Position numbers and translations under genes: made by a program | The notes under the pieces: model-generated | The model's database searches: none | What the model was told of the DNA's origin: nothing | What the model saw: the letters and a program-made list of their open reading frames with translations, nothing else | Shown: positions 1 to 46,221 of the stretch, piece by piece | Numbering within the stretch: the stretch's first letter is position 1 | Layout: every line of letters starts with the position of its first letter | Virus genome (UHGV): UHGV-0126501 | Length of the DNA stretch: 46,221 nucleotides | DNA from: a virus | Direction: 5' to 3' (one strand)

Positions 1-10
1 TTAATTTTCT

Positions 11-43
11 CTGCAAAACCTCTGCAAAACTCTTCTGCAAAAC
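11..43. repeat. Three direct repeats of CTGCAAAAC (11-19, 22-30, 35-43) next to the int 3' end; candidate arm-type Int-binding sites of the attL P' arm
   Basis: Repeats read directly; position at the int-proximal prophage end matches the lambda P' arm layout. The core crossover site probably lies left of the window. Confidence 0.45.
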
Positions 44-49
44 TGGTCG

Positions 50-1180
50 TCAAATGACCAGTTTTTTCCACTCCTTACCACGTGCATCGTTGTAAATATC
101 GGTCATTTTTTGATTCGAATGGCCCAGCAAAATTTGGGTGTCGATCCCTTGCTCCCTGAATAAACGCTCCGACAATGATCGCTGTTCATGGAAAGAGGGT
201 GGGGTACCATTAGCGCACCAGTTGTAATCTACAGAATCCCGCGCTTTTTTAAATGCAACTGTTAACGTTGCTGGCTTAACCATCCCGCCGCGCTTGGCTG
301 TCCCTTTCGCATGATGGTGGTGCAATAGCCACGGACTAAGAACGCAATCGCGACAGGATGACACCACATCATCCAGGGTGAGATTTAATTTATTGCAACG
401 CAGAGCAAGAGGGATGGCAATCCGGGTTCCTGTTTTTTGCTGTTCGACATGAAGATAACCATCCCGGATATCCGAAAATTGCATTTTGCAAATATCTGAA
501 AGGCGCTGGCCTGTCATCAGTGCCAGCAGCATGCCGCGCTGTAAAAAGTAACCATCCTTTTCCGCTGCGTTATAAATCATCATCCACTCATCAAAAGTCA
601 GTCGCTGTCTTGATATCCGCACCTGCGGTTTTTTTGCCGATTCTGCAGGGTTAAAGCCTGGCGGAACATCGCCTGTTTGCTGAGCTTCCCGGAAAACATC
701 GATCAGTACCTTCCTGAAAATTTGTCCCATTCTGTTATGTCCTCTGGCCTTGTACTCTTCCAGCACCGATACCACATCTTTTACGGTTATGGCATCTAAC
801 GGTCTGGTGCCAAAACGTTCATCAAATACCCTGAGAGGGGCCGCTTTTTGTTTCAGCGTGTTGAGTTTGATCTCTCCGTTTTCATATCTTTCCTGTTGAA
901 TTTTTCTGTAATTATTCAGAAAAATGGAAACGGTTGATGAACCGCCGGTATCATTAATAATTTTCTCCTGCAGACTGAGCATTTGTTCCATTTGCTGCCT
1001 GGCAAGACGGCTGTTCGCTTCTGCTGCAATAGTTTCTGCCAGTTTCTGGTCAATACTGCCGAGACCGTGATTTTTGCCTGTTATGGGATGCCTGTAACGC
1101 CAGTAAACTTTGTTATTTCTTTTGTCAAAATACGGAGATAATCCCGGAACATCAGTTTTATATTTTCGCGGGCGCGCCAT
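50..1180 (-). CDS. int: Phage integrase, tyrosine recombinase
   Basis: 376-aa ORF at the prophage end, transcribed toward the att arm; C-terminal region has the R..H..R..Y catalytic-domain look of lambda-family integrases; overlaps xis. Confidence 0.85.
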   Translation of the reverse strand: MARPRKYKTDVPGLSPYFDKRNNKVYWRYRHPITGKNHGLGSIDQKLAETIAAEANSRLARQQMEQMLSLQEKIINDTGGSSTVSIFLNNYRKIQQERYENGEIKLNTLKQKAAPLRVFDERFGTRPLDAITVKDVVSVLEEYKARGHNRMGQIFRKVLIDVFREAQQTGDVPPGFNPAESAKKPQVRISRQRLTFDEWMMIYNAAEKDGYFLQRGMLLALMTGQRLSDICKMQFSDIRDGYLHVEQQKTGTRIAIPLALRCNKLNLTLDDVVSSCRDCVLSPWLLHHHHAKGTAKRGGMVKPATLTVAFKKARDSVDYNWCANGTPPSFHEQRSLSERLFREQGIDTQILLGHSNQKMTDIYNDARGKEWKKLVI

Positions 1181-1406
1181 CTTCCAGTATCCTCTTCAAG
1201 GCTGGGTGATCTGTAGCGATCACCTCCGGCTTGTTTACCATTCCGACAAAGCGAGCTCGCGGATCCACTCGCCAGTGTCTTCCAACTTTTTTGGGAAGAG
1301 GAAATATCATTCCGGCTTTAGCGTATTTACTTAACGTGCCCGGAGTAGGGACCGGATCGCTGAATTCCTCTTTTGCCCACTCAGTGAGCAGAATAAGTCT
1401 TGCCAT
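1158..1406 (-). CDS. xis: Excisionase (Xis-like)
   Basis: 82-aa ORF immediately upstream of and overlapping int; motif ...MIFPLPKKVGRHWRV... resembles the lambda Xis winged-helix region. Confidence 0.7.
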   Translation of the reverse strand: MARLILLTEWAKEEFSDPVPTPGTLSKYAKAGMIFPLPKKVGRHWRVDPRARFVGMVNKPEVIATDHPALKRILEDGAPAKI

Positions 1407-1470
1407 GAGCGTCGTTCGCTAATCATGGTCGTCGCCACTATAGCTGGTGGGCGACGACCGGGGTTGAACA

Positions 1471-3927
1471 TTAAAAATCAGCCTGACTCGGGATCAGTTT
1501 TTGCCAGATAGCTGAAACGTATTTTGCCTGGTAACGGGCGTCATCAAGTGCATTATGGCGCTCACCTTCGAATGGAATAGCCGTTCTGGCATCGAAGTCT
1601 ATGGCTTTCCCCAGCTCAACGATTGTGCGTACATCGCGATCGTTGTAGTAACGCCACGGGCAGGGGATCCCCTGCCGTTCGTATGAACGGCGCAAAATCG
1701 TGTTGTCGAAGTTGGCTCCATTTCCCCAGACCTGAACAAAAAATTCACCGGAGTTTTCGTCGATAAATTCTCGTAATTGTAACAGTGCATCATCTAACGG
1801 GATTTCATCGGTCATAATGGCAGATTGCGCTTCGCGTGATTGCTTCAGCCACCATTTAATAGTGTCCCGATCAATGACTCCGCCAGCAGTTTCCAGATCG
1901 ATAGTCTTACTAAATTCCGGTCCCATATCTCCGGTTTGCGGATCGAAAAATATTGCACCTATTGAGATAATCGGGGCATCAGGATTTTTTCCCATGGTTT
2001 CGAGGTCAATCATTAGATGGTCACACGTCCTGCTGGTGGATGTGATTTCGTGATGACCGTTCACCTTAATTGAGTGATCTGCCGCCTCGCCAGTTTTATT
2101 ATCGCTGGCGTGGTCCTGAGCGCTGCCAGCGTTCTCCTTGTGTGGATGTTCAGCGCCTTCCATTTCCTCCGGATCGTTTTCCTGAACTTCAACCTGATTC
2201 TCTTCATCGAATGTTTCCTGGTATGTTGCGTCGCACATCACCGCGCCACAATCAGGGCAGTTGCCGCCACCGCTCTGACCGCAGGCGGTGCAGACTTTTT
2301 CCGGTTCCTGTTGCGCTACTGGCTCAGGTTGTTTCGTTTCTGGCTCGTTTTGTAACTCATTTGGGCTGTTTTGTTCCGCTTTCTGGTCGTTCTGTTCCGT
2401 TTCTTGCTGGTTCTGATTCACTGAATCGCGGGTTTCAATCCCCTTCACCCATTTCGGATCATTCGGGTCGCTAATCCCTGCAACAAATTCACCGCGAGAG
2501 GCCGCAAGCAACTTATCGGCGTCAGGCTGGCTGGTATTGGCTGCCTGCATAATTTTGTTTACTTCGTCAGCGGTAACTTTTACCTGATTAACCGGATCTA
2601 TCTGTGCCTGAGTATCCAGCGATTGCGTGTCCTGGCGATGTTCAGTTGTATCCGGCTCCATTGCTTCAGTCGTTGCCTGTTCATCTGCCATTGCGTCAGA
2701 CGGTTGTGATTTTTCCTCATTATTTTTTTCTTCTTCTGTTTCGCATTCAGCAGCCAGTTCGCGGTTAACTTCTTCCAGGATATCTTTTTCCGGTGTATGT
2801 CGTGCAGCAGCGAGAGTTTCCTCGGTAGGGTTCTCGTGATCAGTCTCCGTTAAATAGGCGTTGATATACCCCTGAAGGCGTCCCGGGTAATGATAAAACT
2901 CAGGGTGTGCGCTCCGGATAAGTGCAAAAATAGCGGCGCGGGAATAATCCAGGATACCCGGGATTGCGCGAAGTGCTGCGGACCATTCTTTGAACGGACT
3001 TTCTTTCTTCCGGACGACTTCTTTTGCGCGACGATAAACGCTGCCCGGAATTTCATAAATATTAAAATCCATCGGAAGTGTGGCCGCTGCAATCTCCACA
3101 TCCAGCGTATCGAAGGTGTGTACTAAATTCGGATTGCGATCGGTTTTGTTCCCTCCACCGGCATTAGCACCGGAAGCCGTGCGGGTGATGCGTGAAACAC
3201 GATTTCCTTTCATCCACTCTTTTGTCAGCAGACCGCGATCGGTGTAGTCAGCGCCCAGGTATGCTTCGAAAAAAGCAGTCATTAGCCCCAGGCCTGAATT
3301 GCCAGGATTAGGGAAAACTTTGTCAGTATCACGCACCAGTTTGTGGAGATCGCGAATTTCCAGTGGATCGAGCAGACTGGTTTTATGCGAAATAGCGAGG
3401 GCAGTAACAGCTGGTAGTTCTTCAGCCCGTGCAATGTGTAATGCCTGGAGTTCGTCGCGTGAAACGTGCGTTACCGGTTTTTCGCTGCCGCGTTGAGCAA
3501 GCCAGCGAATGGGCAGTTCCTGACCGGAAACCGGCAGAAGCATGTTCTCCTCAATCTCAGCCATGTCTTCGCCGTTGACGTTGGTATTGTCAGTGCTGGC
3601 TGGTTTATCCTGAACAGAGGGCGAGGGCGCGATAAGTACCATTGTGATACCATCTTCCCCGCCTTTTTCGTATCGGTTGCAGAATTCGGTATCAAACACG
3701 CCTTCCGGAGGAAGGTCATTCACAACGGGTAAATGGACGCGAACAGGTTTTTTAAAATCCTCTTCGTCAAATCCGGCATCGTCCATTGCGACAACACCGC
3801 GTGATATTGCAACCGATAATTTTTTTGCTGTGCGCCAGTAAAAACCGCCTTTAATCCCAAGACGTTTTCTGACTTTGTCATTTTTGGCTTCGTAATATAG
3901 TGCAATTTCTTCTTTATCAGTGCTCAT
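1471..3927 (-). CDS. Large exonuclease with C-terminal DEDDh (DnaQ-like) 3'-5' exonuclease domain, annotated in prophages as exodeoxyribonuclease VIII-like
   Basis: 818-aa ORF; C-terminus has IDLETMG (Exo I), ...WGNGANFD... and [11 protein letters not shown] (Exo III, H-x4-D) motifs; acidic central linker with a Cys4 cluster ([20 protein letters not shown]). Confidence 0.75.
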
Positions 3928-4004
3928 TGATAAACCTCATAACCATTTTTAGGGTGAACAAGTCCCTGCCATTGCAGGCATATAAAAATGAAACCGGATA
4001 TTAA

Positions 4005-4208
4005 TTACGGTGCTATTTTAAGTCCTGCCGGGACTTCGTTATTATCCATGCGAATAACTTTATCGACCGGATAACAGTTACCGGGAATTTTCTGTTCATC
4101 TGCGGCAGCCATGCATTCTTTCATTGAACTGTATACGCCAGTAACCATGTCAACTGGTTCACCGGAAACAAGAAAAACCGTCAGAACAAGTGCAAATGTG
4201 GTATTCAT
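4005..4208 (-). CDS. Small hypothetical protein with N-terminal hydrophobic signal/TM segment
   Basis: In-frame ATG at 4208 preceded by AGGA; hydrophobic N-terminus MNTTFALVLTVFLVSG; start overlaps the stop of the upstream gene (ATGA). Confidence 0.45.
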   Translation of the reverse strand: MNTTFALVLTVFLVSGEPVDMVTGVYSSMKECMAAADEQKIPGNCYPVDKVIRMDNNEVPAGLKIAP

Positions 4209-4393
4209 TGCCAGTATCCTTTTTGCATCAGACGTAAACGGGCCAGCATTGAAACAATGCATATTTGATTTAATAACTCCCGTTCGTGTTTTCTCTTATT
4301 AATGGCATCTTCAGTAAATGCAGGGTCACTGATACTGACACCAATTTCAAAACAACCTTCAGACGTATTAACGTTTGGTAATAACGTTTCCAT
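4205..4393 (-). CDS. Small hypothetical protein
   Basis: ATG at 4393 with GAGGA 7 nt upstream; stop overlaps the next start. Confidence 0.4.
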   Translation of the reverse strand: METLLPNVNTSEGCFEIGVSISDPAFTEDAINKRKHERELLNQICIVSMLARLRLMQKGYWQ

Positions 4394-4961
4394 TATCGCG
4401 TCCTCAACAATGAATTTTGTGATGCGGTGCCTGGTGCCTCCAGGTGACGTTAACCAGTTAACAATTAACGCCGGAATACAGGGAAACCGACCCATGAAAC
4501 AAATACAGAGTACCGATCATTTTTTTTAACTGTTCCGCGTGCGCTCAGCCGCATTCACCGCATCACAAAATTCACTTTAAAAAGGGCGGACATCAGCCAG
4601 CAATGAAACTGATGCCGCCAAAGGTACAAATCAACATGGAGTGTTGTAGCGGGGTTGTCACTTAAGCGTATGGTCAACCTGACAACCCGGTGCCACTAAT
4701 GGGGTAAGGATAACCCCGCCATACTTACCGCTGCGCCATTTCGCGGATTGCCACAACCGGAAGCGCACGGTCGAATTAAATTTAACGACACCGTACAGTG
4801 AGGCGAACTTCGCCGTGCGCTTTCGCGTTATGCCCTGACTTTTCAGGGATATATCCTTTCAGTAAACTGTCAGTGCCGGATTCTTATCCGTGTCCGGCGC
4901 ACGACAACACGCTGTCACGTGTGGTCTCCATTCTCAACCAGTAACCTCAATGGAGGATAAA

Positions 4962-5171
4962 ATGCCAAACAAGCCAATACATCCGCTTATTGAAAAACAG
5001 ATTGAATGCCTGGTTAATCAACTCAGGCAATCAGGGTTATTAAAAACTCATTCAGAGCTAGGACTCACAGAATCGGCATTCGACGATAAATTAAATAATG
5101 CGCTTTATAATGGCGTCATTGATTACAATCGTGGTGCTGGTCGTCGTGGCCCTGCTGGTACAGCTTTGTAA
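4962..5171 (+). CDS. Small hypothetical protein
   Basis: ATG at 4962 preceded by GGAGGA; 69 aa; convergent with the leftward early operon. Confidence 0.4.
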   Translation: MPNKPIHPLIEKQIECLVNQLRQSGLLKTHSELGLTESAFDDKLNNALYNGVIDYNRGAGRRGPAGTAL

Positions 5172-5810
5172 TTACCAGTTAATCCATAGCGGATAGTGTT
5201 CAGCATAAATATAGCTATACACATCCAGGTTGTATTTGCGGTCTGTCCTTAGCAGGTCGCAAATACACGCCGCAGCTTCCAGGGCGGAAGCTTTGTTGCT
5301 GAATAACCATGTAGCAACATTCCAGCGATTATCTTTATCCCACTCTTTTGCGAGAGCTGACACCACGAAGGAGCCGTTGGTGTTGCCATCAAATACTTCC
5401 GTTTCCAGATTTTTAAGTAATGCCTGGTGAATTTTTGCCAGGTATTCAGTCGGAATTTCGCCACGGATTCGGATAAGGTTGTCATAAACAAACATGTTTC
5501 CCGCATATGGCGATTTTTCTTCCTTGTTTTTTAAACCAGCATCATGAGCAAACTGATCAATTTCTTCTTCCGTTGGTTTCGTGTTGATGTTTTGCGCTGT
5601 CGTTTCTGCAATGAGTTTTGCTTTATTTTCTACACAATGATTGTTTGTGAACGAATATGAATACAGTCCGGTAAAAGAATTGCGGACATGATTTGATAAA
5701 TTTCTGATGAACAGTTTATCTACTAATATCATTGGGTTCCGCGCCAGTTGCGAGCGAATCACATCAGCGGCCATTTCCTGTATTGAAATTGGTAAATCTT
5801 TAAATTCCAT
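5172..5810 (-). CDS. Hypothetical protein in the leftward early (pL-type) operon
   Basis: Long ORF; ATG at 5810 has GAGGT 5 nt upstream (the ORF-track start at 5822 has no SD). No recognisable motifs. Confidence 0.55.
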   Translation of the reverse strand: MEFKDLPISIQEMAADVIRSQLARNPMILVDKLFIRNLSNHVRNSFTGLYSYSFTNNHCVENKAKLIAETTAQNINTKPTEEEIDQFAHDAGLKNKEEKSPYAGNMFVYDNLIRIRGEIPTEYLAKIHQALLKNLETEVFDGNTNGSFVVSALAKEWDKDNRWNVATWLFSNKASALEAAACICDLLRTDRKYNLDVYSYIYAEHYPLWINW

Positions 5811-5821
5811 CGTCAACCTCA

Positions 5822-5974
5822 TCAGTCAGTGTTTCTGGCTAACCAGCGACGCGCGCCAGCTTCGGTTTTAAACGTTTTGCTTTTGGTATATGTCATCGCC
5901 GTGAACGTGCCGTTCTGGTTGGGAAACACGCCGTACACCAGAGATTCGTTGTTGCCAAGATCGATAGTATCCAT
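5822..5974 (-). CDS. Small hypothetical protein, first gene downstream of the leftward operator
   Basis: ATG at 5974 preceded by GAGGT 6 nt upstream; 50 aa. Confidence 0.4.
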   Translation of the reverse strand: MDTIDLGNNESLVYGVFPNQNGTFTAMTYTKSKTFKTEAGARRWLARNTD

Positions 5975-6144
5975 GCTGACCTCATTTCCCCTTAACGCCG
6001 GGGTGGCGGAACAAAAACCTGCTGCATAGTTAAAGTTGAACCCTGCCGTCATGTTCTTACGCCTCGGGCTGGCTACTTAACCCCTGACCACTGCCTGGTA
6101 ACTCGAAGTATTGCCCTGCGTTCTGTGGGACGGGGTGGGTTGGT

Positions 6145-6195
6145 ATTTTTAGTTTAATAAACATTAAACTTAAGTCAAGTAAAAACTAAACCGTG
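6145..6195. promoter_or_regulatory. Left operator/promoter region (OL/pL-like): inverted copy of the right operator motifs; candidate leftward promoter -35 TTGACT (6178..6173) and -10 TAAACT (6156..6151)
   Basis: TTAAGTCAAGT here is the reverse complement of ACTTGACTTAA at 7163-7173, and GTTTAATAAAC mirrors GTTTATTAAAC at 7176-7186; AAACTAAACCG recurs as ACACTAAACCG at 7204-7214. Confidence 0.5.
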
Positions 6196-6261
6196 GGCGT
6201 AACAAACACAACGCTTTTGATAAAGTCGTTGCGGTTGTTATGTTTCTATTGGTAGTGAAAG

Positions 6262-6540
6262 TTAGGGAAACTGGCGTCTTGCGTGGATCACGTTTACTAC
6301 TTCAACGCTTGATGTTGTTACGCGGTATAGAATTATATAGTTAGGGTGGGCTACAATCTCACGCAAGCCAGGTACTCTGTCGCTTGGTGGGTATAAATAC
6401 GGATGTTCGGATAACGGCAGCACACAACCCCTTAATCGCTGCCATAAGCGTTCAGCCGCATCTATGTCGAAACGAGCAATATAACTAGTTATATCATCTA
6501 GGTCGGTATCTGCGTTTTCAAGCCATAACACGGGTAACAT
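6262..6540 (-). CDS. Type II toxin, RelE/ParE superfamily
   Basis: About 92 aa from Met at 6540; C-terminal ...IVAHPNYIILYRVTTSSVEVVNVIHARRQFP matches the RelE/ParE C-terminal pattern; start overlaps the upstream antitoxin stop. Confidence 0.7.
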   Translation of the reverse strand: MLPVLWLENADTDLDDITSYIARFDIDAAERLWQRLRGCVLPLSEHPYLYPPSDRVPGLREIVAHPNYIILYRVTTSSVEVVNVIHARRQFP

Positions 6541-6541
6541 T

Positions 6542-6733
6542 TTACTGCTTGCTCCGTTCCTTGCGCATTTTAGCAAAGCGTTCTGCCATTCTGCGCTCAA
6601 CTTCGTCATGGGGAATTGCTGGGCGCGGATCTGCAAGGCTCGTTGCTACTTTCGCACGCAGCCATTCGTTGTAACTGTTTTCTTGTTCAATGGTTTCAAA
6701 TTCAGAAACCATTGGTGAAAGGGCTCTATTCAT
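6542..6733 (-). CDS. Cognate antitoxin (ParD/RelB-like small protein)
   Basis: 63-aa ORF with strong SD (GGAGG) before the ATG at 6733; immediately upstream of and overlapping the toxin. Confidence 0.6.
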   Translation of the reverse strand: MNRALSPMVSEFETIEQENSYNEWLRAKVATSLADPRPAIPHDEVERRMAERFAKMRKERSKQ

Positions 6734-6753
6734 GTTTCCTCCGGTTTTATAAC

Positions 6754-7125
6754 TCAGGCGCGGCGGCATTTTTGCGCCGCAATCCATCTCGCTATGAGAT
6801 CTTCCATTGATTCTTTTTTCTGCTTTAACTCGCTGATTATCTGGCGTTGCTCATCCTCAGGGAAGGCTGAAAAAATCTGCAATAATTCCAGTTGATTAGA
6901 CGTTAACCCTGCATGTGGTGGAGAAACTTCCGGTTGTTCTGCGTATTCCGCATCCAGATACCCTTCCGGCATCCCGTATGTTTGCTCTATTCTTCTGGCA
7001 GCCTTTTCTCCAAACGAGGCTCTCCCACTCATTAGTTGAGATAGGTAGCTCTTCTCTTTGGGTGGCAGAGTTTTATCTTTAAACCACTCCTTGAGACGTA
7101 AACGGCGAATTTCTTTTTTTTGCAT
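6754..7125 (-). CDS. CI-like prophage repressor (HTH, no S24 peptidase domain; RacR-like)
   Basis: Divergent from the cro-like gene across an operator-rich spacer; HTH-like N-terminal segment (LSQLMSGRASFGEKAARRIEQTYGMPEGYL); ATG at 7125 sits just after a candidate -10, suggesting a leaderless mRNA. Confidence 0.65.
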   Translation of the reverse strand: MQKKEIRRLRLKEWFKDKTLPPKEKSYLSQLMSGRASFGEKAARRIEQTYGMPEGYLDAEYAEQPEVSPPHAGLTSNQLELLQIFSAFPEDEQRQIISELKQKKESMEDLIARWIAAQKCRRA

Positions 7126-7222
7126 GTGGTAATTATCTTTAGTAATCACTAAACAAGCAAATACTTGACTTAATGGTTTATTAAACACTAAACTCGCAAA
7201 AAAACACTAAACCGAGGAAGGT
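7126..7222. promoter_or_regulatory. Right operator/promoter region (OR): candidate pR -35 TTGACT (7165-7170) and -10 TAAACT (7189-7194); candidate leftward pRM-like -35 TTGCTT (7160..7155) and -10 GATAAT (7137..7132)
   Basis: Repeated CACTAAAC motifs; canonical hexamers with 17-18 bp spacers on both strands; mirrored copy at 6150-6195. Confidence 0.5.
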
Positions 7223-7525
7223 ATGACATTAAAAGAGTTTATTAAATCATTGAGGGTTGGTGATGCTAAGAAATTCGCGGCCAGACTTGGCGTATCGCCA
7301 TCTTACTTATCGCAAATGGCGTCTGGACGAGCAGCTATATCTCCAACCCGCGCCCTTATGATCGAATCTGCGACGGAAGGCCAAGTAAGTAGGGCGGAGC
7401 TACGACCCCATGATTGGGAACTTATTTGGCCTGAGTATGCGAGCGGCATTCGTTTGGGGCAAACACATGTAGTTCATGCTGAAGGTGATTGTAGTGCATG
7501 CTTATCTGATGGAGTTGATTCATGA
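7223..7525 (+). CDS. Cro/CI-family HTH regulator (Cro-like, YdaS-type)
   Basis: 100-aa ORF divergent from the repressor; SD GAGGAAGG; HTH segment AKKFAARLGVSPSYLSQMASGRAAIS. Confidence 0.75.
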   Translation: MTLKEFIKSLRVGDAKKFAARLGVSPSYLSQMASGRAAISPTRALMIESATEGQVSRAELRPHDWELIWPEYASGIRLGQTHVVHAEGDCSACLSDGVDS

Positions 7526-7947
7526 AAATCAAGCATGAACACATCCGCATGGCGATGAATGCCTGGGCGCATCCGGACGGCGAGAAAGTACCGGCTGCGA
7601 AAATTACCAAAGCGTATTTCGAACTGGGTATGACGTTCCCGGAATTGTACGACGACAGCCATCCGGAAGCCCTGGGCCGTAACACCCAGAAAATTTTCCG
7701 CTGGGTGGAGAAAGACACTCCTGATGCGGTTAAAAAAATTCAGGCGTTGTTACCAGCGATCGAAAAAGCGATGCCGCCTCCGCTGGTGGCCCGAATGCGC
7801 AGCCACAGTTCCGCTTATTTTCGGGAGTTGGTAGAGACGAAGGAACGGCTGGTGAAAGATATTGATGATTTCGTTGCATCAGCGATCGTTCTGTTCGATC
7901 AGATGAATCGTGGTGGCCCGGCAGGAAACACTCTGGCTGTGCATTAA
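7522..7947 (+). CDS. YdaT-like / CII-like regulatory protein
   Basis: 141-aa ORF overlapping the cro-like stop (ATGA); position equivalent to cII / Rac ydaT. Confidence 0.55.
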   Translation: MKIKHEHIRMAMNAWAHPDGEKVPAAKITKAYFELGMTFPELYDDSHPEALGRNTQKIFRWVEKDTPDAVKKIQALLPAIEKAMPPPLVARMRSHSSAYFRELVETKERLVKDIDDFVASAIVLFDQMNRGGPAGNTLAVH

Positions 7948-7960
7948 TTGGGTAATAAAT

Positions 7961-8470
7961 ATGAGTAATGACAAAAAATTGACACTGAGCGTTTACGAAA
8001 ACAGTCCGCACATCTGGCGTGGCGGTTTATCTGATGTGGAGCTGGCAGAGTGGTTGATACATAAAGCTAATGCGCTGCTCTGGCGTTTGTCAGCCAGAGA
8101 ACAGCGCAAGGAAACCAGAATAAAGCTGGCTGATGCAGAAGCGTGTGCCGGGCTTATTGAGGATTATACAAATCTTGGTATTTCTTCAGCAGAGAGTGAT
8201 CCCATTCAGCCTCTGAGCAGGGAGTCAATCCAGCACGCTGGTTGTATGGCACATCTTGTAACTGCTCGTCAACATGAGGTGGGTATTGGATCACTTCCGG
8301 TGGGATATTCGCTGATTCCAGAGCTGGTTGAAGCAAGAAAATCAGTTCAGAAAAAGAGAGATGACGCACTTCAATTATTGAGAGAGCACTATGGCGCGAT
8401 ACCAGAATGCGAACAGCGTCGATACCCTGAAGGTTATGAATGGATGCAGTCTCTTTTTGAAGTTCGCTAA
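7961..8470 (+). CDS. Hypothetical early protein
   Basis: ATG at 7961 just after the previous stop; same strand as the early right operon. Confidence 0.45.
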   Translation: MSNDKKLTLSVYENSPHIWRGGLSDVELAEWLIHKANALLWRLSAREQRKETRIKLADAEACAGLIEDYTNLGISSAESDPIQPLSRESIQHAGCMAHLVTARQHEVGIGSLPVGYSLIPELVEARKSVQKKRDDALQLLREHYGAIPECEQRRYPEGYEWMQSLFEVR

Positions 8471-8687
8471 TCAATATGTCGAGACGAAGGTATGTTTCGG
8501 CGCGCAGCCAGGCTCTGTAATCCGGGAGCATTTCGGGGCTGTTACACCAGCGGTTTGTTGCTGCAACATTTAATACATGAGCCTGATAAAGGCTTTTCAA
8601 AAAATACATGTCGAACCTCCTCTGGTTCTGTTGATTGGGAACCACAGATTATATCCGGAGGAAGGTTCGGCACCAGATGAGGTAGCC

Positions 8688-9797
8688 ATGCGTGATTACG
8701 CAAAAGTTTCTCCGCGATTCTGGCTGGGAGAAACGGGGAGAGAACTTAGAAAGGCGGGTGCAGAAGCGCAAGTTGTTGCTTTTTACCTGATGACATCCCC
8801 TCACGCAAATATGCTGGGTTTGTATTACCTGCCAGTTTTATACCTTGCTCATGAAACCGGGCTTGGTCTGGAAGGGGCTTCAAAGGGGCTTAAAAGGGCT
8901 GTTGAAGCTGGTTTTTGTAGCTATGACCATGATGCCGAGATGGTCTGGGTCCATGAAATGGCAGCCTGGCAGGTTGGGGAAACGTTGAAGCCTGGCGATA
9001 ACCGTTGTGCAGGTGTCAGGAATGAGTATGCATCATTACCTGAAAACGCTTTTCTGTCAGCGTTTTACGACAGATATAAAACGGATTTCCATCTGGATGT
9101 GAGGCGGAATAATAGCCGAAATTCGGTAAGGGGCTTCGAAGGGGCTTTTAAGGGGCTTCGAAGCCAAGAACAGGAGCAGGAGAAAGAACAGGAACAGGAC
9201 AAAAACACTATGGTTCATGGCGAAAAAAACACCATGAACCAGGCAGGGGATGTTCAGACCGTAAATTCTGGTCAGCCAGCAGGCACGACACCGGAAGCCG
9301 ATTCGGCGTATGCGCTGAAAGCCGATTCGGGCGCTGTGCAGCAGGCGATGACCGCAGGGTCGGAGCAATCACACCAACTGCAGCAGCCTGAAGCCGATTC
9401 CGCCATTCAGCGGGAAGCCGATCGGGTAGTCCCGGAAAACACCGGGCGGCCTGTGGGACGAGTGGATTATCCGGATGCGTTCGAACAGGTCTGGCGGGAA
9501 TACCCGTTGCGTGCCGGGGCAAACCCGAAGAAATCCGCATTCAGTGCCTGGAAGGCCAGATTGCGCGAGGGGGTGCCACCAGAGGCCATGCTGGATGGTG
9601 TGATGCGTTACGCGAGATACCTAGCGGCGACCGGGAAAGCGGGAACGGAATTTGTTCAGCGAGCGACGACGTTTTTTGGACCGGACCGGAATTTTGAAAA
9701 CCCCTGGTTGCTCCCGGTAAGCGGCACGAACAACCAGCGTTGTGTGAATCATATTTCTGAACCGGACACCGAAATTCCGCCTGGGTTCAGGGGGTGA
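8688..9797 (+). CDS. Putative replication initiation protein (O-like / DUF1376-type N-terminus, DnaT-like C-terminus)
   Basis: ATG at 8688 with GAGGT SD; position of a replication gene in a lambdoid early right operon; contains two clusters of 11-bp-spaced direct repeats and a QE-rich linker. Confidence 0.55.
   Translation: MRDYAKVSPRFWLGETGRELRKAGAEAQVVAFYLMTSPHANMLGLYYLPVLYLAHETGLGLEGASKGLKRAVEAGFCSYDHDAEMVWVHEMAAWQVGETLKPGDNRCAGVRNEYASLPENAFLSAFYDRYKTDFHLDVRRNNSRNSVRGFEGAFKGLRSQEQEQEKEQEQDKNTMVHGEKNTMNQAGDVQTVNSGQPAGTTPEADSAYALKADSGAVQQAMTAGSEQSHQLQQPEADSAIQREADRVVPENTGRPVGRVDYPDAFEQVWREYPLRAGANPKKSAFSAWKARLREGVPPEAMLDGVMRYARYLAATGKAGTEFVQRATTFFGPDRNFENPWLLPVSGTNNQRCVNHISEPDTEIPPGFRG
8870..8900. 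repeat. Iteron-like direct repeats, cluster 1 (AAGGGGCTT x3 at 11-bp spacing)
   Basis: AAGGGGCTT at 8872 and 8883, AAGGGCT at 8894. Confidence 0.5.
9128..9165. repeat. Iteron-like direct repeats, cluster 2 (AAGGGGCTT x3 at 11-bp spacing), followed by an A-rich stretch; candidate ori
   Basis: AAGGGGCTT at 9128, 9139 and 9150, inside the replication gene as for lambda ori within O. Confidence 0.5.
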
Positions 9798-9837
9798 GTG
9801 TTTATTTCAGGTCATGAGATAATTTTCAGGAGGAGTT

Positions 9838-10260
9838 GTGGCAAAAGTATTTACACAGGAAGAGCGAGAAAAAATTAAAGGGCAGATTGTTGATCTCGTA
9901 CGCCAGAGCGGGCGAGAGACGTTACGACAACTGGAAGCTAAAACTGGGGCAACAAGATATCTGATGAGCGTTCTGGCCAGAGAACTGGTAGCCAGTGGCG
10001 ATGTATACAACTCCGGCTACGGGTTATTCCCGTCTGAACAGGCCCGTAAGGACTGGCAAAACGCCCGCAAAAAACTCTCAAGGGCAAAGGTGAAGAAAAC
10101 GGCTGTGGTTGATCCGGACCTTATCAGGTCATTACCTGACGGAGAAATACGCCGCTACGACAGGCGTCAGAACATAATCTGTCGCGAGTGCCGGAAGAGT
10201 GAGGTTATGCAGCGAGTGCTGGCGTTCTATCGGGGTAATTTTCAGGAGGTGATGGCGTGA
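9838..10260 (+). CDS. Hypothetical protein
   Basis: GTG start with AGGAGG SD; 140 aa. Confidence 0.45.
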   Translation: MAKVFTQEEREKIKGQIVDLVRQSGRETLRQLEAKTGATRYLMSVLARELVASGDVYNSGYGLFPSEQARKDWQNARKKLSRAKVKKTAVVDPDLIRSLPDGEIRRYDRRQNIICRECRKSEVMQRVLAFYRGNFQEVMA

Positions 10261-10562
10261 GGGTGAGAGTTTATATTGCCGGTCCAATGACCGGATATAA
10301 AAATTTCAACCGTGAGGCGTTCCACAAGGCGGAAGAGGAACTGAAACGGGAAGGGCATACAGTCTTAAACCCGGCAGTACTTCCGGACGGGCTGACACAG
10401 CCGCACTACATGGATATTTGCATGGCAATGATACGCTGCGTGGATGCGATTTACATGCTGAAAGGCTGGCAGCGGTCGGCAGGCGCTAAGGCAGAACTGG
10501 CACTGGCGGAGAAGCTGGGGCATGCAGTTATTTTCCAGGAGGCAACCAGTGAGCAAGATTGA
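10257..10562 (+). CDS. DUF4406-like protein (nucleoside 2-deoxyribosyltransferase-like fold)
   Basis: 101 aa; motif RVYIAGPMTGYKNFNREAFHKAEEELKREGHTVLNP typical of this phage-associated family; overlaps the previous stop (GTGA). Confidence 0.6.
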   Translation: MRVRVYIAGPMTGYKNFNREAFHKAEEELKREGHTVLNPAVLPDGLTQPHYMDICMAMIRCVDAIYMLKGWQRSAGAKAELALAEKLGHAVIFQEATSEQD

Positions 10563-10746
10563 CTACCAGGAATTGATGGCGACACTGTGACGATTAAGGA
10601 AGCGACTGATGCGCTGCTGCACTGTGCGGAACAGCTTCGTGCTCCAGAATAATTAAATTTAGCACTGTAAATAAAATTTAATCCTTAACCGGAGGGATTT
10701 CTGCACCCTCAGAACATCAGGAGGCCGCCCGAAAGGGCGGTAATGA

Positions 10747-10965
10747 ATGGTCACATTATTCAGAAAAAAATATCCACGAAAGAGTAGAACAACAGAATTT
10801 TTGTTTCTCATTCTGTTTATCGTGTTGATGATACCGATATCCCCGCTAATTTTTGTCTGGGCAATCGGGAAAATAATTGAGCCAGTTATTGAATTGTATA
10901 ACGACGTGGTATGGGCGTCGTTCAATACACTGCACAATAAAATTAATCCATATAAGGAAAACTGA
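10747..10965 (+). CDS. Small AT-rich membrane protein (moron-like)
   Basis: 72 aa with a strongly hydrophobic core (FLFLILFIVLMIPISPLIFVWAIG); low GC; stop 1 nt before the HNH start. Confidence 0.35.
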   Translation: MVTLFRKKYPRKSRTTEFLFLILFIVLMIPISPLIFVWAIGKIIEPVIELYNDVVWASFNTLHNKINPYKEN

Positions 10966-10966
10966 A

Positions 10967-11332
10967 ATGGCACTGACGAAAAAACAACGTGCAGAACTGC
11001 GCATGAAGTTCGGTGGTCGCTGCGCTTATTGCGGCTGCGAACTTGGCGAAAAGTGGCATGCAGATCATGTAAAACCGGTCATTCGTTTTGATGGAAATAT
11101 GCTTCACCAGGATCGTGACGATATATCCAACATGGTTCCGGCATGCCACCCATGCAATCTGCACAAGCATTGCAGTAGCCTGGAAGATTATCGGCGAATT
11201 ATCAGTGATGGTCGTCGTGAATTCCTTGCGTCCGGGAAAGGCAAAGCGCTGGTTCGTATGGGATTGGTTGAAATGAAATCTGACCCGGTTGTGTTCTGGT
11301 TTGAAAAATATCAAGAAGGGGCTACGGCATGA
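10967..11332 (+). CDS. HNH endonuclease
   Basis: C-x2-C ... HADH ... C-x2-C-NLHKH pattern (CAYCGCELGEKWHADHVKP...PACHPCNLHKH); ATG preceded by AAGGA. Confidence 0.8.
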   Translation: MALTKKQRAELRMKFGGRCAYCGCELGEKWHADHVKPVIRFDGNMLHQDRDDISNMVPACHPCNLHKHCSSLEDYRRIISDGRREFLASGKGKALVRMGLVEMKSDPVVFWFEKYQEGATA

Positions 11333-12333
11333 CCACTTTTACCAATAGCAAACTAACAGACGAATACGTTTCAAATGCAACGTTGATTCGGCTCATTCTG
11401 TGGGCTGACCAGCACAATAGTCATTATGTTGCAGCGGCTCTGCGCGAGCTACAGGAGCGCCGCAAGGCTGATAGTGTGTCTGTAGAAATCAACGACGACA
11501 TGGCTTACGCATTCCATCACGCATTGTCAGATTCATCGCCAGGCGCTGATGAAGTAGAGGAAATTAAGGCCGGTTTGCGTGCTGCCTTTGCCAACGTCAC
11601 CACCCAACCAGCACCAGTAGTGCCGGAATTTGAAACATGGTTTAACAGCCAGGAGTCAGGGAGGAGTATATGCAGCACACAGATTCGTCGTTCCCTTCAG
11701 GAAATTTCATGGAACGCCTGCTGCGCCGCCATGCTTCAGTGTGTCGAACCTGCAAGTAATCATGAAGAGTTGTCAGAGGAGAACGGATCATCGCTTCAAT
11801 TGCGCAATTTAATCCGGCAGCGCCATGCTGAATGGTCAGATAAGACGTTTGGCTGTGTTGGTCCAGTTGGCCCGCTGAAACATCTCTCAAAAGAGGCACT
11901 GGAAGCCGCAGCCGAACCAGACGATCTTAGCGAGTGGGCTGATATGCAGTTTCTGTTGTGGGATGCACAGCGCCGTGCTGGCATCAGCGATGCTGAAATT
12001 ACCGCTGCTATGGAAGATAAATTGAAGATCAACATGGAGTGCCAGTGGCCTGAGCCAAAAGATGGTGAACCTCGCTTGCACATTAAAGAACACTGCAACT
12101 CTCCGGTAACTCCGGATGGTTGGATAAGCTGTAGTGATGCAGTTCCTGCTGAATATTGCGATGTGATTCTTCTCGATGATCTCGGGAATGTATTCCCCGG
12201 TTCCTGGGATAAGGTTTTTTGCCCCACTCGTGGCGGGAATAAGATGGCTTTTGTGGACAAAGACGGCGTCGAAGTAGAGAGCTCAACTCACTGGATGCCG
12301 CTACCGGAACCACCGCAGGAGGTGAATCAATGA
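11329..12333 (+). CDS. DUF550/DUF551-type protein (MazG-like dNTP pyrophosphohydrolase-like N-terminal part, DUF551 C-terminal part)
   Basis: Recalled family signatures: ...RQRHAEWSDKTFG... and C-terminal ...DGWISCSDAVPAEYCDVILLDDLGNVF...; common in lambdoid nin/ea regions. Confidence 0.5.
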   Translation: MTTFTNSKLTDEYVSNATLIRLILWADQHNSHYVAAALRELQERRKADSVSVEINDDMAYAFHHALSDSSPGADEVEEIKAGLRAAFANVTTQPAPVVPEFETWFNSQESGRSICSTQIRRSLQEISWNACCAAMLQCVEPASNHEELSEENGSSLQLRNLIRQRHAEWSDKTFGCVGPVGPLKHLSKEALEAAAEPDDLSEWADMQFLLWDAQRRAGISDAEITAAMEDKLKINMECQWPEPKDGEPRLHIKEHCNSPVTPDGWISCSDAVPAEYCDVILLDDLGNVFPGSWDKVFCPTRGGNKMAFVDKDGVEVESSTHWMPLPEPPQEVNQ

Positions 12334-12413
12334 CCTGGCCTGAAGCATTCACCACGGTAGGAATTGCGATGGCGGTGGCGCTGGTGGTGTATTCGATTTG
12401 CCGCTGGGGATAA
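12330..12413 (+). CDS. 27-aa hydrophobic peptide (MTWPEAFTTVGIAMAVALVVYSICRWG)
   Basis: ATG overlaps the upstream stop (ATGA); single TM-like segment; followed by an intrinsic terminator. Below the ORF-track length cutoff. Confidence 0.3.
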   Translation: MTWPEAFTTVGIAMAVALVVYSICRWG

Positions 12414-12421
12414 CAAACAAA

Positions 12422-12450
12422 AACCCCGGATTGATGGTCCGGGGTTTTTG
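12422..12450 (+). terminator. Rho-independent terminator
   Basis: CCCCGGA...TCCGGGG stem followed by TTTTT. Confidence 0.75.
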
Positions 12451-12730
12451 AAGGAAACAAAACAGAAACAACAATTGCCGTTATCTGTTGTTACCATGGC
12501 AAGTAAACGTATCTCAGGCGAGCGCATTGCGCCGTTCTGACGCAGATAAACTAGCCTGGATAGATGGTGCTGGCAATAAAAAATAGCGTTTTCTTATCGG
12601 TGTCGGTAAGATTGCTGCGGGTGCTTGAGGCTGTCTGCCTCGGGCATGCCACTGTAAGGCAGACAGAGAAAAGCCCCAGTTAACATTACGCGTCTTGCAG
12701 GACGCTTAACATTAATCTGAGGCCCAATCT

Positions 12731-12943
12731 ATGCCATACAAACATAGGTTAGCCTCTTACGTGCCGAAAGGCAAGGAGAAGCAGGCTATGAAGCAGCAAA
12801 AGGCGATGTTAATCGCCCTGATCGTCATCTGTTTAACCGTCATAGTGACGGCACTGGTAACGAGGAAAGATCTCTGCGAGGTACGAATCCGAACCGGCCA
12901 GACGGAGGTTGCTGTTTTCGTGGACTACGAATCTGAGAAGTAA
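12731..12943 (+). CDS. Mok-like in-frame N-terminal extension of Hok (modulator of killing)
   Basis: Upstream in-frame ATG gives a 70-aa product, analogous to chromosomal MokC/HokC where Mok is an N-terminally extended Hok. Confidence 0.45.
   Translation: MPYKHRLASYVPKGKEKQAMKQQKAMLIALIVICLTVIVTALVTRKDLCEVRIRTGQTEVAVFVDYESEK
12788..12943 (+). CDS. hok: Hok/Gef-family type I toxin (small membrane peptide)
   Basis: MKQQKAMLIALIVICLTVIVTALVTRKDLCEVRIRTGQTEVAVF... matches the Hok/Gef signature (TM helix, LTRKxLCE, periplasmic tail); SD AAGGAGAAG. Confidence 0.9.
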   Translation: MKQQKAMLIALIVICLTVIVTALVTRKDLCEVRIRTGQTEVAVFVDYESEK

Positions 12944-13011
12944 GAGTGACCAGGCGGGAGAGTAATCTCCCGCCACCTCTGATGTGTCGGCATCCTCAAC
13001 GCACCCGCACT

Positions 13012-13036
13012 TAACCCGCTTCGGCGGGTTTTTTCA
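13012..13036 (+). terminator. Rho-independent terminator (ACCCGC-TTCG-GCGGGT + T6)
   Basis: GC stem with UUCG tetraloop and T-run; 3' end of the hok transcript; identical element repeated at 13853-13876. Confidence 0.8.
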
Positions 13037-13154
13037 CGTACTGTGGTTGTGAATACGATTGGTATTAGGCTATGCTAACAACATTAGCCTGACTAATTTT
13101 GTATTGACTTGATTTTTTGTTAAAGAACAGGACGGAGAAGTAAGGGTACACCCA

Positions 13155-13334
13155 ATGAGCTACGCACTAAAAAAACACCCGCGATTGACTATTCCCCCTC
13201 GCGATAAAAGCGTTGTGGCAGCTCCGCGCCCGGCTATTGATGAAAATTGCACACATCGTGAGCAGGTGAAAAATGCTTTCGATTTCGGTTTTTCTCGTTA
13301 CGAGAAGGCAATGGAAGAACTTTCAAAAGTGTAA
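13155..13334 (+). CDS. Small ORF upstream of doc; candidate antitoxin
   Basis: 59-aa ORF (MSYALKKHPRLTIPPRDKSV...EELSKV) ending 18 nt before the Doc start; by position only. Below the ORF-track length cutoff. Confidence 0.35.
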   Translation: MSYALKKHPRLTIPPRDKSVVAAPRPAIDENCTHREQVKNAFDFGFSRYEKAMEELSKV

Positions 13335-13352
13335 TAATGGGTATTGTGCTCT

Positions 13353-13838
13353 ATGGCTGAGATTGTTGAAGGAGTGCACTATCTTTCGGTTGATGATCTT
13401 ACTGAAATCAATCGCCTTTTAATTGAGCTTCAAACACCAGATGAACCTGTAGGTGTGCTGAGTGTTGATAATTTAAGTTCTTCTCAGGCCCGTCCCAGCA
13501 TGGTTCGATGGTATGAACAGACTAATGACATGTTTGTACTGGCATCGGTATTGATTGAAAGTCTGATTCAGAATCATCCGTTTGCTAATGCGAACAAACG
13601 AACAGCTATGATGGCTGGTTACGTCTTCTTGTTGTTGAATGGCTATGAGTTAACAGCACCAGGCGATGAAATCGTGGAAATGGCAGAGGGACTGGCCTGC
13701 AAAACCTATACTCGAGAAGATCTCGAGAACTGGTTGTGTTATTGGTCTCGTGCGTATGACAGTCGGGAATTATGTAAAACAGGCGCAACTATTGTTTTGT
13801 ATGAAACTATCAAGCTTAAAATAGAACAGCAAAACTAA
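13353..13838 (+). CDS. Doc (death-on-curing) / Fic-family toxin
   Basis: Doc-type Fic motif HPFANANKRTA (H-x-F-x-[DN]-[AG]-N-K-R). Confidence 0.8.
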   Translation: MAEIVEGVHYLSVDDLTEINRLLIELQTPDEPVGVLSVDNLSSSQARPSMVRWYEQTNDMFVLASVLIESLIQNHPFANANKRTAMMAGYVFLLLNGYELTAPGDEIVEMAEGLACKTYTREDLENWLCYWSRAYDSRELCKTGATIVLYETIKLKIEQQN

Positions 13839-13852
13839 AGGTGCTTCCAATG

Positions 13853-13876
13853 AAAACCCGCTTCGGCGGGTTTTTT
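13853..13876 (+). terminator. Rho-independent terminator, identical copy of the one at 13012-13036
   Basis: AAAACCCGCTTCGGCGGGTTTTTT. Confidence 0.8.
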
Positions 13877-13951
13877 GTTTTACGTATTCTGGTTTACAAT
13901 CCACAGGCCAGCCTGAACAACTGGCACCTGCTGCGCCAGCAGAGAAAACCG

Positions 13952-14224
13952 ATGGCGCACAATACCAAACATCACAATTCTGATACCGACCTTGCCAGCA
14001 GGCACGGGCGGCGTTCTCATACATTCAAATATGACTGGTACCAGCATGACCCATGCACTGAAGAACAGGCCGAATGGCTGATTCAGAACTACCGCAGACG
14101 TGGCTACGAGTTTCAGAAAGATCTCAGCTTCGATCGTCGTCACTGGATAATCTCCGTCAGGCTCCCTTATTCCGAACGTCCGCCGCGTCCGTCCCGCACA
14201 TTCCAGCAACGGATCTGGAGGTAA
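13952..14224 (+). CDS. Hypothetical small basic protein
   Basis: ORF after the terminator; its last codons contain the GGAGG SD of the next gene, implying translational coupling. Confidence 0.4.
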   Translation: MAHNTKHHNSDTDLASRHGRRSHTFKYDWYQHDPCTEEQAEWLIQNYRRRGYEFQKDLSFDRRHWIISVRLPYSERPPRPSRTFQQRIWR

Positions 14225-14225
14225 C

Positions 14226-15275
14226 GTGCGGGTATTGCTTAGACCTGTTCTGGTACCGGAACTCGGGCTGGTGGTCCTTAAGCCGGGCCGTGAATCCATG
14301 CGGGTATTTCATAATCCCCGGGTGCTGGTGGAGCCGGAACCGAAAAGCATGCGCGGTCTGCCGTCCGGCATTGTCCCTGCCGTTCGCCAGCCGCTGGCGG
14401 AGGATAAATCATTACAGCCATTTTTCAGTGATGAGCGGGTGATTCGTGCTGCCGGCGGCGCTGGTGCACTGTCTGACTGGCTCCTGCGTCATGTTAAATC
14501 CTGCCAGTGGCCTCATGGTGACTATCACCACAGCGAAACCGTCATACATCGTTACGGTACCGGCGCGATGGTGTTGTGCTGGCACTGCGACAACCAGCTG
14601 CGTGACCAGACCTCCGAATCACTCGGGCAGCTTGCTCAACAAAATCTGGCAACCTGGATAATTGACGCCATCCGTCACGCAATAAATGGCGCGCAGGAGC
14701 GGGAGTTATCGCTGGCTGAATTGTACTGCTGGGCTGCTTTAAATAATGTGGTGGATGCCATAACCGAAAATATGGCGCGTCGAATCCTGAAACGTTCGGG
14801 TGAAAAAATCCTTTCCGTATACCGCGAAAGCGACATCATACCGGGAGAGCAGACAGCCACCAGCATACTGAAGCAGCGCACAAAAAATATTGTGCTATCG
14901 CTTCACGTCCACCAGCAACAGAACTCACCGCAGGAAAAGGCGGTGGTCAGCATTGCTGTTGATCCGGAGTCTCCGGAATCTTTCATGAGGCGACCTAAAC
15001 GTCGCCGTTGGATAAATGAGAAATACACTCGCTGGGTAAAGACACAGCCGTGTGCGTGTTGTGGTAAGCCAGCCGACGATCCCCATCACCTGATTGGTCA
15101 TGGTCAGGGCGGAATGGGAACAAAATCCCACGATATTTTCACGCTACCGCTGTGTCGGGAGCATCACAACGAGCTTCATGCGGATCCGCTGGCGTTCGAA
15201 GAAAAGCATGGTTCCCAGGTTGATTTAATTTTTCGTTTTCTTGATCACGCCTTTGCAACTGGCGTGCTTGGGTAA
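14226..15275 (+). CDS. DUF968-type protein with C-terminal HNH-like Cys/His motif (YdfU-like)
   Basis: GTG start 4 nt after GGAGG; C-terminal CACCGKPADDPHHLIGHGQGG...CREHHNELH. Confidence 0.6.
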   Translation: MRVLLRPVLVPELGLVVLKPGRESMRVFHNPRVLVEPEPKSMRGLPSGIVPAVRQPLAEDKSLQPFFSDERVIRAAGGAGALSDWLLRHVKSCQWPHGDYHHSETVIHRYGTGAMVLCWHCDNQLRDQTSESLGQLAQQNLATWIIDAIRHAINGAQERELSLAELYCWAALNNVVDAITENMARRILKRSGEKILSVYRESDIIPGEQTATSILKQRTKNIVLSLHVHQQQNSPQEKAVVSIAVDPESPESFMRRPKRRRWINEKYTRWVKTQPCACCGKPADDPHHLIGHGQGGMGTKSHDIFTLPLCREHHNELHADPLAFEEKHGSQVDLIFRFLDHAFATGVLG

Positions 15276-15287
15276 AAGAGGTGACTG

Positions 15288-15659
15288 ATGCTCATAGATT
15301 TGGTTTTGCCTTACCCGCCGACGGTGAACACCTACTGGCGACGTCGTGGCAGCACATATTTTGTATCAAAAGCCGGTGAGCGTTATCGCCGGGATGTGGC
15401 ACTTATTGTTCGCCAGCAGCGGTTGAAATTAAACCTGTCCGGAAGGCTGGCGATAAAGATCATTGCAGAGCCGCCGGATAAGCGCCGTCGTGACATGGAC
15501 AATATTCTGAAAGCACCACTGGATGCACTGACACATGCGGGGTTGCTTATCGACGACGAGCAGTTTGATGAAATCAATATAGTGCGCGGTAAGGTCGTTC
15601 CTGGTGGTCGGTTGGGCGTGAAGATTTGCGAAATTAGAGGTGATAGTAATGGGGCGTGA
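15288..15659 (+). CDS. rusA: RusA-family Holliday junction resolvase
   Basis: 123 aa; LPYPPTVNTYW...RRRDMDNILKAPLDALTHAGLLIDDEQF matches RusA conserved regions including the catalytic Asp cluster. Confidence 0.85.
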   Translation: MLIDLVLPYPPTVNTYWRRRGSTYFVSKAGERYRRDVALIVRQQRLKLNLSGRLAIKIIAEPPDKRRRDMDNILKAPLDALTHAGLLIDDEQFDEINIVRGKVVPGGRLGVKICEIRGDSNGA

Positions 15660-16005
15660 TATGTATGAGGTTTTAGACCGCTGGGGGGCATGGGCTGCAG
15701 CAGAAAATAGTGGTGTCGATTGGCAGTCGATAGCGGCAGGCTTCAAGGGGCTTCTACCACACGGTAAAAAGTCACGCCTCCAGTGTGATGATGATGAAGG
15801 TATTATGATAGACGGTTGTGTGGCCCGCCTGCGGAAATATAAACCAGAAGAATATGAGCTGATCATTGCCCACTTTGTTATCGGGATTTCACTGAGGACG
15901 ATTGCAAAAAGAAGAAAATGTTGTGATGGAACTATTCGCAAAGAACTTCAAACAGCTATGGGGTTCATATCAGGTGTTTTGTCGCTGTTAAGCGAAGCCC
16001 AATAG
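15649..16005 (+). CDS. Late-gene antiterminator Q-like protein (short Q family)
   Basis: Position after rusA as in DLP12/lambdoid phages; ATG at 15649 with AGAGG SD, overlapping the rusA stop; Cys-containing C-terminal half. Confidence 0.55.
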   Translation: MGRDMYEVLDRWGAWAAAENSGVDWQSIAAGFKGLLPHGKKSRLQCDDDEGIMIDGCVARLRKYKPEEYELIIAHFVIGISLRTIAKRRKCCDGTIRKELQTAMGFISGVLSLLSEAQ

Positions 16006-16017
16006 GGCTTCGCTTAA
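15988..16017. other. 13-bp perfect stem hairpin spanning the convergent stop codons of Q (+) and the C5-methyltransferase (-)
   Basis: TTAAGCGAAGCCC-AATA-GGGCTTCGCTTAA; no U-tract on either side. Confidence 0.6.
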
Positions 16018-17054
16018 ATCGACGAAATTATAGCTCTCCCAAGTGCTTCAGCCATCTTGGGAGGAACCGCATTCCCAATTTGTTTTGCTTTTGATACTAA
16101 CGACCCCGTGAAGGAATAGTCTAATGGGAATGTCTGTAATAACGCAGCCTCTCTAACTGAAATTGCTCGGTCTTGTTCAGGATGCCCGAAACGTCCATTC
16201 GAATAGCTTATACACCTAGTCGTTAAGCCACTTGCAGGTTTGTCCCATGAAAGACGTCCATAAACATCCGTATGCCCTTTATATTTCTTATGGCATTCTA
16301 AGATCAAATTCTCAGGCCAAGACTCCCTTCCTTTTCCCTCTGGGGTAGCTTTTATGCGTTTAATATTCAGTTCGGACAGCCTGGCTGCTGTGTGATCAAT
16401 TATCTCTTTATGAGTTTCACCTGCAGCTATAGGTGGTAAATTACCGATCCAATCTCTTACCGTTGCAAACGGAGTTTCTACTCCGTCATGAGTTTTGGGT
16501 GGGAGCTTAATATGTGTGTGTCTTGACGCCAGCAAAACAAAACGTTCACGGGTCTGAGGAACTCCGAACCACAAAGCAGGAACAACACCAAAATCAACGT
16601 TGTAGTTATGATGAGTTAAAACTTCAAGAAATTTCTGGAAGTTTCCGTTATTGATATCGACGTTTTGGATTCCAGGCACATTTTCTATCAGTACGAAATC
16701 AGGAACATAATAAGATACAAAACGTGCAAATTCAGTCAGGAGATCTTTCCTGGGATCGTCGTTGTTCCGTGTTTTGTTCTGTTTTGAGAATGGTTGACAT
16801 GGGGCACATCCGCAAAACAAAGTCAGGGCTTTACATTTTTTTGAGTCAGAAATTAGATGATTAATATCTTCAACATGTGTATCTTTGATATCACCATTGA
16901 TGAAATGTGCTAATGGATTGTTTTTCTTGAAGGTATTAGACGAGTCTAGATCAATATCTAAACCAAATATAATTTCCATACCCACTGCTTTTAGGCCTGC
17001 ACTAGTGCCTCCGCAGCCGGAAAAAAAATCGTATACATGTATCTTTTTAGTCAT
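16014..17054 (-). CDS. DNA (cytosine-5)-methyltransferase
   Basis: Motif I FSGCGG, motif IV PCQPFS, motif VI ENV, motif VIII QTRERF, motif X GNAVPP. Confidence 0.9.
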   Translation of the reverse strand: MTKKIHVYDFFSGCGGTSAGLKAVGMEIIFGLDIDLDSSNTFKKNNPLAHFINGDIKDTHVEDINHLISDSKKCKALTLFCGCAPCQPFSKQNKTRNNDDPRKDLLTEFARFVSYYVPDFVLIENVPGIQNVDINNGNFQKFLEVLTHHNYNVDFGVVPALWFGVPQTRERFVLLASRHTHIKLPPKTHDGVETPFATVRDWIGNLPPIAAGETHKEIIDHTAARLSELNIKRIKATPEGKGRESWPENLILECHKKYKGHTDVYGRLSWDKPASGLTTRCISYSNGRFGHPEQDRAISVREAALLQTFPLDYSFTGSLVSKAKQIGNAVPPKMAEALGRAIISSI

Positions 17055-17057
17055 TAT

Positions 17058-18848
17058 CTACCTCACTCTTGGTCTGATAGTATCATTATCTAAAAAGATT
17101 TGCAGCAACTCTCGAGTTTTCGTTAACATTTCATGATCATTCGGTATTTTATTTAGCATTCTAATTTGAGTTTCAAAGATATCATCACTAGTAACATTAT
17201 CCAGCCCAGTATCGAGTTTACAAATTTCCTTAGTAATTTGTTTAGCATCTTGAACGTCTTTCGAAATTAATTCTTTATATTCCTTGTAGTCTCCATAGAC
17301 ATTTTCAATAAGAAATATTTCAGGCGTGTAAACAGGAAGGAAACCGATGCTATCGTGAATGAAATCGATGAAATCTCTTTGCATTTTATATTTTTGGCTA
17401 TGATTAGCTACACCTTTAGAGCCATCGCAGTTAAATTTGATGTCTTGGTTTGTTATTGATTTTATAATATCCTGAAGATTAGGGTTCTCGTTTTCTGGTA
17501 TTGAGTCAGAGGTTGGGTAGTTATCAACAATAGATTGATCACCATCTAGCAAAAAAATAACGTTTTTAACGTTAGCAACACATAATGGGGCTGCTAAAGT
17601 TTGAAAAATACTTCCGGCCCCTCCAGGAAAGTGCTTGACTTCAAAGGAGTTTAATAATGCTTCACCACCTGCTTTAAGAGCTTTCTCTACAAACCTCTTA
17701 GCCAAGCGATCTTCTACAATAACTGTTCTCTTCTCGATTCGCTCACCAAGGATGAAGAAAGATTCTTCTGGGCTGACATTTTGCAGAACATCAACTTTTC
17801 CTAATTTATCATTCAGGCAAAATAATTTTATAGCATTTTTCGGTAAGTCTTTTACTATTGTTGATGAATGAGTGGATATCACAATTTGATGTTTCTTTTT
17901 AATTGCTTGTTCAGATAAAAATTCCATTAATTGGCATTGTGCTGAAGGGTGAAGCGATACTTCAGGTTCGTCTAAAAGAATTAGTGATGCGTTTGGACTG
18001 TCTATTAGTTTATGTACTAAAATAGATACGGCGAATTCTCCACTACCAGCGAATGCTTCAGAATATTTTAAGTTTTCTGACTGAAGTATAATTGTTGGAG
18101 CTTTGTCATTCGTAAATAAGCAATGCTCGATAAGTCTAATACTAGTGTATTTTCGCCCTAAAATTTTGCTGATTGCCTCAACTTTATTTTTGCCTAATAA
18201 AGTATTGACAAAGAGTTTATCTTTTTTACCTTTGTGGGGTTGATATTTTTTTAGATCGTTATCGATGATTTCTCTTAGCATTTGACTGCGTTTTCTAAGA
18301 TAATCCTTCTTGGGATATGTATGAAAGTCAGAATGATAAAAGAATTTATCGAATGCACTTATCGTTGCTCTGAAATCTAAATAGATTACATTTTTATCAA
18401 TGGCTTTCCATCGTGTTTTTAATTGGTTATCCGAAAGTATTGTATCAGGCATAGTAGCCATATTATCTGATTTTAGAGGCCTAGAAGGTTCCCAGTAGTC
18501 AGGATCATTTTCTTTAGAAATTCGGGTTTTGATTACTTCAACAATAGAATCAGTAGCTTTATCATAATATCCATAAATGAATCTTGAGCGACCACCGTCT
18601 TTAATTTCATCCACATCTGTAGAAAACCATAGGCTACCTAATGAATAGTTGTTTGGTGAGCCGAAAAGGGCTCTTAAAACTGAGCTTTTATTCGTTCCAT
18701 TTTGACCGACCAACGCCGTGACTGGATAATCAAAATCGATTTTGCTTCCTTCGGCGAGGTTTTTGAAAAATGGGAAACGAATATGTCTAATAAATGGCTC
18801 AATCTGAGCGGATGCCATAATTTGTTTTAGTTTTAAATGGTTGTTCAT
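17058..18848 (-). CDS. OLD-family-like ABC ATPase with C-terminal TOPRIM-like acidic motifs (putative ATP-dependent nuclease)
   Basis: P-loop GQNGTNKSS, Walker B/D-loop LILLDEPEVSLHP, C-terminal VIVEDR and LLDGDQS motifs; 3 nt upstream of the C5-MTase on the same strand; AT-rich. Confidence 0.65.
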   Translation of the reverse strand: MNNHLKLKQIMASAQIEPFIRHIRFPFFKNLAEGSKIDFDYPVTALVGQNGTNKSSVLRALFGSPNNYSLGSLWFSTDVDEIKDGGRSRFIYGYYDKATDSIVEVIKTRISKENDPDYWEPSRPLKSDNMATMPDTILSDNQLKTRWKAIDKNVIYLDFRATISAFDKFFYHSDFHTYPKKDYLRKRSQMLREIIDNDLKKYQPHKGKKDKLFVNTLLGKNKVEAISKILGRKYTSIRLIEHCLFTNDKAPTIILQSENLKYSEAFAGSGEFAVSILVHKLIDSPNASLILLDEPEVSLHPSAQCQLMEFLSEQAIKKKHQIVISTHSSTIVKDLPKNAIKLFCLNDKLGKVDVLQNVSPEESFFILGERIEKRTVIVEDRLAKRFVEKALKAGGEALLNSFEVKHFPGGAGSIFQTLAAPLCVANVKNVIFLLDGDQSIVDNYPTSDSIPENENPNLQDIIKSITNQDIKFNCDGSKGVANHSQKYKMQRDFIDFIHDSIGFLPVYTPEIFLIENVYGDYKEYKELISKDVQDAKQITKEICKLDTGLDNVTSDDIFETQIRMLNKIPNDHEMLTKTRELLQIFLDNDTIRPRVR

Positions 18849-19102
18849 TTTTTCGACTAAAGTGATGTGAAGGTAAGGTATTTTACAAAAATGCTAACGC
18901 GTACGCAAAAGCTACAGTATCGTGTTAAGAGTGGTTACTTCGCCACACAGCTTAAACCCGCCGCCGTGCGGTTTTTTTTTGCCCTGGACGTGGGGGCAGT
19001 ACGGTAAACGTTTCGGTGGTTGTGGATACCAACTTTTCACCTTGCTGGCTTTTTCGACAAGAGTTATTGGTATGTCACGTTAACCAGAAAAGGGAAAAAG
19101 AC

Positions 19103-19300
19103 ATGCTAAAACAGCAGGATATGACCGAAACCGCCAGAGTGGTGTTTAATGAATTAAGCGTCACCGAACCGGCGACCGTCGGGGAAATTGCGCAGAATAC
19201 GTACCTTTCACGCGAACGCTGTCAGTTAATACTGACCCAGCTTGTTATGGCGGGTCTGGCAGATTATCAGTTCGGTTGTTACAGACGCCTTCCTCAGTGA
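19103..19300 (+). CDS. Small putative winged-helix DNA-binding protein
   Basis: 65-aa ORF from ATG at 19103; ...VGEIAQNTYLSRERCQLILTQLVMAGL... looks like a recognition helix/wing; upstream of the adenine MTase. Confidence 0.35.
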   Translation: MLKQQDMTETARVVFNELSVTEPATVGEIAQNTYLSRERCQLILTQLVMAGLADYQFGCYRRLPQ

Positions 19301-19450
19301 AGGCTTTTTTATTTGTGGTAATGGGCGGCTGGTGGGTGTTAGCGGCACCTGCCAGCCATCTGCTCATGCGTTGGGGTCACAAGCAAACCTCAGGCCCATC
19401 TGCTTTGCGCAAAAGCGGAATGAGCCTATCAGAGAAGTGCTTATTGATCT

Positions 19451-20497
19451 ATGGCCAATACTGTAAAAATATCCAGTTGTGAGTTAATCAACGCTGATTG
19501 CCTGGAATTTATCCAGACCTTACCGGAAAACTCTGTCGATCTGATAGTCACAGACCCGCCATACTTTAAAGTGAAGCCTGAGGGCTGGGATAACCAGTGG
19601 AAGGGCGACGATGATTACCTGAAATGGCTGGATCAGTGTCTGGCGCAATTCTGGCGGGTACTGAAACCTGCCGGAAGTCTCTACCTGTTCTGTGGTCATC
19701 GCCTGGCATCTGATATCGAAATCATGATGCGTGAGCGCTTTAATGTGCTGAACCACATTATCTGGGCGAAGCCGTCCGGACGCTGGAACGGATGCAACAA
19801 GGAAAGCCTGCGGGCGTATTTCCCGGCAACAGAACGCATTCTGTTTGCAGAACATTATCAGGGGCCATACCAGCCCAAAAATGACGGCTATGCGGCAAAG
19901 GGGCGCGAGCTTAAGCAGCACGTGATGGCTCCGCTGATTTCTTACTTTCGTGATGCGCGTGAATCACTGGGGATAACGTCAAAACAGATAGCTGAAGCCA
20001 CCGGAAAGAAAAACATGGCTTCGCACTGGTTTGGTACCAGTCAGTGGCAGTTACCGAATGAGGCCGATTACAGTAAACTACAGGCGCTGTTTGCACGTGT
20101 GGCGGCAGAAAAACACCAGCGCGGTGAACTGGAGCAGCCACACCACCAGCTGGTCAGCACATACAGCGAACTGAACCGGCAATATGCCAGCCTGCTGGAG
20201 GAATACAAATCACTGCGGCGTTATTTTTCCGTATCGGCTGTCGTTCCTTATACGGATGTCTGGACGCACAAGCCCGTGCAGTATTATCCGGGCAAACATC
20301 CCTGTGAAAAACCGGCGGATATGTTGCGTCAGATAATTACTGCCAGCAGTCGTCCTGGCGATTTGGTCGCAGATTTTTTTATGGGGTCGGGGTCGACAAT
20401 AAAAGCGGCACTGTCGCTGGGACGCAGGGCGATTGGCGTGGAACTGGAAGAGGAACGTTTTAATCAGACGGTCAGAGAAATAACGAAAGATTTTTAA
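19451..20497 (+). CDS. DNA methyltransferase, beta-class amino-MTase (N6-adenine or N4-cytosine)
   Basis: Motif IV DPPY (LIVTDPPYF) precedes C-terminal motif I FxGxG (DFFMGSGST). Confidence 0.85.
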   Translation: MANTVKISSCELINADCLEFIQTLPENSVDLIVTDPPYFKVKPEGWDNQWKGDDDYLKWLDQCLAQFWRVLKPAGSLYLFCGHRLASDIEIMMRERFNVLNHIIWAKPSGRWNGCNKESLRAYFPATERILFAEHYQGPYQPKNDGYAAKGRELKQHVMAPLISYFRDARESLGITSKQIAEATGKKNMASHWFGTSQWQLPNEADYSKLQALFARVAAEKHQRGELEQPHHQLVSTYSELNRQYASLLEEYKSLRRYFSVSAVVPYTDVWTHKPVQYYPGKHPCEKPADMLRQIITASSRPGDLVADFFMGSGSTIKAALSLGRRAIGVELEEERFNQTVREITKDF

Positions 20498-20715
20498 TTC
20501 AGTGATGATATAAGTTGTATATTTCTGATACAAATGTATACACATATTTAAAACTGAACACCAAATATATTTTTGATGTCTGAAAAACTGTCGTTAGTAT
20601 TCTGACTGGTCCGGAAGGTGGTTGTCTTTATGTTCACAGGGGTGTTGCTTGCCACCGGAAAGACCAGTGCTGGCTTTCCTGGTAATTCGTGTGATTCCGG
20701 AAGCCAGTACAGTAT

Positions 20716-20792
20716 GCGGGTATCGTATAATGGCTATTACCTCAGCTTTCCAGGCTGATGATGTGGGTTCGATTCCCGTCACCCGCTCTCCA
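20716..20792 (+). tRNA. tRNA-Gly(UCC)-like element, probably degenerate
   Basis: Cloverleaf can be drawn: acceptor GCGGGTA, D-arm with GG, anticodon stem TCAGC/GCTGA with loop TTTCCAG (anticodon TCC), T-loop GGTTCGATTCC. But A7-C66 mismatch, two G-U pairs in the T-stem, and a TCTCCA 3' end instead of CCA. Confidence 0.45.
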
Positions 20793-21072
20793 GTAAAACT
20801 GATGAGTTATAGCTTTATTATCAGCACTGGCGAATTTTCGTGAAGAACAGACCTGGCAGGTGGATTTGTTGTTCTTCATTCTGTAGACCTGACCGCCTAC
20901 AGTTTCAGTGCTTTTTTTGTAGCCATCCCTGCATGTTGCAGGGATGAGGTGATACCAGAATGCGTCGTTGTCTGTTTCCGGGCCTACGATTTGCCAGTTT
21001 GCACAGCAGGCTGACGGCGCATTCTTATAACATCTATACAAGTAAACTCTGTTTCATCATTACATTGCGTTA

Positions 21073-21100
21073 GCCCGCCTTATGTGTGGGCATTTTTTTT
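21073..21100 (+). terminator. Terminator-like hairpin with T8 run
   Basis: GCCCGCC...GGGC stem then TTTTTTTT. Confidence 0.5.
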
Positions 21101-21221
21101 ACCTATGCATATGGCTCGCTGCGGCGGGCCTTTTTCATATCCGCGCCACGCCTGGCGCACATCACATCAGATAGCGCCACACAAAAGGTATCTGCGGGTG
21201 CCTTTGACGGGGTGTTTTTTT

Positions 21222-21246
21222 ACGGGCCGACAGAGGCCCTTTTTTA
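21222..21246 (+). terminator. Rho-independent terminator just upstream of the holin gene (tR'-like position)
   Basis: GGGCC-GACAGA-GGCCC + T6, followed by the SD/ATG of the first lysis gene. Confidence 0.65.
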
Positions 21247-21264
21247 TTTACAGGAGAAAAACGT

Positions 21265-21654
21265 ATGTCTGAACCCTTGTCCGGTTCCGGCACGGCTGCG
21301 GCGCTCGGCGGGGCGACGGTATTCGGGCTGTTTACCGGAACGGATTTCGGGATTGTGTTTGGTGCATTCGCAGGGGCGCTGTTTGTGGCCACGATACCAC
21401 AGCAGATTTCTGTCTGGCGTGTGGCAGCGCATTTTCTGGTGTCGTTCATTGTTGGCGTGCTGGGGGCGGATGTGATGGCGTCTTACCTGGTTGAAAAACT
21501 GAATCTCCACAGCACATCTCTCGACGCGCTTTGCGCGGTACTGGTATCGGTGGTGTCGGTGAAGATTCTCTCATTCATCCACCAGCAGGATATCGCATCG
21601 CTGGTATCCGGGCTGTTCTCCCGTCTGCGGGGTGGAGGCGGTAATGTTAAGTAA
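21265..21654 (+). CDS. Putative holin
   Basis: First gene of the lysis cassette; Gly/Ala-rich TM segments (TVFGLFTGTDFGIVFGAFAGALFVATI); SD AGGAG. Confidence 0.6.
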   Translation: MSEPLSGSGTAAALGGATVFGLFTGTDFGIVFGAFAGALFVATIPQQISVWRVAAHFLVSFIVGVLGADVMASYLVEKLNLHSTSLDALCAVLVSVVSVKILSFIHQQDIASLVSGLFSRLRGGGGNVK

Positions 21655-21922
21655 CCTTCCCGGATTACTGAATGTGGTGTTAAGCACGGTTATCGTGCTG
21701 ACGCTCTTTTTTTATCGTCGTGGTGAGTCGAGACATAAACCGCTGATGTCGTGGCTGGCCTGGCTGCTGATGCTGCTTTATGCCTTTGCGCCGCTTTGTT
21801 ATCTGTGTGGTCGCTTTCCACCCGGTAACTGGCTGGTCGTCCTGATTAACCTGGTGTTCTGCGTGCTGGTGATACGAGCACGCGGGAACGTATCAAAAAT
21901 CCTTGTATTACGAAGGCGCTGA
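21644..21922 (+). CDS. Small membrane protein of the lysis cassette (second holin/antiholin-like)
   Basis: ATG at 21644 with GGAGG SD; multiple hydrophobic segments; overlaps the holin 3' end. Confidence 0.5.
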   Translation: MLSNLPGLLNVVLSTVIVLTLFFYRRGESRHKPLMSWLAWLLMLLYAFAPLCYLCGRFPPGNWLVVLINLVFCVLVIRARGNVSKILVLRRR

Positions 21923-21923
21923 T

Positions 21924-22469
21924 ATGAAGTCGAAAGATGAAATTTTTGACGAAATTCTGGGAAAAGAGGGCGGTTACGTCAATCACCCGGATGATAAAGG
22001 TGGTCCGACTAAATGGGGCATCACTGAAAAAGTTGCCCGTGCACACGGTTATCAGGGCGATATGCGTGACCTGACGCGTGGGCAGGCGCTGGAAATACTC
22101 GAGGCGGACTACTGGTACGGACCACGATTCGACCAGGTTGAGGACCTGTCTCCTGATATTGCCGCAGAGTTGTGCGATACGGGCGTGAACATGGGGCCAA
22201 CTGTGGCGTCCAGAATGCTTCAGCGCTGGCTGAACGTTTTCAACCTGCGCGGGAAACTCTATCCGGATATGGATGCAGATGGACGCATCGGGCCGCGTAC
22301 TCTTAATGCATTACGGGCATATCTGAAAAATCGCAGCAGGGATGGTGAACTGGTACTGGTGAAAGCCCTGAACTGTACGCAGGGCGAGCGTTATCTGGAG
22401 CTGGCAGAGAAACGCGAGGCCAATGAGTCGTTTGTCTATGGCTGGATGAAAGAGCGCGTGGTGGTTTAA
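21924..22469 (+). CDS. Endolysin, glycoside hydrolase family 108-like with peptidoglycan-binding domain
   Basis: N-terminal ...EGGYVNHPDDKGGPTKWGIT... is the GH108 signature; lysis-cassette position. Confidence 0.8.
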   Translation: MKSKDEIFDEILGKEGGYVNHPDDKGGPTKWGITEKVARAHGYQGDMRDLTRGQALEILEADYWYGPRFDQVEDLSPDIAAELCDTGVNMGPTVASRMLQRWLNVFNLRGKLYPDMDADGRIGPRTLNALRAYLKNRSRDGELVLVKALNCTQGERYLELAEKREANESFVYGWMKERVVV

Positions 22470-22563
22470 AAACTGACACTGAAGTGCTGAACACCCTCAA
22501 CTCATGCAGGCTCTTTTCTGGGGCTACGATGAGCGAAAGTAAGGGGCATAGCATCAGATAGCA

Positions 22564-22602
22564 AAAACCCCGGCTGCGGTAACAGTCCGGGGTTTTCTGT
22601 TT
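22564..22602. terminator. Hairpin terminator flanked by an A-run and a T-run (potentially bidirectional)
   Basis: AAAAACCCCGG ... CCGGGGTTTTCTGTTT. Confidence 0.6.
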
Positions 22603-22968
22603 CTGGCCCTGGGTAAGGCAAAGGAGAACATGAGGAAGTATAAACTAATTCTGTTGAGGTTGACTATGAAAAACGGCCTTGAATTGAAAGCGCCTGTAAC
22701 TGATGACATCAGCAGAGCGGTGGCTTTTGCCATTAAGTGGGTGGCGGTCGGTATCGCTGTGTCTCCGATGCTGTATGGGATGGCAAAATTGATCATTGCT
22801 GTGAAATCGTAAGTGGGGCAGGGGTAAATATGTCAGATAGCATTATAAAACTGGCGCGAATTCTCTGTGTGGTTGTTGGCCTTTCATTTTCAGCAATGTT
22901 GGTTGCCATTTTCATTTCCACCGCCTGGCGAGTATTGAGCTTATCCGGATTGATTGGTGGATAGTGAG

Positions 22969-23151
22969 ATGAAGCGAAAACACTGGACACACAGAATGCC
23001 GCGAACGGCGGCGAAATGGGCACTGGTAGCGATACTGGTGCCTTTTTTCCTGGTGGGATGCGTCAGCCTGGATAAGGCGCGCCAGCTTTTCGATACAGCT
23101 TCTCAGATCTGTGAAATTGTCGACGGTGTTCGGCAGTGTATGCAGAACTGA
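22969..23151 (+). CDS. Small putative lipoprotein (o-spanin-like position)
   Basis: Signal peptide with lipobox ...FFLVGC after Met at 22969; located after the endolysin. Confidence 0.35.
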   Translation: MKRKHWTHRMPRTAAKWALVAILVPFFLVGCVSLDKARQLFDTASQICEIVDGVRQCMQN

Positions 23152-23313
23152 TCGCCTGTAAGAGCAGAATATTTTGCTGAAAAATGAAGGATGTGCCAGC
23201 GTCCGGAAAGCATGAAATTCTGCTGCGTGTGCCAATTTTATCTTATTCATTCTAAATCTTGCCGAATCAAGCAACTGCCCGGGCGGCAAGGGGCATTTTT
23301 ATCCGGAGGGGAT

Positions 23314-23538
23314 ATGAAGAGATTACTGGTAACCGTAAAGCCCTTTAACGGAACGATTCCATTCAGGGTTTTGCAGCATGGACGTGTTCTGGTTAAGGAT
23401 ATCTTCAGTGGTAAATGCACGGAATGTTATTCCCGGACATATGAAGTGGATGCCACGGATGAAGAAATTTCTGTTGAATGTGATCTTAACGCGAATATGG
23501 CGGAGATTGTAACCGCCACGTTGTTACCTGTTTCATGA
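23314..23538 (+). CDS. Hypothetical protein
   Basis: ATG with GGAGG SD; 74 aa. Confidence 0.4.
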   Translation: MKRLLVTVKPFNGTIPFRVLQHGRVLVKDIFSGKCTECYSRTYEVDATDEEISVECDLNANMAEIVTATLLPVS

Positions 23539-23578
23539 ATGACATAGAATGTCTCCGGGTACCCAAAAGGAGAAAACT

Positions 23579-23794
23579 ATGTTTGTAGAAAATAACCTGA
23601 AGGTCGATCCTGATAATCAGGGATGGGTTCTGGGTTGGGCTGTAGTACGTGACAAACCCTGGCATCTGGTCGGTATTTATGCAACGGAGGATGGCGCAAA
23701 GTCTAAACGCTCTGAATTGAATGGGGAGTATGAAGTTCGTTATGGTTCCCATCGTTTAGGTAGTGATGATTTTATGTCTGTCGGACTTAGCTAA
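23579..23794 (+). CDS. Hypothetical protein
   Basis: ATG with AAAGGAGAAAA SD; 71 aa; followed by a terminator at about 23817-23840. Confidence 0.45.
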   Translation: MFVENNLKVDPDNQGWVLGWAVVRDKPWHLVGIYATEDGAKSKRSELNGEYEVRYGSHRLGSDDFMSVGLS

Positions 23795-23850
23795 CTGGCT
23801 GTGATGCCTGTTTGTAGCCCCGCAAATGCGGGGCTTTTTTATATCTGGAG

Positions 23851-24249
23851 ATGATGATGGAAAAAACAGAAAACAAACCTGTTGCAATTGGTGCTGATGC
23901 TGCTCCGTTTAAGTTTGAGTTGTCTCAACTGGTGGAGATGCGCATCAGTGATGAATGGGGTGAGGTTAAAGCTCGCGCGCAGTATGCGGATGGCGAAAAC
24001 CAGTACTTGATCCACTACAAGGCTGCTGATGGTCGCGCCACAACGGCGTGGTTTGGTGAGTCAATGCTGGAAGCAACAGAAGATGATCGCCATCCGGGCT
24101 GTCCGGTATTTGCCGGTATGAAATTACCGGAAGGTGCAGTTGAACTGCAGCCGGGTGAGGTGTTCGTAATGACAGACATCATTGATGGTAAACCGCAGTA
24201 TTCGCGTATTGAAACTAACGGCAAGGACGTTTGTCTGGTTCGCAAGTAA
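23851..24249 (+). CDS. Hypothetical protein
   Basis: ORF after terminator GCCCCGCAAATGCGGGGCTTTTTT; triple ATG start region. Confidence 0.5.
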   Translation: MMMEKTENKPVAIGADAAPFKFELSQLVEMRISDEWGEVKARAQYADGENQYLIHYKAADGRATTAWFGESMLEATEDDRHPGCPVFAGMKLPEGAVELQPGEVFVMTDIIDGKPQYSRIETNGKDVCLVRK

Positions 24250-24643
24250 CTTGCATTACAGCAGCACTTCAGTGAGGGGCTGCGATAATGTGAGAAATAA
24301 AAAACCGGTCACAGGGAGCAGCTACACAGAACCGGCCGGCGAAGACCGCCAATACCACCCATGCTTCAGTAAAACATACATATGACATTAGCTGGTATTG
24401 ATGTAAATGCAATGTTACGCATCGACAAAAATAAAAAACCGGCAGGGGAAATCCATTGAAGATTTGCCGGTGGCAAAAGAGGGCCATGTTTTTAACCTTA
24501 GTCGCAGAGTTACGGAGTGCAACTACGAATGCTGCCGGTATATGGCTGAATGGCGTTTCAATGATGTACGTCATCTTATCTGTAAATGTTAATGATAAAC
24601 GCTCTCATTTGTGTGGGTCCTTCCGGTGGGGAGACCTGCCACG

Positions 24644-24655
24644 GGGCGGGAGCGG
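24644..24655. other. cosN-like cohesive-end site (GGGCGGGAGCGG) within a lambda-type cos region (about 24600-24830)
   Basis: Flanking sequence ACG|GGGCGG......CGCGGATTTTCGCTATTTATGAAAATTTT closely parallels the recalled phage lambda left end (GGGCGGCGACCTCGCGGGTTTTCGCTATTTATGAAAATTTTCCGG). Confidence 0.75.
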
Positions 24656-24748
24656 CGCGGATTTTCGCTATTTATGAAAATTTTTCGGGAAAAAGCGTGT
24701 CGGTACTTCTCGTGTATAACTCATTGTTTTTTCATCAATCACATCCGT

Positions 24749-24803
24749 AAAAGGTCCGACATGAAAGTGCCCGAAAAAGACGTTTTTGAGCACTTCCATG
24801 TCG
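24749..24803. promoter_or_regulatory. Long inverted repeat (18-bp arms, one mismatch) between cosN and Nu1; cosB-region element
   Basis: GGTCCGACATGAAAGTGC ... GCACTTCCATGTCGGACC; lambda has an analogous inverted repeat upstream of Nu1. Confidence 0.6.
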
Positions 24804-24831
24804 GACCCTGCATTTGATATGGAAATGTTTT

Positions 24832-25380
24832 ATGAAGGTTAATAAAAAGAAGCTCGCGGAAATTTTCAACGTGGATCCACGAACGATTGAACGCTGGCAG
24901 TCTCAGGGGCTCTCTTGTGTCTCTGGTGGTAGTAAGGGGGTTGAATCTGTATTTGATACCGCCATGGCAATTCAGTGGTATGCGCAGCGCGAAGCCGATA
25001 TTGAAAACGAAAAACTCCGCAAAGAGACCGAGGATTTGCGTGCGGCTGCGGAATCAGATTTACAACCCGGCACCATTGACTATGAGCGCTACCGACTCAC
25101 AAAAGCACAGGCTGATGCACAGGAACTGAAAAATGCCCGCGAAGAAGGGCTGGTACTGGAAACGGAATTGTTTACCTTCATTCTGCAACGTGTGGCACAG
25201 GAGATTTCGGGGATACTTGTACGTGTGCCGCTGACATTACAGCGTAAATATCCGGATATTTCACCGTCACACCTTGATGTGGTGAAAACTGAAATCGCAA
25301 AAGCCTCCAACGTTGCAGCTAAAGCTGGTGAGAACGTAGGCGGGTGGATTGATGATTTCAGACGCACAGAAGGCAGCTAA
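24832..25380 (+). CDS. nu1: Terminase small subunit (lambda Nu1-like)
   Basis: [27 protein letters not shown]... and ...[46 protein letters not shown] align closely with recalled lambda Nu1. Confidence 0.92.
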
Positions 25381-27268
25381 TGCAGCCGGTGCGATAGCAA
25401 CAGGGCTTGTATCTCTCAATATTCCGGTACCACTGACGACAGTTCAGTGGGCTGATCAGCATTATTATCTGCCAAAAGAGTCTTCATATACTCCCGGGCA
25501 ATGGGAAACACTGCCGTTTCAGGTTGCCATCATGAACAGCATGGGGAATGACCGGATCCGCACCGTTAATCTGATTAAATCGGCGCGTGTTGGTTACACC
25601 AAAATGCTGTTGGGGGTGGAGGCTTATTTTATTGAACACAAATCCCGTAACAGCCTGCTTTTTCAGCCGACAGATTCTGCGGCAGAAGATTTTATGAAAT
25701 CCCATGTCGAACCAACGATAAGAGACGTTCCTGTATTACTGGAGCTGGCTCCGTGGTTTGGCAGAAAACATCGGGACAACACGCTTACCCTGAAACGTTT
25801 CTCCTCCGGTGTGGGATTCTGGTGTCTGGGCGGAGCTGCTGCCAAAAACTACCGTGAAAAATCTGTGGATGTGGTCTGCTATGACGAACTCTCCTCGTTT
25901 GAACCGGATGTGGAAAAAGAAGGTTCACCAACTCTGCTTGGCGATAAGCGTATCGAAGGTTCGGTATGGCCTAAATCCATACGCGGCTCAACGCCCAAAA
26001 TTAAAGGTTTTTGCCAGATTGAAAAAGCCGCGAACGAATCTGCACATTTTATGCGGTTTTATGTGTCATGCCCTCATTGTGGTGAAGCCCAGTATCTGAA
26101 GTTTGGCGATGATGCGACAACCTTTGGCCTGAAATGGGAGAAGGGCAAGCCGGAGACGGTGTATTACCTGTGTGAACATAATGGCTGCGTGATCCGTCAG
26201 TCGGAACTTGACCAGACCGACGGGCGGTGGATTTGTGACAATACCGGGATGTGGACGCGTGACGGTCTGACATTTTACAGCGCCGGTGATGAGGAAATCC
26301 CGCCACCGCGCTCAATCTCGTATCACATCTGGACGGCATACAGCCCGTTCACCACCTGGGTACAGATTGTTTATGACTGGCTTGATGCACTGAAGGATCC
26401 GAATGGCGTCAAGACGTTCATTAACACCACGCTGGGGGAGCCTTATGAAGAGGCTGTGGCAGAAAAACTGAGCTTTGAGTTGTTGCTGGAAAAAGTCTGC
26501 CACTATGATGCGCAGGTTCCCCTGCGGGTGGTTTACCTGACCGCAGGGATCGACTCTCAGAAAAACCGTTATGAGATTTATGTCTGGGGCTGGGCTCCTG
26601 GCGAAGAAGCTTTTCTGATTGACAAGCAGATCATCATGGGGAGACCGGAAGATGAGGACACCCTTAAACGCGTTGATGCCGTGATCCGGAAAAAATACCG
26701 TCATGCAGATGGCACTGAAATTTCCATTTCCCGCGTCTGCTGGGATACCGGTGGTATTGACCAGGACATTGTGTATCAGCGATCCAGAAAACACGGCACT
26801 TTTTTTGTGCTCCCCATCAAAGGGGCGTCGGTGTACGGCAAGCCGGTGATCACCATGCCAAAAAAGCGAAACCAGCGTGGGGTGTTTTTGTGTGAGGTGG
26901 GTTCCGATACCGTCAAGGAAATGCTGTATGCGCGTTTTGCCCTGCCGGTGGTATCTGCCAGTGAAGTCGCACCGTATACCTTCCGTTTTCCGGATAACCC
27001 GGACATTTTTTCTGATGTTGAAGCTAAACAACTCGTGGCAGAAGAGCTGGTTGAAAAAGTTGTGAACGGGCGGGTGAAACTCCAGTGGGATGCCAGAAAA
27101 CGGCGTAATGAAGCTCTGGACTGTCTGGTGTATGCCTATGCAGCGCTGCGCATTTCCGTTCAGCGGTGGCAACTGGATCTGGATGCACTGGCCCGCGCCA
27201 GAAGAGATGAACAGGACGACGATGAAATGACTATTGAAGAAATCGCGGCTGCTCTGAGTGGAGGATAA
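25349..27268 (+). CDS. A: Terminase large subunit (lambda gpA-like)
   Basis: 639 aa; long colinear similarity to recalled lambda gpA (YYLPKES...WETLPFQ...KSARVGY[ST]KMLLGV.AYFIEHK...ICWDTGGID...). Confidence 0.95.
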
Positions 27269-27481
27269 GTGATGATTTATACGCATGAAATGCTATGCGA
27301 TGCCCGCCGGGCGTTACATGAACTGATGATCGGACGTGCTGTGGTTTCCGTCAGCAAGGACGGGCGTCAGGTTCAGTATTCGCGGGCGACAATTGGTGAA
27401 CTGCGTCAATATATTGAAGAGCTGGAAAGTGCGCTGGGTGTATCCGGACGGCGTCGTGGCCCGGCAGGAGTGGGGCTGTGA
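27269..27481 (+). CDS. W: Head-tail joining protein W
   Basis: 70 aa; C-terminal ...RRRGPAG... and overall similarity to recalled lambda gpW. Confidence 0.85.
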   Translation: MMIYTHEMLCDARRALHELMIGRAVVSVSKDGRQVQYSRATIGELRQYIEELESALGVSGRRRGPAGVGL

Positions 27482-29049
27482 ACGGGGAACTGGTGGATAT
27501 TCATGGGCAGCCTTTACGGCAAAGCATGGGATATTCTGGTGGTGGTTCCGGGTTCGGTGGGCAAATGGCAGAATGGCTGCCTGCACCGGAAAGTGCCGAC
27601 GTGGCGCTCTTACCTTCCATTCAGCTGGGTAACGCCCGTGCGGATGATCTGGTCCGTAACAACGGTATTGCCGCAAATGCTGTGGAAATTCATAAAGACC
27701 ATATCGTCGGCCACATGTTTCGCCTGAGCTACCGACCCAACTGGCGCTGGCTGGGGATGTCGGAAGCTGATTCGCATGCCTTTATTGAAGATGTGGAGGC
27801 GGCGTGGATGGAATATTGCGATCCTGTGTTTGGTTCGATGGATGTGGAGGGACGTCGTTCGTTTACCGAATTTATTCGTGAAGGGGTGGGCGTTCATACG
27901 TTTAACGGTGAAATTTTTGTCCAGCCCGTATGGGATACGGAATCCACGTCATTATTCAGAACAAAATTCAAGACCATCAGTCCGAAGCGCGTCAGCACGC
28001 CCGGTTATGGCATCGGCGATCGTTTTATGCGTGCCGGAGTGGAAATCAACCGTTACGGAAAGGCGATGGCTTATCATGTTCAGAACGATGACTGGCCTGG
28101 CTACGGTGTCAGTAACTGGACACGGATTGCGGCGACGCTGCCCTCCGGGCGGCCGGGAATGATCCATGTGTTTCAGCCACAGGAGGACGGACAGACGCGC
28201 GGGGCCAACCAGTTTTATTCCGTGATGGAGCGCCTCAAGATGCTCGACACACTGCAGGCCACGCAACTGCAGTCGGCGGTGGTGCGGGCGATGTATGCCG
28301 CGACGATTGAATCCACACTGGATTCGGAAAAAGCATTTGAATATATCGCCGGGGTGGGAAATGGCGGTAAAAATCCCCTGAACACCATCATGAAAGGCTA
28401 TGCGCGCTATTACGCCACCAATACGGTAAAGATGGGTGGGGTTCGTATTCCGCATCTTTATCCGGGGGATTCACTGAATCTGCAGACAGCACAGAATGCG
28501 GATAATGGTTTCTCTGAACTGGAAAAGGCGCTGTTACGTTACATTGCTGCCGGACTGGGCATGTCCTATGAGCAGCTTTCCCGTGATTATTCACAGGTCA
28601 GTTATTCCAGTGCCAGGGCATCCGCCAATGAGTCGTGGCGGTATTTTATGGGGAAACGAAAATTTGTGGCCAGCCGACTGGCGTCACAGATGTTTGCCTG
28701 CTGGCTGGAGGAAGCCCTTATTCGCGGTGTGATCCGCCCGCCGAAATCCCGTTTCTCATTCTGGGAGGCCCGTTCCGGGTGGTGTCGTGCCGAGTGGATT
28801 GGTGCCGGCCGCATGGCGATTGATGGCCTTAAGGAGGTGCAGGAGGCGGTGATGCGTATTGAAGGTGGCCTGAGTACATACGAGAAGGAGCTGGCCCTGA
28901 TGGGAGATGACTATCAGGAGATTTTCCGCCAGCAACTGCGTGAAAGCCAGGAGCGACAGGCTGCCGGTCTTCCCCGCCCCATCTGGATAAAGGATACGTT
29001 TCAGCAGCAGATCCGACAGACAACGGGAGGAAAAGGCGATGCGTCGTAA
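27478..29049 (+). CDS. B: Portal protein (lambda gpB-like)
   Basis: Colinear similarity to recalled lambda gpB (GGGxGFGGQMAEWLP..., ...RMAIDGLKEVQEAVM.IE.GLSTYEKE...). Confidence 0.95.
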   Translation: MNGELVDIHGQPLRQSMGYSGGGSGFGGQMAEWLPAPESADVALLPSIQLGNARADDLVRNNGIAANAVEIHKDHIVGHMFRLSYRPNWRWLGMSEADSHAFIEDVEAAWMEYCDPVFGSMDVEGRRSFTEFIREGVGVHTFNGEIFVQPVWDTESTSLFRTKFKTISPKRVSTPGYGIGDRFMRAGVEINRYGKAMAYHVQNDDWPGYGVSNWTRIAATLPSGRPGMIHVFQPQEDGQTRGANQFYSVMERLKMLDTLQATQLQSAVVRAMYAATIESTLDSEKAFEYIAGVGNGGKNPLNTIMKGYARYYATNTVKMGGVRIPHLYPGDSLNLQTAQNADNGFSELEKALLRYIAAGLGMSYEQLSRDYSQVSYSSARASANESWRYFMGKRKFVASRLASQMFACWLEEALIRGVIRPPKSRFSFWEARSGWCRAEWIGAGRMAIDGLKEVQEAVMRIEGGLSTYEKELALMGDDYQEIFRQQLRESQERQAAGLPRPIWIKDTFQQQIRQTTGGKGDAS

Positions 29050-30655
29050 TTTATCGCATATTGCCGCCATGGCATTTAATGAGCCGCTTTTACTGGAACC
29101 CGCCTATGCGCGGGTTTTCTTTTGCGCGCTGGGTAAGGAGATAGGGGCCGGCAGCCTTGCTGTTCCTCAGCAGGCTGTTCAGCTTGATGCTGATGGTATG
29201 CAACTGGCTGTGACTGACTATATGGCGGGTGGTCAGCGTCCGGCAAAGAGTTACCAGGTGAAGAATGGCATCGCCATTCTGCCGGTGAGCGGCACGCTGG
29301 TGCATAAACTGGGTACCCTGCGCCCTTACTCCGGCATGACAGGTTATGACGGCCTGACAGCCCGTCTTCAGATGGCGGTGAATGATCCGGATGTGCGCGG
29401 CATTTTGCTGGATATCGACAGCCCGGGCGGTCAGGCTGCCGGGGCGTTTGACTGTGCTGACATGATTTACCGCCTGCGGGAACAGAAGCCCGTGTGGGCG
29501 CTGTGCAATGACATGGCCTGTTCAGCCGCCATGTTGCTGGCGGCAGCCTGTACGCGTCGGCTGGTCACGCAGACGGCAAAAATTGGTTCGATTGGTGTGA
29601 TGATGGCGCACACCAGTTACGAGAAACAACTGGCACAGGAAGGGGTGGACATCACGCTGATTTACTCCGGGCGGCACAAGGTTGACGGCAACAGTATTCA
29701 GGCATTGCCGGCAGGTGTGCGTGCAGATTTTCAGCGCCGTATTGATGAGGCCCGCCGGATGTTTGTCGACAAGGTGGCGCTTTATACGGGGCTGAGTTCA
29801 GAGGCGGTGATGAATACCGAGGCTGCCGTTTATGACGGTCAGGCAGGCATTGATGCAGGTCTGGCTGATCAACTGATTAATGCTGCAGATGCCGTTGAAG
29901 TGATGGTTTCTGCACTGAATGACTCTGTTACGAAGGAGAATGCAATGACTGTTAAAAATCTCACCGTTGCTGAAGCGGTGGCCCAGGAAAATCAGCGCGT
30001 GATGGGGATCCTGAATTGTCAGGAGGCGAAAGGGCGCGAGCAACTGGCGCAAATGCTGGCAGGTCAGCCTGGAATGACGGTTGAGCAGGCGAAAACGTTG
30101 CTTGCAGCTGCGCCGGTTGCCGGTACTGACAGCACGGGTGATCAGATTATGGCGCTGCCGGAAGCAAAGGGGCGTGAGCAACTGGCACAGATGCTGGCAG
30201 GTCAACCTGGGATGACGGTGGAGCAGGCGAAAGCGTTTCTGGCGGCAGCCCCTGCTGCCAGTGCTGCAGGCACAGGCGATCAGATTATGGCGTTGCCGGA
30301 AGCTAAAGGGCGTGAACAACTCGCGCAGGCGCTGGCTGAACAGCCGGGAATGACCGTTGACCAGGCAAAAACGTTACTGGCGGCGGCACCGGTTGCCGGT
30401 TCTGCAAGTGTCGGCGATCAGATTATGGCGCTGCCGGAGGCGAAAGGGCGCAAGCAACTTGCACAGGCACTGGCAGAACAACCGGGAATGACGGTGGCGC
30501 AGGCGAAAACGTTGCTGGCAGCCGCACCGGCGGCATCGCAACCGTCACAGGAAACACTTTTTGATCGCTTTATGGCACAGCATGCTGCCAGTGCGGTTTC
30601 CGGAGGCGGAACTGCCGGACACGGAGAAGAAGATCTGCTGATGAGTATGCCGTAA
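29039..30655 (+). CDS. C: Head maturation protease / scaffold (lambda gpC/Nu3-like, S49/ClpP-type) with C-terminal tandem repeats
   Basis: S49-peptidase-like core (…DIDSPGGQAAGAF…SIGVMMAH…) followed by four repeats of a 46-aa unit. Confidence 0.85.
   Translation: MRRNLSHIAAMAFNEPLLLEPAYARVFFCALGKEIGAGSLAVPQQAVQLDADGMQLAVTDYMAGGQRPAKSYQVKNGIAILPVSGTLVHKLGTLRPYSGMTGYDGLTARLQMAVNDPDVRGILLDIDSPGGQAAGAFDCADMIYRLREQKPVWALCNDMACSAAMLLAAACTRRLVTQTAKIGSIGVMMAHTSYEKQLAQEGVDITLIYSGRHKVDGNSIQALPAGVRADFQRRIDEARRMFVDKVALYTGLSSEAVMNTEAAVYDGQAGIDAGLADQLINAADAVEVMVSALNDSVTKENAMTVKNLTVAEAVAQENQRVMGILNCQEAKGREQLAQMLAGQPGMTVEQAKTLLAAAPVAGTDSTGDQIMALPEAKGREQLAQMLAGQPGMTVEQAKAFLAAAPAASAAGTGDQIMALPEAKGREQLAQALAEQPGMTVDQAKTLLAAAPVAGSASVGDQIMALPEAKGRKQLAQALAEQPGMTVAQAKTLLAAAPAASQPSQETLFDRFMAQHAASAVSGGGTAGHGEEDLLMSMP
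30023..30550 (+). repeat. Intragenic tandem repeat, about four copies of a 138-bp unit in the 3' part of gene C
   Basis: Units start at 30023, 30161, 30299 and 30437 (EAKGREQLAQ.LA.QPGMTV.QAK..LAAAP......GDQIMALP). Confidence 0.85.
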
Positions 30656-30692
30656 GCGTTATCCGTGATTCAGATAAATCAGGAGACTGAAA

Positions 30693-31028
30693 ATGATTAA
30701 AACCACCACAGAAAAGCGCGCGGACAGGCGCATTTTTGCCGGAAGCGATCCGGTGTATACCGCAACAGGTACCAGTGGTATCAGTGTTGCCACGCCTTCA
30801 CTGACGCCACTGATGCTGGATGACGCCAGCGGAAAACTGGTGGCATGGGATGGTCAGAAAGCCGGAACGGCTGTGGGGGTGCTGGTACTGGCGCTGGCCG
30901 GGACCGAGCCCACACTGACGTACTACAAAAGCGGTACGTTTGCCACCGAATCGCTGGTCTGGCCGGATTCGGTGGATGCGGTGAAAAAAGCCAACGCGTT
31001 TGTGGGAAGTGCCATCAGCCACGCCTGA
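30693..31028 (+). CDS. D: Head decoration protein (lambda gpD-like)
   Basis: 111 aa; ...TPLMLD...KLVAWDG...YKSGTF...WP... matches recalled lambda gpD. Confidence 0.9.
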   Translation: MIKTTTEKRADRRIFAGSDPVYTATGTSGISVATPSLTPLMLDDASGKLVAWDGQKAGTAVGVLVLALAGTEPTLTYYKSGTFATESLVWPDSVDAVKKANAFVGSAISHA

Positions 31029-31097
31029 TGGTGAAGTGATTAACTGAAAAAACGGGTCGTGATGCGGCCCGTTTGTGTTTTTAAAGGAAAGTCAATT

Positions 31098-32126
31098 ATG
31101 GGGTTATTTACCACGCGTCAGTTGCTCGGCTACACCGAGCAGAAAGTGAAATTCCGTGCGCTGTTTCTGGAGCTGTTTTTTCGTCGTACGGTCACTTTCC
31201 ATACTCAGGAAGTGATGCTGGATAAAATCACCGGAAAAACACCGGTTGCGGCATATGTGTCTCCGGTTGTGTCAGGTAAGGTACTGCGCAGTCGTGGTGG
31301 TGAAACCCGCGTGTTACGCCCCGGCTATGTTAAACCAAAACACCGGCTGGATTATCAGCAGGCGGTGGAGCGTCTTCCGGGGGAAGATCCGGCCCGTCTT
31401 AATGACCCGGCCTACCGTCGCCTGCGTATTCTGACTGACAACCTGAAACAGGAAGAGCAGGCGATTGTGCAGGTGGAAGAAATGCAGGCGGTCAGCGCTG
31501 TTCTGCAGGGTAAGTACACCATGAGCGGTGAACAGTTTGAGACGGTGGAAGTGGATTTTGGTCGTTCTGCCGCCAATAACATTACGCAGGCAGGGGGACG
31601 CGAATGGTCAAAACAGAATGCTGACACCTTTGATCCGACGCATGATCTGGATGCGTACTGCGATTTTGCTTCCGGTACCATCAATATTGCGATTATGGAC
31701 GGTACTGTCTGGCGTATGCTGAACGGTTTTAAGCTGTTTCGTGAAAAACTGGATACCCGCCGTGGCTCAAAATCTGAACTGGAAACCGCGCTGAAAGATC
31801 TGGGTTCCGTGGTTTCTTTTAAAGGTTATTACGGTGATCTGGCCATCATGGTGGCGAAAACAACGTATGTTGATGAAAACGGGGATGAGCAGCGTTATCT
31901 GCCGGAAGGCACACTGATTCTTGGAAACACTCAGGTGGAGGGTGTCCGTTGTTATGGCGCAATCCAGGATAACCAGGCGCTGAGTGAAGGGATCACCTCT
32001 GCAATTCGTTATCCGAAACACTGGTTAGAGGTGGGGGACCCGGGGTGCGAATATACCATGACGCAGTCTGCGCCGTTGATGGTGTTGCCGGATCCGGACG
32101 CGTTTGTGGTAGTTCAGGTGAAATAA
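31098..32126 (+). CDS. E: Major capsid protein (lambda gpE-like)
   Basis: Start at ATG 31098 (AAAGGA SD); strong similarity to recalled lambda gpE (YVSP.VSG.V.RSRGG...PGYVKPKH..., QVEEMQAVSAVL.GKYTM.GE.F...). Confidence 0.95.
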   Translation: MGLFTTRQLLGYTEQKVKFRALFLELFFRRTVTFHTQEVMLDKITGKTPVAAYVSPVVSGKVLRSRGGETRVLRPGYVKPKHRLDYQQAVERLPGEDPARLNDPAYRRLRILTDNLKQEEQAIVQVEEMQAVSAVLQGKYTMSGEQFETVEVDFGRSAANNITQAGGREWSKQNADTFDPTHDLDAYCDFASGTINIAIMDGTVWRMLNGFKLFREKLDTRRGSKSELETALKDLGSVVSFKGYYGDLAIMVAKTTYVDENGDEQRYLPEGTLILGNTQVEGVRCYGAIQDNQALSEGITSAIRYPKHWLEVGDPGCEYTMTQSAPLMVLPDPDAFVVVQVK

Positions 32127-32128
32127 GG

Positions 32129-32160
32129 TCAGGCGGGATATTCCCGCCTTTTTCTTTATC
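32129..32160 (+). terminator. Terminator-like hairpin after the capsid gene
   Basis: AGGCGGGA-TAT-TCCCGCCT followed by a T-rich run. Confidence 0.6.
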
Positions 32161-32176
32161 GCACAGGAGAGATGTG

Positions 32177-32557
32177 ATGACAAAAGAAGAAATAACAGCG
32201 CGTCTTCAGGAGCTGGCGGCAGTACTCGGGCGCGATGCCGATATTTCAGGCTCTAAAGCTGATCTTGAACAACGTCTGGCGGAGTGGGAAGAAGAATTAA
32301 GTGATGGTTCAGACGGCCTGTATAAGGATGATGAAGAACCACAACAAAAAAACGAAACACGATCCGAACGTGGGGAGAGTGAGAACCGAAATTCTGTGGA
32401 TATGGTCATGGTCAAAGCTGTGGTGATGTTACATGTCAATGCACTCCACGCCACACGGGATAACCCCGTGGCATTTGTACGTCCGGGAGAAGTGTTTCGT
32501 GTATCTGCCGTGGTGGCAGCCAGCATGGCAGAAAGTGGCCTCGTGAAAATGTGTTGA
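32177..32557 (+). CDS. FI: DNA packaging protein FI
   Basis: MTKEEITARLQEL... and C-terminal ...LHVNALHATRDNPVAFVRPGEVFRVSA.VAA.M.E.GL... match recalled lambda FI. Confidence 0.9.
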   Translation: MTKEEITARLQELAAVLGRDADISGSKADLEQRLAEWEEELSDGSDGLYKDDEEPQQKNETRSERGESENRNSVDMVMVKAVVMLHVNALHATRDNPVAFVRPGEVFRVSAVVAASMAESGLVKMC

Positions 32558-32570
32558 ATGTGGGGGAAAG

Positions 32571-32945
32571 GTGGCAGATTTCGATAATCCGTTTGATGCC
32601 GCCGTCGCCATGGCTGACGAGGTCATTCTTTGTCATATGGGGATTACGGCGGTAATTACGTCCGGTCAGCTTGAAGGAAAAACACTCAGGGGTGTTTTTG
32701 ATGATCCTGAAAAAATTTCGTTCGTTGCCGGAGGAGTACGGTTTGAAGATTCTTCACCGTCTTTGTTTGTGAAAACAGCAGATATTACGGGACTGCGCCG
32801 TCTGGATACGCTGGAGGTTGGTGGGGATCTTTTTCGGGTGGATCGCATTACTCCGGACGACGGGGGATGCTGTTATATCCGCCTGCAACGGTGTGACAGT
32901 TCCCGGGGTGATATCAGTACGGGGCGATATTATGAAAGGTCTTGA
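32571..32945 (+). CDS. FII: Head completion protein FII
   Basis: MADFDNPFDAA... and ...RGVFDDPE.IS...GVR.E.SSPSLFV.T... match recalled lambda FII; GTG start. Confidence 0.9.
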   Translation: MADFDNPFDAAVAMADEVILCHMGITAVITSGQLEGKTLRGVFDDPEKISFVAGGVRFEDSSPSLFVKTADITGLRRLDTLEVGGDLFRVDRITPDDGGCCYIRLQRCDSSRGDISTGRYYERS

Positions 32946-33522
32946 AAACGCCATCCGTAATCTGGACATCCTTGATACCCGTATGGTGCCACAGGCCAGC
33001 GCCTGGGCAATAAATCGTGTGGCACAGAAAGCCATTTCTCAGGCTACCCGACAGGTTGCTCGCGATACCGTAGCCGGTGATAACCAGATGAAGGGGATCC
33101 CCCTGAAACTGGTCAGGGGGCGCGTCAGGATGCTGAGTGCCAGCCCTTCCGGAAAAATGTATGCCAGGATCCGCATTAACCGTGGCAACCTTCCCGCCAT
33201 CAAACTGAACACAACGCGACGGCGTGCCGGTGACGGGCTGAGGGTGGGGAAATATTTTTTCCGTGGCGCGTTTATCCGGCAACTGGCGAATGGTCGCTGG
33301 CATGTTCTGAGACGTCTTCCTGAAGCGCGTTTCGCAACAGGGCGCGACCATCAGGGCAGACCGAAAAAAAATCGCCTGCCTGTGGAGGTTGTGAAAATCC
33401 CGCTGGCCGGAGCGCTGACACAGGCATTTGAGGATGCCCGTAAAAGCGTCATTGATAACGAGATGCCGAAACAGCTGGGGTATGCCCTGAAACACCAACT
33501 GAGGTTATATCTGACCCGATGA
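32932..33522 (+). CDS. Z: Tail completion protein Z
   Basis: Start at ATG 32932; ...GAFI.QL.NGRWHV..R...VVKIP.A..LT.AF...LGYAL.HQLR... matches recalled lambda gpZ. Confidence 0.9.
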   Translation: MKGLENAIRNLDILDTRMVPQASAWAINRVAQKAISQATRQVARDTVAGDNQMKGIPLKLVRGRVRMLSASPSGKMYARIRINRGNLPAIKLNTTRRRAGDGLRVGKYFFRGAFIRQLANGRWHVLRRLPEARFATGRDHQGRPKKNRLPVEVVKIPLAGALTQAFEDARKSVIDNEMPKQLGYALKHQLRLYLTR

Positions 33523-33920
33523 ACCGACACACACAAATTCGTCAGGCCGTATTGTCGCGCCTGAAAACGACGTGCGGGGAGAAGACCGTCCTGTTTGACG
33601 GCCTTCCTGCCTTTATTGATGCGCAGGAGCTGCCTGCCGTGGCGGTGTGGCTGAGTGATGCACAGTACACCGGAAAAATGACGGATGAGGATGACTGGCT
33701 GGCAGTTCTGCATGTCGCCGTCTTTATCCGTGCACAGGCACCGGATTCTGATCTGGATACGTGGATGGACAACATTATTTATCCGGCACTGGAGGATATT
33801 CCGGCGCTTTACGGCCTTATCGATACCATGATCCCACGGGGATTTAACTATCAGCGTGATAACGATATGGCAACATGGGCGATGGCGGAAATCACGTATC
33901 AAATCACATATACAAATTAA
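33519..33920 (+). CDS. U: Tail terminator protein U
   Basis: 133 aa; ...FDG.PA.....PAVAV.L..A.YTG...D.D.W...LH..VF..AQ.PDS.LD.WM... matches recalled lambda gpU. Confidence 0.9.
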   Translation: MNRHTQIRQAVLSRLKTTCGEKTVLFDGLPAFIDAQELPAVAVWLSDAQYTGKMTDEDDWLAVLHVAVFIRAQAPDSDLDTWMDNIIYPALEDIPALYGLIDTMIPRGFNYQRDNDMATWAMAEITYQITYTN

Positions 33921-33930
33921 GGGGTGGGAA

Positions 33931-34671
33931 ATGACGACACCGAATCCACTTGAAAAAATGAAAGGGGCGGGGACGACGTTCTGGATGTATACCGGCAAGG
34001 GCGACGCATTTGCGAATCCTTTGTCAGATACGGACTGGCTGCGCCTCGCGATGGTGAAGGATCTGCAGCCGGGGGAAATGACTGCAGATGCGGAAGATGA
34101 CGATTATCTCGATGATGAAAATGCTGACTGGAAAACGACAACTCAGGGGCAAAAATCTGTTGGTGATACATCCGCGACGCTGGCCTGGCGTCCGGGTGAC
34201 AGCGGACAGAAAAAACTGATTCAGTTGTTTGATTCCGGTGAAGTTCGTGCATTCCGCATTAAATACCCTAACGGTACCGTTGATGTGTTCCGCGGCTGGC
34301 TGAGTTCGCTGGGTAAAACCATTACGTCAAAAGATGTGATGACCCGTACGGTTAAAATCAGCGGTGTGGGGCGTCCGTATCTGGCTGAGGAGGGGACTGA
34401 AATTGTGGGGGTGACCGGGCTGACAGTAATGCCGGTTTCCGCCAGTGTCAGAGTGGGGGCAACGACGACGCTGACATTCAGCACAGTACCGGAAGATGCA
34501 TCTGATAAAACGGTGAGTGTGGCGTCATCATCTCCTGATATCGCCACGGTTACGCTGAGTGGCATGGTGGCCACGGTGAAAGGTGTGAAAGCGGGCAGCA
34601 CCTCGATTGTGGGGATGACTGCGGGTGGTGCGCAGGTTGCTGTGGCCGGTATTACCGTTAATGGTGATTAA
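33931..34671 (+). CDS. V: Major tail protein V with C-terminal Ig-like (Big_2) domain
   Basis: Start ATG 33931 (AAGGGGTGGGAA SD); ...KGAGTT.W.Y.G.GD..ANPLSD.DW.RLA.VKDL.PGE.TA... matches recalled lambda gpV. Confidence 0.95.
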   Translation: MTTPNPLEKMKGAGTTFWMYTGKGDAFANPLSDTDWLRLAMVKDLQPGEMTADAEDDDYLDDENADWKTTTQGQKSVGDTSATLAWRPGDSGQKKLIQLFDSGEVRAFRIKYPNGTVDVFRGWLSSLGKTITSKDVMTRTVKISGVGRPYLAEEGTEIVGVTGLTVMPVSASVRVGATTTLTFSTVPEDASDKTVSVASSSPDIATVTLSGMVATVKGVKAGSTSIVGMTAGGAQVAVAGITVNGD

Positions 34672-34687
34672 TCTGGCAGTCTGTTTT

Positions 34688-34714
34688 TTACCCCGGTATG
34701 CCGGGGTTTTTTGT
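34688..34714 (+). terminator. Rho-independent terminator after V
   Basis: CCCCGG-TATG-CCGGGG + T6. Confidence 0.7.
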
Positions 34715-34727
34715 TTACGGAGGGGAC

Positions 34728-35117
34728 ATGTTTCTGAAACAGGACACATTTAACTACGGTAATCAGTCTGTGGTACTGACGGAATTATCCGGACTTCAGC
34801 GGGTGGAGTATCTGGCGTTTGTTCAGAAACGGACAGCTGAGTTTGACGCCCTGGATGATGCCATGCCGGTGGCGGATCGTCAGATTGAATTTCTGCGTAT
34901 GGGGATGGATATCAATGCCTGGCTGGTTTCCCGGTCAATGTGGAATACGGACCCGTCACAGGATGTGGATGCGCTGAATGAGGATGTAAAAAACACCTGG
35001 TCTTATGACGCGCTTGGCGACGGGGGCAGTCTGGTTTTATCCCTGAGTGGTATGCCGGTCTCCACCGGTGATGTTCAGAACGGTGAACAGGTTCCCCTGA
35101 CACCGGAAAAGTCCTGA
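34728..35117 (+). CDS. G: Tail assembly chaperone G
   Basis: MFLKQDTF...VVLTELSGLQRVEYLAF... resembles recalled lambda gpG; immediately precedes a -1-frame ORF (T). Confidence 0.85.
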   Translation: MFLKQDTFNYGNQSVVLTELSGLQRVEYLAFVQKRTAEFDALDDAMPVADRQIEFLRMGMDINAWLVSRSMWNTDPSQDVDALNEDVKNTWSYDALGDGGSLVLSLSGMPVSTGDVQNGEQVPLTPEKS

Positions 35118-35440
35118 CGCGGGAGATGCAGTTTGTGATGCAGCTTGCCCGTGAGTTCCGGCGGGCAGACTGGCGGCGGATGTTATCAGAAATGTCAGCG
35201 TCAGAACTGGGCGAATGGGGGGATTTCTTCCGGAAGCAGAGTTTCGGGGATATCTGGCTGGATGCACAGATTTCCACACTGAAGTCGCTGATGGTTCAGA
35301 TGGTGTCCGGTGAACGTATTCCGGCGGATGATTTCAGTCTGGTTACGGATGACAGGGTGATCCCTGAACGCACGGATGAAGAGCTGATGCATCTGGGGGA
35401 AGGTATATCGGGAGGAATGAGATTTGGACCAGATTGCTGA
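35087..35440 (+). CDS. T: T portion of the tail assembly chaperone G-T fusion (expressed by programmed -1 frameshift)
   Basis: -1 frame open from 35087 and overlapping the G 3' end; candidate slip region CCGGAAAAG (35103-35111); conserved G/GT arrangement before the tape measure gene. Confidence 0.6.
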   Translation, partial: TGSPDTGKVLTREMQFVMQLAREFRRADWRRMLSEMSASELGEWGDFFRKQSFGDIWLDAQISTLKSLMVQMVSGERIPADDFSLVTDDRVIPERTDEELMHLGEGISGGMRFGPDC

Positions 35441-38400
35441 CCTTGTCATTGATTTAAGCATTGATACCGCCGATTTTAAAGAGCAGCTTCCGCGTGTAAA
35501 AAATCTGCTGAATGGTACAGCAAGGGAGGCGGAGCGGGCCGAAGCCCGTATGAAACGGTTTGAGGAAAGTCAGAAACAGGCTGCCAGCGCGACGGTGATA
35601 CAGACTCAGGCCGTGGTGAAGCATGCGCAGGGGCATGTTTCGCTGGCGGAAGATGTGGAAAGGGCGCGCCTGCGGATGGAGGCCCTGAGTCGTCAGATGC
35701 GGGAGGAGCAGGTTCAGGCGGTTGCGCTGGCTGCGGCGCAGGATAAGATGGCAGCCGCATTTTATCGTCAGATCGACAGCGTAAAACAGGCCAGTGCGGG
35801 GCTGCAGGAGTTACAGCGTATTCAGCAGCAGATCCGACAGGCCAGAAACAGTGGCGGGATTGCTCAGCAGGATTATCTGGCCCTGATTTCTGAGGTGACA
35901 GCGAAAACCCGCGTTCTGACACAGGCAGAGGAAACGGCCACCCGCCAGAAAACCGCATTTATTCGTCAGCTGAAAGAACAGACAAGTCGCCAGAAAATGA
36001 CCACGACGGAACTGCTTCGGGCAAAGGCGGCACAACTTGGGTGCAGCAGTGCCGCGGAGGTGTACATCCGTAAAATGGAGAAAGCCGGAAACACCACACA
36101 TTCGCTGGGACTGAAAAGTGCGGCAGCCCGTCGGGAGCTGGGGGTCATGATTGGTGAACTGGCGCGTGGTAATTTCGGTGCGCTTCGTGGCTCCGGGATC
36201 ACCCTGGCTAACCGTGCCGGCTGGATTGATAAATTAATGACTCCGAAAGGCCTGGCGGTGGGGGGAGTTATCGGAGGGATCACTGCTGCGGTTATTGGTC
36301 TGGGTAAAGCCTGGATGGAGGGGCAGGAAGAAGGCGAAGCCTTTAACCGGCAGCTTGAGCTCACCGGACACTATGCCGGTGTGACAGCCGGGCAGTTGTG
36401 GGCGCTCAGTAAAAATCTTTCCGGTAATGGCATCACGCAACATGCCATGGCGGGGTCACTGGCGCAGGTAGTGGGGAGCGGTGCATTTCACGGTAACGAT
36501 ATTGGTATGGTGGCGAAAGCTGCCGCACAGATGGAACGCTCGGTAGGGCAGTCTGTCAGTGACACCATCAGTCAGTTTAAACGGCTGAAGGATGATTCGG
36601 TCAGTGCTGCGAAGGCGCTGGATGATGAACTGCATTTTCTGACAGCCACCCAGCTTGAACAGATCCGTGTGCTCGGAGAGCAGGGGCGCACCAGTGACGC
36701 CGCCCGGATAGCCATGTCTGCACTGGCAGAGGAAACCGGTAAACGTACGTCGGATATTGATAATAACCTCAATGCGCTGGGCAGTACGCTGCAAACCTTG
36801 TCTGACTGGTGGAAGCAGTTCTGGGATGCGGCCATGAACATTGGTCGGGAAGATTCCCTTGATGCGCAGATTGCGTCGCTGCAGGAAAAAATTCAGCGGG
36901 CGAAGAAATTTCCGTGGACTAAGGCGTCCACCACGGTGGAATACGATCAGCAACAACTGGATGCGCTGCAAGAGCGAAAGCGCCAGCAGGATTTGCAGGA
37001 TGCAAAAGAGCAGGCTGAGCGAAATTATCAGGAGCAGCAGAAACGCCGGAATGCTGAAAATGCCGCGCTGAACCGGATGAACGAAACGGAAGCAGCACGA
37101 CATCAGCGTGAAATTGCGCGTATTAATGCCATGCAGTACGCCGATCAGGCGGTCAGGGACGCAGCGATACAGCGTGAAAATGAACGTTACGAAAAAGCCA
37201 TTAAGAAAAAAACGCCTGTCACCCGTAATGATGAGGCCACCCGGTTATTACTGCAGTACAGCCAGCAACAGGCGCAGGTGGAGGGACAGATTGCCGCCGC
37301 CAGACAGTCAGCGGGCATGGCTACTGAAAGGATGACAGAAGCGCATAAACAGCTTCTGGCCCTTCAGCAGCGTATCAGCGATTTAGCCGGTAAAAAACTG
37401 ACAGCAGATGAAAAAAGTGTACTGGCTCACAAGGATGAGCTGATTCAGGCACTGACGCTGCTGGATGCAAAACAGCAGGAGCTGCAGAAGCAGACGGCGC
37501 TGAATGATTTGAAGAAAAAATCCATTCAGCTTGCCAGCCAGCTGGCGGAAGAGGAGCGGGCTCTGCGTCAGCAACATGACCTGGATATCGCCACGACAGG
37601 GATGGGGGATAAACAGCGTCAGCGATACCAGGCACAGTTCAGTCTGCAACAAAAATATCAGCAGCAGCGGGAACAGCTGGAGCGTGACAGTAAGCAGAAA
37701 GGAACATATGGCACAGATGAATACCGGAATGCTGAGCAGACGCTGACAGACAGTCTTAACCGGCAACTGAACGAAAACAGACGTTACTGGCAGGAACAGG
37801 AACTGATGCAGGCAGACTGGAAAAACGGTGCCATGCGGGCTTTTCAGAATTTCACAGAGAGTGCGGATAACGCGGCAGGTACGGCTGAGCAGATGTTTAC
37901 AGCGGCATTTAACAGCGCAGGTAATGCACTGGCGACGTTCTGTACCACCGGAAAACTGAACTTCAAATCTTTTACCGCCTCGCTCCTTTCTGATCTGGCA
38001 AAAATCATGTCGCAAATGGCCATGATGCAGGCGGTGAAGGGGATTGGTTCGGCGTTTGGCTGGGGGAGTGCAGCAGCTGCCAGCGTGACGCCAAATGCGG
38101 ATGGCGGTGTTTATCAGTCTGCTGATTTGAGTCGCTACAGTGGCACGGTGGTTAACCGTCCGACGTTTTTTGCTTTTGCAAAAGGCGCGGGTGTGATGGG
38201 AGAAGCGGGGCCTGAAGCCATTCTGCCACTGCGTCGTGGTGCTGATGGCAAGCTGGGAGTTGTGGCGGATATTGGTGGTTCAGGTATGGTGATGTTTGCC
38301 CCGCAGTACAACATCGAGATCAATAACGATGGTACGAACGGGCAGATAGGTCCGGCTGCCCTGAAGGTGGTTTATGACCTCGGGAAAAAAGCAGCAGCGG

Positions 38401-38456
38401 ACTTTATGCAACAGCAGTCCCGTGATGGTGGTCAGTTAAGCGGAGCGTATCGGTAA
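35424..38456 (+). CDS. H: Tail tape measure protein H
   Basis: 1010 aa; TTG start with GGGAGGA SD; C-terminal ...INNDGTNGQIGPAALK.VYD... and internal ...KS.LAHKDE... match recalled lambda gpH. Confidence 0.93.
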   Translation: MDQIADLVIDLSIDTADFKEQLPRVKNLLNGTAREAERAEARMKRFEESQKQAASATVIQTQAVVKHAQGHVSLAEDVERARLRMEALSRQMREEQVQAVALAAAQDKMAAAFYRQIDSVKQASAGLQELQRIQQQIRQARNSGGIAQQDYLALISEVTAKTRVLTQAEETATRQKTAFIRQLKEQTSRQKMTTTELLRAKAAQLGCSSAAEVYIRKMEKAGNTTHSLGLKSAAARRELGVMIGELARGNFGALRGSGITLANRAGWIDKLMTPKGLAVGGVIGGITAAVIGLGKAWMEGQEEGEAFNRQLELTGHYAGVTAGQLWALSKNLSGNGITQHAMAGSLAQVVGSGAFHGNDIGMVAKAAAQMERSVGQSVSDTISQFKRLKDDSVSAAKALDDELHFLTATQLEQIRVLGEQGRTSDAARIAMSALAEETGKRTSDIDNNLNALGSTLQTLSDWWKQFWDAAMNIGREDSLDAQIASLQEKIQRAKKFPWTKASTTVEYDQQQLDALQERKRQQDLQDAKEQAERNYQEQQKRRNAENAALNRMNETEAARHQREIARINAMQYADQAVRDAAIQRENERYEKAIKKKTPVTRNDEATRLLLQYSQQQAQVEGQIAAARQSAGMATERMTEAHKQLLALQQRISDLAGKKLTADEKSVLAHKDELIQALTLLDAKQQELQKQTALNDLKKKSIQLASQLAEEERALRQQHDLDIATTGMGDKQRQRYQAQFSLQQKYQQQREQLERDSKQKGTYGTDEYRNAEQTLTDSLNRQLNENRRYWQEQELMQADWKNGAMRAFQNFTESADNAAGTAEQMFTAAFNSAGNALATFCTTGKLNFKSFTASLLSDLAKIMSQMAMMQAVKGIGSAFGWGSAAAASVTPNADGGVYQSADLSRYSGTVVNRPTFFAFAKGAGVMGEAGPEAILPLRRGADGKLGVVADIGGSGMVMFAPQYNIEINNDGTNGQIGPAALKVVYDLGKKAAADFMQQQSRDGGQLSGAYR

Positions 38457-38785
38457 TGGAAACTTTTCACTGGAAAATTCGCCCTGATATGACTGTGGCA
38501 TCGGAGCCGAAGGTGGTGACAGTGAAGCTGGGCGATGGTTATGAACAGCGTCGTGCGGCGGGACTGAATAACCAGTTGTCGACTTACAGCGTGACGATAC
38601 GTGTTCGTAAATGTGAACACCCATCTTTAAAAGCCTTTCTGGAACGGCACGGTGGCGTCCGCGCATTTCAGTGGACGCCACCTTATGACTGGAAGCCGAT
38701 CAGGGTGGTTTGTCGTAAATGGTCGGCAAGCGTGGGGGCGTTGTGGGTAACCATAACGGCAGATTTTGAACAGGTCGTGGCATAG
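38456..38785 (+). CDS. M: Tail tip protein M
   Basis: 109 aa; M.TF.WK..P.M.VAS.P.V..V..GDGY.QR...GLN..L.TYSVT matches recalled lambda gpM. Confidence 0.93.
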   Translation: METFHWKIRPDMTVASEPKVVTVKLGDGYEQRRAAGLNNQLSTYSVTIRVRKCEHPSLKAFLERHGGVRAFQWTPPYDWKPIRVVCRKWSASVGALWVTITADFEQVVA

Positions 38786-38794
38786 GAGGCTCTG

Positions 38795-39493
38795 ATGCAG
38801 GATATTCCACAGGAAACACATCATGAGACGACACGCCTCACTCAGTCAGCCCAGGTGGTGCTCTGGGAAATCGACCTGACAGAGGTCGGTGGTGAACGTT
38901 ATTTTTTCTGTAATGAGCAGAACGAAAAAGGTGAGCCGGTCACCTGGCAGGGGCGACAGTATCAGGCGTATCCCATTCAGGGGAGCGGTTTTGAACTGAA
39001 CGGCAAGGGCAGTGCTGCCCGTCCGACACTGACGGTCTCTAACCTGTACGGCATGGTCACCGGGATGGCGGAAGATCTGCAGAGTCTGGTCGGCGGAACG
39101 GTGGTCCGGCGTAAGGTTTACGCCCGTTTTCTGGATGCGGTGAACTTCGTCAACGGAAACAGCGAAGCCGATCCGGAGCAGGAGATTATCAGCCGCTGGC
39201 GCATCGAGCAGTGTAGCAATTTAACAGCGGTAAGTGCCTCCTTTGTACTGTCCACGCCGACGGAAACGGATGGCGCTGTTTTTCCGGGACGTATCATGCT
39301 GGCCAACACCTGCACCTGGACCTATCGCGGTGACGAGTGCGGTTATAGCGGTCCGGCTGTCGCGGATGAATATGACCAGCCGACGTCCGATATCACGAAG
39401 GATAAATGCAGCAAATGCCTGAGTGGCTGTAAGTTTCGCAATAACGTCGGCAACTTTGGCGGCTTCCTTTCCATTAACAAACTTTCGCAGTAA
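38795..39493 (+). CDS. L: Tail tip protein L
   Basis: 232 aa, nearly identical over long stretches to recalled lambda gpL (VVLWEIDLTEVGGERYFFCNEQNEKGEPVTWQGRQYQ.YPIQGSGFELNGKG...). Confidence 0.96.
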   Translation: MQDIPQETHHETTRLTQSAQVVLWEIDLTEVGGERYFFCNEQNEKGEPVTWQGRQYQAYPIQGSGFELNGKGSAARPTLTVSNLYGMVTGMAEDLQSLVGGTVVRRKVYARFLDAVNFVNGNSEADPEQEIISRWRIEQCSNLTAVSASFVLSTPTETDGAVFPGRIMLANTCTWTYRGDECGYSGPAVADEYDQPTSDITKDKCSKCLSGCKFRNNVGNFGGFLSINKLSQ

Positions 39494-39497
39494 TCCC

Positions 39498-40241
39498 ATG
39501 ACAGAGACAGAATCAGCGATTCTGGCGCACGCCCGGCGATGTGCGCCAGCGGAGTCGTGCGGCTTCGTGGTGAGAACGCCGGAGGGGGAAAGATATTTTC
39601 CCTGCGTGAATATCTCCGGTGAGCCGGAGGCGTATTTCCGTATGTCGCCGGAAGACTGGCTGCAGGCAGAAATGCAGGGTGAGATTGTGGCGCTGGTCCA
39701 CAGCCACCCCGGTGGTCTGCCCTGGCTGAGTGAGGCCGACCGGCGGCTGCAGGTGCAGAGTGATTTGCCGTGGTGGCTGGTCTGCCGGGGTGATATTCAT
39801 AAATTCCGCTGTGTGCCGCATCTCACCGGGCGGCGCTTTGAGCACGGGGTGACGGACTGTTACACGCTGTTCCGGGATGCTTATCATCTGGCGGGGATTG
39901 AGATGCCGGATTTTCATCGCGGGGATGACTGGTGGCGTCACGGTCAGAATCTCTATCTTGACAATATGGAGGCGACTGGTTTTTACCGTGTCGCACTGAC
40001 AGAGGCGCAGCCGGGCGATGTGCTGCTGTGCTGCTTTGGTTCATCAGTGCCGAATCATGCCGCCATTTACTGTGGTGACGGCGAGCTGCTGCACCATATT
40101 CCTGAACAACTGAGCAAACGAGAGAGGTATACCGACAAATGGCAGCGACGCACACACTCCCTCTGGCGTCACCGGGCATGGCACGCATCTGCCTTTACGG
40201 GGATTTACAACGATTTGACCGCCGCATCGACCTTCGTGTGA
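39498..40241 (+). CDS. K: Tail tip assembly protein K (JAMM/MPN plus NlpC/P60-like)
   Basis: MTETESAILAHARRCAPAESCGFVV.TPEGERYFPCVNISGEPEA.FRMSPEDWLQAEMQGEIVALVHSHPGG... matches recalled lambda gpK. Confidence 0.95.
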   Translation: MTETESAILAHARRCAPAESCGFVVRTPEGERYFPCVNISGEPEAYFRMSPEDWLQAEMQGEIVALVHSHPGGLPWLSEADRRLQVQSDLPWWLVCRGDIHKFRCVPHLTGRRFEHGVTDCYTLFRDAYHLAGIEMPDFHRGDDWWRHGQNLYLDNMEATGFYRVALTEAQPGDVLLCCFGSSVPNHAAIYCGDGELLHHIPEQLSKRERYTDKWQRRTHSLWRHRAWHASAFTGIYNDLTAASTFV

Positions 40242-40786
40242 AAACGGGGGCCGAAGCCATCCGGGCGCTGGCCATGCAGATCCCGGCGTTTCGTCAGAAG
40301 CTGAGCGACGGCTGGTATCAGGTACGCATTGCCGGGCGGGATACAGGCGAAAACGAATTATCTGCCCGTCTTAATGAGCCGCTGGCAAATGGTGCCGTGA
40401 TCCACATCGTACCGCGTCTGGCGGGTGCCAAAAGTGGTGGTGTGTTTCAGGCAGTGCTGGGGGCTGCGCTGATTGCGGTGGCATGGTGGAACCCTGTGGG
40501 CTGGCTGGGTGCCGCGGCTGTATCGGGCATGTATGCGGCAGGGGCCAGTATGATCCTGGGCGGTGTGGCGCAGATGCTGGCACCGAAAGCCAGAACTCCC
40601 CGCACACAGGCAACAGATAACGGCAAACAGAACACCTATTTTTCTTCACTGGATAATATGGTTGCCCAGGGTAATGCTCTGCCTGTTCTGTACGGTGAAA
40701 TGCGCGTGGGGTCGCGGGTGGTTTCTCAGGAGATCAGCACGGCAGATGAAGGGGACGGTGGTCAGGTTGTGGTGATTGGCCGCTGA
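40139..40786 (+). CDS. I: Tail tip assembly protein I
   Basis: MAATHTLPLASPGMARICLYGDLQRF.RRIDLRVKTGAEAIRALA.Q.PAFRQKLSDGWYQVRIAGRD... matches recalled lambda gpI. Confidence 0.95.
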   Translation: MAATHTLPLASPGMARICLYGDLQRFDRRIDLRVKTGAEAIRALAMQIPAFRQKLSDGWYQVRIAGRDTGENELSARLNEPLANGAVIHIVPRLAGAKSGGVFQAVLGAALIAVAWWNPVGWLGAAAVSGMYAAGASMILGGVAQMLAPKARTPRTQATDNGKQNTYFSSLDNMVAQGNALPVLYGEMRVGSRVVSQEISTADEGDGGQVVVIGR

Positions 40787-40846
40787 TGCAAAATGTTTTA
40801 TGTGAAACCGCCTCCGGGCGGTTTTGTCGTTTATGGAGCGTGAGGA

Positions 40847-43800
40847 ATGGGTAAAGGCAGCAGTAAGGGGCATACTCCGCGCGAAGCGAAGGACAACCTG
40901 AAGTCCACGCAGTTGCTGAGTGTGATCGATGCCATCAGCGAAGGGCCGGTTGAAGGTCCGGTGGATGGATTAAAAAGCGTGCTGCTGAACAGTACGCCGG
41001 TGCTGGACACTGAGGGGAATACCAACATATCCGGTGTCACGGTGGTGTTCCGGGCCGGTGAGCAGGAGCAGACACCGCCGGAGGGATTTGAATCCTCCGG
41101 ATCCGAGACGGTGCTGGGTACGGAAGTGAAATACGACACGCCGATCACCCGGACCATCACGTCGGCAAACATTGACCGACTGCGTTTTACCTTCGGCGTG
41201 CAGGCACTGGTGGAAACCACCTCAAAGGGGGACCGGAATCCGTCGGAAGTCCGCCTGCTGGTTCAGATCCAGCGTAATGGTGGCTGGGTGACGGAAAAAG
41301 ACATCACCATTAAGGGCAAAACCACCTCGCAGTATCTGGCCTCGGTGGTGGTGGGTAACCTGCCGCCGCGCCCGTTCAATATACGGATGCGCAGGATGAC
41401 GCCGGACAGCACCACAGACCAGCTGCAGAACAAAACGCTCTGGTCGTCATACACCGAAATCATCGATGTGAAACAGTGCTACCCGAACACGGCACTGGTC
41501 GGTGTGCAGGTGGACTCGGAGCAGTTCGGCAGCCAGCAGGTGAGCCGTAATTATCATCTGCGCGGGCGTATTCTGCAGGTGCCGTCGAACTATAACCCGC
41601 AGACACGGCAATACAGCGGTATCTGGGACGGAACGTTCAGGCCAGCGTACAGCGACAACATGGCCTGGTGTCTGTGGGATATGCTGACCCATCCGCGCTA
41701 CGGCATGGGGAAACGTCTTGGTGCGGCGGATGTGGACAAATGGGCGCTGTATGTCATCGGCCAGCATTGCGATCAGTCGGTGCCGGACGGTTTTGGCGGC
41801 ACGGAGCCGCGCATCACCTGTAATGCGTACCTGACCACACAGCGCAAGGCGTGGGATGTGCTCAGTGATTTCTGCTCTGCGATGCGCTGTATGCCGGTAT
41901 GGAACGGGCAGACGCTGACGTTCGTGCAGGACCGACCGTCGGATAAGGTGTGGACCTATAACCGCAGTAATGTGGTGATGCCGGATGATGGTGCGCCGTT
42001 CCGCTACAGCTTCAGCGCCCTGAAGGACCGCCATAATGCCGTTGAGGTGAACTGGATTGACCCGAATAACGGCTGGGAGACGGCGACAGAGCTTGTGGAG
42101 GACACGCAGGCCATTGCCCGTTACGGTCGTAACGTCACGAAGATGGATGCTTTTGGCTGTACCAGCCGGGGGCAGGCACACCGCGCCGGGCTGTGGCTGA
42201 TTAAAACAGAACTGCTGGAAACGCAGACCGTGGACTTCAGCGTGGGTGCCGAAGGGCTTCGCCATGTACCGGGCGATGTCATTGAAATCTGCGATGATGA
42301 CTATGCCGGTATCCGCACCGGCGGGCGCGTGCTGGCGGTAAACAGCCAGACCCGGACGCTGACGCTCGACCGTGAAATCACGCTGCCATCTTCCGGCACC
42401 ACGCTGATAAGCCTGGTTGACGGGCAGGGGAGTCCGGTCAGCGTGGAGGTTCAGTCCGTCACCGACGGCGTGAAGGTGAAAGTGAGCCGTGTTCCTGACG
42501 GCGTTGCAGAATACAGCGTATGGGGACTGAAGCTGCCGACGTTGCGCCAGCGCCTGTTCCGCTGCGTGAGTATCCGTGAGAACGATGACGGCACGTATGC
42601 CATCACTGCCGTGCAGCATGTACCGGAAAAAGAGGCCATCGTGGATAACGGGGCGCACTTTGACGGCGATTTGAGCGGCACGGTGAATGGTGTCACGCCG
42701 CCAGCGGTACAGCACCTGACAGCCGAAGTCTCCGCAGACAGCGGGGAATATCAGGTGCTGGCGCGCTGGGACACACCGAAGGTGGTGAAGGGGGTGAGCT
42801 TTATGCTTCGCCTGACCGTGACAGCGGACGATGGCAGTGAGCGGCTGGTCAGCACAGCCCGGACGACGGAAACCACATACCGCTTCAGGCAGCTGGCGCT
42901 GGGAAACTACAGGCTGACAGTCCGGGCGGTAAATGCGTGGGGACAGCAGGGCGATCCGGCGTCGGTATTGTTCCGGATTGCCGCACCGGCGACGCCGTCG
43001 CGGATTGAGCTGACGCCGGGCTATTTTCAGATAACCGCCACGCCGCATCTTGCAGTTTACGATCCGACGGTACAGTTTGAGTTCTGGTTCTCGGAAACGC
43101 GGATTACCGATATCAGGCAGGTTGAAACCACAGCCCGCTACCTTGGCACGGGGCTGTACTGGATAGCCGCCAGTATCAATATCAAACCGGGCCATGATTA
43201 TTACTTTTATATCCGCAGTGTGAACACCGTTGGCAAATCGGCATTCGTGGAGGCCGTCGGTCGGGCGAGCGATGATGCGGAAGGTTACCTGGATTTTTTC
43301 AAAGGCAAGATAACCGAATCCCATCTCGGCAAGGAGCTGCTGGAAAAAGTCGAGCTGACGGAGGATAACGCCAGCAGACTGGAGGAGTTTTCGAAAGAGT
43401 GGAAGGACGCCAGTGATAAGTGGAATGCCATGTGGGGCGTCAAAATTGAGCAGACCAAAGACGGCAAACATTATGTCGCGGGTATTGGCCTCAGCATGGA
43501 GGACACGGAGGAAGGCAAACTGAGCCAGTTTCTGGTTGCCGCTAACCGTATCGCGTTTATTGATCCGTCTAATGGCAACACAAGACCAATGTTTGTTGGT
43601 CAGGGCGATCAGATATTCATGAACGACGTGTTCCTGAAACGCCTGACGGCTCCGACCATTACCAGCGGCGGTAATCCTCCGGCATTTTCCCTGACACCGG
43701 ACGGGCGGCTGACGGCGAAAAATGCCGATATCAGCGGTAACGTGAATGCGAACTCCGGGACGCTCAACAACGTCACGATTAACGAGAACTGTCGGGTTCT

Positions 43801-44242
43801 GGGAAAATTGTCCGCCAACCAGATTGAAGGCGATCTCGTTAAAACAGTGGGCAAAGCTTTCCCCCGGGACTCCCGTGCACCGGAACGGTGGCCATCAGGG
43901 ACCATCACCGTCAGGGTTTATGACGATCAGCCGTTTGACCGGCAGATTGTTATTCCGGCGGTGGCATTCAGTGGCGCTAAACACAGGGGAGAGAGTAATG
44001 ATTTTTACTCCTCATGCCGTCTGATAGTGCGGAAAAACGGCGTTGCAATTTATGACCTTACCGCGCAGGGTAATACGCGGATTTACAGTGGCGTTATTGA
44101 TATGCCGGCTGGTCACGGTCACATGACGCTGGAGTTTTCGGTGTCAGCATGGTACATAAATGACTACTATCCCACAGCAACTATCAGCGATTTGCTGGTT
44201 GTGGTGATGAAGAAAGCCACTGCAGGCATCACGATTAGCTGA
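40847..44242 (+). CDS. J: Host specificity / central tail fibre protein J
   Basis: 1131 aa; N-terminal about 950 aa closely colinear with recalled lambda gpJ; the C-terminal about 150 aa diverges. Confidence 0.96.
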
Positions 44243-44260
44243 ATTTTATAACCCATATAC

Positions 44261-44286
44261 GGGCGCCAGAAATGGCGCCTTTTTTA
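44261..44286 (+). terminator. Rho-independent terminator after J
   Basis: GGCGCC-AGAAAT-GGCGCC + T6-7. Confidence 0.8.
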
Positions 44287-44309
44287 TTGCAGAAAAGCGA
44301 GAGGTAATT

Positions 44310-44909
44310 ATGCGTAAATTATGTGCTGTTATTTTGTCCGCAGCAGTCTGGCAGGTCGCCGCTGCTACGCCAGCGAGTGCAGCAGAACATCAGTCCACGC
44401 TGAGCGCGGGGTATCTCCATGCCTCGACGAACGTTCCCGGCAGCGATGCTCTGAACGGGATTAACGTGAAATACCGTTATGAGTTTACGGACATGCTGGG
44501 TGTTGTGACGTCATTCAGTTATGCCAATGCCAAAGATGAGCAAAAAACGCATTACAGCGATACCCGCTGGCATGAGGATTCCGTTCGTAACCGCGGGTTC
44601 AGCGTAATGGCGGGGCCGTCTGTGCGCGTGAATGAATGGTTCAGCGCGTATGCGATGGCGGGTGTGGCTTACAGCCGTGTTTCGACTTTCTCCGGGGATT
44701 ATCTGCAGGTGACCGACAATACGGGGAAAACGCATGATGTGCTGACCGGAAGTGATGACGGTCGCCACAGCAACACGTCTCTGGCGTGGGGGGCTGGCGT
44801 GCAGTTTAACCCGACCGAATCCGTGGCCATTGATATTGCTTATGAAGGCTCCGGCAGTGGTGACTGGCGCACTGACGGTTTCATCGTGGGTGTCGGTTAT
44901 AAATTCTGA
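44310..44909 (+). CDS. lom: Lom-like outer membrane beta-barrel protein (Ail/Lom/PagC/OmpX family)
   Basis: Signal peptide (MRKLCAVILSAAVWQVAAA); alternating beta-strand pattern; C-terminal ...GVGYKF; position after J as for lambda lom. Confidence 0.85.
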   Translation: MRKLCAVILSAAVWQVAAATPASAAEHQSTLSAGYLHASTNVPGSDALNGINVKYRYEFTDMLGVVTSFSYANAKDEQKTHYSDTRWHEDSVRNRGFSVMAGPSVRVNEWFSAYAMAGVAYSRVSTFSGDYLQVTDNTGKTHDVLTGSDDGRHSNTSLAWGAGVQFNPTESVAIDIAYEGSGSGDWRTDGFIVGVGYKF

Positions 44910-44936
44910 TTAGCCAGGGAATATCGCGTTATGACA

Positions 44937-44960
44937 GCCCGCAGTTTTGCGGGCCTTTTG
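44937..44960 (+). terminator. Rho-independent terminator after lom
   Basis: GCCCGCA-GTTT-TGCGGGC + T4. Confidence 0.7.
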
Positions 44961-44971
44961 GTGGAGGACAT

Positions 44972-46171
44972 ATGTCTGTTCTGATTTCCGGTGTGCTGAA
45001 GGATGGCACAGGAAAACCTGTTCAGGGGTGTACGATCGTTCTGAAGGCAAAAAGAACGACCGATACCGTGATAGTGAATACCCTTGCCTCAGAAAATCCG
45101 GATGAAGCCGGGCGTTACAGCATGAATGTTGAGCCGGGGCGGTATGCCGTTTCGCTTTTTATTGAGGGGTATCCACCGTCATATGCCGGTGACATTACTG
45201 TGTATGCGGATTCGCCGCCGGGCACGCTGAATTATTTCCTGGGAACGGTAAGTGAAGATGATTTGCGGCCAGATGTGCTTAAGCGTTTTGAAGAAATAGC
45301 GTCTGAAATTAATCGTCTGGCGGAAGAAGTAAGAAAAAAACAGCAACAGGTCAGTGCTGATACTGAAAAAGTAAGCAATGCAGCCAGTAAAGTACAGCAG
45401 GCTGAGAGAAGCGCTTCAGAGCATGCGGAGTCCGCCAGAAACAGCGCCATATCTTCTGCGACCAGTGAAAGGGATGCGGCATTGCATGCGAAGAATGCAC
45501 AAAAATCTGCGCAAGACGCGGAAAGGAATGCGCAGCAAACCGGGCAACATCTGCAGGCTGCTAAAACTGCAAGCGAAGAGGCAAAGGAATATGCACGACA
45601 GGCCGGGGCATCAAAAGATACAGCCGGGGAGCATGCAGAGAAAGCAAAAAAATATGCAGAAGAAATCAAGTCTCAGGGCGAAAAAGCCAATATATCGGCC
45701 GATAAAAAAAACATACTGGTGCGACTGGGCGATGGTCTGTTTGTGAATGGCACCCACCCACTGATCCCCAAGATGGGGGTGCACAATTATACAACCACAC
45801 TGAATAATTTCCGGAGTCTGCCAGACGGAACCCGCGTATATTCACTTTCTGTTGGCGTCAGCAATCCGTTGAATACGGGCGTAATTGGCGGATATGGTAT
45901 AGCGATTGCTCCCATAATTACCCCTGGTTATCTTTATCTTGATGAGCAAAAGAAATGCATACCGGCGCAGTATCTGATGGACTCGGTTACAGCCACAGCC
46001 AGTGAAATAAAAATAGCGCTGAAGGTTGTGCTGACAGGAAAACCACAGTATGCAGTAGATGTGTCGGATCTGGAAACACGGGAGGAGGGGGATGGCAGCG
46101 GCAATATTGGTTGCAAACTTTCCATCCGCATACTGACCGGAACAACATTACGACAAAACGGAATAAGCTGA
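44972..46171 (+). CDS. stf: Side tail fibre-like protein (Stf N-terminal domain homolog) with central coiled-coil/Ala-Lys-rich region
   Basis: MSVLISGVLKDGTGKPVQGCTIVLKAKRTTDTVIVNTLASENPDEAGRYSMNVEPGRYAV... parallels the recalled lambda Stf N-terminus. Confidence 0.8.
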   Translation: MSVLISGVLKDGTGKPVQGCTIVLKAKRTTDTVIVNTLASENPDEAGRYSMNVEPGRYAVSLFIEGYPPSYAGDITVYADSPPGTLNYFLGTVSEDDLRPDVLKRFEEIASEINRLAEEVRKKQQQVSADTEKVSNAASKVQQAERSASEHAESARNSAISSATSERDAALHAKNAQKSAQDAERNAQQTGQHLQAAKTASEEAKEYARQAGASKDTAGEHAEKAKKYAEEIKSQGEKANISADKKNILVRLGDGLFVNGTHPLIPKMGVHNYTTTLNNFRSLPDGTRVYSLSVGVSNPLNTGVIGGYGIAIAPIITPGYLYLDEQKKCIPAQYLMDSVTATASEIKIALKVVLTGKPQYAVDVSDLETREEGDGSGNIGCKLSIRILTGTTLRQNGIS

Positions 46172-46172
46172 G

Positions 46173-46209
46173 AAAAAAGCGTGCTTCGCAAATCCAGGGC
46201 GAAGCACGT
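46173..46209 (-). terminator. Intrinsic terminator oriented for the minus strand
   Basis: A6 run, then GCGTGCTTCGC ... GCGAAGCACGT hairpin; reads as hairpin + U-run on the minus strand. Confidence 0.5.
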
Positions 46210-46221
46210 CTGAATGACACC

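Follow-up and report, generated by a model that had tools for sequence, protein, structure and literature searches.

Three tandem repeats beside int are probable arm-type integrase sites in the attL of an ompW prophage

The left end of the viral genome UHGV-0126501, analysed here as a single stretch of 46,221 nucleotides (the window), carries three exact copies of the 9-mer CTGCAAAAC next to a gene for a lambda-type integrase. We consider it very probable that these repeats are the P'-arm (arm-type) sites of the prophage's integrase and form part of attL. This is the function that a sequence-only reading of the window had proposed for them, and it gains support from a further copy of the motif on the P arm, from the arm-binding domain of Int and from the corresponding layouts of phage 21 and e14.

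A sequence count places CTGCAAAAC at positions 11-19, 22-30 and 35-43, all exact and all where the sequence-only reading had put them. The first 70 nucleotides of the window can be written TTAATTTTCT CTGCAAAAC CT CTGCAAAAC TCTT CTGCAAAAC TGGTCGTCAAATGACCAGTTTTTTCCA. A repeat search extended the unit to 11 nt (YTCTGCAAAAC, at 9-19, 20-30 and 33-43) with spacings of 11 and 13 nt, and TRF called the same array independently. All three candidate sites are on the plus strand. P'1, nearest to the core, consists of the unit CTCTGCAAAAC at 9-19 with the invariant 9-mer at 11-19, and it is conserved in relatives; P'2 is a second CTCTGCAAAAC at 20-30 (9-mer 22-30) and P'3 is TTCTGCAAAAC at 33-43 (9-mer 35-43). 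The 46-kb window holds five copies of CTGCAAAAC against an expectation of 0.84, and five or more were seen in 0 of 100 shuffles. The two copies outside the array, at 13697 and 23368, are at chance level.

The array lies between two genes and starts 7 nt past the stop codon of int (50-52), a minus-strand open reading frame, immediately beyond which the sequence-only reading had seen the repeats. On its other side, the first four bases of the window (plus strand) are the last four of ompW, a T followed by the TAA stop codon at 2-4. This gene end, which the sequence-only reading did not contain, was identified from the RefSeq annotation of a 100%-identical stretch in Escherichia coli strain 504239 and from alignment of attL, attB and attR. 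The CTGCAAAAC triplet lies in the 45-nt gap between ompW and int. The first 1500 nt of the window match about 1,700 complete E. coli genomes, with RefSeq showing the end of ompW under the match, and the first 90 nt are present in 1,646 of 5,426 complete genomes. Strain 504239 has the same first 90 nt as the window, and base 4 of this stretch is the last of its ompW. The other end of its prophage is bordered by a 126-nt ompW remnant, with yciE after it. K-12 carries the empty site (attB).

Extending the sequence leftwards and aligning attL, attB (K-12) and attR three ways revealed the core, a 34-bp block, TCAGTGTGGTACATGGATATCGATACCACCGCCA, that lies inside ompW and is identical in all three. 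In attL it is located 83-116 nt left of window base 1 (window -115 to -82), with 93 nt between it and the first repeat. The sequence-only reading was therefore right to place the attL core a short distance beyond the window, and the core is not far from the repeats. To the right of the core, attL has the last ~85 nt of ompW in a diverged form brought by the phage, so that window bases 1-4 close a replacement 3' end that starts at the core. In the more distant prophage PPompW_132418 the shared block is reduced to CAGTGTGGTACATGGATATCGATACCAC, framed by the inverted repeat GTGGTA-N12-TACCAC. These alignments indicate that the prophage is inserted in the 3' end of ompW and brings its own replacement for that end.

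Core sequences are also found joined to other genes. At ~2,790-2,830 of the locus from E. albertii NBRC 107761 (L007), the phage core CCAGTGTGGTACATGG... is joined leftwards to a coding sequence other than ompW, which suggests a secondary-site insertion or a rearrangement at the core. In IMGVR_UViG_643886067_000001 (L070/L133) a fimbrial-usher-like gene adjoins the core, in which a left-half variant, GGTCTGG, replaces CAGTGTGG. Two contiguous attP sequences, L072 and L084, share this variant, which leaves the amino acids of the ompW frame (S-V-W-Y-M) unchanged.

The window stops ~337 bp short of the attR core (window 46160-46221 against 11888-11950 of the strain 504239 locus, L003), and the P arm and the ompW remnant thus lie outside it. 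We read the P arm in a genome that shares the first 90 nt of the window exactly, together with near-identical relatives. Another exact CTGCAAAAC, the fourth, is found in the P arm at the attR of strain 504239 and points the same way as the other three. This is the sole exact copy in 30 kb (L003), and the chance expectation is about 4e-4 to 6e-4 copies in 200 nt. The contiguous attP is seen in several IMG/VR contigs as well as in Escherichia phage 204576. The P-arm copy lies 254 nt from the array. Seven distinct P-arm variants were aligned; they are unrelated to the left of the 9-mer, invariant within it and homologous from there rightwards to the core. Because homology begins exactly at the 9-mer, this copy marks the outer limit of the conserved attP.

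Counted from the centre of the 28-bp core, the P-arm CTGCAAAAC occupies -142 to -134, in the same orientation as the P' sites, which lie at +112 to +120, +123 to +131 and +136 to +144. An IHF consensus, AATCARNNNNTTA, is located in the P arm at -115 to -103; the match, WATCARNNNNTTR, lies 27 nt right of the P-arm site. CTGCAAAAC is thus present on both arms and is unrelated to the GTGGTA-N12-TACCAC of the core. The 93 nt that separate the core from P'1 in the P' arm contain no strict IHF consensus, and no second P-arm site or inverted site resembling lambda P2 was found within 700 nt upstream when one mismatch was allowed. A conserved block, CAGTTAAAAAC, overlaps the IHF consensus and is not included among the arm sites. 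A gapped pattern scan of IMG/VR and a megablast search of the phage collection recovered no contiguous attP for the icd-type phages with CTGCAAAAC, and the P-arm copy is accordingly documented for the ompW group, phage 21 and e14.

We examined the conservation of the array in six relatives identified by integrase homology among contigs representing one genome per species. All three 9-mers and the 11/13 spacing are kept in E. albertii (Int 98% identical), Kluyvera (69%) and an Enterobacteriaceae MAG (65%), the last of which has its prophage at a site other than ompW. Raoultella (68%) has one substitution, T to A in the middle copy, the sole change in a 9-mer among these Int-anchored relatives. 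In Kluyvera georgiana and Enterobacter bugandensis the first copy visible is at the limit of the retrieved sequence, with a 1.5-kb insert between it and int. Across the integrase-homology relatives, differences from the window affect 1 of 108 positions in the 9-mers and 10 of 24 in the spacers (Fisher p = 6e-8). The repeats are therefore not absent from related prophages, but are present in every informative relative. The commonest E. coli variant of window 1-90 has six differences, none of them inside a 9-mer.

A pattern scan of IMG/VR for the triple motif returned 41 loci, a set chosen on exact 9-mers in which the spacers vary. Every one of the 41 adjoins an integrase homologue (48-100% identity to Int) and lies beyond its stop codon, in agreement with the presence of the repeats in relatives. 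The gene upstream is ompW, icd, ushA or a small unnamed ORF. Since the triplet sits beside Int homologues at several target genes, the motif follows the integrase family and not ompW.

Ten loci beyond the ompW group can be singled out (L096, L101, L102, L105, L113-L115, L119 and L130 from IMG/VR, and L011). They have identical triple CTGCAAAAC copies at 11/13 spacing and Int identities of 48-66%, and they belong to prophages at the 3' ends of icd, ushA or the small unnamed ORF. Each carries a replacement gene end, usually with a terminator before the array. In L008, L012 and L106, the int stop is parted from the last CTGCAAAAC unit by an insert of ~1.5 kb that carries an ORF and sits exactly between them.

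This pattern of conservation bears on whether the array has a function at all. Short tandem duplications can arise by slippage, and the repeats could be a functionless product of that process in the 45-nt gap between ompW and int. TRF does score the array as an ordinary 11-nt tandem repeat, and slippage evidently occurs here: E. coli O55:H7 TB182A (NZ_CP038295.1; L136, 401-450) has two CTGCAAAAC units and has lost exactly one unit of 13 nt. However, that strain also has a T7 run in place of T6, with the result that int is frameshifted and extended and its annotated CDS overlaps ompW; the att/int module of TB182A looks like one in decay. Moreover, the 9-mers are constant while the spacers vary across integrases of 48-100% identity and four target genes, a separate exact copy stands 254 nt away at the edge of the conserved attP, and phage 21 and e14 have analogous triplets of other sequence. 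We therefore regard slippage as an extremely improbable origin for the array.

Comparison with characterized and related prophages supports the assignment of the repeats as arm-type sites. Reading the lambda sequence (NC_001416) places P1 at -143 to -132, in the same orientation as P'1-3, and P'1-3 at +53 to +86, abutting the int stop. The prophage in the window resembles lambda in having a full-length Int homologue with the same arm-DNA-binding domain, three tandem direct sites at the int-proximal end of P', and an outer P-arm site at about -142 that is oriented as the P' sites are and has an IHF consensus beside it. Unlike in lambda, the motif is CTGCAAAAC, which is unrelated to the CAGTCACTAT-like sites of lambda; the P' sites, at +112 to +144, are ~60 bp farther from the core than those of lambda; and the core is in a protein-coding gene, the P' arm bearing a replacement for the 3' end of that gene. 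Neither a P2-like inverted site nor an H' consensus was found.

The minimal attP of phage 21 reportedly measures 366-418 bp and includes outer 'dodecamers'. Phage 21 has an Int 50% identical to that of the window and shares the order of features in attP: P-arm copy, IHF consensus, core in a host gene, phage-borne 3' end, three sites and int stop. Its GenBank annotation states that 'attP consists of 3 subsites P1P2P3; consensus YYTTCCCCAAAA', and the annotated subsites have the icd remnant and its terminator on one side and the int stop on the other. The sequence shows TTCCCCAAAAC three times at this place and once more in the P arm, where an IHF consensus comes after it. The motif has its 3' half, CAAAAC, in common with CTGCAAAAC. 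Phage 21 differs in the motif itself, YYTTCCCCAAAA(C), in its target, icd, in the length of the carried gene end (165 nt), in the position of the P' sites (about +220 to +255) and in having a separate terminator before the triplet, whereas here a hairpin overlaps the last unit.

The cryptic prophage e14, in icd of E. coli K-12, has an Int 50.5% identical to that of the window. Three (G/T)TTATCAAAA units come right after its icd remnant and terminator, and its P arm contains GGTTATCAAAAC and then an IHF consensus. Like the window, e14 has the triplet at 11/13 spacing after a phage-borne gene end, and a P-arm copy followed by an IHF consensus. It differs in the motif, (G/T)TTATCAAAA(C) (GTTATCAAAAC), and in the presence of ymfD, ymfE and lit between the triplet and intE. 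The repeats of e14 stay beside the core although intE is 3 kb away, and the ~1.5-kb inserts of L008, L012 and L106 resemble its ymfD-ymfE-lit insert. The integrases of phage 21 and e14 are as distant as some that still use CTGCAAAAC. Judged from their sequences, the three related systems have one architecture and three motifs with CAAAAC in common.

The PPompW prophages of STEC and EPEC belong to the same phage group as the window and have the same integration site. For these a 121-bp att duplication was confirmed by sequencing attP from excised circles (Nakamura et al. 2021, PMC8112680), and this duplication spans the core to the ompW stop. Att is there the duplicated block only, and the term 'arm-type' has 0 occurrences (Nakamura et al. 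2021, PMC8112680). The 21-bp attB-in-prophage sequence of PPompW (PMC8112680) is absent from the window.

The protein predicted to bind the repeats is encoded directly beside them. On the combined evidence of the open reading frame list, Pfam and structure matches, int (50-1180, minus strand) encodes a 376-aa lambda-type tyrosine integrase with an N-terminal arm-DNA-binding domain. Residues 2-71 match Pfam PF09003 (lambda Arm-DNA-bind_1; E 7e-22) and residues 193-367 match PF00589, while residues 14-375 align with the full-length lambda Int structures 5J0N and 1Z1B (E 2e-55). Among the motif-sharing integrases, the N-domain is 47-66% identical and the rest of the protein 49-73%, and thus no extra conservation of the N-domain over the remainder was found in this group. 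Residues G13 and G39 are invariant in the CTGCAAAAC group and are replaced in phage 21 and e14 by N and by S or A, respectively, a pattern that may reflect phylogeny instead of specificity. The overlapping gene xis (1158-1406, minus strand), which extends across the start of int, encodes an 82-aa excisionase (Pfam PF07825 Exc, E 4e-7; RefSeq 'excisionase'). Adjoining xis is an 818-aa ORF (1471-3927, minus strand), the equivalent of which is annotated in RefSeq as an exonuclease or 3'-5' exonuclease; it has a long, acidic, Q/E-rich repetitive middle with a 21-nt repeat at 2329-2419.

The repeats could instead bind another protein of the recombination complex, either the phage Xis or one of the host factors Fis and IHF, and not the N-domain of Int. 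Lambda Xis too binds tandem direct repeats, and a Xis homologue (38-100% identity) accompanies every Int that has the CTGCAAAAC motif; because Xis is always co-inherited with Int, co-occurrence cannot separate the two as binders. In a lambda-type attP, the stretch of the P arm from P2 to the core is where the Xis and Fis sites are placed. Such sites do not form an outer-P' triplet with a lone outer-P copy. The geometry here is that of P1 plus P'1-3 of lambda, which argues for Int as the binder of the CTGCAAAAC sites. The motif also differs among phage 21, e14 and this phage, all of which live in E. coli, and a host factor is thereby excluded. As for IHF, its consensus does not match CTGCAAAAC and occurs separately. 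Overall we judge it very unlikely that a partner protein, and not Int, is what binds the repeats.

The last unit of the array runs into a hairpin. An inverted repeat with 10-nt arms at 39-48 and 56-65 (100% complementary) and a T run at 62-67 together form a probable intrinsic terminator on the plus strand (39-67). The 7-nt spacer places the int stop codon (50-52) in the loop, and the AAAAC of P'3 overlaps the base of the stem. The sequence-only reading had noticed this hairpin but set it at 42-60; the structure stands, with arms that reach slightly farther. Folding of 39-65 as plus-strand RNA gives -14 kcal/mol (z = -5.3), with T6/U6 at 62-67 after it; on the minus strand, which would serve int, the fold is weaker (z -2.9). 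A terminator consensus scan of 1-1600 did not list the hairpin at 39-65, likely because some of the T run is taken up in the maximal stem, paired with the A tract of P'3. Raoultella has a changed loop and an unchanged stem. Both stem and T run are degraded in the L011 MAG, where the upstream gene has its own terminator, and phage 21, e14 and the icd and ushA groups have a separate terminator ahead of the triplet.

From the fold and the T run we infer terminator activity, and we somewhat favour the view that the hairpin is a phage-supplied terminator for ompW, possibly a bidirectional one. It is probably best read as a terminator and not as part of the att machinery. The hairpin and T6 would end ompW transcription, standing in for the native terminator that integration moves ~50 kb away. 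Int occupancy of P'3 at the hairpin base might alter termination of the ompW or int transcript.

Transcription covers the repeats on both strands, past the ompW stop and past the int stop. They could on this basis act as RNA, either in the ompW 3' UTR or in that of int, where the opposite strand reads GUUUUGCAG three times, for sib-like retroregulation or as a binding site for a small RNA or a protein. The stability of the adjoining hairpin would suit such a role. However, prophages with icd, ushA or an unnamed ORF upstream in place of ompW retain the triplet, and mostly a terminator lies between the stop of that gene and the triplet, which is therefore not ompW-specific. Nor is the triplet tied to the int 3' UTR, because it lies 1.5-3 kb from int in four elements (e14, L008, L012 and L106). 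The extra copy in the P arm would have no role in RNA, and no Rfam family matches window 1-100. A function as RNA is accordingly very improbable, and binding by Int is the reading that we develop here.

The proposed attachment site is an attP of ~290 bp with, in order, CTGCAAAAC at -142, the IHF site at -115 to -103, the core, the ompW 3' end and the three CTGCAAAAC sites. The core is a 28-34 bp segment inside ompW, CAGTGTGGTACATGGATATCGATACCAC, that contains GTGGTA-N12-TACCAC. The 3' coding sequence of ompW that the phage carries, ~85 nt long, keeps the gene intact after insertion, and the P' sites run from +112 to +144, with 7 nt between the last of them and the int stop. On the lambda model, residues ~1-70 of Int (its N-terminal domain) would bind the 9-mers and its C-terminal domains the core. 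Bending of the arms by IHF would let a single Int bridge arm and core, and such bridging would assemble the integrative complex and, with Xis, the excisive complex. The positions and conservation of the repeats, the copy on the second arm, the domains of Int and the parallel layout in phage 21 and e14 are observed; binding by Int, and any division of the sites between integration and excision, are inferred.

Several features elsewhere in the window were recorded in the course of the analysis. An Rfam match to the sok antitoxin RNA (RF01794, 117 bits) at 12619-12793 on the plus strand suggests a hok/sok-type toxin-antitoxin locus in the prophage, and a phage-borne tRNA-Gly with anticodon TCC is located at 20716-20788 on the same strand. 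The 11-nt repeat AAGGGGCTTNN occurs in two clusters, at 8872-8898 (2.5 copies) and 9128-9163 (3.3 copies), within a 406-aa ORF (8577-9797). These clusters may be origin iterons inside a replication-initiator gene. A 138-nt tandem repeat (3.7 copies, 80% identity) lies at 30022-30530 in a 538-aa ORF (29039-30655) of the morphogenesis region.

The array is an ordinary feature of a lambda-type integration module, new only as spelled out for ompW prophages, and it leaves the understanding of this recombinase class unchanged. What the finding settles is where a very common E. coli prophage truly ends and how it is built there. Callers that trim prophages at the int stop discard all of the att machinery, as has happened in most of the IMG/VR contigs considered here. 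The ~290-bp attP would be usable for ompW-targeted integration vectors, and the three natural motif variants, CTGCAAAAC, CCCCAAAAC and TATCAAAAC, paired with related N-domains, offer material for the study of arm-site specificity.

The same triplet of 9-mers serves integrases aimed at four host targets, ompW, icd, ushA and the small unnamed ORF. It is possible, although we lean somewhat against it, that CTGCAAAAC is a shared 'arm code', with the same 11/13 spacing, in a clade of enterobacterial lambdoid integrases that have diverged to less than 50% identity and had their cores retargeted. If so, co-resident prophage integrases could occupy each other's arms, helping or blocking the excision of a neighbour, and hybrid att sites would be favoured, for example the off-target junctions in E. 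albertii and in the fimbrial usher gene. A shared arm code would also mean that arm recognition and core recognition evolve as separate modules.

Follow-up and report, generated by a model that had tools for sequence, protein, structure and literature searches.

What do the first leftward genes behind the early left promoter of a lambdoid prophage encode? The question is raised by the viral genome UHGV-0126501, of which the whole analyzed stretch (46,221 nucleotides, hereafter the window) carries a 212-aa and a 50-aa ORF between positions 5172 and 5974. The first-pass annotation described both ORFs as lying directly downstream of the left operator, with good Shine-Dalgarno sites and no recognizable motifs. 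It assigned them to a hotspot of anti-phage and anti-defence genes, which made them candidates for functions like those of sieB, ral and kil. We examined the gene models, their families and their neighborhood across prophages, including a third gene, on the opposite strand, that this annotation had overlooked and from which, in our judgment, most can be learned about the locus.

The leftward early operon and its first gene

The region was shown to be the promoter-proximal part of a leftward early (dicBF-type) operon of a CP-933P/Qin-like E. coli prophage (Table 1). The identity of the operon is given by Pfam, PHROG and Rfam matches to PaaA2, ParE, DUF1391, DicF, DicB and DUF1482, and the matching gene order recurs both in annotated genomes of E. 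coli and at about 75 of 80 loci from IMG/VR. The position proposed for the two ORFs, proximal to PL in a lambdoid early-left operon, is supported. Genes resembling ydaS and ydaT lie on the rightward side. Identity in the immunity region ranged between 98% and 38% across the 80 IMG/VR loci, the ParE toxin-antitoxin genes being present at some and missing at others, and at the O157:H7 locus the repressor is of the LexA family.

Table 1. Positions of the features discussed, numbered along the window.
Feature	Position	Strand	Remark
PaaR2-like repressor	6754-7188	-	
PaaA2 antitoxin and ParE2 toxin	6262-6787	-	
Intergenic promoter-operator region	~6060-6260		
Putative OL-like operator cluster	6148-6196		palindrome GTTTAATAAACATTAAAC at 6152-6169 and a 21-nt repeat copy at 6176-6196
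Putative PL-like promoter (dicBp equivalent)	6151-6178	-	-35 TTGACT 6178-6173, 16 nt, -10 TAAACT 6156-6151
ydfA, 50-aa DUF1391 protein	5822-5974	-	PF07151, phrog_751; first gene of the operon
212-aa gene (phrog_2151, "Ybl81")	5172-5810	-	two-domain protein
N-domain, residues 1-55	5646-5810	-	MEFKDLPxxIQxxAA...VRxxFxxLY; predicted helical
C-domain, residues 95-212	5175-5528	-	predicted alpha/beta sandwich, b-b-a-b-b-a-b
p69, convergent 69-aa gene (phrog_4274)	4962-5171	+	tail-to-tail with the 212-aa gene
Small-ORF leader, three hairpins	4875-4961	+	conserved across convergent small ORFs
DicF-like sRNA with terminator	4584-4632	-	RF00039; downstream end of the variable slot
STnc100-like element	4361-4586	-	
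dicB	4205-4393	-	PF05358, 127.9 bits
ydfD/DUF1482	~4005-4210	-	PF07358, 81.6 bits
RecE-like exonuclease, 818 aa	1471-3927	-	

Two described prophages serve as references. The dicBF operon of Qin in K-12 (ydfA-ydfB-ydfC-dicF-dicB-ydfD) has the same layout, with a repressor-controlled promoter, ydfA in first position and a long stretch separating it from DicF, DicB and YdfD/DUF1482; the stretch from the leader to dicF aligns closely. The two differ in that ydfB and ydfC, which lie between ydfA and dicF in K-12 and in ETEC1732 (L001), are absent from the window, and in that K-12 retains no more than a leader remnant at the site taken up in the window by the 212-aa gene and p69. The immunity genes also differ, with DicA/DicC in Qin and PaaR2/YdaS/YdaT accompanied by the ParE2 toxin-antitoxin pair in the window. 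The DicF-like sRNA of the window aligns with K-12 dicF and ends on a terminator-like site (4616-4589), and its match to RF00039 is full-length (E 4.5e-6), with a score of 38.7 bits that falls below the Rfam gathering score of 48. With the immunity region of CP-933P from O157:H7 (paaR2-paaA2-parE2, ydaS-ydaT, PL933P/OL1-3), the window shares the gene set and its orientation, the identity of the PL and PR hexamers, half-sites resembling GTTTAGTAA, and the presence of unassigned ORFs downstream of PL (PMC8630535).

The putative PL-like promoter has the same hexamers as the PR-like promoter (7165-7194). It overlaps the palindrome GTTTAATAAACATTAAAC, which resembles sites at 7137-7154 and 7176-7193, and the 21-nt site next to it is a copy of 7197-7217, such that palindrome and direct repeat recur in the repressor/cro intergenic region. 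The palindrome GTTTAATAAACATTAAAC also resembles the published half-site GTTTAGTAA of the PaaR2/YdaS operator (PMC8630535). The whole window contains 13 half-sites against 6.6 expected, a count which by itself is not significant; what counts as operator evidence is their clustering at both promoters. From these sequence features we infer a promoter and an operator about 170 nt upstream of the two ORFs, which agrees with the placement of the latter directly downstream of a left operator.

In CP-933P, the -35 and -10 elements of PL933P are those of PR933P, the operators OL1-3 accompany it, and PaaR2 together with YdaS represses PL933P about 100-fold (PMC8630535). In K-12, dicBp directs a single polycistronic ydfABC-dicF-dicB-ydfD transcript (PMC5069750; PMC10448788). 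If the promoter of the window is controlled in the same way, the two genes behind it should be silent in the lysogen. Such silence would argue against exclusion functions expressed by the lysogen, of the SieB or Rex type, and would favor an early-lytic role.

Both ORFs were confirmed to be genuine genes under purifying selection, and not chance ORFs. The ORF list gives the 50-aa ORF as a longer version of 76 aa (5822-6052, minus strand); the model starting at the ATG at 5974, preceded by GAGG with a 5-nt spacer, is better, and its size agrees with that of the orthologues annotated by PGAP. Similarly, an alternative 216-aa version of the larger ORF (5172-5822) starts at 5822, overlapping the ydfA stop. 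The 212-aa model from the ATG at 5810, with GAGG upstream at a 6-nt spacer, is preferable, as it matches the phrog_2151 profile end to end (positions 1-212 of 212, E 2.9e-100). Both ORFs and their good Shine-Dalgarno sites thus hold as first described. Compared with the diverged copy of E24377A, dN/dS was 0.26 for ydfA, 0.34 for the 212-aa gene and 0.23 for p69, which indicates purifying selection in all three ORFs, and the frame of the 212-aa gene is kept in more than 130 homologues.

The 50-aa product belongs to PF07151 (DUF1391), with 96.1 bits against a cut-off of 27.3 bits (E 9.3e-28); its residues 2-48 align with positions 1-47 of the 48 of the profile, and PGAP names its orthologues "DUF1391 family protein/ydfA". 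Its gene comes first behind the leftward, repressor-controlled promoter and precedes dicF and dicB, and parts of a 1.5-kb query containing it matched 4404 of 5426 complete E. coli genomes. YdfA is a known, uncharacterised and conserved core gene of this operon type, and not a variable accessory gene. In PADLOC-DB it retrieved AbiEi only (15.5 bits, E 0.0026, over 29 residues), a match that we take as noise. Literature searches on DUF1391, Ybl81, ydaF and the RefSeq accessions found no relevant publication. The initial description of both products as devoid of recognizable motifs is hence wrong for the smaller protein; it stands for the larger one with respect to Pfam, NCBIfam and PADLOC.

Domain structure of the 212-aa protein

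Searches of Pfam (E ≤ 0.1), NCBIfam, PADLOC and PDB profiles with the 212-aa protein gave no usable match. Its family is confined to Escherichia and Salmonella, with 64-100% identity, and this conservation is unevenly distributed, with a variable, mosaic stretch at residues 1-65 and hardly any variation over residues 98-212. The protein is composed of two domains, an organization that is new here. The N-domain occupies the N-terminal position in about 45 clusters of proteins of 50-200 aa with unrelated C-termini, and it can also make up a whole protein of 60-70 aa; among the PHROGs it matches phrog_1363, 6937 and 9419. When 1.84 billion cluster representatives were scanned exhaustively with HMMER, the C-domain was retrieved elsewhere in two distant Salmonella clusters only (220 and 286 aa), both with a different N-terminal part, and in the 286-aa cluster an XRE helix-turn-helix is inserted. 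The C-domain was found only in E. coli and Salmonella prophages.

Modeling of the full-length protein by AF2 was poor (pLDDT 58). When only the C-domain was modeled, from an alignment that included the Salmonella branch, pLDDT rose to 76 with a pTM of 0.71, and the predicted structure was a b-b-a-b-b-a-b sandwich. This sandwich was compared with the SUI1/eIF1/YciH fold, and ACT/ArgR-like folds were also matched; all these fold scores were generic. The residues that are invariant over the deep split within the C-domain are mostly hydrophobic or Gly, Pro, Asn or Asp, with no obvious catalytic set among them. As catalytic-type residues are not conserved, the C-domain reads as a binding module rather than an enzyme. 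The whole protein is predicted to be soluble, its highest 19-residue hydropathy average being 1.08, with no transmembrane-like segment; it is mildly acidic (pI 5.6), unlike DNA mimics.

Two candidate assignments were rejected. A SUKH/SMI1-KNR4 immunity protein was considered on the basis of the motif IPxxYL...FDGxxNG, and fold matches gave no support to it. A ribbon-helix-helix N-domain, as in the NikR-like RHH+ACT architecture, was likewise abandoned: the best PDB match had an E of 0.79 and the matches were to unrelated proteins, and Pfam scans conducted member by member returned scattered noise only.

A two-gene cassette and its leader

In both E. coli and Salmonella, the C-domain is followed by a convergent small gene of 64-69 aa, which in the window is p69. 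Its family is narrow, like that of the C-domain. The protein is predicted to be soluble and is no membrane protein; its profile had no match in the PDB, and it fell into no family of PADLOC-DB. Among 5426 complete E. coli genomes, the C-domain is present in 600 (751 places) and p69 in 597 (744 places). The order ydfA, 212-aa gene, convergent p69 and dicB is nearly constant over the 80 IMG/VR loci; in a few of them (L015, L079) the 212-aa gene occurs without p69. Both the C-domain and p69 are absent from 50,697 deposited phage genomes (by tblastn for p69), and no copy of either was found in the GTDB species-representative genomes. The pair does not have the features of a type II toxin-antitoxin system, since the 212-aa gene and p69 are convergent and match no toxin-antitoxin family.

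The association also occurs in a different genomic setting. In Salmonella and related loci (L003, L086, L087, L089 and L091-L096), a convergent p69 homologue was present in all ten, with 39-56% identity and overlapping the 3' end of the adjoining gene. An hmmsearch of these adjoining genes confirmed the C-domain in each of the seven tested (E 1e-49 to 1e-56). The Salmonella C-domain is 36% identical to that of E. coli. The Salmonella-type gene closely follows cox and belongs to a C/Cox switch of the P2 type; it differs in its N-terminal part and in the genes on either side, and DicF is lacking.

The same slot of the operon can be filled by other members of the N-domain family, and the 3' end of each is overlapped by a convergent small ORF particular to it. 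Type B proteins (179 aa) are accompanied by a Cys-rich small ORF of 80 aa at 14 of 14 loci, and the two partners diverge together (87%/96%, then ~66%/66%). Type C proteins with segments C1 and C2 (201 aa) go with a 63-aa ORF at 7 of 7 loci, and those with C1 only (135 aa), from PPompW phages, with a 77-aa ORF at 10 of 10 loci; which small ORF a type C locus has thus goes with the very 3' end of the large gene, where C2 is present or absent. None of the proteins of these variants carries a functional annotation. In total the slot is occupied by at least four different cassettes, and it is empty in Qin of K-12, where only the leader remnant is left. The slot is thus borne out as a variable hotspot; ydfA is conserved.

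It is firmly established that the 212-aa gene represents one allele of a two-gene cassette which is modular and rapidly exchanged. A type B locus has the same sequence as the window over the leader and the five initial codons (MPNKP), and beyond these the similarity is lost entirely, which implies that the variable unit is made of the C-terminal domain and the small ORF. The layout is that of polymorphic cassettes, with a conserved N-terminal region, a variable C-terminal domain and a co-varying small neighbor. The unit of function and exchange would then be the convergent cassette as a whole, namely the variable C-terminal domain and the small ORF on the opposite strand. On one side it is probably bounded by the N-domain coding sequence and on the other by the promoter and leader of the small ORF, and recombination within these borders would swap one cassette for another.

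The leader itself, about 90 nt ahead of the starts of the small ORFs, has changed less between E. coli and Salmonella than have the proteins. Three hairpins can be drawn in it. H1 (4875-4898, GCCGGA...UCCGGC) is invariant. In H2 (4907-4922) the stem is kept in different lineages by ACACG/CGUGU, CUCCAC/GUGGAG or CCCRAC/GUYGGG. In H3, positions 4926-4931 pair with 4950-4955 (CUCCAU with AUGGAG) and cover the Shine-Dalgarno sequence GGAGG at 4952-4956, and an A-U pair is swapped to U-A in 6 of 15 sequences. Compensatory changes are therefore present in both H2 and H3. Folding of single sequences recovered H2 in 14 of the 15; RNAalifold, applied to the 15-sequence MAFFT alignment, lost it because the three stem variants were misaligned. 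The leader matched no Rfam family.

The strand on which these hairpins act deserves caution. The reverse strand of the leader folds about equally well, and the leader falls inside the dicF precursor, in its known long untranslated portion; the hairpins may therefore serve the PL transcript instead. A -10-like hexamer is found 6 nt before H1, as TAAACT in E. coli and TATAGG in Salmonella. No convincing -35 element for a p69 promoter was detected; the best candidate, TTTTCA-17-TAAACT, scores 8/12 and was not called by the consensus scan. A study in K-12 reported no additional promoters in the region, for the sense direction only and in a strain that does not carry the cassette (PMC10448788).

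Possible functions of the cassette

In the operons of pore-forming colicins, the immunity gene is convergent and constitutively expressed. Colicin-type cassettes resemble the present one in their conserved N-terminal part, their variable C-terminal domain and their linked, co-varying small gene, and also in that an inducible promoter under repression precedes the large gene, the small gene having expression signals of its own on the other strand. The window differs from them, as it contains no recognizable toxin, immunity, secretion or translocation domain, p69 is soluble, and the genes are part of a prophage early operon instead of a colicin plasmid.

We tentatively prefer, with a confidence that stays well short of even, a reading in which the 212-aa protein is an early-lytic effector and p69 its cognate neutralizing partner. 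The effector would be made only upon derepression of PL. The p69 protein would bind and neutralize it, and would be expressed from a promoter of its own, independent of the immunity repressor, with translation dampened by the hairpin over the Shine-Dalgarno site. In the lysogen, p69 might then buffer leaky expression of the effector; upon induction, converging transcription from PL would shut off p69 and the effector would act. This logic is that of SOS-induced pore-forming colicins with their convergent, constitutive immunity genes.

The main competitor of this scheme supposes that the 212-aa gene and p69 are unrelated neighbors with functions of their own, co-inherited by adjacency, the N-domain and the leader being recombination anchors. 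Lambdoid genomes are mosaic and adjacent, partly overlapping genes may co-occur by plain linkage, and the small ORF of type C tracks the adjacent 3' segment, as would be expected from linkage alone, which makes this idea a serious one. It is more difficult to reconcile this idea with the persistence of the pair in Salmonella, at the identities given above and with both flanks replaced, with the nearly equal numbers of C-domain and p69 copies in E. coli genomes, and with the joint divergence of the type B partners; we regard it as rather unlikely. Superinfection exclusion or anti-restriction/anti-defence by the 212-aa protein, by YdfA or by both, after the example of SieB, Ral and Kil, is what the first-pass annotation had put forward. 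The proximity of the genes to PL and the high variability of the slot are in keeping with it, early expression would suit an anti-defence function, and DicB, encoded in the same operon, protects against phages when expressed, since it inhibits ManYZ and thereby blocks infection by lambda and 434 (PMC6832061). Yet neither protein resembles an exclusion, anti-restriction or defence family of PADLOC, Pfam or NCBIfam. The Pfam scan (E ≤ 0.1), in a database which presumably includes models for SieB, Ral and Kil, gave nothing for the 212-aa protein and DUF1391 only for the 50-aa protein. Also, the proteins are soluble and lack a transmembrane segment of the SieB type, the acidity of the larger one is not that of a DNA mimic, the prophage repressor would silence both genes in the lysogen, and YdfA is a conserved core protein. 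Taken together, these data make such a role unlikely.

A last explanation holds that the 212-aa protein is an early regulator, binding DNA or RNA or sensing a ligand, which acts on the early-left operon or on the lysis-lysogeny decision, p69 being its modulator or target. The helix-turn-helix carried by some homologues and the ACT/ArgR-like fold matches point in this direction. It also recalls the TF-smORF modules, in which a variable larger protein is associated at a fixed locus with a small protein devoid of domains (PMC10432266), a likeness reinforced by the XRE helix-turn-helix of some Salmonella homologues of the large protein. Those modules, unlike the present cassette, are divergent and lie elsewhere in the genome (PMC10432266), and the 212-aa protein of E. 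coli contains neither a helix-turn-helix nor any other detectable DNA-binding domain. Moreover, the N-domain profiles gave only noise in the PDB and Pfam and the fold scores are generic, so that a regulator appears quite improbable.

Returning to the effector and its neutralizing partner, a broader proposal can be made. Early operons of enterobacterial prophages might harbor a new family of polymorphic effector/cognate-partner cassettes, in which the N-domain would serve as an adaptor, the C-domain as a swappable effector and the small protein as a matched neutralizer, encoded under a leader hairpin that covers its Shine-Dalgarno site and opposed by converging early transcription. We consider this generalization speculative and rather unlikely.

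Databases already list the genes themselves as hypothetical proteins, and the operon is well studied; the cassette organization, the proposed cognate pairing and the conserved leader appear to be undescribed, and we found no description of the cassette in the literature. About 11% of complete E. coli genomes, O157:H7 among them, carry it within an operon which yields DicF and DicB, and each of these two acts on cell division, metabolism and phage resistance. Were the pairs cognate effector-neutralizer modules, they would constitute a new, rapidly exchanged conflict or regulatory module in lambdoid early regions, and would account in part for the "long untranslated region" that precedes dicF. 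Should the broader proposal also prove true, these cassettes may play a role in phage-phage or phage-host conflict, or may provide a lysogen-safe switch for toxic early functions.

Features of the early-left region in the window (strand as written)
Feature	Coordinates	Strand	Description
RecE-like exonuclease gene	1471-3927	-	818-aa protein, exodeoxyribonuclease VIII (RecE)-like; NCBIfam 930 bits, below the cut-off of 1269
STnc100-like element	4361-4586	-	36.9 bits, below the gathering score
DicF-like sRNA	4584-4632	-	38.7 bits, against a higher Rfam gathering score of 48
Conserved hairpin element	4875-4961	+	About 90 nt; three hairpins, 5' of the convergent small ORFs
paaR2-paaA2-parE2 module	6262-7188	-	Three components: repressor plus ParE-family toxin-antitoxin

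Gene start and distribution of the cassette

In a 216-aa reading of the accessory gene, the ATG overlaps the ydfA stop at 5822 (ATGA), and the start with the better support is found 12 nt further downstream (5810 vs 5822). Either start leaves a distance of only 11 nt between the two genes, an arrangement compatible with translational coupling. The orthologue of the 212-aa gene at 4367-5017 of locus L001 (E. coli ETEC1732, NZ_CP122823.1) is an intact ORF, 99% identical, and is labelled by PGAP as a pseudogene ("incomplete; missing N-terminus"). The lack of a family model probably explains this label, which would then be an annotation artefact.

Searches with window 4962-5810 as query recovered the type A cassette (212-aa gene and p69) from about 11% of the complete genomes of E. 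coli and from many prophage contigs of IMG/VR, whereas 50,697 deposited genomes of phages yielded no copy. Thus, the cassette may reside mainly on prophages that are either cryptic or seldom isolated as free phage.

Leader hairpins and neighbouring genes

The leader of about 90 nt is common to E. coli and Salmonella cassettes with unrelated ORFs. Compensatory changes were seen in hairpins H2 and H3, and predicted hairpin H3 covers the Shine-Dalgarno site. No Rfam match was found for this element. As the leader also lies within the dicF precursor region, either strand may be the functional one. The 3' end of the DicF-like sRNA is terminator-like, and the STnc100-like element follows directly, ahead of dicB.

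The match of the 818-aa protein is limited to the N-terminal 600 or so residues of RecE. Counterpart genes in related loci carry YdfE and Rv2179c-like 3'-5' exoribonuclease domains, and this domain content suggests that the nuclease domain has been fused or replaced.

In lambda, rexAB lies between the repressor gene and PL, the position which is held in the window by paaR2-paaA2-parE2. Related prophages have these early-left genes too; this toxin-antitoxin is present in some of them and absent from others, and their repressors are quite different.

Salmonella homologues of the C-domain protein

In Salmonella and related genomes (loci L086 and L093-L096), C-domain homologues of 286-307 aa sit in P2-like C/Cox elements. 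In these proteins an inserted helix-turn-helix of the XRE type separates the N-terminal part from the C-domain. This insertion is missing from the 217-220 aa homologues of sister loci. The two size classes constitute a natural domain-insertion series, which could aid functional dissection.

Follow-up and report, generated by a model that had tools for sequence, protein, structure and literature searches.

Genes and control elements between OL and OR

The window (the whole 46,221-nucleotide stretch of virus genome UHGV-0126501 that was analyzed) contains a toxin-antitoxin (TA) pair that follows a repressor gene on the minus strand and lies between two mirrored operators, with two further genes running in the opposite direction. 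The following features were assigned, with the main evidence in parentheses.

6148-6195, minus strand: OL/PL, leftward early promoter and operator repeats, the mirror of OR/PR (repeats, promoter scan, identity to O157:H7)
6200-6240, minus strand: stable RNA hairpin followed by UUUGUU, between the parE2 stop codon and PL (folding)
6262-6540, minus strand: parE2, ParE-family toxin, 92 aa (PDB 5cw7_B, PF05016)
6542-6733, minus strand: paaA2, antitoxin, 63 aa (identity to PDB 3zbe/5cw7, PF21217)
6754-7125, minus strand: paaR2, CI-analogue repressor, 123 aa (N-terminal domain identical to PDB 7nkv/8c3k/8c3l)
7126-7222, no strand: OR, 97-bp divergent control region with PRM, PR, and repeated operators (repeats, promoter scan, identity to O157:H7)
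7223-7525, plus strand: ydaS, Cro analogue, 100 aa (YdaS_toxin PF15943, HTH_3; 99/100 identical to O157:H7)
7515-7532, no strand: YdaT operator OM (TTGATTCATGAAAATCAA), at the ydaS/ydaT junction and adjoining the PRE-type promoter (single TTGATTN6AATCAA match)
7522-7947, plus strand: ydaT, CII analogue, 141 aa (YdaT-family match; 86% identical to the CP-933P copy)

The first-pass annotation, read from the raw letters, had placed a toxin and an antitoxin at the coordinates of parE2 and paaA2, on the repressor strand and directly downstream of a CI-like repressor. The open reading frames and the Pfam and PDB matches bear out both the coordinates and the identity of the upstream gene. Profile searches of the two proteins, which it had proposed as a check, returned ParE_toxin (PF05016) and PaaA2 (PF21217), respectively. 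The toxin is identical to PDB 5cw7_B at 91 of 92 positions (E = 1.9e-59), residue 9 being N here and S in 5cw7_B, and it matches PF05016 with 59.7 bits (cut-off 23) across profile positions 1-89 of 89. Against the RelE/StbE profile TIGR02385, it reached 21 bits, under the cut-off of 27.9, and membership among the RelE/StbE mRNA interferases fails on this score. The profile scores thus assign the toxin to the ParE branch and not to the RelE branch, so that from the original label "RelE/ParE-type" only ParE is retained. In the public collection, 97 blocks include contigs with exactly this N9 allele of ParE2. Residues 2-63 of PaaA2 are 100% identical to PDB 3zbe. PF21217 (70.7 bits) is the sole Pfam match of the antitoxin, and no DNA-binding family was detected in it by the Pfam scan; in NCBIfam, it carries the label of a RelB-family antitoxin. 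The structures that are identical to the N-terminal, DNA-binding domain of PaaR2 were deposited under the name "Phage repressor protein CI". The C-terminal domain of PaaR2 showed a weak DicA-like match in NCBIfam, and the Pfam scan returned no family for this protein at all, the S24 peptidase domain included.

The gap between paaR2 and paaA2 is 20 nt and holds a GGAGG Shine-Dalgarno sequence, and that between paaA2 and parE2 is 1 nt, with the parE2 ATG one base past the paaA2 stop codon. These gaps and the gene order fit a single operon. A composition check found no GC anomaly marking the TA pair as a recent insertion.

Inverted operator copies had been proposed at both ends of the region, and the repeat analysis agrees. 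The 12-mer TACTTGACTTAA occurs at exactly two sites in the 46-kb window, 6170-6181 on the minus strand and 7162-7173 on the plus strand, with about 0.06 matches expected by chance at no more than one mismatch; a count of two was reached by 0 of 100 shuffles. Chance does not account for the mirrored operators, which are real. The inverted repeat shared by OL and OR spans 24 nt at 79% complementarity and becomes longer when small indels are allowed. The half-site core ACTAAAC occurs four times in the window, each time inside the OL or the OR patch; this total is not enriched (4 against 3.75 expected in the window), and what carries information is solely the clustering of the copies at the two operators. 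Examples of the OR operator repeats are CTTTAGTAATCACTAAAC at 7137-7154 and GTTTATTAAACACTAAAC at 7176-7193. The consensus scan located the PL hexamers on the minus strand (-35 TTGACT at 6178-6173, -10 TAAACT at 6156-6151) and PR at 7165-7194 on the plus strand, with the same hexamers TTGACT and TAAACT, so that PR and PL point outwards. The same scan missed PRM and PRE. A promoter-like site at 6521-6493 on the minus strand, inside parE2, was taken as chance, given 5 such sites against 2.9 expected.

The YdaT operator pattern TTGATTN6AATCAA, as defined by Prolic-Kalinsek 2023 (PMC9986795), has a single match in the window, where 0.03 would be expected. The minus-strand RNA spanning 6175-6275 has a folding energy of -21.1 kcal/mol (z = -3.2), a stability equalled by 0 of 200 shuffles. 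The hairpin at 6200-6240 may represent the terminator of the immunity operon or an RNA-stability element; a simple terminator scan called no canonical terminator after parE2 on this strand. We also searched the window for LexA boxes (CTGT-N8-ACAG), looking for an SOS-controlled antirepressor as a possible route to induction without a cleavable repressor, and found none. Given this result and the lack of an S24 domain in PaaR2, the prophage would be expected to behave independently of SOS.

The CP-933P cassette and its probable working

The 1,091-bp stretch from OL to OR is 99.3% identical at the DNA level to O157:H7 genomes. In comparison with O157:H7 strain TR01, OR (7126-7222) shows zero differences over 97 bp, and OL (6148-6193) is identical as well. 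Full-length PaaR2 is identical to its O157:H7 counterpart at 121 of 123 positions, the differences being confined to linker residues 66-67. Gene order, spacing, proteins, OR, OL/PL, and the YdaT operator are the same as in RAE2 of CP-933P (paaR2-paaA2-parE2 with ydaS-ydaT), for which the structures 3zbe, 5cw7, 5cze, 7nkv, and 8c3k are available and crystal structures exist for all three proteins. The present copy differs from CP-933P by S9N in ParE2, by G66E and G67V in the linker between the two PaaR2 domains, and by a ydaT allele that is just 86% identical at the protein level, divergence from O157:H7 beginning near 7560. The flanking genes and the prophage backbone are also different. Moreover, whereas CP-933P is cryptic and decayed, the present carrier has the appearance of a complete lambdoid prophage, as judged from the inventory of open reading frames, in which the lambdoid gene set is full, reaching from integrase to tail fibre and including Q. 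We consider it very probable that the region is the known immunity cassette paaR2-paaA2-parE2, carried by a lambdoid prophage of the CP-933P/Sp12 type.

This system is known, its structures are solved, and its regulation has been studied; both the observation and its interpretation are already published. The original description of the locus, by Hallez 2010 (as summarized in PMC8630535), was of a TA system with three components whose genes make up one operon; ParE2 was found to induce SOS, and ClpAP and ClpXP to degrade PaaA2. Jurenas 2021 (PMC8630535) analyzed the cassette of cryptic prophage CP-933P with its 97-bp paaR2-ydaS intergenic region. PaaR2 binds this region and is a functional analogue of CI, and DNase footprints of PaaR2 and YdaS cover four repeats with the half-site GTTTAGTAA (PMC8630535). 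PR, PRM, and PL are each repressed by PaaR2 and by YdaS, with PRM being activated at low PaaR2, and PL933P, located beyond the TA genes, shares its -35 and -10 with PR (PMC8630535). The PRM transcript begins at the paaR2 ATG and yields a leaderless, cI-like mRNA, and a PRE-type promoter activated in a YdaT-dependent manner provides an alternative transcript of paaR2-paaA2-parE2 (PMC8630535). The switch gives bistable, heritable expression states. PaaR2 has no peptidase motif and is unresponsive to mitomycin C, and ParE2 colocalizes with the nucleoid (PMC8630535). In published work, O157 ParE2 did not bind GyrA59, and gyrase poisoning is unsettled in the literature. The locus stabilized an unstable mini-F plasmid via post-segregational killing, an effect shown on plasmids only, and retention of the prophage or immunity region by the pair is the hypothesis of the authors (PMC8630535).

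The best explanation of the locus, to which we attach high confidence, is that the same functional steps would apply here, transferred from CP-933P by sequence identity. By analogy with CP-933P (PMC8630535), PRM would lie within OR, face leftward, and begin at the paaR2 ATG. In a lysogen-like state, leaderless paaR2 mRNA from PRM would run on into paaA2 and parE2, so that repressor, antitoxin, and toxin would be made together from a single transcript. PaaR2 bound to OR and to the mirror-image OL repeats would shut off PR, which serves ydaS-ydaT and the replication genes, and also PL, which serves leftward early genes such as dicB, while at low concentration it would stimulate PRM. Cro-like YdaS would contest the same sites, creating a bistable switch, and CII-like YdaT, acting on TTGATTN6AATCAA at the ydaS/ydaT junction, would turn on the PRE-type promoter as a second route to the transcript. 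PaaA2, a disordered protein without a DNA-binding domain that is subject to degradation by ClpAP/ClpXP, would wrap around and neutralize ParE2. If the cassette were lost, PaaA2 would decay and ParE2 would be freed, inducing SOS and killing the cell (addiction). The inferred role of the pair would be to exact a penalty whenever the immunity region, or the entire prophage, is lost or replaced.

The first-pass annotation had inferred a TA module co-expressed with the repressor that could serve as an exclusion or a stabilization device. Co-expression is published for the 99.3% identical CP-933P cassette (PMC8630535) and would extend to the present copy; the stabilization part finds its counterpart in post-segregational killing by the CP-933P locus on plasmids (PMC8630535). 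A reading of raw sequence thus rebuilt a published system and provides a clean positive control.

Likeness to lambda rexA-rexB and to other toxin-antitoxin loci

In the initial reading, the pair was assigned a position equivalent to that of rexAB. This placement stands: the pair has the repressor gene on one side and OL on the other and shares the strand of the repressor, and PMC9986795 likewise states that it "replaces rexA and rexB", that is, occupies this slot. As in lambda cI-rexA-rexB, the accessory genes are located just downstream of the repressor, on its strand, and between OR and OL. Judging from CP-933P, the likeness would extend to expression from PRM and PRE in lysogens, a leaderless repressor mRNA, and an octamer-forming repressor. 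The resemblance is positional only: in the Pfam scan, the TA proteins matched ParE_toxin and PaaA2 and showed no relationship to RexA or RexB. RexAB aborts infection by means of two proteins, whereas the genes here encode a ParE-type toxin and a labile protein antitoxin, and lambda CI has a RecA-sensitive S24 peptidase domain that the 123-aa PaaR2 lacks. On the gene layout, paaA2-parE2 is best described as cargo behind paaR2 in the slot of rexA-rexB.

Canonical parDE systems (RK2, Vibrio cholerae, Caulobacter) share with this locus the ParE fold (PF05016), an unstable antitoxin, and post-segregational killing. Their antitoxin has a ribbon-helix-helix domain and mediates autoregulation; PaaA2 has no such domain, and membership in the canonical type II parDE class fails because no DNA-binding family was found in PaaA2 with Pfam. 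By analogy with CP-933P, the PaaA2-ParE2 complex would not autoregulate, and transcription would be controlled by the phage switch proteins PaaR2, YdaS, and YdaT. Two other prophage-borne systems, ParESO/CopASO of CP4So and PfiT/PfiA of Pf4, also combine, according to the abstracts of PMC8706911 and PMC13048266, a toxin of the ParE/RelE superfamily with a link to prophage maintenance or production; they differ in being two-component, having DNA-binding antitoxins, and lying outside the repressor operon.

Diverged PaaA/ParE pairs (68%/67% identity) are found at the corresponding position in further E. coli prophages, preceded by repressors that have the C-terminal domain of PaaR2 in common and an unrelated N-terminal HTH domain. 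These are paralogues of the paaR1-paaA1-parE1 type (e.g., that of CP-933M). In our example from E. coli 04-00955, named "paaR1" by resemblance, the order repressor-antitoxin-toxin, the location between DUF1391/PL and ydaS-ydaT, and the C-terminal domain of the repressor are all conserved. It differs in that ParE is 67% and PaaA 68% identical to the proteins here, and the N-terminal domain of the repressor is of the classical XRE type, with 31-34% identity over the repressor as a whole. Given this unrelated N-terminal domain, a different immunity specificity would be expected. In one E. coli prophage, a PaaR2-like gene is followed in tandem by genes for a PaaR1-like HTH protein, an antitoxin, and a toxin.

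A PaaR2 homologue (45% identity) is also encoded in Klebsiella phage 5 LV-2017, divergently from homologues of YdaS and YdaT, and the TA pair is absent behind it. This arrangement supports the view that PaaR2 is a genuine phage repressor and that the pair is add-on cargo.

Distribution and possible benefit of the pair

Of 5,426 complete E. coli genomes, about 570 carry the OL-to-OR cassette with an identity of 99% or more, on differing prophage backbones, whereas a 2.2-kb region that includes the flanks reaches this level in three E. coli genomes only. A block with constant ends, 5985-7947, recurs in prophages that differ in integrase, replication genes, and head genes. Such a block with fixed ends in varied backbones is consistent with cargo riding in the immunity region. 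The window is 100% identical to two metagenome contigs over 6.3 kb. Among 50,697 phage records, the sole carrier is the isolated coliphage Evi, in which the module is intact and parE2 is unannotated in the record. Taken with the apparently complete prophage analyzed here, Evi demonstrates that the module is not confined to defective prophages. Other accessory modules are also present on this prophage.

In addition to the favored account, in which the pair penalizes loss of the immunity region or prophage, three other readings were weighed. The pair could be a purely selfish hitch-hiker that only ensures its own persistence, having spread because the killing of segregants maintained its linkage with a successful immunity cassette. 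The near-invariance of the OL-to-OR stretch amid variable flanks would fit this scenario, as would the PaaR2-type region of the Klebsiella phage, which works without the pair, and the finding that ParE2 was without detectable activity in both switch states of CP-933P (PMC8630535). However, the same conservation could equally mean recent spread of one immunity type, and hitch-hiking is hard to separate from stabilization because addiction itself stabilizes the carrier. We regard this scenario as doubtful.

Alternatively, the pair could act in Rex-like exclusion or abortive infection: when a superinfecting phage stops host expression, PaaA2 would decay and ParE2 would kill or arrest the cell, aborting the burst, an activity that may come in addition to addiction. 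Exclusion was the other role named by the first-pass annotation, and several features of the locus point in this direction: the pair occupies the slot and strand of rexA-rexB, from the repressor gene to OL, and, as in CP-933P, would share a transcript with the repressor, the antitoxin is labile to proteases, and the module resides in an isolated coliphage as well as in an apparently complete prophage that bears further accessory modules. Yet the three proteins ParE2, PaaA2, and PaaR2 matched zero PADLOC-DB v2 defence models, and the pair lacks RexA/RexB homology. Furthermore, no experiment on exclusion was found: the words "exclusion" and "abortive" are absent from PMC8630535, and in the 24 listed of 25 papers that name the module, the titles and the opening lines of the abstracts are silent on the subject. 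Exclusion by the pair therefore appears unlikely.

Finally, the original 2010 description (Hallez 2010, as summarized in PMC8630535) and the tandem array in which a PaaR1-like HTH gene, an antitoxin, and a toxin follow a PaaR2-like gene, resembling a unit that was moved whole, could suggest a self-contained three-component TA system with PaaR2 as the DNA-binding part of a "split antitoxin", a private regulator rather than the prophage repressor, but this view is largely refuted by PMC8630535, where PaaR2 represses PR and PL and so controls genes outside the TA operon, and is rendered highly improbable by the mirror-image OL and OR sites that bracket the genes, by the divergence of paaR2 from the genes for the Cro and CII analogues exactly as in cI, and by the Klebsiella phage homologue that stands in the repressor position without the pair.

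Our preferred reading remains the immunity cassette of the CP-933P type, in which the pair would penalize loss or replacement of the region. Even in CP-933P, any benefit of the pair to phage or host would be hypothetical, stabilization being known from plasmids alone. For an apparently complete, possibly inducible prophage and for Evi, there is the further prospect, to which we assign a low probability, that the pair is a functional substitute for RexAB and/or an "immunity lock" that kills recombinants acquiring a heteroimmune cassette. If true, either role would help explain why a near-invariant OL-to-OR block persists amid mosaic surroundings across hundreds of E. coli genomes.

Mosaicism in ydaT and the genes flanking the cassette

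The paaR2-paaA2-parE2 cassette is about 99% identical to that of Escherichia coli O157:H7 up to position ~7560 and about 82% identical beyond it (ydaT, 7560-7947), and the YdaT protein, the CII analogue, is 86% identical to the O157:H7 copy. This drop in identity places a mosaic breakpoint within ydaT near 7560. The operator and the DNA-binding N-terminal part of YdaT are conserved relative to O157:H7, whereas a different allele makes up the C-terminal portion of the protein. A search for a perfect LexA-box core (CTGT-N8-ACAG) across the entire 46-kb window yielded none, and PaaR2, the repressor of what looks like a complete prophage, lacks an S24 peptidase domain.

Two long overlapping ORFs on opposite strands occupy positions 7910-8645. 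We assign the gene to the minus strand because the respective ORF matches a known family:

8154-8645, minus strand, ECs1072 family phage-associated protein, 163 aa (105 bits; cut-off, 70)

The annotation of a related prophage agrees with this choice. The plus-strand ORF 7910-8470 lacks support as a gene.

On the other side of the cassette, the first genes downstream of PL, the leftward early promoter located beyond parE2, include:

within 5172-6164, minus strand, 35-aa ORF
5822-6052, minus strand, DUF1391 protein gene
5172-5822, minus strand, gene for a 216-aa protein

The 216-aa protein produced zero matches in Pfam, NCBIfam, and PADLOC. The authors of the CP-933P study were likewise unable to say what the ORFs that follow PL do (PMC8630535).

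Repressor loci in related genomes

Public annotation of related phages is incomplete in this region. Phage Evi (LR597642.1) carries an intact parE2 (1782-2060, minus strand) that is unannotated in the public record, and in Klebsiella phage 5 LV-2017 (KY271399.1), both a PaaR2-like repressor and a YdaS-like Cro are unannotated (2141-2857). The locus from E. coli 2013C-4974 (NZ_CP027587.1, 2488-3799) encodes two tandem repressors ahead of the toxin-antitoxin pair, in the order OR (the divergent control region), PaaR2-like gene (75% identical), PaaR1-like XRE-type HTH gene, PaaA (94%), and ParE (89%). The C-terminal domain is conserved across all PaaR types; the N-terminal domains differ.

Accessory methyltransferase and toxin-antitoxin modules

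A minus-strand methyltransferase-ATPase gene pair (16014-18848) is placed between the Q gene and the lysis region, and a second methyltransferase gene, together with a tRNA gene located 3' of it, precedes the lysis genes:

15288-15659, RusA gene, just before the Q gene
15640-16005, Q antiterminator gene
16014-17054, minus strand, C5 cytosine DNA methyltransferase, 346 aa
17058-18848, minus strand, AAA_15/AAA_21 ATPase, 596 aa
19451-20497, plus strand, N6/N4 DNA methyltransferase, 348 aa
20716-20788, plus strand, tRNA-Gly(TCC)

The best PADLOC matches of the 596-aa ATPase were HEC-04 (a candidate system; 2.7e-35) and ATPase-Toprim_I-B, and the protein is weakly similar to the ATPases of OLD-family nuclease and of retron Ec78 (PtuA). 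The gene pair appears to be an accessory module of a defence or restriction-modification-like type.

Additional toxin-antitoxin genes are present upstream of this region:

12619-12793, plus strand, sok RNA of a type I hok/sok module (Rfam RF01794, 117 bits)
12791-12943, plus strand, Hok/Gef peptide ORF of the same module (PF01848)
13344-13838, plus strand, death-on-curing (Doc/Fic) family protein, second type II toxin of the prophage, 164 aa (TIGR01550; 126 bits, cut-off 38.65)

The 59-aa ORF upstream of the Doc/Fic gene (13155-13334, plus strand) had no family match and could encode the antitoxin of this toxin. Thus, with paaA2-parE2, hok/sok, and Doc/Fic, a single prophage carries three toxin-antitoxin modules.

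Follow-up and report, generated by a model that had tools for sequence, protein, structure and literature searches.

The closest described system to the immunity region presented here is the PaaR2-YdaS switch of the cryptic prophage CP-933P of Escherichia coli O157:H7 EDL933, studied by Jurenas et al. in 2021 (mBio, PMC8630535); prophage Sp12 of strain Sakai is identical to CP-933P (PMC8630535). The transcription starts determined by 5′ RACE fit both predicted promoters, and the start of PRM933P coincides with the paaR2 start codon. The N-terminus of PaaR2, determined by Edman sequencing, is MQKKE, the intact mass fits a 123-aa protein plus the tag, and PaaR2-His expressed with its ATG at the araB +1 is the same protein as that made from the native promoter (PMC8630535). 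DNase I footprints of PaaR2 (~78 bp) and YdaS (65 bp) each overlap both promoters, and the operators comprise four ~18-bp inverted repeats with the half-site consensus GTTTAGTAA and three pseudosymmetric operators (PMC8630535). With gfp fusions, PaaR2 and YdaS each repress both PRM and PR, as well as PL933P, whose −35 and −10 hexamers are the ones found in PR. Of the two divergent promoters, PRM is the weaker; a low level of PaaR2 boosts it while repressing PR, and single cells show the locus to be bistable (PMC8630535). A further promoter, PRE, lies between ydaS and ydaT and is silent unless YdaT switches it on. PaaR2 carries no autocleavage domain, the prophage does not respond to mitomycin C, and OL-OR looping was raised as a possibility (PMC8630535). 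The YdaT recognition sequence is TTGATTN6AATCAA (PMC9986795).

Here we compare with this system a locus in UHGV virus genome UHGV-0126501, of which one stretch of 46,221 nucleotides was analyzed (the window). The 97-bp intergenic region at 7126-7222, with its PRM, PR, and GTTTAGTAA-type repeats, is 100% identical in the window, O157:H7 Sakai Sp12 (97/97 bases), and O157:H7 PA20; the Sakai copy sits between ECs_2278 (“Cro”) and ECs_2279 (“CI”). Each EDL933 primer from Jurenas et al. lying inside 7126-7222 matches the window with zero mismatches. Perfect matches were found for 22 of the 27 EDL933 oligonucleotides tested, another differs at one synonymous position in ydaS, and an additional primer pair matches perfectly within paaR2. 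Primers R-YdaT, F-CP933P, and R-CP933P, which lie outside the shared block, have no match in the window; this is consistent with mosaic flanks and is no argument against the identity of the switch. We read 7126-7222 as the right operator region (OR) of a CP-933P/Sp12-type lambdoid immunity switch in which paaR2 would be expressed from PRM as a leaderless mRNA, and on the sequence identity and motif layout this reading is very probably correct. The original prediction, which had described a leaderless repressor mRNA, is thus supported by the 97-bp identity to an experimentally studied sequence (PMC8630535). Its three proposed checks have all been made already, since Jurenas et al. worked on the identical sequence: 5′ end mapping put the PRM start at the paaR2 ATG, operator footprinting showed PaaR2 and YdaS covering both promoters, and reporter fusions were made for PRM, PR, PL, and PRE (PMC8630535). 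Transcription starts, N-terminus, footprints, reporter responses, and bistability are accordingly taken from the literature (PMC8630535); the present analysis supplies the sequence identity, the motif geometry, the absence of a Shine-Dalgarno sequence, and the conservation across the repressor family.

Homology to Sp12 around the switch spans only ~5985 to ~7947, at 96% identity. The mosaic edges of the immunity cassette fall inside a DUF1391 gene on the left (~5985) and, on the right, where ydaT ends (~7947). CP-933P/Sp12 has different replication genes and different genes downstream of PL. The window is a mosaic lambdoid element with an exonuclease VIII gene in the leftward early region, replication and Q genes to the right, and lambda-like tail genes in its second half, and it seems to be a more complete prophage than cryptic CP-933P. 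Escherichia phage Evi (LR597642.1) carries the same immunity region (98.3% identity over 1.6 kb), with 96 of the 97 intergenic bases matching and one residue of PaaR2 changed. CP-933P-type immunity is found in apparently complete lambdoid phages (the window and Evi) and not just in a cryptic prophage; the immunity region is present in 590 of 5,426 complete E. coli genomes at a coverage of at least 80%. Two RNA genes were also noted in the element. An Rfam match to the sok antitoxin RNA at 12619-12793 on the plus strand (117 bits; gathering score, 59) suggests a type I toxin-antitoxin locus of the hok/sok kind, and in Sp12 a MokC/HokC gene occupies a comparable position. A tRNA-Gly gene (anticodon TCC) lies inside the phage-like element at 20716-20788 on the plus strand.

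The 97-bp gap divides a leftward 123-aa open reading frame (ORF) from a rightward 100-aa ORF. The leftward ORF is paaR2 (6754-7125, minus strand). Its 123-aa product matches no Pfam family, including the S24 peptidase domain PF00717, and was therefore named from a PDB sequence search and its neighboring genes: over residues 1-65 it is identical to PDB 7NKV, an entry titled “Phage repressor protein CI.” PaaR2 acts like CI in the circuit but is not a member of the LexA/CI-type S24 autocleavable family. It matches O157:H7 PaaR2 at 121 of 123 residues, the two changes (E66G and V67G) being confined to the linker. As a hint of SOS-controlled antirepression of this noncleavable repressor, a perfect LexA box (CTGTN8ACAG) was sought, and none was found anywhere in the window. 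On the 3′ side of paaR2, and predicted to be cotranscribed with it, lie the antitoxin gene paaA2 (6542-6733, minus strand) and the toxin gene parE2 (6262-6540, minus strand; limits taken from the RefSeq annotation). PaaA2 (63 aa; Pfam PaaA2 [PF21217], E = 1.7e-19) has its own GGAGG Shine-Dalgarno sequence and is identical to the O157:H7 protein (63/63), and ParE2 (92 aa; Pfam ParE_toxin, E = 1.1e-15) matches at 91 of 92 residues, with one substitution.

The rightward ORF is ydaS (7223-7525, plus strand), encoding a Cro-like 100-aa protein with matches to Pfam YdaS_toxin and HTH_3 and 99 of 100 residues identical to the O157:H7 protein. The sole substitution, A37T (codon 37 at 7331-7333), lies within or next to the predicted helix-turn-helix (HTH_3 residues 16-50); the operators are nevertheless identical. 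It is followed by ydaT (7522-7947, plus strand), encoding a CII-like 141-aa protein (Pfam YdaT_toxin) that departs from its O157:H7 counterpart by 20 substitutions, most of which fall in the C-terminal half. The window thus holds the divergent ydaS-ydaT operon together with the YdaT site and a PL whose hexamers are those of PR.

The OR region contains PRM, PR, and operators. A promoter scan with coordinates located PR at 7165-7194 on the plus strand, with TTGACT at 7165-7170, an 18-bp spacer, and TAAACT at 7189-7194, as had been predicted for the promoter ahead of the cro-like gene; its +1 is expected at about 7201. The Shine-Dalgarno sequence of ydaS, GAGGAAGG, occupies 7214-7221 on the plus strand, immediately before the ydaS ATG at 7223. 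PRM occupies 7132-7160 on the minus strand, with a −35 of TTGCTT at 7160-7155, a 17-bp spacer, and a −10 of GATAAT at 7137-7132. Six nucleotides (TACCAC) then separate the −10 from the paaR2 ATG at 7125, a placement that puts the predicted +1 on the A of that codon, and the original description of these minus-strand hexamers, with a start at or near the ATG, agrees with what was found. Within the PRM spacer, the palindrome CTTTAGTAATCACTAAAC was read at 7137-7154; we take it to be IR1 of PMC8630535, the exact limits being our own reading, and the form conserved across the repressor family is GTTTAg..atTACTAA. Sequence reading and half-site matches place a candidate IR3-like operator, GTTTATTAAACACTAAAC, at 7176-7193 over the PR −10, and a candidate IR4-like operator, CGCAAAAAAACACTAAAC, at 7195-7212, where the right half only was recognized. 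With the half-site ACACTAAAC and at most one mismatch, 8 matches were found window-wide against 7.3 expected, so there is no enrichment at that scale. The densest 100-bp cluster of half-sites in the window starts at 7137 and holds 6 sites, against a mean of 3.3 and a maximum of 6 in shuffled sequences; for the half-sites, local clustering alone is informative.

Absence of a Shine-Dalgarno sequence before ATG 7125 had been part of the original prediction, and the anti-Shine-Dalgarno duplex calculation bears it out: none was found in the preceding 20 nt, whose best duplex reaches −0.9 kcal/mol; the corresponding value for ydaS is −8.6 kcal/mol. Folding prediction for the paaR2 mRNA leaves its first 35 nt unpaired. 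A generic sigma-70 promoter scan of the region returned 5 sites against 2.9 expected, which is not significant, and did not list PRM, whose −35 matches the consensus at only 3 of 6 positions. Because this weak −35 made the scan miss PRM, it was replaced by an ATG-anchored test requiring a −10 with at least 5 of 6 matching positions at a gap of 5-7 nt and a TTGnnn −35 at a spacing of 16-18 bp. By this test, ATG 7125 is the only one of the 1,624 ATGs on both strands of the window with such a promoter immediately upstream.

The poor −35 of PRM, with its 3 of 6 positions, weighs against the leaderless switch. Together with the unremarkable count of the generic scan and the existence of the YdaT-activated PRE, it would suit an account in which the PRM hexamers are chance matches in AT-rich intergenic DNA and the repressor is expressed solely from a distant promoter (PRE), as an internal cistron lacking a Shine-Dalgarno sequence. 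We consider this account highly improbable: the 5′ RACE start lies at the ATG and the PRM-gfp fusion is active and regulated (PMC8630535), the layout at ATG 7125 has no second instance in the window, and at least 31 distant loci keep the −35, −10, and 6-nt gap despite diverged synonymous sites.

A second point on which the leaderless reading could be challenged is the precise +1. Transcription might begin 1 to 4 nt before the A of the ATG, giving a very short leader and an mRNA that is not strictly leaderless, as start choice at 6 to 9 nt after a −10 is flexible and the exact RACE nucleotides are given in a figure only (PMC8630535). The text of that paper, however, says that the PRM transcription start “matches the predicted translation start,” and the araB +1 construct yields the same protein (PMC8630535). 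In addition, with the 6-nt gap kept throughout the family, the canonical +1 falls on a purine, namely the A of the ATG. We regard a short leader as very unlikely. Leaders of 1 to 4 nt behave as leaderless in any case.

The start codon itself could also be questioned, and the original prediction had named the upstream GTG at 7188 as the start that would overturn it. Translation from this in-frame GTG would give a 144-aa repressor from a leadered mRNA transcribed from a promoter further to the right. The ORF is open from there, and automatic gene callers often pick extended starts (144-aa and 150-aa versions, in clusters of 231 and 153 sequences, respectively). The MQKKE N-terminus and the intact mass fit the 123-aa protein plus the tag, though, and so had already refuted the GTG start for the identical sequence (PMC8630535); the additional residues would have to be encoded within the operator and promoter DNA, and the RefSeq annotation is 123 aa. 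Nor is an N-terminal extension conserved: 22 of 27 aligned homologues begin at the same Met and 2 more at an internal Met, Met1 is nearly invariant in a 28-sequence alignment, and the few longer versions (130-150 aa) extend into operator DNA. The GTG start was rejected, and we attach almost no probability to it. For the window, the correct annotation of paaR2 is a 123-aa gene starting at 7125 and having no ribosome-binding site.

The left operator region, PL with its OL operators, is at 6145-6192 and is transcribed leftward (minus strand). By promoter scan and coordinates, PL has TTGACT at 6178-6173, a 16-bp spacer, and TAAACT at 6156-6151, both hexamers being those of PR. ACTAAAC-type half-sites surround it at 6147-6185, and the palindrome AGTTTAATAAACATTAAACT lies at 6151-6170; an inverted recurrence of the OR motifs, originally placed at 6150-6195, is therefore present. 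The EDL933 PL primers map to 6145-6166 and 6241-6261 with zero mismatches, and the PL/OL core sequence is that of O157:H7. The PRE region, on the minus strand, is given the limits of the cloned fragment (7431-7550), to which the PRE primers map without mismatch. The YdaT site TTGATTcatgaaAATCAA at 7515-7532 spans the ydaS stop and the ydaT start and is the one occurrence of the motif TTGATTN6AATCAA in the window.

Conservation of this layout was examined among relatives of PaaR2. A protein search returned 156 relatives, some of which share the N-terminal DNA-binding domain only, and upstream regions were compared at 63 loci from one-genome-per-species contigs plus three phage records. The arrangement GTCAAGtaTTTGCTTGTTTAg..atTACTAATCAaAaT-N6-ATG is shared upstream of the repressor start by 31 distant loci, which are mutually related, so that such counts are not independent events. 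The shared cassette consists, in order, of the complement of the PR −35, the PRM −35, IR1 in the spacer, a −10 of (C/G)A(A/T)AAT, N6, and the ATG; the N6 varies in sequence among the 31 loci but never in length. Hosts include Yersinia, Proteus, Erwinia, Klebsiella, Citrobacter, Brenneria, Morganella, Caballeronia-related Burkholderiales, Pandoraea, Mycoavidus, Glomeribacter, Nitrosomonas, Dechloromonas, and Undibacterium, and the cassette also occurs in Burkholderia phage vB_E177 and Klebsiella phage 5 LV-2017. Averaged over pairs of the 31 loci, identity is 0.68 at positions −45 to −1, against 0.35 at third codon positions, and the protein-level identity over codons 6-55 is 0.50. A further 7 Burkholderiales loci have TAAACT-N6-ATG, and three loci have a −10-to-ATG gap of 5 or 7 nt. 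No Shine-Dalgarno sequence at a usable distance was found at any locus with the conserved cassette, the TAAACT-N6-ATG form, or the 5- or 7-nt gap.

Two groups of relatives depart from the layout. Members from Pasteurellaceae (L044, L047, L051-L054, L058, and L059) have ordinary GGAG-type Shine-Dalgarno sequences, and a Photorhabdus/Xenorhabdus group (L003, L004, L006-L011, L017, and L018) has TATAAAtaaaATG with a 4-nt gap and no Shine-Dalgarno sequence.

Because at least 31 relatives keep the promoter, the operator, the 6-nt gap, and the ATG, the leaderless design appears to be family-wide. A fixed distance from −10 to ATG with free sequence between them is what would be expected of a promoter obliged to start on the A of the AUG, and it therefore provides independent comparative support for the leaderless reading. 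The PaaR2 N-terminal domain (up to 85% identity) is also found fused to an S24 peptidase (PF00717) in repressors of ~210 aa, which likewise have this cassette upstream; a single operator-recognition module thus serves two induction strategies. The cassette is kept nearly base for base before PaaR2-like domains in Enterobacterales, Burkholderiales, Nitrosomonas, and Tepidimonas. We judge it probable that the leaderless promoter-operator cassette is an ancient module that moves horizontally and not a feature peculiar to CP-933P. If so, dozens of unstudied repressors are predicted to be leaderless, which would also account for repressor genes that are often extended, truncated, or missed in annotation. 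Gene finders that depend on Shine-Dalgarno sequences miscall this repressor family. The 150-aa (P0001) and 144-aa (P0002) gene calls, which represent the clusters of 153 and 231 sequences, are over-extended. In Burkholderia phage vB_E177 (L067 1201-1863), the annotation covers the C-terminal part of the repressor only, and in Klebsiella phage 5 LV-2017 (L068 1201-1560), the repressor gene is unannotated.

Taken together, the weak leftward PRM would initiate on the A of the paaR2 ATG at 7125, and because of this start the paaR2-paaA2-parE2 mRNA would have neither a leader nor a Shine-Dalgarno sequence. PaaR2 would be made by initiation at the 5′-terminal AUG, as for lambda cI. Initiation by 70S ribosomes is established for lambda cI, and we infer that it may apply to the paaR2 mRNA as well. 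From the stronger rightward PR, ydaS and ydaT would be transcribed into an mRNA that has a ~22-nt leader and an ordinary Shine-Dalgarno sequence. PaaR2, CI-like without a peptidase domain, and the Cro-like YdaS would be rivals for the overlapping ACTAAAC-type repeats over both promoters and would also contest the similar repeats at PL/OL (6145-6192), a competition that would yield a bistable switch. At low levels, PaaR2 would stimulate PRM and repress PR and PL. The CII-like YdaT, acting at 7515-7532, would turn on PRE as a second route to paaR2 expression; the PRE transcripts would carry paaR2 behind a long leader, still without a Shine-Dalgarno sequence. Octameric PaaR2 may also loop OL to OR over the ~1 kb between the two operator regions (6145-6192 and 7137-7212).

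The leaderless paaR2 switch is already known and was characterized experimentally on the identical sequence in 2021 (PMC8630535); conservation of its layout across the family is a modest extension beyond that work, showing the layout kept over a wide host range and in two repressor architectures. The window shares its gene order (parE2-paaA2-paaR2/ydaS-ydaT), YdaT site, and PRE fragment with CP-933P/Sp12, whereas the flanks differ and the C-terminal half of YdaT has diverged. Like the OR of lambda, the region has divergent back-to-back promoters, shared operators, and two competing repressors; a weak maintenance promoter is stimulated by the repressor, the repressor mRNA starts at the AUG, a second operator set lies at PL, and PRE is activated by a CII analogue (PMC8630535). 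The CP-933P operators are ~18-bp repeats ~19-20 bp apart, with four inverted repeats compared to three sites in lambda (PMC8630535). The lambda repressors have no detectable sequence relationship to those of this switch, and PaaR2, unlike lambda CI, has no S24 peptidase domain and is not SOS cleavable. The toxin-antitoxin pair occupies the position of lambda rexAB, and the OL-OR distance is ~1 kb in the window compared to 2.4 kb in lambda. The Rac (RacR/YdaS/YdaT) and Qin (DicA/DicC) prophages of E. coli K-12 likewise have a repressor gene divergent from ydaS-like and ydaT-like genes, rightward genes of the same Pfam families, and a DUF1391 (YdfA-like) gene in the leftward operon, but the YdaS and YdaT of CP-933P share just 26% and 31% identity with their Rac counterparts (PMC8630535). 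Neither RacR nor DicA is a homologue of PaaR2, and their operators differ. Leaderless repressor genes, with a transcript beginning at or next to the start codon, are reportedly also present in the telomere phages PY54 and N15 (PMC4488713), whose proteins and operators are unrelated to those of the PaaR2 switch.

Follow-up and report, generated by a model that had tools for sequence, protein, structure and literature searches.

How is a prophage replicated whose replication gene has no Pfam family, and does a short DNA word repeated inside that gene mark the place where replication starts? The locus that raises this question lies in a stretch of 46,221 nucleotides (virus genome UHGV-0126501), which is an E. 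coli lambdoid prophage and is called the window here. A sequence-only reading of the window had noticed two clusters of the word inside a putative replication initiator gene and had compared them to the origin of phage lambda. In the following, the gene and its protein, the selection that acts on the repeats and the exchange of gene parts between phages are examined in turn, and each alternative function is weighed at the point where it is touched by the evidence.

The replication gene and its surroundings

In 13 E. coli genomes, O157:H7 strains included, chromosomal prophages match the segment 8600-9300 with an identity of 99% or more. This segment has at least a partial match in 1636 of 5426 complete genomes, and in 469 of those at least 80% of the segment is covered. 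The prophage adjoins potC in one close relative, and genes for integrase, excisionase, Q and lysis are found around it. The open reading frame (ORF) of interest, 8688-9797, is preceded at its 5' side by a cI-like gene on the minus strand and by Cro/YdaS-like and CII/YdaT-like genes on the plus strand; ECs1072-family and DUF977 genes are further neighbors in the window. The DnaC-like gene that comes after the initiator gene in close relatives is missing, and given this absence the prophage copy in the window might be defective. Against this, isolated phages such as Tritos have the same gene order as the window.

The 369-aa protein matches PHROG 1701 ('DnaD-like helicase loader') with an E-value of 5.6e-144, and also PHROG 3729 ('replication initiation protein') and other replication-initiator families of PHROG. 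That the repeats lie inside a putative replication initiator gene, as had been read from the sequence, is thereby borne out. The match to PHROG 6251 ('replisome organizer') is weak (E 3.6e-4). A Pfam search with the same protein returned no family at E <= 0.01 (neither Phage_rep_O nor PF09681), and the precomputed Pfam matches of the N-domain amount to 0 among the 120 homologues listed. Relatives are annotated as 'replication protein O' or 'primosomal protein I', and in RefSeq as 'DNA-binding protein'. The gene can be subdivided as follows:

8688-9797, plus strand: putative replication initiator gene (from the ORF list), 369 aa plus stop, with a predicted winged-helix N-domain, an acidic linker and a C-terminal module

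8688-9113, plus strand: coding region of the N-terminal domain, aa 1-142, predicted winged helix-turn-helix

8865-8906, plus strand: codons of the predicted helix aa 60-73, the third ('recognition') helix, from the secondary structure of the model and the codon map; contains repeat cluster 1

9723-9794, plus strand: C-terminal 24 residues, resembling the C-terminal tail of DnaT (NCBIfam NF002770, E 0.0019, far below the cutoff)

The DnaT-like tail is also matched by the PDB chains 6aep, 2ru8 and 9zbt (E 0.017-0.06), weakly and locally, and beyond this weak match of 24 residues the NCBIfam and PDB sequence searches yielded nothing.

An AlphaFold2 model of residues 1-160 was calculated with 66 aligned homologues as input (mean pLDDT 86, pTM 0.80). 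The modelled winged helix consists of a helix (25-36), a strand (45-47), two more helices (50-57 and 60-73) and a beta hairpin (77-88), while residues 143-160 are disordered. The N-domain is accordingly predicted to be a winged-helix DNA-binding fold. A Foldseek comparison of the N-domain model to the PDB returned no more than weak winged-helix matches (E about 0.1). As the modelled fold places a helix at 60-73, cluster 1 (aa 62-71) would encode the third, 'recognition' helix. Cluster 2 corresponds to aa 147-157, which in the model form the disordered beginning of the acidic linker.

The repeat arrays

Both repeat clusters lie inside the ORF and consist of the 9-bp word AAGGGGCTT:

8872-8902, plus strand: putative iteron cluster 1, with exact AAGGGGCTT at 8872-8880 and 8883-8891 and the degenerate AAGGGCTGT at 8894-8902, spaced by 11 bp

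9128-9165, plus strand: putative iteron cluster 2, with exact AAGGGGCTT at 9128-9136, 9139-9147 and 9150-9158, spaced by 11 bp

One further copy is found at 15745. The window thus contains 6 matches where 0.44 would be expected, a number that none of 100 dinucleotide shuffles attained. A period of 11 was assigned by Tandem Repeats Finder to 8872-8898 (2.5 copies) and to 9128-9163 (3.3 copies), so that the 11-bp phasing noticed earlier is recovered in both clusters. The description as two clusters of three repeats has to be amended: five copies are exact, but the one at 8894 is degenerate and agrees at 6/9 positions, or at 7/9 when it is read as AAAGGGCTG from 8893. The codons of this degenerate unit (CAA AGG GCC) are still constrained family-wide.

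The units are 9-11 bp long and contiguous, with a period of 11, and a single unit can be written as a 4-3-4 pseudo-palindrome (GAAG-GGG-CTTC). Cluster 1 is located upstream of cluster 2, at a distance of 256 bp. Cluster 2 continues into a perfect 12-bp palindrome, GGCTTCGAAGCC (9154-9165), possibly a fourth unit that is incomplete. No further repeat array or AT-rich feature stands out as a possible origin in 8400-10000. DnaA boxes are absent near the locus, and the whole window contains 3, compared to 4.4 expected.

Selection on the repeated word

Homologues were collected by tblastn from phage records, from IMG/VR and from one genome per GTDB species. Because the two search peptides (MRDY... 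and TSPHANM..) are both located outside the repeats, the sampling of homologues is not circular. More than 560 matches to the family were confirmed in IMG/VR. The hosts of the homologues comprise Enterobacteria, Acinetobacter, Burkholderiales (Ralstonia), Xanthomonadales, Legionellales, Acidobacteriota and one Synergistota MAG.

The simplest explanation for a repeat in a gene would be that the DNA merely follows a repeated peptide, in this case EGASKGL, and some homologues indeed have EGASKGL-like peptides at both sites. The copies are, however, translated as EGA and KGL in cluster 1 and as RGF, EGA and KGL in cluster 2. As 11 is not a multiple of 3, they fall in different frames, and all three frames are occupied. 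The synonymous sites are frozen as well. When 66 genes of the main clade are aligned by codon, 11 of the 12 repeat codons have an entropy of 0-0.9 bit and the remaining one, L157, has 1.37. For 54 other conserved positions with four- or six-fold degeneracy, the median is 1.83 bits. The Mann-Whitney p of 7e-8 for this comparison overstates the independence of the homologues, which are related by descent; the contrast is plain by eye.

The preferred codons of cluster 1 are GAA (58/59), GGG (58/59), GCT (55/61), AAG (56/57), GGG (53/59), CTT (56/64), CAA (28/29) and AGG (22/27). Those of cluster 2 are GAA (46/46), GCC (46/47), CCT (46/51), AAG (53/53), CCC (47/51), CGA (30/30) and AGC (59/59). 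The Ser codon in the spacer between the units remains variable among the 66 homologues. When up to one mismatch is accepted, the 8-mer AAGGGGCT occurs 28.3 times per kb in the cluster zones versus 0.88 times per kb elsewhere in the loci, and both clusters are present in 59 of 69 loci. With very high confidence, the repeats can be regarded as a functional element at the level of the DNA. As judged from these alignments, they are under strong DNA-level selection that is independent of the encoded peptide.

Orientation of the clusters and co-variation with the N-domain

Cluster 2 is inverted (AAGCCCCTT) in 50 of the 66 homologues, where the peptide EAPSKPL is found in place of EGASKGL. It is direct in 12 of the 66, the window included. 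When mapped on a neighbor-joining tree of the N-domain, the orientation has switched at least four times, and the state at the root is inverted. The word is kept in either orientation while the residues change, and this is the signature of a double-stranded DNA site. A disordered linker start, as seen in the model, would tolerate such recoding, which fits cluster 2 being the cluster that flips.

A distant clade with an N-domain of 25-36% identity has the peptide ERVSKGF and the repeat AAAGGGTT(T) in both clusters. Its cluster 2 contains AAAGGGTT copies that are direct and/or inverted and are located directly before the acidic linker. The two changes that distinguish this word (G3-to-A and C7-to-T) are present in every copy of both clusters of the clade. 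Peptide coding as the sole cause of the repeats had been named beforehand as an objection to an origin, and it is rejected by the three frames, the frozen synonymous sites, the inversions and this clade-wide change of the repeat. The peptide affected by the inversion is, moreover, predicted to be disordered. Reading frames, synonymous sites and orientation flips rule out the peptide repeat as an explanation, and we grant it next to no probability.

The inverted arrangement could also point to a role at the mRNA level. In this case, clusters 1 and 2 would pair over about 250 nt and control translation, as the two clusters are reverse complements of each other in those 50 of 66 homologues. In the window and in at least four independent lineages, however, the clusters are direct and cannot pair, and word and phasing are nevertheless kept. 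Homologues of the L164 type possess cluster 2 alone, with 5-7 tandem copies. Pairing in the mRNA is thus an extremely improbable explanation.

The number of copies varies from 2 to 3 among close relatives. Cluster 1 is absent from some distant homologues (L162-L165), in which only the cluster before the linker is kept. In L164, from an Acetomicrobium MAG, this cluster consists of 5-7 units that resemble AAGGGGCTT and are phased at 11 bp, and AAAGAATAAAGAATAAAGAAACAAGAA comes after them. The type of repeat tracks the N-domain: the main clade has AAGGGGCTT, the ERVSKGF clade has AAAGGGTT, and phage Tritos, with its different N-domain, has GTCACG. The N-domain is the sole constant neighbor of the repeats. 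Downstream of them the gene content varies between relatives, with a DnaC-like ATPase in some, a primase-helicase in others and no loader gene in still others. The Klebsiella phages L001 and L007 display two repeat words, each paired with its own N-domain type. Because both phages share a host genus yet differ in word, a host factor is disfavored as the binder.

The same observations bear on the wider proposal that a different protein altogether binds the repeats, for instance a packaging protein, a host factor or a centromere-binding protein for partition. Two clusters with 11-bp phasing recall type II centromeres (R1 parC), and ParB-like genes occur near the gene in L007 and L168. Yet the repeats always accompany the N-domain while the neighboring genes vary, and the repeat type follows the N-domain type within one host genus. 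In addition, no ParM/ParR-like genes adjoin the repeats in the window, and DnaA boxes are absent nearby. A binder other than the encoded protein is considered very unlikely.

Exchange of gene modules

The gene is composed of parts that have different relatives, with a boundary behind the acidic linker:

9202, no strand assigned: module junction; from its 3' side to the gene end about 94% DNA identity to phages with a different N-domain

The phages with this C-terminal module include Tritos, Evi and vB_EcoS-689R5, among others, and all are unrelated to the window 5' of 9202. In Tritos, a 'replisome organiser' (PF09681-type) N-domain is joined to the C-terminal module of the window. Tritos shares neither the repeats of the window nor its QE tract. 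It contains a word of its own, GTCACG, and all nine of these words in the 3.7-kb locus are located in two clusters, at codons 43-64 and 130-144. The second cluster has a spacing of 10-11 bp and is followed by the acidic linker TDKDTDKD and then by the shared module. The N-domain thus forms, together with the two clusters and the acidic linker, a single cassette that is swapped while the C-terminal module stays the same, as would be expected if the cassette determines origin specificity. A similar division of labor is known from lambda O and from SPP1 G38P.

The module junction lies about 45 bp 3' of cluster 2. The repeats could therefore be imagined as recombination 'linker' words, which promote the exchange of modules between mosaic phages. 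The junction at 9202 is, however, situated beyond the acidic linker and away from the repeats, cluster 1 is inside the domain, and Tritos has the junction without these repeats or the QE tract. The 11-bp phasing and the orientation flips would also be left unaccounted for, and only a minute probability is assigned to such linker words.

The A-rich tract and the possible opening of the DNA

Two features follow directly after cluster 2:

9163-9210, plus strand: tract (GAACAG)n, rich in A and in purines, which codes for the acidic linker SQEQEQEKEQEQDKN, with a Tandem Repeats Finder period of 6/18; candidate unwinding region

9211-9241, no strand assigned: TGGTTCATGG / CCATGAACCA, an inverted repeat around an A-rich loop of 11 nt, of uncertain significance

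The (GAACAG)n tract after cluster 2 encodes SQEQEQEKEQEQDK. An A-rich tract had been noticed here from the letters of the sequence, and the 40-mer 9166-9205 indeed has the highest A (57.5%) and purine (87.5%) content of the whole 46-kb window. The tract 3' of cluster 2 is moderately A+T-rich (55-62%). Its duplex stability lies within the least stable 12-15% of 40-mers and no further. The synonymous sites of the linker codons show no enrichment in A/T compared to the rest of the gene, and the A-richness of the tract is thus fully accounted for by the Gln/Glu peptide. Some relatives have a (PE)n linker at the position of the QE tract. A classical unwinding element is not evident beside cluster 2: thermodynamically the tract is not extreme, and among the 40-mers of the vicinity the lowest stability is that of 8568-8608, which precedes the gene.

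As a conserved hairpin, the inverted repeat at 9211-9241 was discarded, since in most of the near-identical relatives it contains a mismatch that is not compensated. Family-wide, the enrichment of hairpins behind the linker is only modest (mean best score of 6.0 versus 4.9 in shuffles), and the score exceeds the maximum of 30 shuffles in 16% of the family.

That no convincing unwinding element is found beside the repeats can be taken in favor of another function for sites of the gene's own protein, namely regulation (as a transcriptional roadblock, by autorepression or by iteron-pairing copy control), with the true origin elsewhere. The position of cluster 1, 256 bp away from cluster 2, and its loss in L162-L165 are compatible with such an accessory role. 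However, the region 8400-10000 offers no other origin-like array or AT-rich feature, and both the cassette behavior and the parallels to lambda, SPP1 and Tritos favor an origin. In iteron systems, regulation and initiation can also coexist. Regulation with an origin elsewhere is hence considered unlikely. The locus is probably an iteron origin of theta replication that is bound by the product of its own gene, analogous to lambda O/ori-lambda and SPP1 G38P/oriL.

Comparison to known systems

It is classical for an origin to consist of repeats that are bound by an initiator and lie in the gene for it. The iterons of lambda are 19 bp long, dyad-symmetric and about two helical turns apart. The lambda origin is found inside the initiator gene O, where repeated initiator-binding sites are followed by an A-rich tract (PMC7466680). 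The window resembles lambda O/ori-lambda in that the repeats, which the initiator presumably binds, are located within the gene and an A-rich tract comes after them. The gene also belongs to a rightward early operon, after cro- and cII-like genes. As in lambda O and in the lambdoid Stx phages 933W and P27, the N-terminal part for origin specificity and the C-terminal part for recruitment are exchanged separately. The analogy to lambda drawn by the sequence-only reading therefore stands for the anatomy and the modular structure, but it does not extend to homology, as the gene is not a homologue of lambda O: its N-domain has no detectable homology to that of O. The units differ from the lambda iterons in being 9-11 bp long and contiguous at 11-bp spacing. 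Unlike lambda, the window has two clusters 256 bp apart, one of them within the codons of the predicted recognition helix. The orientation of the second cluster is free, and one 9-bp word is conserved across very distant hosts. A P-like or DnaC-like gene, finally, is not present in the window.

A second parallel is provided by phage SPP1, whose oriL is embedded in gene 38 and contains AB boxes that are bound by G38P, beside an unwinding element (PMC5737612). This origin is sufficient for replication in vitro (PMC5737612). SPP1 G38P/oriL, Tritos and the window have in common that the repeats lie in the gene, near a low-complexity or A-rich region, and are joined to a C-terminal recruitment domain. 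Some homologues of the window N-domain even carry PF09524, the G38P-type C-terminal domain. In contrast to G38P and the PF09681 organisers, the N-domain of the window has no Pfam PF09681 match, and the repeat word is another one.

Plasmid iterons of the RepA/RepE/pi type and of staphylococcal RepA_N are typically 17-22 bp long and located outside the rep gene, together with DnaA boxes. The window differs from these winged-helix iteron plasmids in its 11-bp units, their location inside the gene and the lack of a DnaA box nearby. The type II centromere of plasmid R1, parC, consists of two clusters of 11-bp repeats that are bound by ParR. The likeness to parC concerns the geometry only (the 11-bp period and the two clusters), as the repeats of the window have no ParM/ParR partner and co-vary with the N-domain of a replication protein. 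A natural minimal replicon with the gene as sole replicon was not found among 72,556 plasmids. The 10 matches to the gene in this plasmid set are prophage-bearing contigs or large replicons, and a 32-kb Klebsiella record is a linear, prophage-containing fragment.

Proposed mechanism

From the features above, we infer that the encoded protein binds the repeats, that the origin fires at this locus and that the DNA opens close to cluster 2. Protomers of the N-domain would bind head to tail on the contiguous 11-bp units and would thereby be positioned on about one face of the helix, at cluster 2 as well as at cluster 1, 256 bp upstream. The nucleoprotein complex on cluster 2, possibly with the DNA looped to cluster 1, could then distort the adjoining supercoiled DNA. 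The most likely place of opening would be the A-rich, purine-rich tract that encodes the linker (9163-9210). In the last step, the host helicase would be recruited by the exchangeable C-terminal module with its DnaT-like tail.

A more tentative proposal concerns cluster 1. This cluster may be written in the codons of the very helix that is predicted to read it (aa 60-73), so that site and reader would be the same DNA; we regard this as possible but rather doubtful. As cluster 1 overlaps the helix codons, a mutation of the binding site is also a mutation of the recognition helix. The changes G3-to-A and C7-to-T between the clades turn EGA..KGL into ERV..KGF. If the overlap of site and reader is true, the specificity could be locked, which would explain why one 9-bp word is found from enterobacterial to acidobacterial and Synergistota elements. 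Cluster 2, which is not constrained in this way, would be free to flip its orientation. The overlap would also offer a one-step route for a joint change of the specificity of protein and site.

Significance for the phage family

Origins of this kind are known, with repeats inside the initiator gene, but as far as the searchable literature goes the origin of this family is apparently undescribed. Neither the repeat words nor the topic of 11-bp phage iterons led to a description of it in this literature, which is mostly that outside subscription journals. The locus provides a concrete candidate origin and a predicted initiator-binding word for a widespread family of replication proteins without a Pfam model, which is spread over prophages of many Proteobacteria and beyond. 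It is also an unusually clean natural case of DNA-level selection that overrides protein coding.

With the Stx1 phage 75/02, the first 137 residues of the N-domain are shared at about 80% identity. This phage defines the 'Eru4' replication unit, and its protein was reported to be of unknown function (PMC8951638). According to the same authors, nothing is known on the proteins of Eru phage replication (PMC8951638). In the more tentative reading given above, the locus would also represent the so far undescribed origin of those Shiga-toxin phages that are classed as 'Eru4'. A defined pair of origin and initiator would be useful here because the replication capacity of Stx prophages affects the toxin output. 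Possible uses are the typing of replication modules, phage-derived vectors and interference by origin decoys.

Repeat clusters and linker in homologous replication genes

Related replication genes carry the following repeats and linkers.

Repeats and linkers in homologous loci (locus coordinates)
Phage Tritos (L169), 1154-1217 and 1414-1460: two clusters of GTCACG repeats, within a replication-protein N-domain unlike that of the window
Acetomicrobium hydrogeniformans MAG (L164), 1924-1995: 5-7 AAGGGGCTT-like units with 11-bp spacing, then an A-rich tract of the AAAGAATAAAG type
L154, L158 and L160, about 1960-2010 of each locus: (PE)n linker, encoded by (CCAGAGCCTGAA)n, in place of (QE)n, after AACCCTT repeats

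In Tritos, all nine GTCACG words of the 3.7-kb locus (9/9) lie inside the two clusters, the second of which is spaced at 10-11 bp. The clusters are followed by a TDKD acidic linker and then by a C-terminal module shared with the window's gene. The Synergistota locus L164 carries a 27%-identical homologue in which the first cluster is missing. This locus is the clearest case in the family of an 'iterons plus A-rich region' layout. L154, L158 and L160 are Paraburkholderia / Robbsia homologues. As the linker varies between (PE)n and (QE)n, it is kept as a low-complexity feature and not as a sequence.

One further exact copy of AAGGGGCTT, the repeat word of the window's two clusters, is found at 15745-15753, distant from the replication gene. 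This lone copy is compatible with chance (0.44 expected per window).

Inverted repeat after the linker

Window 9211-9241: TGGTTCATGG/CCATGAACCA, an inverted repeat whose 10-bp arms match perfectly around an A-rich loop, just 3' of the acidic linker

Many homologues have other hairpins at this position. In close relatives, the window's inverted repeat contains mismatches without compensation, and its function is therefore doubtful.

Flanking genes and the C-terminal tail

Overlapping ORFs upstream of the replication gene (window coordinates)
7910-8470, + strand: ORF matching PHROG 8304 (E 5.5e-120)
8157-8645, - strand: ORF matching the NCBIfam ECs1072 family (2.7e-30), annotated by RefSeq

These opposite-strand ORFs overlap by about 315 nt and each has a family match; one of the two families, PHROG 8304 or ECs1072, is probably founded on a shadow ORF. 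Further upstream, a RelE/ParE-RelB toxin-antitoxin pair (6262-6787, - strand) has the cI-like repressor gene on one side and the leftward early genes on the other, and carries the same annotation in the O157:H7 relative (L167).

Directly 3' of the replication gene (region compared: 9798-10260, against 5181-7148 of L167) lies a DUF977/LygF-like gene (9838-10260). In L167, a DnaC-like ATPase gene and a DUF1627 gene lie between these two genes; the helicase-loader gene is thus missing from the window.

Over its final 24 residues (…NHISEPDTEIPPGFRG, window 9723-9794), the replication protein bears a weak resemblance to the C-terminal tail of DnaT, a primosomal protein (NCBIfam E 0.0019; PDB 6aep, 2ru8, 9zbt). 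The same tail is also present in Klebsiella homologues with an otherwise different C-terminal sequence. The DnaT-like tail may serve as a helicase or primosome recruitment motif.

Follow-up and report, generated by a model that had tools for sequence, protein, structure and literature searches.

A very probably complete hok/mok/sok type I toxin–antitoxin module in the early-right region of a lambdoid prophage

Introduction

The hok family of toxin genes, the pairing between the two ends of its mRNA and the covariation of that pairing were described in the 1990s. In the plasmid R1 system (hok/sok, or parB), the hok RNA adopts distinct states during its life: the nascent RNA forms a metastable hairpin that holds the tac element, the full-length RNA pairs tac with fbi while ucb sequesters the mok SD, and the 3'-processed RNA pairs tac with ucb and the mok SD with dcb, a box that overlaps the −10 region of Sok (PMC9841398, Le Rhun et al.). 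A second well-described system is hokW-mokW-sokW of phage 933W and Sakai prophage 5 (Sp5). Takada et al. 2021 (PMC8621323) showed that HokW is toxic and that sokW, when expressed under its own promoter, neutralizes it. [quoted passage not shown]

Here we describe a related locus in a 46,221-nucleotide viral genome, UHGV-0126501, referred to in its full length as the window. Positions 12600-13036 very likely hold a complete hok/mok/sok type I toxin–antitoxin module of the hokD/hokW clade, located in the early-right region of a lambdoid prophage. Modules of this type are already known and very common, and the locus is an ordinary one for its family. That the prophage carries a complete and probably active module rather than a relic nevertheless bears on predictions of prophage stability, on induced-lysis behavior and on the toxicity to be met when the region is cloned. 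The locus is also a worked example of how sequence by itself suffices to recover the three RNA states of the hok paradigm.

Identity of the locus and its homologs

The Rfam model RF01794, named 'sok' and covering the sok/hok leader, matches the window at 12619-12793 on the plus strand with 117.2 bits (gathering score 59) and over its full length (model positions 1-157 of 157). Taking this plus-strand match for Sok itself was considered and rejected. The alignment follows the hok mRNA leader in the sense direction, beginning at tac and reaching the hok ATG, and therefore does not place Sok. Related DNA is found in 4707 of the 5426 complete E. coli genomes, where it is mostly annotated hokD, and in 78 phage records, among them 933W and VT2-Sakai (Sp5), whose copies are annotated mokW/hokW/sokW.

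Elements of the hok/sok paradigm are found in the paradigm order and on both strands (Table 1). They run from the hok −10 box through tac, its metastable partner, the stable 5' hairpin, ucb and the mok SD to the mok ATG, and from the Sok promoter and Sok stem-loop (minus strand) through dcb, the hok SD, the hok ORF, a post-stop stem-loop and fbi to the terminator.

Table 1 Elements of the hok/mok/sok locus, in window coordinates, with the observations on which each placement rests
Element	Position	Strand	Sequence, pairing and basis
hok promoter −10 box (probable)	12607..12612	+	TAAGAT; inferred from conserved spacing
Full-length hok mRNA (predicted, about 415 nt)	12619..13033	+	Start of the RF01794 match at 12619; terminator; fold
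tac (translational activator element)	12619..12630	+	GGGUGCUUGAGG; pairs with fbi, ucb or the metastable partner, depending on the RNA state
Metastable partner of tac	12637..12647	+	GCCUCGGGCAU; fold of the nascent RNA
Stable 5' hairpin	12631..12667	+	10-bp stem, CTGTCTGCCT (12631-12640) with AGGCAGACAG (12658-12667); folds, repeat finder I1
ucb (upstream complementary box)	12671..12677	+	AAGCCCC; mok anti-SD; pairs with the mok SD (full-length RNA) or tac (trimmed RNA)
mok SD	12719..12722	+	GAGG; 8 nt before the mok ATG; invariant in 38 loci
mok ORF, 70 aa	12731..12943	+	In frame with hok, common stop codon; layout as in annotated mokW
Sok promoter (putative)	12746..12774	−	−35 TTGCCT (12774-12769), 17-nt spacer, −10 TAACCT (12751-12746); read from the sequence
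Sok antisense RNA (predicted, about 71 nt)	12669..12739	−	Coordinates transferred by alignment from annotated sokW of 933W
dcb (downstream complementary box)	12752..12756	+	GCCUC; partner of the mok SD (12719-12723) in the fold of the 3'-trimmed RNA
hok SD	12773..12779	+	AAGGAGA; 8 nt before the hok ATG; conserved in the alignment
hok ORF, 51 aa, Hok/Gef membrane toxin	12788..12943	+	PF01848; 51/51 identical to HokW of 933W
Post-stop GC-rich stem-loop	12953..12974	+	GGCGGGAGA/TCTCCCGCC; folds, repeat finder I8
fbi (fold-back inhibitory element)	12994..13006	+	CCUCAACGCACCC, bulged C13000; sequence, folds, repeat finder I7/I9
Intrinsic terminator	13013..13034	+	AACCCGC-TTCG-GCGGGTT and T run; sequence, fold

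Homologs for comparative analysis were collected in a scan of one genome per species, which gave 47 loci, distributed over Escherichia, Shigella, Kluyvera, Photorhabdus, Pantoea, Citrobacter and Erwinia. These yielded 34 distinct mRNA regions of full length, which were aligned with the window and three separately obtained loci to give the 38 sequences of the comparative alignment (A2). These 38 loci span six genera (Escherichia, Kluyvera, Photorhabdus, Pantoea, Erwinia and Citrobacter).

A few records carry labels at odds with enterobacterial origin. Two hok sequences with 91-100% protein identity (L015 and L023) lie on contigs of only 275-431 bp assigned to Acinetobacter idrijaensis and Xanthomonas pisi, and the best phage match (H31) is labeled 'Actinobacillus phage vB_Apl-pPE4'. 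All three look like contamination or mislabeled enterobacterial phage DNA.

Comparison with described systems

The closest of the described systems is hokW-mokW-sokW of 933W/Sp5 (AF125520; PMC8621323), whose carrier in 933W is likewise a lambdoid prophage. Its toxin is identical to the window Hok at all 51 residues, the locus is 92% identical over 406 nt, and mokW shows the same in-frame layout as the window mok. The Sok promoter, hok SD, tac, ucb, dcb and fbi are all identical between the two. The 31 differences cluster in the loop of the 5' hairpin and in the Sok 5' tail/target loop at 12724-12744; those in the latter segment change Mok residues 2-5, the only residues at which Mok and MokW differ (PYKH in the window, LNTC in 933W). 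Within the 5' hairpin, a compensatory change is seen, with G12633/C12664 in the window and A/U in 933W. Homology to 933W ends at about 13011, and a canonical terminator follows fbi only in the window. At the corresponding place in 933W (L002:1895-1960 against window 13010-13036), the terminator hairpin is replaced by unrelated sequence. Since the hairpin is absent in 933W/Sp5, the 3' end of the validated hokW mRNA must be formed differently from that of the window allele.

The R1 system shares the tac/fbi end-pairing, the ucb/dcb switch, the metastable 5' hairpin and an overlapping mok, and its Sok is a cis-antisense RNA with a 5' tail and a hairpin, as predicted for the window Sok. However, R1 Hok is only distantly similar (44% identity to HokW; PMC8621323), mok of the window is in frame with hok, and the window module is carried by a prophage rather than a plasmid.

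Chromosomal hokC (gef)/sokC of Escherichia (L016-L024) encodes a toxin that is 78-80% identical to the window Hok. Its leader is alignable and its tac is the same, but its Sok stem is shorter than that of the window, and its fbi variant, UCUUCAAC, gives a weaker duplex of −17.1 kcal/mol. In the K-12-like hokC copy (L016), fbi has been lost. Relative to both the hokC-type leaders and the Rfam consensus, the window Sok stem contains an extra insertion of about 19 nt.

The hokD (relF) gene of the Qin prophage in E. coli K-12 belongs to the same toxin clade, and most of the homologs are named 'HokD' in RefSeq. The 3' half of this copy (about 12774 to 13033) is about 93% identical to the window (H26-H29), but K-12 hokD is a relic without tac, the 5' hairpins, ucb, the mok start and sok, all of which the window has.

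Reading frames and integrity of the locus

An earlier note, made from the sequence, had described a hok ORF with an in-frame mok-like extension, and this description holds: the hok ATG at 12788 lies in frame inside 12731-12943. An in-frame ATG 57 nt upstream of hok is found in 24 of the 38 aligned loci, the window included. Pfam HOK_GEF (PF01848) matches residues 6-47 of the window Hok with 81.1 bits (cutoff 22). By analogy with the identical HokW and its sokW (PMC8621323), the window Hok is probably toxic and neutralized by Sok.

Many chromosomal copies of hok are defective, and care must be taken to ask whether the present locus could be another decayed, non-functional relic that shares only similarity with working modules, like the hok copies of E. 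coli K-12. Such decay takes several forms among the relatives. The K-12-type hokD copies (H26-H29; L009, L011 and L039) align with the query only from its position 215 (window 12774) onward; they are thus without tac, ucb, the mok start and sok and lack everything upstream of that position. Elsewhere, tac has been lost (L008) or fbi has been lost (L016), and codon 4 of hok is a stop in L001 of E. coli AH19B041, the copy with the most similar flanks. None of the lesions of K-12 hokD, L008, L016 or L001 is present in the window copy, both of its ORFs are open, and its Hok has the same sequence as a toxin of demonstrated activity. Its RNA elements and its two promoters all agree with those of functional relatives. 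We consider it very improbable that the locus is a relic; the view of the earlier note that it looks regulatorily intact is supported by the same open frames, RNA elements and promoters.

The AH19B041 copy (L001:6229-6240, NZ_CP196316.1) can also be described in its own right. It is 94% identical across the 501-nt query, its stop is a TAA, and it retains tac, fbi, the Sok promoter and the terminator, so that the toxin is inactivated while the RNA elements are intact.

Pairing of the mRNA ends

The central structural claim of the earlier note was a long-range complementarity between a 5' segment and a 3' segment just upstream of the terminator. The two segments are as it gave them, 12616-12630 (TGCGGGTGCTTGAGG) and 12994-13009 (CCTCAACGCACCCGCA), and they form 15 bp with a single bulge, C13000, ahead of the terminator at 13013-13034. 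The paired blocks are 12616-12624 with 13001-13009 and 12625-12630 with 12994-12999. An independent repeat finder recovers the two halves of this end helix as the pairs I7 (9 nt, 100% complementary) and I9 (9 nt, 89%).

Inverted repeats of 9 nt are common, and the repeat finder gives ten pairs in 600 bp; a chance repeat with no structural role could therefore be proposed. Thermodynamic and comparative evidence both speak strongly against it. The tac/fbi duplex has an energy of −19.8 kcal/mol, far more stable than the −10.7 +/- 2.6 kcal/mol obtained with shuffled fbi, and only 8 of 2000 shuffles reach it. RNA folding, which had been proposed as a check, places the 5'-3' helix as the closing helix of the MFE structure of the 421-nt RNA (−175.6 kcal/mol, against −132.6 +/- 6.0 for shuffled sequences; z = −7.1), and the tac/fbi pairing appears in both the MFE and the centroid folds. 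The duplex is retained in all 38 full-length homologs, with energies of −15 to −24 kcal/mol. Using the 38-sequence alignment, RNAalifold predicts the 5'-3' helix unaided (columns 4-9 with 407-412), including a pair with a compensatory U-A to C-G change, and the helix corresponds to the tac/fbi stem described for R1 (PMC9841398). A chance origin of the complementarity is, in our judgment, hardly conceivable.

Covariation had been suggested as a further check on the long-range pairing, and the homologs provide it, as the helix is kept and one pair changes in a compensatory manner. Columns 4-6, 8 and 9 of tac are invariant in the 38 loci, and column 7 covaries with fbi: the pair 7:409 is UA in 24 loci, CG in 11, UG in 2 and CA in 1. 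Most tac/fbi pairs are invariant, so the covariation rests mainly on this one pair together with register-shifted changes in the distal half. The one variable tac position, column 7, is also the position that is bulged in the tac/ucb stem, as expected of an element that must fit three partners.

In a count with fixed columns, only 83% of the whole tac/fbi helix is paired across the 38 loci, a figure lowered by loci of Photorhabdus, Pantoea and some Erwinia that are without the bulged C and have their pairs shifted by one column. The fixed-column count was therefore replaced by a register-free test in which cognate and non-cognate tac/fbi duplex energies were compared. Cognate duplexes average −20.2 kcal/mol and non-cognate ones −18.6 kcal/mol, and the observed mean was reached in 0 of 5000 permutations.

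The extent of the pairing needs some revision. Conservation covers 12619-12630 with 12994-13006, and the three outer pairs of the helix probably lie outside the RNA. Inclusion of these pairs (12616-12618/13007-13009) in tac/fbi was rejected, as they are not conserved and are located upstream of the likely transcription start. At two of the three outer positions, 21 of the 38 homologs are unpaired.

Across the full-length structure, 90.6% of alignment cells in the 38 loci are paired, whereas sliding the partners lowers this to 43-48%. Changes on both sides of a pair affect 83 cells of the full-length structure, against 30 +/- 4 in shuffles; owing to the phylogenetic relatedness of the aligned sequences, the shuffle counts exaggerate significance and are to be read as supportive rather than as strict probabilities.

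The 5' hairpins and alternative RNA states

The earlier note had placed a hairpin with a 10-bp stem at about 12632-12670. The hairpin is real, with its arms at 12631-12640 and 12658-12667. Its helix is 92% paired in the 38 loci, and its pair 18:51 is AU in 23, UA in 6, GU in 5 and GC in 3.

In addition to this stable hairpin, a 32-nt nascent RNA is predicted to fold into a metastable hairpin (12621-12631/12637-12647) of −20.7 kcal/mol (z = −4.8). In the 38 loci, 95.7% of its cells are paired, compared with 26-54% for slid partners, and 2 pairs are changed on both sides. MFE folding already favors tac/ucb once ucb has been transcribed, which makes the persistence of the metastable hairpin a kinetic assumption.

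Folding of the full-length RNA (12619-13033; z = −6.2) gives the tac/fbi helix together with pairing of GAGG (12719) to ucb (12671-12677). In the 3'-trimmed RNA (12619-12993), tac pairs instead with ucb (GGG.GCUU/AAGCCCC), and the mok SD pairs with dcb (GAGGC at 12719-12723 with GCCUC at 12752-12756). The latter pairing encloses a hairpin whose loop and stem contain the mok AUG and the target of the Sok tail. As likewise described for R1 (PMC9841398), dcb overlaps the −10 region of Sok. All of these pairings are maintained in the 38 loci: the SD/ucb helix, 95% paired, has 4 pairs in which both partners change, the tac/ucb stem is 99.6% paired and invariant, and the mok-SD/dcb pairs are invariant. 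Each of the three states described for R1 hok RNA is matched by a predicted fold of window sequences.

Probable promoter and 3' end of the hok mRNA

The start of the hok mRNA can be placed by comparison. In all aligned homologs, a TAnnnT hexamer (for instance TAGAAT, TACAAT, TATAAT, TATATT or TAGTAT) is found at an equal distance upstream of a conserved CGGG, and this conserved spacing puts the transcription start near G12619. Upstream of the window hexamer TAAGAT (12607-12612), no good −35 box is present. A scan for consensus promoters and terminators missed the terminator at 13013-13034 as well as both the hok and the sok promoter. Neither promoter conforms to consensus, which is equally true of validated relatives, and the terminator was probably missed due to its stem absorbing two T's of the tail.

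At the 3' end, the post-stop stem-loop is 97% paired in the 38 loci, with 3 pairs changed on both sides, and by analogy with the R1 model is likely to act as a barrier to 3' trimming. The terminator is common to several homologs and is absent in 933W. It is placed such that loss of about 40 nt from the 3' end, a processing step that we infer, would remove the terminator and fbi together.

The predicted Sok antisense RNA

A search for an antisense promoter on the minus strand around 12760-12830 had been proposed. A candidate was found, but its position is 12746-12774 rather than the proposed interval. Downstream of its −10 hexamer TAACCT, the minus strand has a G at 12739. In the alignment, the promoter stretch is identical to the sokW promoter of 933W, and primer YO-421 allows the deduction that TAACCT is the −10 hexamer that was changed in the promoter-less sokW construct (PMC8621323). 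The RNA predicted at 12739 to 12669 from the transferred sokW coordinates folds into a shape typical of Sok, with a single-stranded 5' tail, a long hairpin and a U-rich tail (−29.6 kcal/mol; z = −4.4).

The segment at 12724-12744, which encodes the 5' tail of Sok together with the loop that it targets, is far more variable among prophage alleles than the regulatory elements on either side. Over alignment A2 columns 113-136, mean identity among prophage alleles is 67%, compared with 90-100% for the flanking elements, and the window allele differs from sokW at 8 positions. It is possible, if on balance rather doubtful, that this segment is the fastest-evolving functional part among the prophage alleles and that the window allele represents a distinct specificity type whose Sok would not cross-neutralize co-resident hok copies such as hokW. 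If true, this would let several hok/sok modules act independently in poly-lysogens. The differences from SokW in the 5' tail could also alter the kinetics of pairing; the antisense, being encoded in cis, keeps perfect complementarity to its own target.

Proposed mechanism and role in the prophage

The mechanism shown for R1 hok/sok, and in part for hokW/sokW, can be carried over to the window locus by analogy. A weak promoter would drive synthesis of a stable mRNA running from 12619 to about 13033 (about 415 nt), with tac held in the metastable hairpin while transcription proceeds. Once the 3' end is completed, tac would pair with fbi and ucb would sequester the mok SD, leaving a full-length RNA that is neither translated nor bound by Sok. 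Slow trimming of the 3' end would then release tac to pair with ucb, and the mok SD and start would refold with dcb to form the Sok target hairpin. As long as it is supplied, the short, unstable Sok (12739 to 12669, minus strand) would pair with this target, block translation of mok and the coupled translation of hok, and trigger cleavage by RNase III. When the supply stops, through loss or induction of the prophage, Mok and Hok would be made and Hok would damage the inner membrane.

By analogy with related modules, the locus is likely to help the induced prophage lyse its host and release phage, which is the role demonstrated for Sp5, or to act in addiction or exclusion. [quoted passage not shown] When hokW-sokW was deleted from Sp5, growth arrest in response to mitomycin C came later and phage release fell by half, and SokW RNA disappeared on induction (PMC8621323); exclusion of T4 by R1 hok/sok is cited in the same study. 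The position of the window locus, in the early-right region between replication-side genes and lysis genes, is consistent with such a role. However, the Sp5 effect is modest, at about two-fold. This view is quite credible, though we stop just short of calling it probable, and it concerns the biological role only, leaving the identity and molecular mechanism of the module as described above.

Genomic neighborhood

The gene context of the hok locus is that of a lambdoid prophage. No complete E. coli genome contains at least 80% of the 3-kb neighborhood in one place, which marks the phage as a mosaic. Upstream, on the plus strand, the gene at 11329-12333 encodes a 334-aa protein with dATP/dGTP pyrophosphohydrolase (PF04447) and DUF551 domains. 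Its stop codon is overlapped by a small ORF at 12330-12413 encoding a hydrophobic 27-aa peptide, MTWPEAFTTVGIAMAVALVVYSICRWG. Primer YO-432 of the Sp5 study contains the start of this small ORF, which shows that hokW has the ORF upstream as well. After the small ORF, 12418-12450 forms a strong bidirectional terminator-like hairpin with a 13-bp stem.

Directly downstream of hok, a second toxin–antitoxin-like pair is found at 13155-13838 on the plus strand. It consists of a 59-aa ORF without a Pfam match (13155-13334) and a 164-aa protein of the Fic/DOC family (13344-13838; PF02661, 46 bits), an E. coli homolog of which is annotated 'type II toxin-antitoxin system death-on-curing family toxin'. 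The tandem of hok and Doc recurs in many E. coli prophages. Further along the window, a phage-borne tRNA-Gly (anticodon TCC) is encoded at 20716-20788 on the plus strand, as identified by both the Rfam tRNA model (49.7 bits) and ARAGORN.

What the first reader, a model, noticed from the sequence alone, without database searches (positions are those of the whole stretch)
13012..13876. Doc/Fic toxin module bracketed by two identical intrinsic terminators
Seen: the same 22-nt element AACCCGCTTCGGCGGGTTTTTT occurs at 13014-13035 and 13854-13876, flanking a unit made of a 59-aa ORF plus a Doc-motif protein (HPFANANKR). Inference: duplicated terminator ends suggest the doc unit was inserted as a self-contained cassette. 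The upstream ORF is an antitoxin candidate by position only.
Basis: partly seen in the sequence, partly recalled or inferred. Interest (0 to 1): 0.55.

Follow-up and report, generated by a model that had tools for sequence, protein, structure and literature searches.

The report
Doc toxin cassette in prophage slot
This is an ordinary add-on gene cassette in a lambda-like prophage, carrying a Doc-type toxin and a tiny uncharacterised partner protein that is probably its antidote, sitting between two copies of a very common transcription stop signal.

Summary
The copies bracket a 59-aa ORF (13155-13334) and a 161-aa Doc-family toxin (13353-13838, motif HPFANANKR).

Related phages have the same flanks with one terminator and no cassette. 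Others carry different cargo in the same hok-ydfU slot. The cassette is 42% GC against 50-54% for its neighbours, so it is a classic phage "moron".

The two terminators are not a demonstrable insertion duplication.
- The left copy is the resident hok/sok terminator.
- The right copy travels with doc into other contexts.
- The same 22-mer occurs in at least 115 unrelated phage contexts.
- Homology breakpoints fall at the T-tracts, so the terminators look like module joints.

The 59-aa ORF is more than a positional candidate.
- A homologue lies 2-21 nt upstream of doc in at least 8 unrelated genomic contexts.
- It is under strong purifying selection (dN/dS 0.05-0.09).
- It matches no known antitoxin family.
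- It is predicted to be a disordered N-terminus plus one C-terminal helix.

I read it as a probable minimal antitoxin without a DNA-binding domain. Neutralisation is untested. Interest is modest.

The parts
12619..12793 (+). Rfam 'sok' match. It marks the regulatory leader of the neighbouring hok/sok type I toxin-antitoxin locus.
   Evidence: RF01794, 117.2 bits (gathering score 59), E 3.6e-26.
12731..12943 (+). mok/hok reading frame (hok proper runs from ATG 12788). This is the upstream module, whose transcript ends at the left terminator.
   Evidence: PF01848 HOK_GEF, 1.1e-22; homologues are annotated mokW/hokW or hokD.
13013..13034 (+). Left copy of the 22-nt terminator. It is the resident hok terminator and the left module joint.
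   Evidence: -11.9 kcal/mol hairpin plus T6. It is present after hok in relatives with an empty slot or other cargo.
13035..13154 (+). 5' untranslated and control region of the cassette. It has weak sigma-70-like hexamers TTGTGA (13047-13052), an 18-nt spacer and TATGCT (13071-13076), plus a conserved ATTAGRCT box.
   Evidence: 8 of 12 hexamer matches. The arrangement TTGTAA-18-TATCCT recurs in L011, and TTGACC-18-TAGACT (9/12) in Salmonella L020. It falls below the threshold of the promoter scan, so the promoter is inferred, not shown.
13155..13334 (+). 59-aa ORF (PHROG 2208, function unknown), the probable antitoxin. Residues 1-33 are predicted to be coil and residues 34-57 a helix.
13353..13838 (+). 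Doc-family toxin, 161 aa, with the active-site motif HPFANANKR encoded at 13575-13601.
13855..13876 (+). Right copy of the 22-nt terminator (extended hairpin 13852-13875). It is the cassette's own terminator and the right module joint.
   Evidence: It follows doc in L006, L007, L008, L010 and L011 whatever lies downstream. Similar hairpins follow doc in Ewingella and Pantoea phages.
13955..14224 (+). First resident gene downstream of the slot (89 aa, PHROG 1212, ydfV-like). It is followed by DUF968/ydfU, rusA and Q.
   Evidence: The same gene directly follows the single terminator at the empty site in phage Evi.

Best explanation
The region is a phage 'moron': a horizontally acquired, self-contained two-gene unit in a variable slot of the nin region of a lambda-like prophage. 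The slot lies between the hok/sok locus and the ydfV/ydfU-rusA-Q genes.

The unit comprises a weak promoter region, a 59-aa gene, an 18-nt gap, a 161-aa Doc-family toxin gene and its own strong terminator.

Inferred mechanism, from family knowledge: Doc is a Fic-fold kinase that phosphorylates EF-Tu and arrests translation. The 59-aa protein is its cognate antitoxin. It would neutralise Doc by direct binding through its conserved C-terminal amphipathic helix, as the C-terminal 22 residues of Phd do for P1 Doc. It lacks any DNA-binding domain.

The two identical terminators are the 3' ends of two adjacent modules, hok and doc. Their job is to insulate: they keep constitutive toxin-antitoxin transcription in the lysogen from running into Q and the late genes.

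Because the same short hairpin ends many modules, it is also where modules are joined. The cassette was probably gained, and can be lost, by recombination between terminator copies. That would leave one copy at an empty site and two around a filled one.

Shown: the anatomy, Doc family membership, the empty and alternative sites, the conserved pairing, purifying selection, and the joints at the T-tracts.

Inferred: toxicity, neutralisation, promoter activity and the recombination route.
For: Doc identity
- TIGR01550 gives 7.6e-37 and Pfam Fic 8e-12, both above the curated cut-offs.
- PHROG 577 'Doc-like toxin' gives 2e-50.
- The closest solved chains are 9vzc (1.8e-13) and P1 Doc 3k33 (9.4e-5).
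- The residues H, F, N, N, K, R of HPFANANKR are invariant in 40 subfamily members.

Cassette and slot
- Phage Evi has hok, one terminator, then the same downstream sequence.
- Across E. coli genomes the span between the flanks takes at least five values: about 760 bp (empty), about 1058-1134 bp (rem, as in K-12), 1430 bp (a 130-aa ORF), 1601 bp (doc) and 2058 bp (doc plus another gene).
- The cassette's GC is 0.421 against 0.50-0.54 for the flanks.
- The cassette is in 125 of 5426 complete E. coli genomes.

Joints
- Sequence similarity between variants breaks right after the T-tract of the hok terminator. At least four different continuations are seen.
- It also breaks right after the doc terminator, with three different continuations.
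- L010 has the cassette without hok.

Pairing
- A homologue of 56-62 aa lies 2-21 nt upstream of doc in every Doc context examined. These are lambdoid nin regions, an Ewingella/Pantoea myovirus baseplate module, a Salmonella siphovirus tail region, a dinI-umuDC neighbourhood, the Providencia chromosome between topA and sodC, and two metagenomic or assembly contexts with distant members.
- Partner identities co-vary: 64-95% for the small protein and 64-96% for Doc.

A real gene
- dN/dS is 0.05-0.09, with a third-position excess of substitutions.

Shape
- AlphaFold2 predicts coil for residues 1-33 and a helix for 34-57 with pLDDT above 90.
- PMC9207808 shows that Phd residues 52-73 alone, disordered when free and helical when bound, neutralise Doc.

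Precedents
- Morons carry their own promoter and terminator (PMC3594210).
- In T4-type phages a gene flanked by two regulatory stem-loop cassettes corresponds to a single cassette in the sister phage (PMC2839356).

The prophage itself encodes a RecE-type exonuclease VIII domain protein.
Against: - No experiment or complex model links the 59-aa protein to Doc.
- The small protein has no detectable similarity to Phd or any antitoxin family.
- No consensus-grade promoter was found in the window's cassette, so expression in the lysogen is unproven.
- One strong family member (L016) and two weak ones (L147, L148) are not followed by Doc.
- A 22-nt repeat is short for efficient homologous recombination. 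The terminator is generic, so joints at terminators could simply reflect selection for intact transcription units after illegitimate recombination.
- No near-isogenic empty site was found. Flanks of empty sites are only about 88-90% identical to the window.
- The Doc structure model was poor (pLDDT 53.6).
Confidence: 0.7

Rival explanations
1. The repeat is a true target-site duplication. An actively mobile element (transposon-like, or one that targets hairpins) inserted into the hok terminator and duplicated it.
For: There are two exact 22-nt direct repeats at the ends of an insertion, against a single copy at the empty site. In L002 and L003 a different cargo in the same slot is also bracketed by terminator copies, the left one degenerate.
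Against: - The cassette encodes only the 59-aa protein and Doc, with no transposase, integrase or intron ORF.
- There are no terminal inverted repeats beyond the hairpins themselves.
- The right copy stays with doc in contexts where there is no left copy (L010) or where the downstream partner differs (L006, L007, L011).
- Doc in Ewingella and Pantoea phages already carries a similar hairpin.
- The 22-mer occurs in at least 115 unrelated contexts.
Confidence: 0.07
2. The terminators play no part in mobility. The cassette arrived by illegitimate recombination or ordinary mosaic exchange. The two hairpins are identical only because this UUCG-loop terminator is a convergent, very common optimum. 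Their sole role is transcriptional insulation.
For: The exact 22-mer is found in at least 120 viral contigs in almost as many different neighbourhoods. The rem cargo in the same slot has no second terminator. 22 nt is short for recombination.
Against: Homology breakpoints on both sides, in several independent variants, fall exactly at the end of the hairpin/T-tract rather than at random intergenic positions. The two-copies-filled, one-copy-empty topology matches the documented stem-loop-mediated shuffling in T4-type phages.
Confidence: 0.3
3. The 59-aa ORF is not the antitoxin. It could be a leader or regulatory peptide, a chaperone or an unrelated co-transcribed gene. Doc would then be controlled otherwise (an RNA, a host factor or its own C-terminal extension) or be non-toxic.
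For: There is no similarity to any antitoxin family and no DNA-binding domain. Family members occur without Doc in L016, L147 and L148. This Doc subfamily has about 35 extra C-terminal residues relative to the 126-aa P1 Doc chain, conserved up to about residue 140.
Against: - The ORF is strictly adjacent to and co-oriented with Doc across at least 8 unrelated contexts and down to about 46-52% identity.
- Selection is strong on the protein sequence, especially the C-terminal helix.
- The small-gene-first order and short gap are typical of type II modules.
- An orphan copy is what one expects of antitoxins.
Confidence: 0.2

Closest known systems
Phd/Doc of bacteriophage P1 (and Salmonella Phd-Doc)
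   Same: The toxin belongs to the same family, by HMM and by the motif H-x-F-x-(D/N)-(A/G)-N-K-R as I recall the Doc consensus. A small upstream partner gene sits in the same orientation. The partner's C-terminus is predicted to be a roughly 24-residue helix after a disordered stretch. That resembles Phd 52-73, which alone neutralises Doc (PMC9207808). By my own manual, ungapped end-to-end alignment of residues 38-59 with Phd 52-73, F42, F46 and L56 line up with Phd F56, F60 and L70, and both proteins end three residues after that Leu. This rests on inspection of the sequences, not on a tool.
   Different: Identity to P1 Doc is low (E 9.4e-5 over 63 residues). This Doc is 161 aa rather than 126. 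The partner is 59 aa, has no Phd/YefM DNA-binding domain and shows no detectable homology to Phd (hhalign probability 1%). The location is a chromosomal lambdoid prophage slot, not a plasmid prophage.
Phage morons (HK97 gene 15 type; Cumby, Davidson and Maxwell 2012, PMC3594210)
   Same: It is extra DNA relative to related phages, has deviating GC and its own terminator, and carries cargo useful in the lysogen. PHROG 577 is itself filed under 'moron, auxiliary metabolic gene and host takeover'.
   Different: The promoter is only weakly predicted here. The cargo is a two-gene toxin-antitoxin pair.
PeSL regulatory cassettes of T4-type phages (Arbiol et al. 2010, PMC2839356)
   Same: A gene flanked by two copies of a regulatory stem-loop element in one phage corresponds to a single element in the relative. 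The stem-loop is a functional terminator, and recombination between copies is proposed to shuffle modules.
   Different: PeSLs are about 100-bp promoter-plus-stem-loop units conserved within one genome. Here the repeat is only 22 nt, contains no promoter, occurs twice in the window, and no mini-circles have been looked for.
hokD-rem-ydfU region of the E. coli K-12 Qin prophage
   Same: The flanks are the same (hok, then the ydfV/ydfU-type genes, rusA and Q) and so is the hok terminator. K-12-type genomes match both flanks of the window at about 87% (rows H124-H132).
   Different: K-12 carries rem in the slot and no second terminator. The window carries the doc cassette.
Composite Doc modules with non-Phd antitoxins (for example mazE-doc TasA-TasB, PMC1626090; Panacea-domain antitoxins, PMC8832971)
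   Same: They show that Doc toxins pair with unrelated antitoxin families (titles and abstracts).
   Different: Those antitoxins have recognised domains. The 59-aa family has none.

Membership tests
Doc (death-on-curing) toxins, Fic/Doc superfamily | Profile match above the curated cut-off | tested here: met
   TIGR01550 gives 126.2 bits (cut-off 38.65) and PF02661 gives 46.3 bits (cut-off 24). PHROG 577 gives 2e-50.
Doc (death-on-curing) toxins, Fic/Doc superfamily | Doc-type active-site motif H-x-F-x-(D/N)-(A/G)-N-K-R (consensus as I recall it from the Doc kinase literature) | tested here: met
   HPFANANKR is encoded at 13575-13601. H, F, N, N, K and R are invariant in 40 subfamily members.
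Doc (death-on-curing) toxins, Fic/Doc superfamily | All-helical Fic fold | tested here: inconclusive
   The AlphaFold2 model is mostly helical but has mean pLDDT 53.6. No fold search was run on it. Sequence similarity to solved Doc chains exists.
Doc (death-on-curing) toxins, Fic/Doc superfamily | Phosphorylates EF-Tu and arrests growth | not testable with these tools
   This needs toxicity and kinase assays.
Type II toxin-antitoxin module | Small co-oriented partner gene immediately next to the toxin, with the pairing conserved across contexts | tested here: met
   The gap is 18 nt in the window and 2-21 nt in at least 8 unrelated contexts. All 40 listed E. coli matches are annotated as a Doc-family toxin plus an unnamed protein ('hypothetical protein', once 'bacteriophage protein').
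Type II toxin-antitoxin module | Antitoxin binds and neutralises the toxin | not testable with these tools
Co-expression and pull-down experiments are needed.
Type II toxin-antitoxin module | Antitoxin carries a DNA-binding domain that autoregulates the operon | tested here: not met
   There is no Pfam, NCBIfam or PADLOC domain. The model shows only one helix after a 33-residue coil. The profile hits among 1.84 billion representatives are nearly all 38-95 aa proteins; three of them are 82-95 aa with N-terminal extensions I did not scan for domains, and two are long proteins matched only over short stretches.
Phd/YefM antitoxins | Sequence or profile similarity to Phd/YefM | tested here: not met
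   There is no Pfam or NCBIfam hit. A profile search of the PDB does not retrieve Phd chains. hhalign against P1 Phd gives probability 1%.
Phage moron | Extra DNA compared with otherwise collinear relatives | tested here: met
   Empty sites occur in phage Evi and in many E. coli prophages.
Phage moron | Base composition differs from the surroundings | tested here: met
   GC is 0.421 against 0.50-0.54.
Phage moron | Own terminator | tested here: met
   The hairpin at 13852-13875 plus a T-run folds at -14.9 kcal/mol and stays with doc in other contexts. Function in vivo was not tested.
Phage moron | Own promoter active in the lysogen | tested here: inconclusive
   There is only an 8/12 hexamer match (TTGTGA-18-TATGCT), conserved in position in L011. 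Better matches exist in the Salmonella and Providencia relatives. Nothing reaches the scan threshold.
PeSL-type stem-loop-mediated module shuffling | Filled site flanked by two copies of the element, empty site with one | tested here: met
   Precedent described.
PeSL-type stem-loop-mediated module shuffling | About 100-bp conserved promoter-plus-stem-loop unit repeated many times in the genome | tested here: not met
   The repeat is 22 nt, has no promoter and occurs twice in the window.
Transposon or insertion sequence with target-site duplication | Element-encoded recombinase and terminal inverted repeats | tested here: not met
   The element holds only the 59-aa ORF and Doc. No terminal inverted repeats exist apart from the hairpins.

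The most novel reading that the evidence does not exclude
The 59-aa protein (PHROG 2208) founds a minimal antitoxin family dedicated to one Doc subfamily of Enterobacterales phages and chromosomes. It would be a single neutralising helix plus a conserved R-L-x-I-P-x-R-D-K segment, with no DNA-binding domain, so the module is not autoregulated in the classical way. Orphan copies in phages, such as L016 next to a tail-tip gene, would then be counter-defence genes that disarm Doc-based abortive infection. In addition, the ubiquitous UUCG terminator would act as a portable recombination joint that lets such cassettes hop between phage modules, a lambdoid counterpart of the T4 PeSL mechanism.
Probability: 0.3. 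Interest if true: 0.5.

Novelty: new variant of a known kind. Interest (0 to 1): 0.3.

Why it matters
If the 59-aa protein neutralises Doc, it adds a compact antitoxin family with no DNA-binding domain to the Doc toxins. It also supplies a natural roughly 25-residue Doc-inhibiting helix unrelated in sequence to Phd, which is relevant to work on peptide inhibitors of Doc (PMC9207808).

The slot analysis gives a clean natural example of how lambdoid prophages swap small cargo units at a transcription terminator just upstream of Q. It also explains why each cargo needs a strong terminator there.

None of this overturns current views. The toxin is already annotated in 125 complete E. coli genomes, and both protein families are catalogued in PHROGs.

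Tried and rejected
- Complex prediction. The two ORFs are in the same frame, so I tried to hand in the read-through translation. It was rejected for stop codons. A hand-fused chain was rejected as not being a window sequence.
- Doc structure. The AlphaFold2 model had pLDDT 53.6, probably because the alignment holds only relatives with at least 62% identity. I therefore ran no fold search.
- Known antitoxin families. Pfam, NCBIfam, PADLOC, a PDB sequence search and a PDB profile search all gave nothing for the 59-aa protein. hhalign against P1 Phd was negative.
- Fic-type inhibitory helix motif (S/T)-x-x-x-E-(G/N), as in class I Fic antitoxins. It is absent from the 59-aa sequence by inspection.
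- Extension of the direct repeat beyond 22 nt. By eye, ACGTACTGTGGTT follows the left copy and ACGTATTCTGGTT follows the right. The repeat finder did not extend the pair, and the similarity is too short to use.
- Literature. Searches for this prophage Doc module, or for Doc as a moron, found no paper on it.
- Target-site duplication by an active element. Rejected for the reasons given under rival explanations.

Full report
**Observation**

The 22-mer AACCCGCTTCGGCGGGTTTTTT occurs exactly twice in the window, at 13013-13034 and 13855-13876 on the + strand. No further site appears even with three mismatches, and shuffled sequence gave none.

Both copies fold as G+C-rich stems with a UUCG loop followed by a T-run, at -11.9 and -14.9 kcal/mol. 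The right copy has an A-run before the stem and is the only one picked up by the consensus terminator scan.

Between them lie a 59-aa ORF (13155-13334) and a Doc ORF. The Doc start is ATG 13353, giving 161 aa as in RefSeq annotation of homologues. The two ORFs are 18 nt apart and in the same frame. HPFANANKR is encoded at 13575-13601.

**The proteins**

The larger protein is a Doc-family toxin by every sequence test available.
- TIGR01550 gives 126 bits against a cut-off of 38.65, and Pfam Fic gives 46 bits against 24.
- PHROG 577 'Doc-like toxin' gives 2e-50.
- The nearest solved chains are 9vzc (1.8e-13) and P1 Doc.
- Its subfamily has at least 210 clusters across Enterobacterales.
- In a 40-member alignment the H, F, N, N, K and R of the motif are invariant.

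The 59-aa protein has no hit in Pfam, NCBIfam, PADLOC or the PDB. It is PHROG 2208, of unknown function.

Its family is small. It has 17 clusters in the 5.8-billion-sequence collection. A profile search of 1.84 billion representatives gave 39 hits with E up to 0.001, nearly all 38-95 aa; two are long proteins matched only over short stretches.

Two segments are conserved: R-L-x-I-P-x-R-D-K near the N-terminus, and a C-terminal Q-V-x-N-A-F-x-x-G-F-x-R-Y-E-K-A-x-E-E-L-S-K-V. AlphaFold2 predicts coil for residues 1-33 and a confident helix for 34-57.

It is a real gene. Against two E. coli variants dN/dS is 0.05-0.09. In distant comparisons substitutions pile up at third positions.

**Is it the partner of Doc?**

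Every Doc context I opened has a homologue of 56-62 aa lying 2-21 nt upstream, in the same orientation.
- Several different lambdoid nin regions in E. coli.
- A myovirus baseplate module in Ewingella and Pantoea.
- A siphovirus tail region in Salmonella.
- A dinI-umuDC neighbourhood.
- The Providencia chromosome between topA and sodC.
- Two contexts with distant family members at 46-52% identity.

Identities of the two partners co-vary, at 64-95% and 64-96%.

There are exceptions. One strong family member next to a tail-tip gene is followed by a 76-aa non-Doc ORF (L016). Two weak hits also lack Doc downstream, on contigs where that gene is cut by the contig end.

The protein is not a Phd relative: hhalign probability is 1%. 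Even so, its shape matches what is known to suffice for Doc neutralisation. PMC9207808 shows that Phd residues 52-73 alone, disordered when free and helical when bound, inhibit Doc. In that work Phe56 and Leu70 are the key residues.

By my own manual, ungapped end-to-end alignment, F42, F46 and L56 of the 59-aa protein fall on Phd F56, F60 and L70. L56 is invariant across the 35-member family alignment; F42 and F46 are the majority residues but are replaced in several distant members. I treat this as an analogy, not as homology.

**Is the unit an insertion?**

Yes. Phage Evi has hok, one terminator, and then the same sequence that follows the right terminator in the window.

Across E. coli genomes the two flanks are separated by at least five different spans.

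| Span between flanks | Slot content |
|---|---|
| about 760 bp | empty (for example O157:H7 and ST131 strains) |
| about 1058-1134 bp | rem (K-12 Qin type) |
| 1430 bp | a 130-aa ORF |
| 1601 bp | the doc cassette (38 genomes cover at least 80% of the query) |
| 2058 bp | doc plus another gene |

The cassette is 42.1% G+C against 50-54% for its neighbours. It occurs in 125 of 5426 complete E. coli genomes. These features match the definition of a phage moron (PMC3594210).

A promoter is only weakly predicted. TTGTGA-18-TATGCT at 13047-13076 matches 8 of 12 hexamer positions. It is conserved in position in another E. coli variant, and better matches exist in the Salmonella and Providencia relatives. 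Nothing reaches the scan threshold.

**What the two terminators mean**

The left copy is the resident terminator of the hok/sok locus. That locus is identified by Hok Pfam at 1.1e-22 and Rfam sok at 117 bits. The left copy is present in all relatives, with or without doc.

The right copy belongs to the cassette. It follows doc when the downstream neighbour is a rem-like gene (L006, L008, L011), a RelE/HTH pair (L007) or the ydfV-like gene (window, L010). It also follows doc when hok is absent upstream (L010). In Ewingella and Pantoea phages doc is followed by near-identical hairpins.

The exact 22-mer is also a generic phage terminator. A capped scan found it in 120 viral contigs, with 115 different upstream and 119 different downstream 25-mers. 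Only 5 of these were of the hok type.

Identity of the two copies therefore does not prove duplication. What the comparison does show is that similarity between variants ends exactly at the T-tracts, on both sides and in several independent combinations. In L002 and L003 a different cargo is likewise bracketed by a degenerate left copy and an intact right copy.

The filled-site-two-copies, empty-site-one-copy topology is the one described for stem-loop regulatory cassettes in T4-type phages. There, recombination between copies was proposed and circles were detected (PMC2839356).

The window's prophage encodes a RecE-type exonuclease VIII protein. From general knowledge, such systems can use short homologies. 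Whether 22 nt suffices here is inference.

**Function in context**

All genes from about 7.5 to 16 kb are on the + strand, and Q lies at 15640-16005. The cassette therefore sits in the early-right operon, upstream of Q.

A constitutively transcribed unit placed there must end in a strong terminator, or it would drive Q and the late genes in a lysogen. That gives a selective reason for each module in this slot to carry such a hairpin. During lytic growth an antiterminated polymerase would be expected to read through, as with the nin terminators of lambda. This last point is inference from general knowledge and was not tested.

Two addiction-type modules, hok/sok and the doc pair, thus sit side by side. 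Whether they stabilise the prophage or exclude other phages cannot be decided here, and PADLOC has no model for either protein.

**Verdict**

- The idea that the repeat itself is an insertion scar is not demonstrable.
- The finding is an ordinary moron carrying a Doc toxin-antitoxin pair.
- The one moderately new element is the partner protein: a small, uncharacterised family without a DNA-binding domain. This makes it a new variant of a known kind.
- I found no paper on this module.

Noticed in passing
window 16014-18848 (- strand), with 19451-20497 (+): A second low-GC island (36.6% against 50.4% for the window) lies between Q and the late region. It holds a C5 cytosine methyltransferase (PF00145, 2.2e-59) and a 596-aa AAA_15/OLD-like ATPase (PADLOC HEC-04, 2.7e-35), on the opposite strand to the phage genes. 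An N6/N4 methyltransferase follows. It is probably a defence or anti-restriction moron.
   Followed up: partly
L016 859-1286 (JGI metagenome 3300013023): A strong member of the 59-aa family (E 2e-26) sits next to a phage tail-tip gene. It is followed by a 76-aa ORF with no similarity to Doc and no Pfam hit. An orphan copy in a phage could be a counter-defence against Doc.
   Followed up: partly
L146 529-1920: A distant 56-aa family member is followed by two Fic-domain genes in a row: a 145-aa Doc-like gene (55% identical to the window's Doc) and a 242-aa Fic protein.
   Followed up: no
L002 1812-2440 and L003 1812-2510 (phages vB_EcoM-606R7 and vB_EcoS-689R5): The same hok-ydfU slot holds a 130-aa ORF with a signal-peptide/lipoprotein-like N-terminus. 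It is bracketed by a degenerate left terminator copy (AACCCGCTTCGGCG then T-run, whose hairpin is lost, -5.1 kcal/mol) and an intact right copy.
   Followed up: partly
L012 3830-3870, L014 3800-3850, L017 2225-2265: In other contexts the cassette's upstream region has better sigma-70-like promoters with perfect or near-perfect palindromes inside the spacer. Examples are TTACCTTTAAGGTAA and AATGAAAG-TTAG-CTTTCATT. These look like operators, although the 59-aa protein has no recognisable DNA-binding fold.
   Followed up: no
window 13155-13838: The 59-aa ORF and doc are in the same reading frame, separated only by TAA TAA and five sense codons. Double-stop read-through would give a fusion protein. 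This is probably without significance, since the spacing differs in relatives (2-21 nt).
   Followed up: no
window 1471-3927 (- strand): An 818-aa protein combines an exonuclease VIII (RecE) domain with a C-terminal Rv2179c-like 3'-5' exoribonuclease domain.
   Followed up: no
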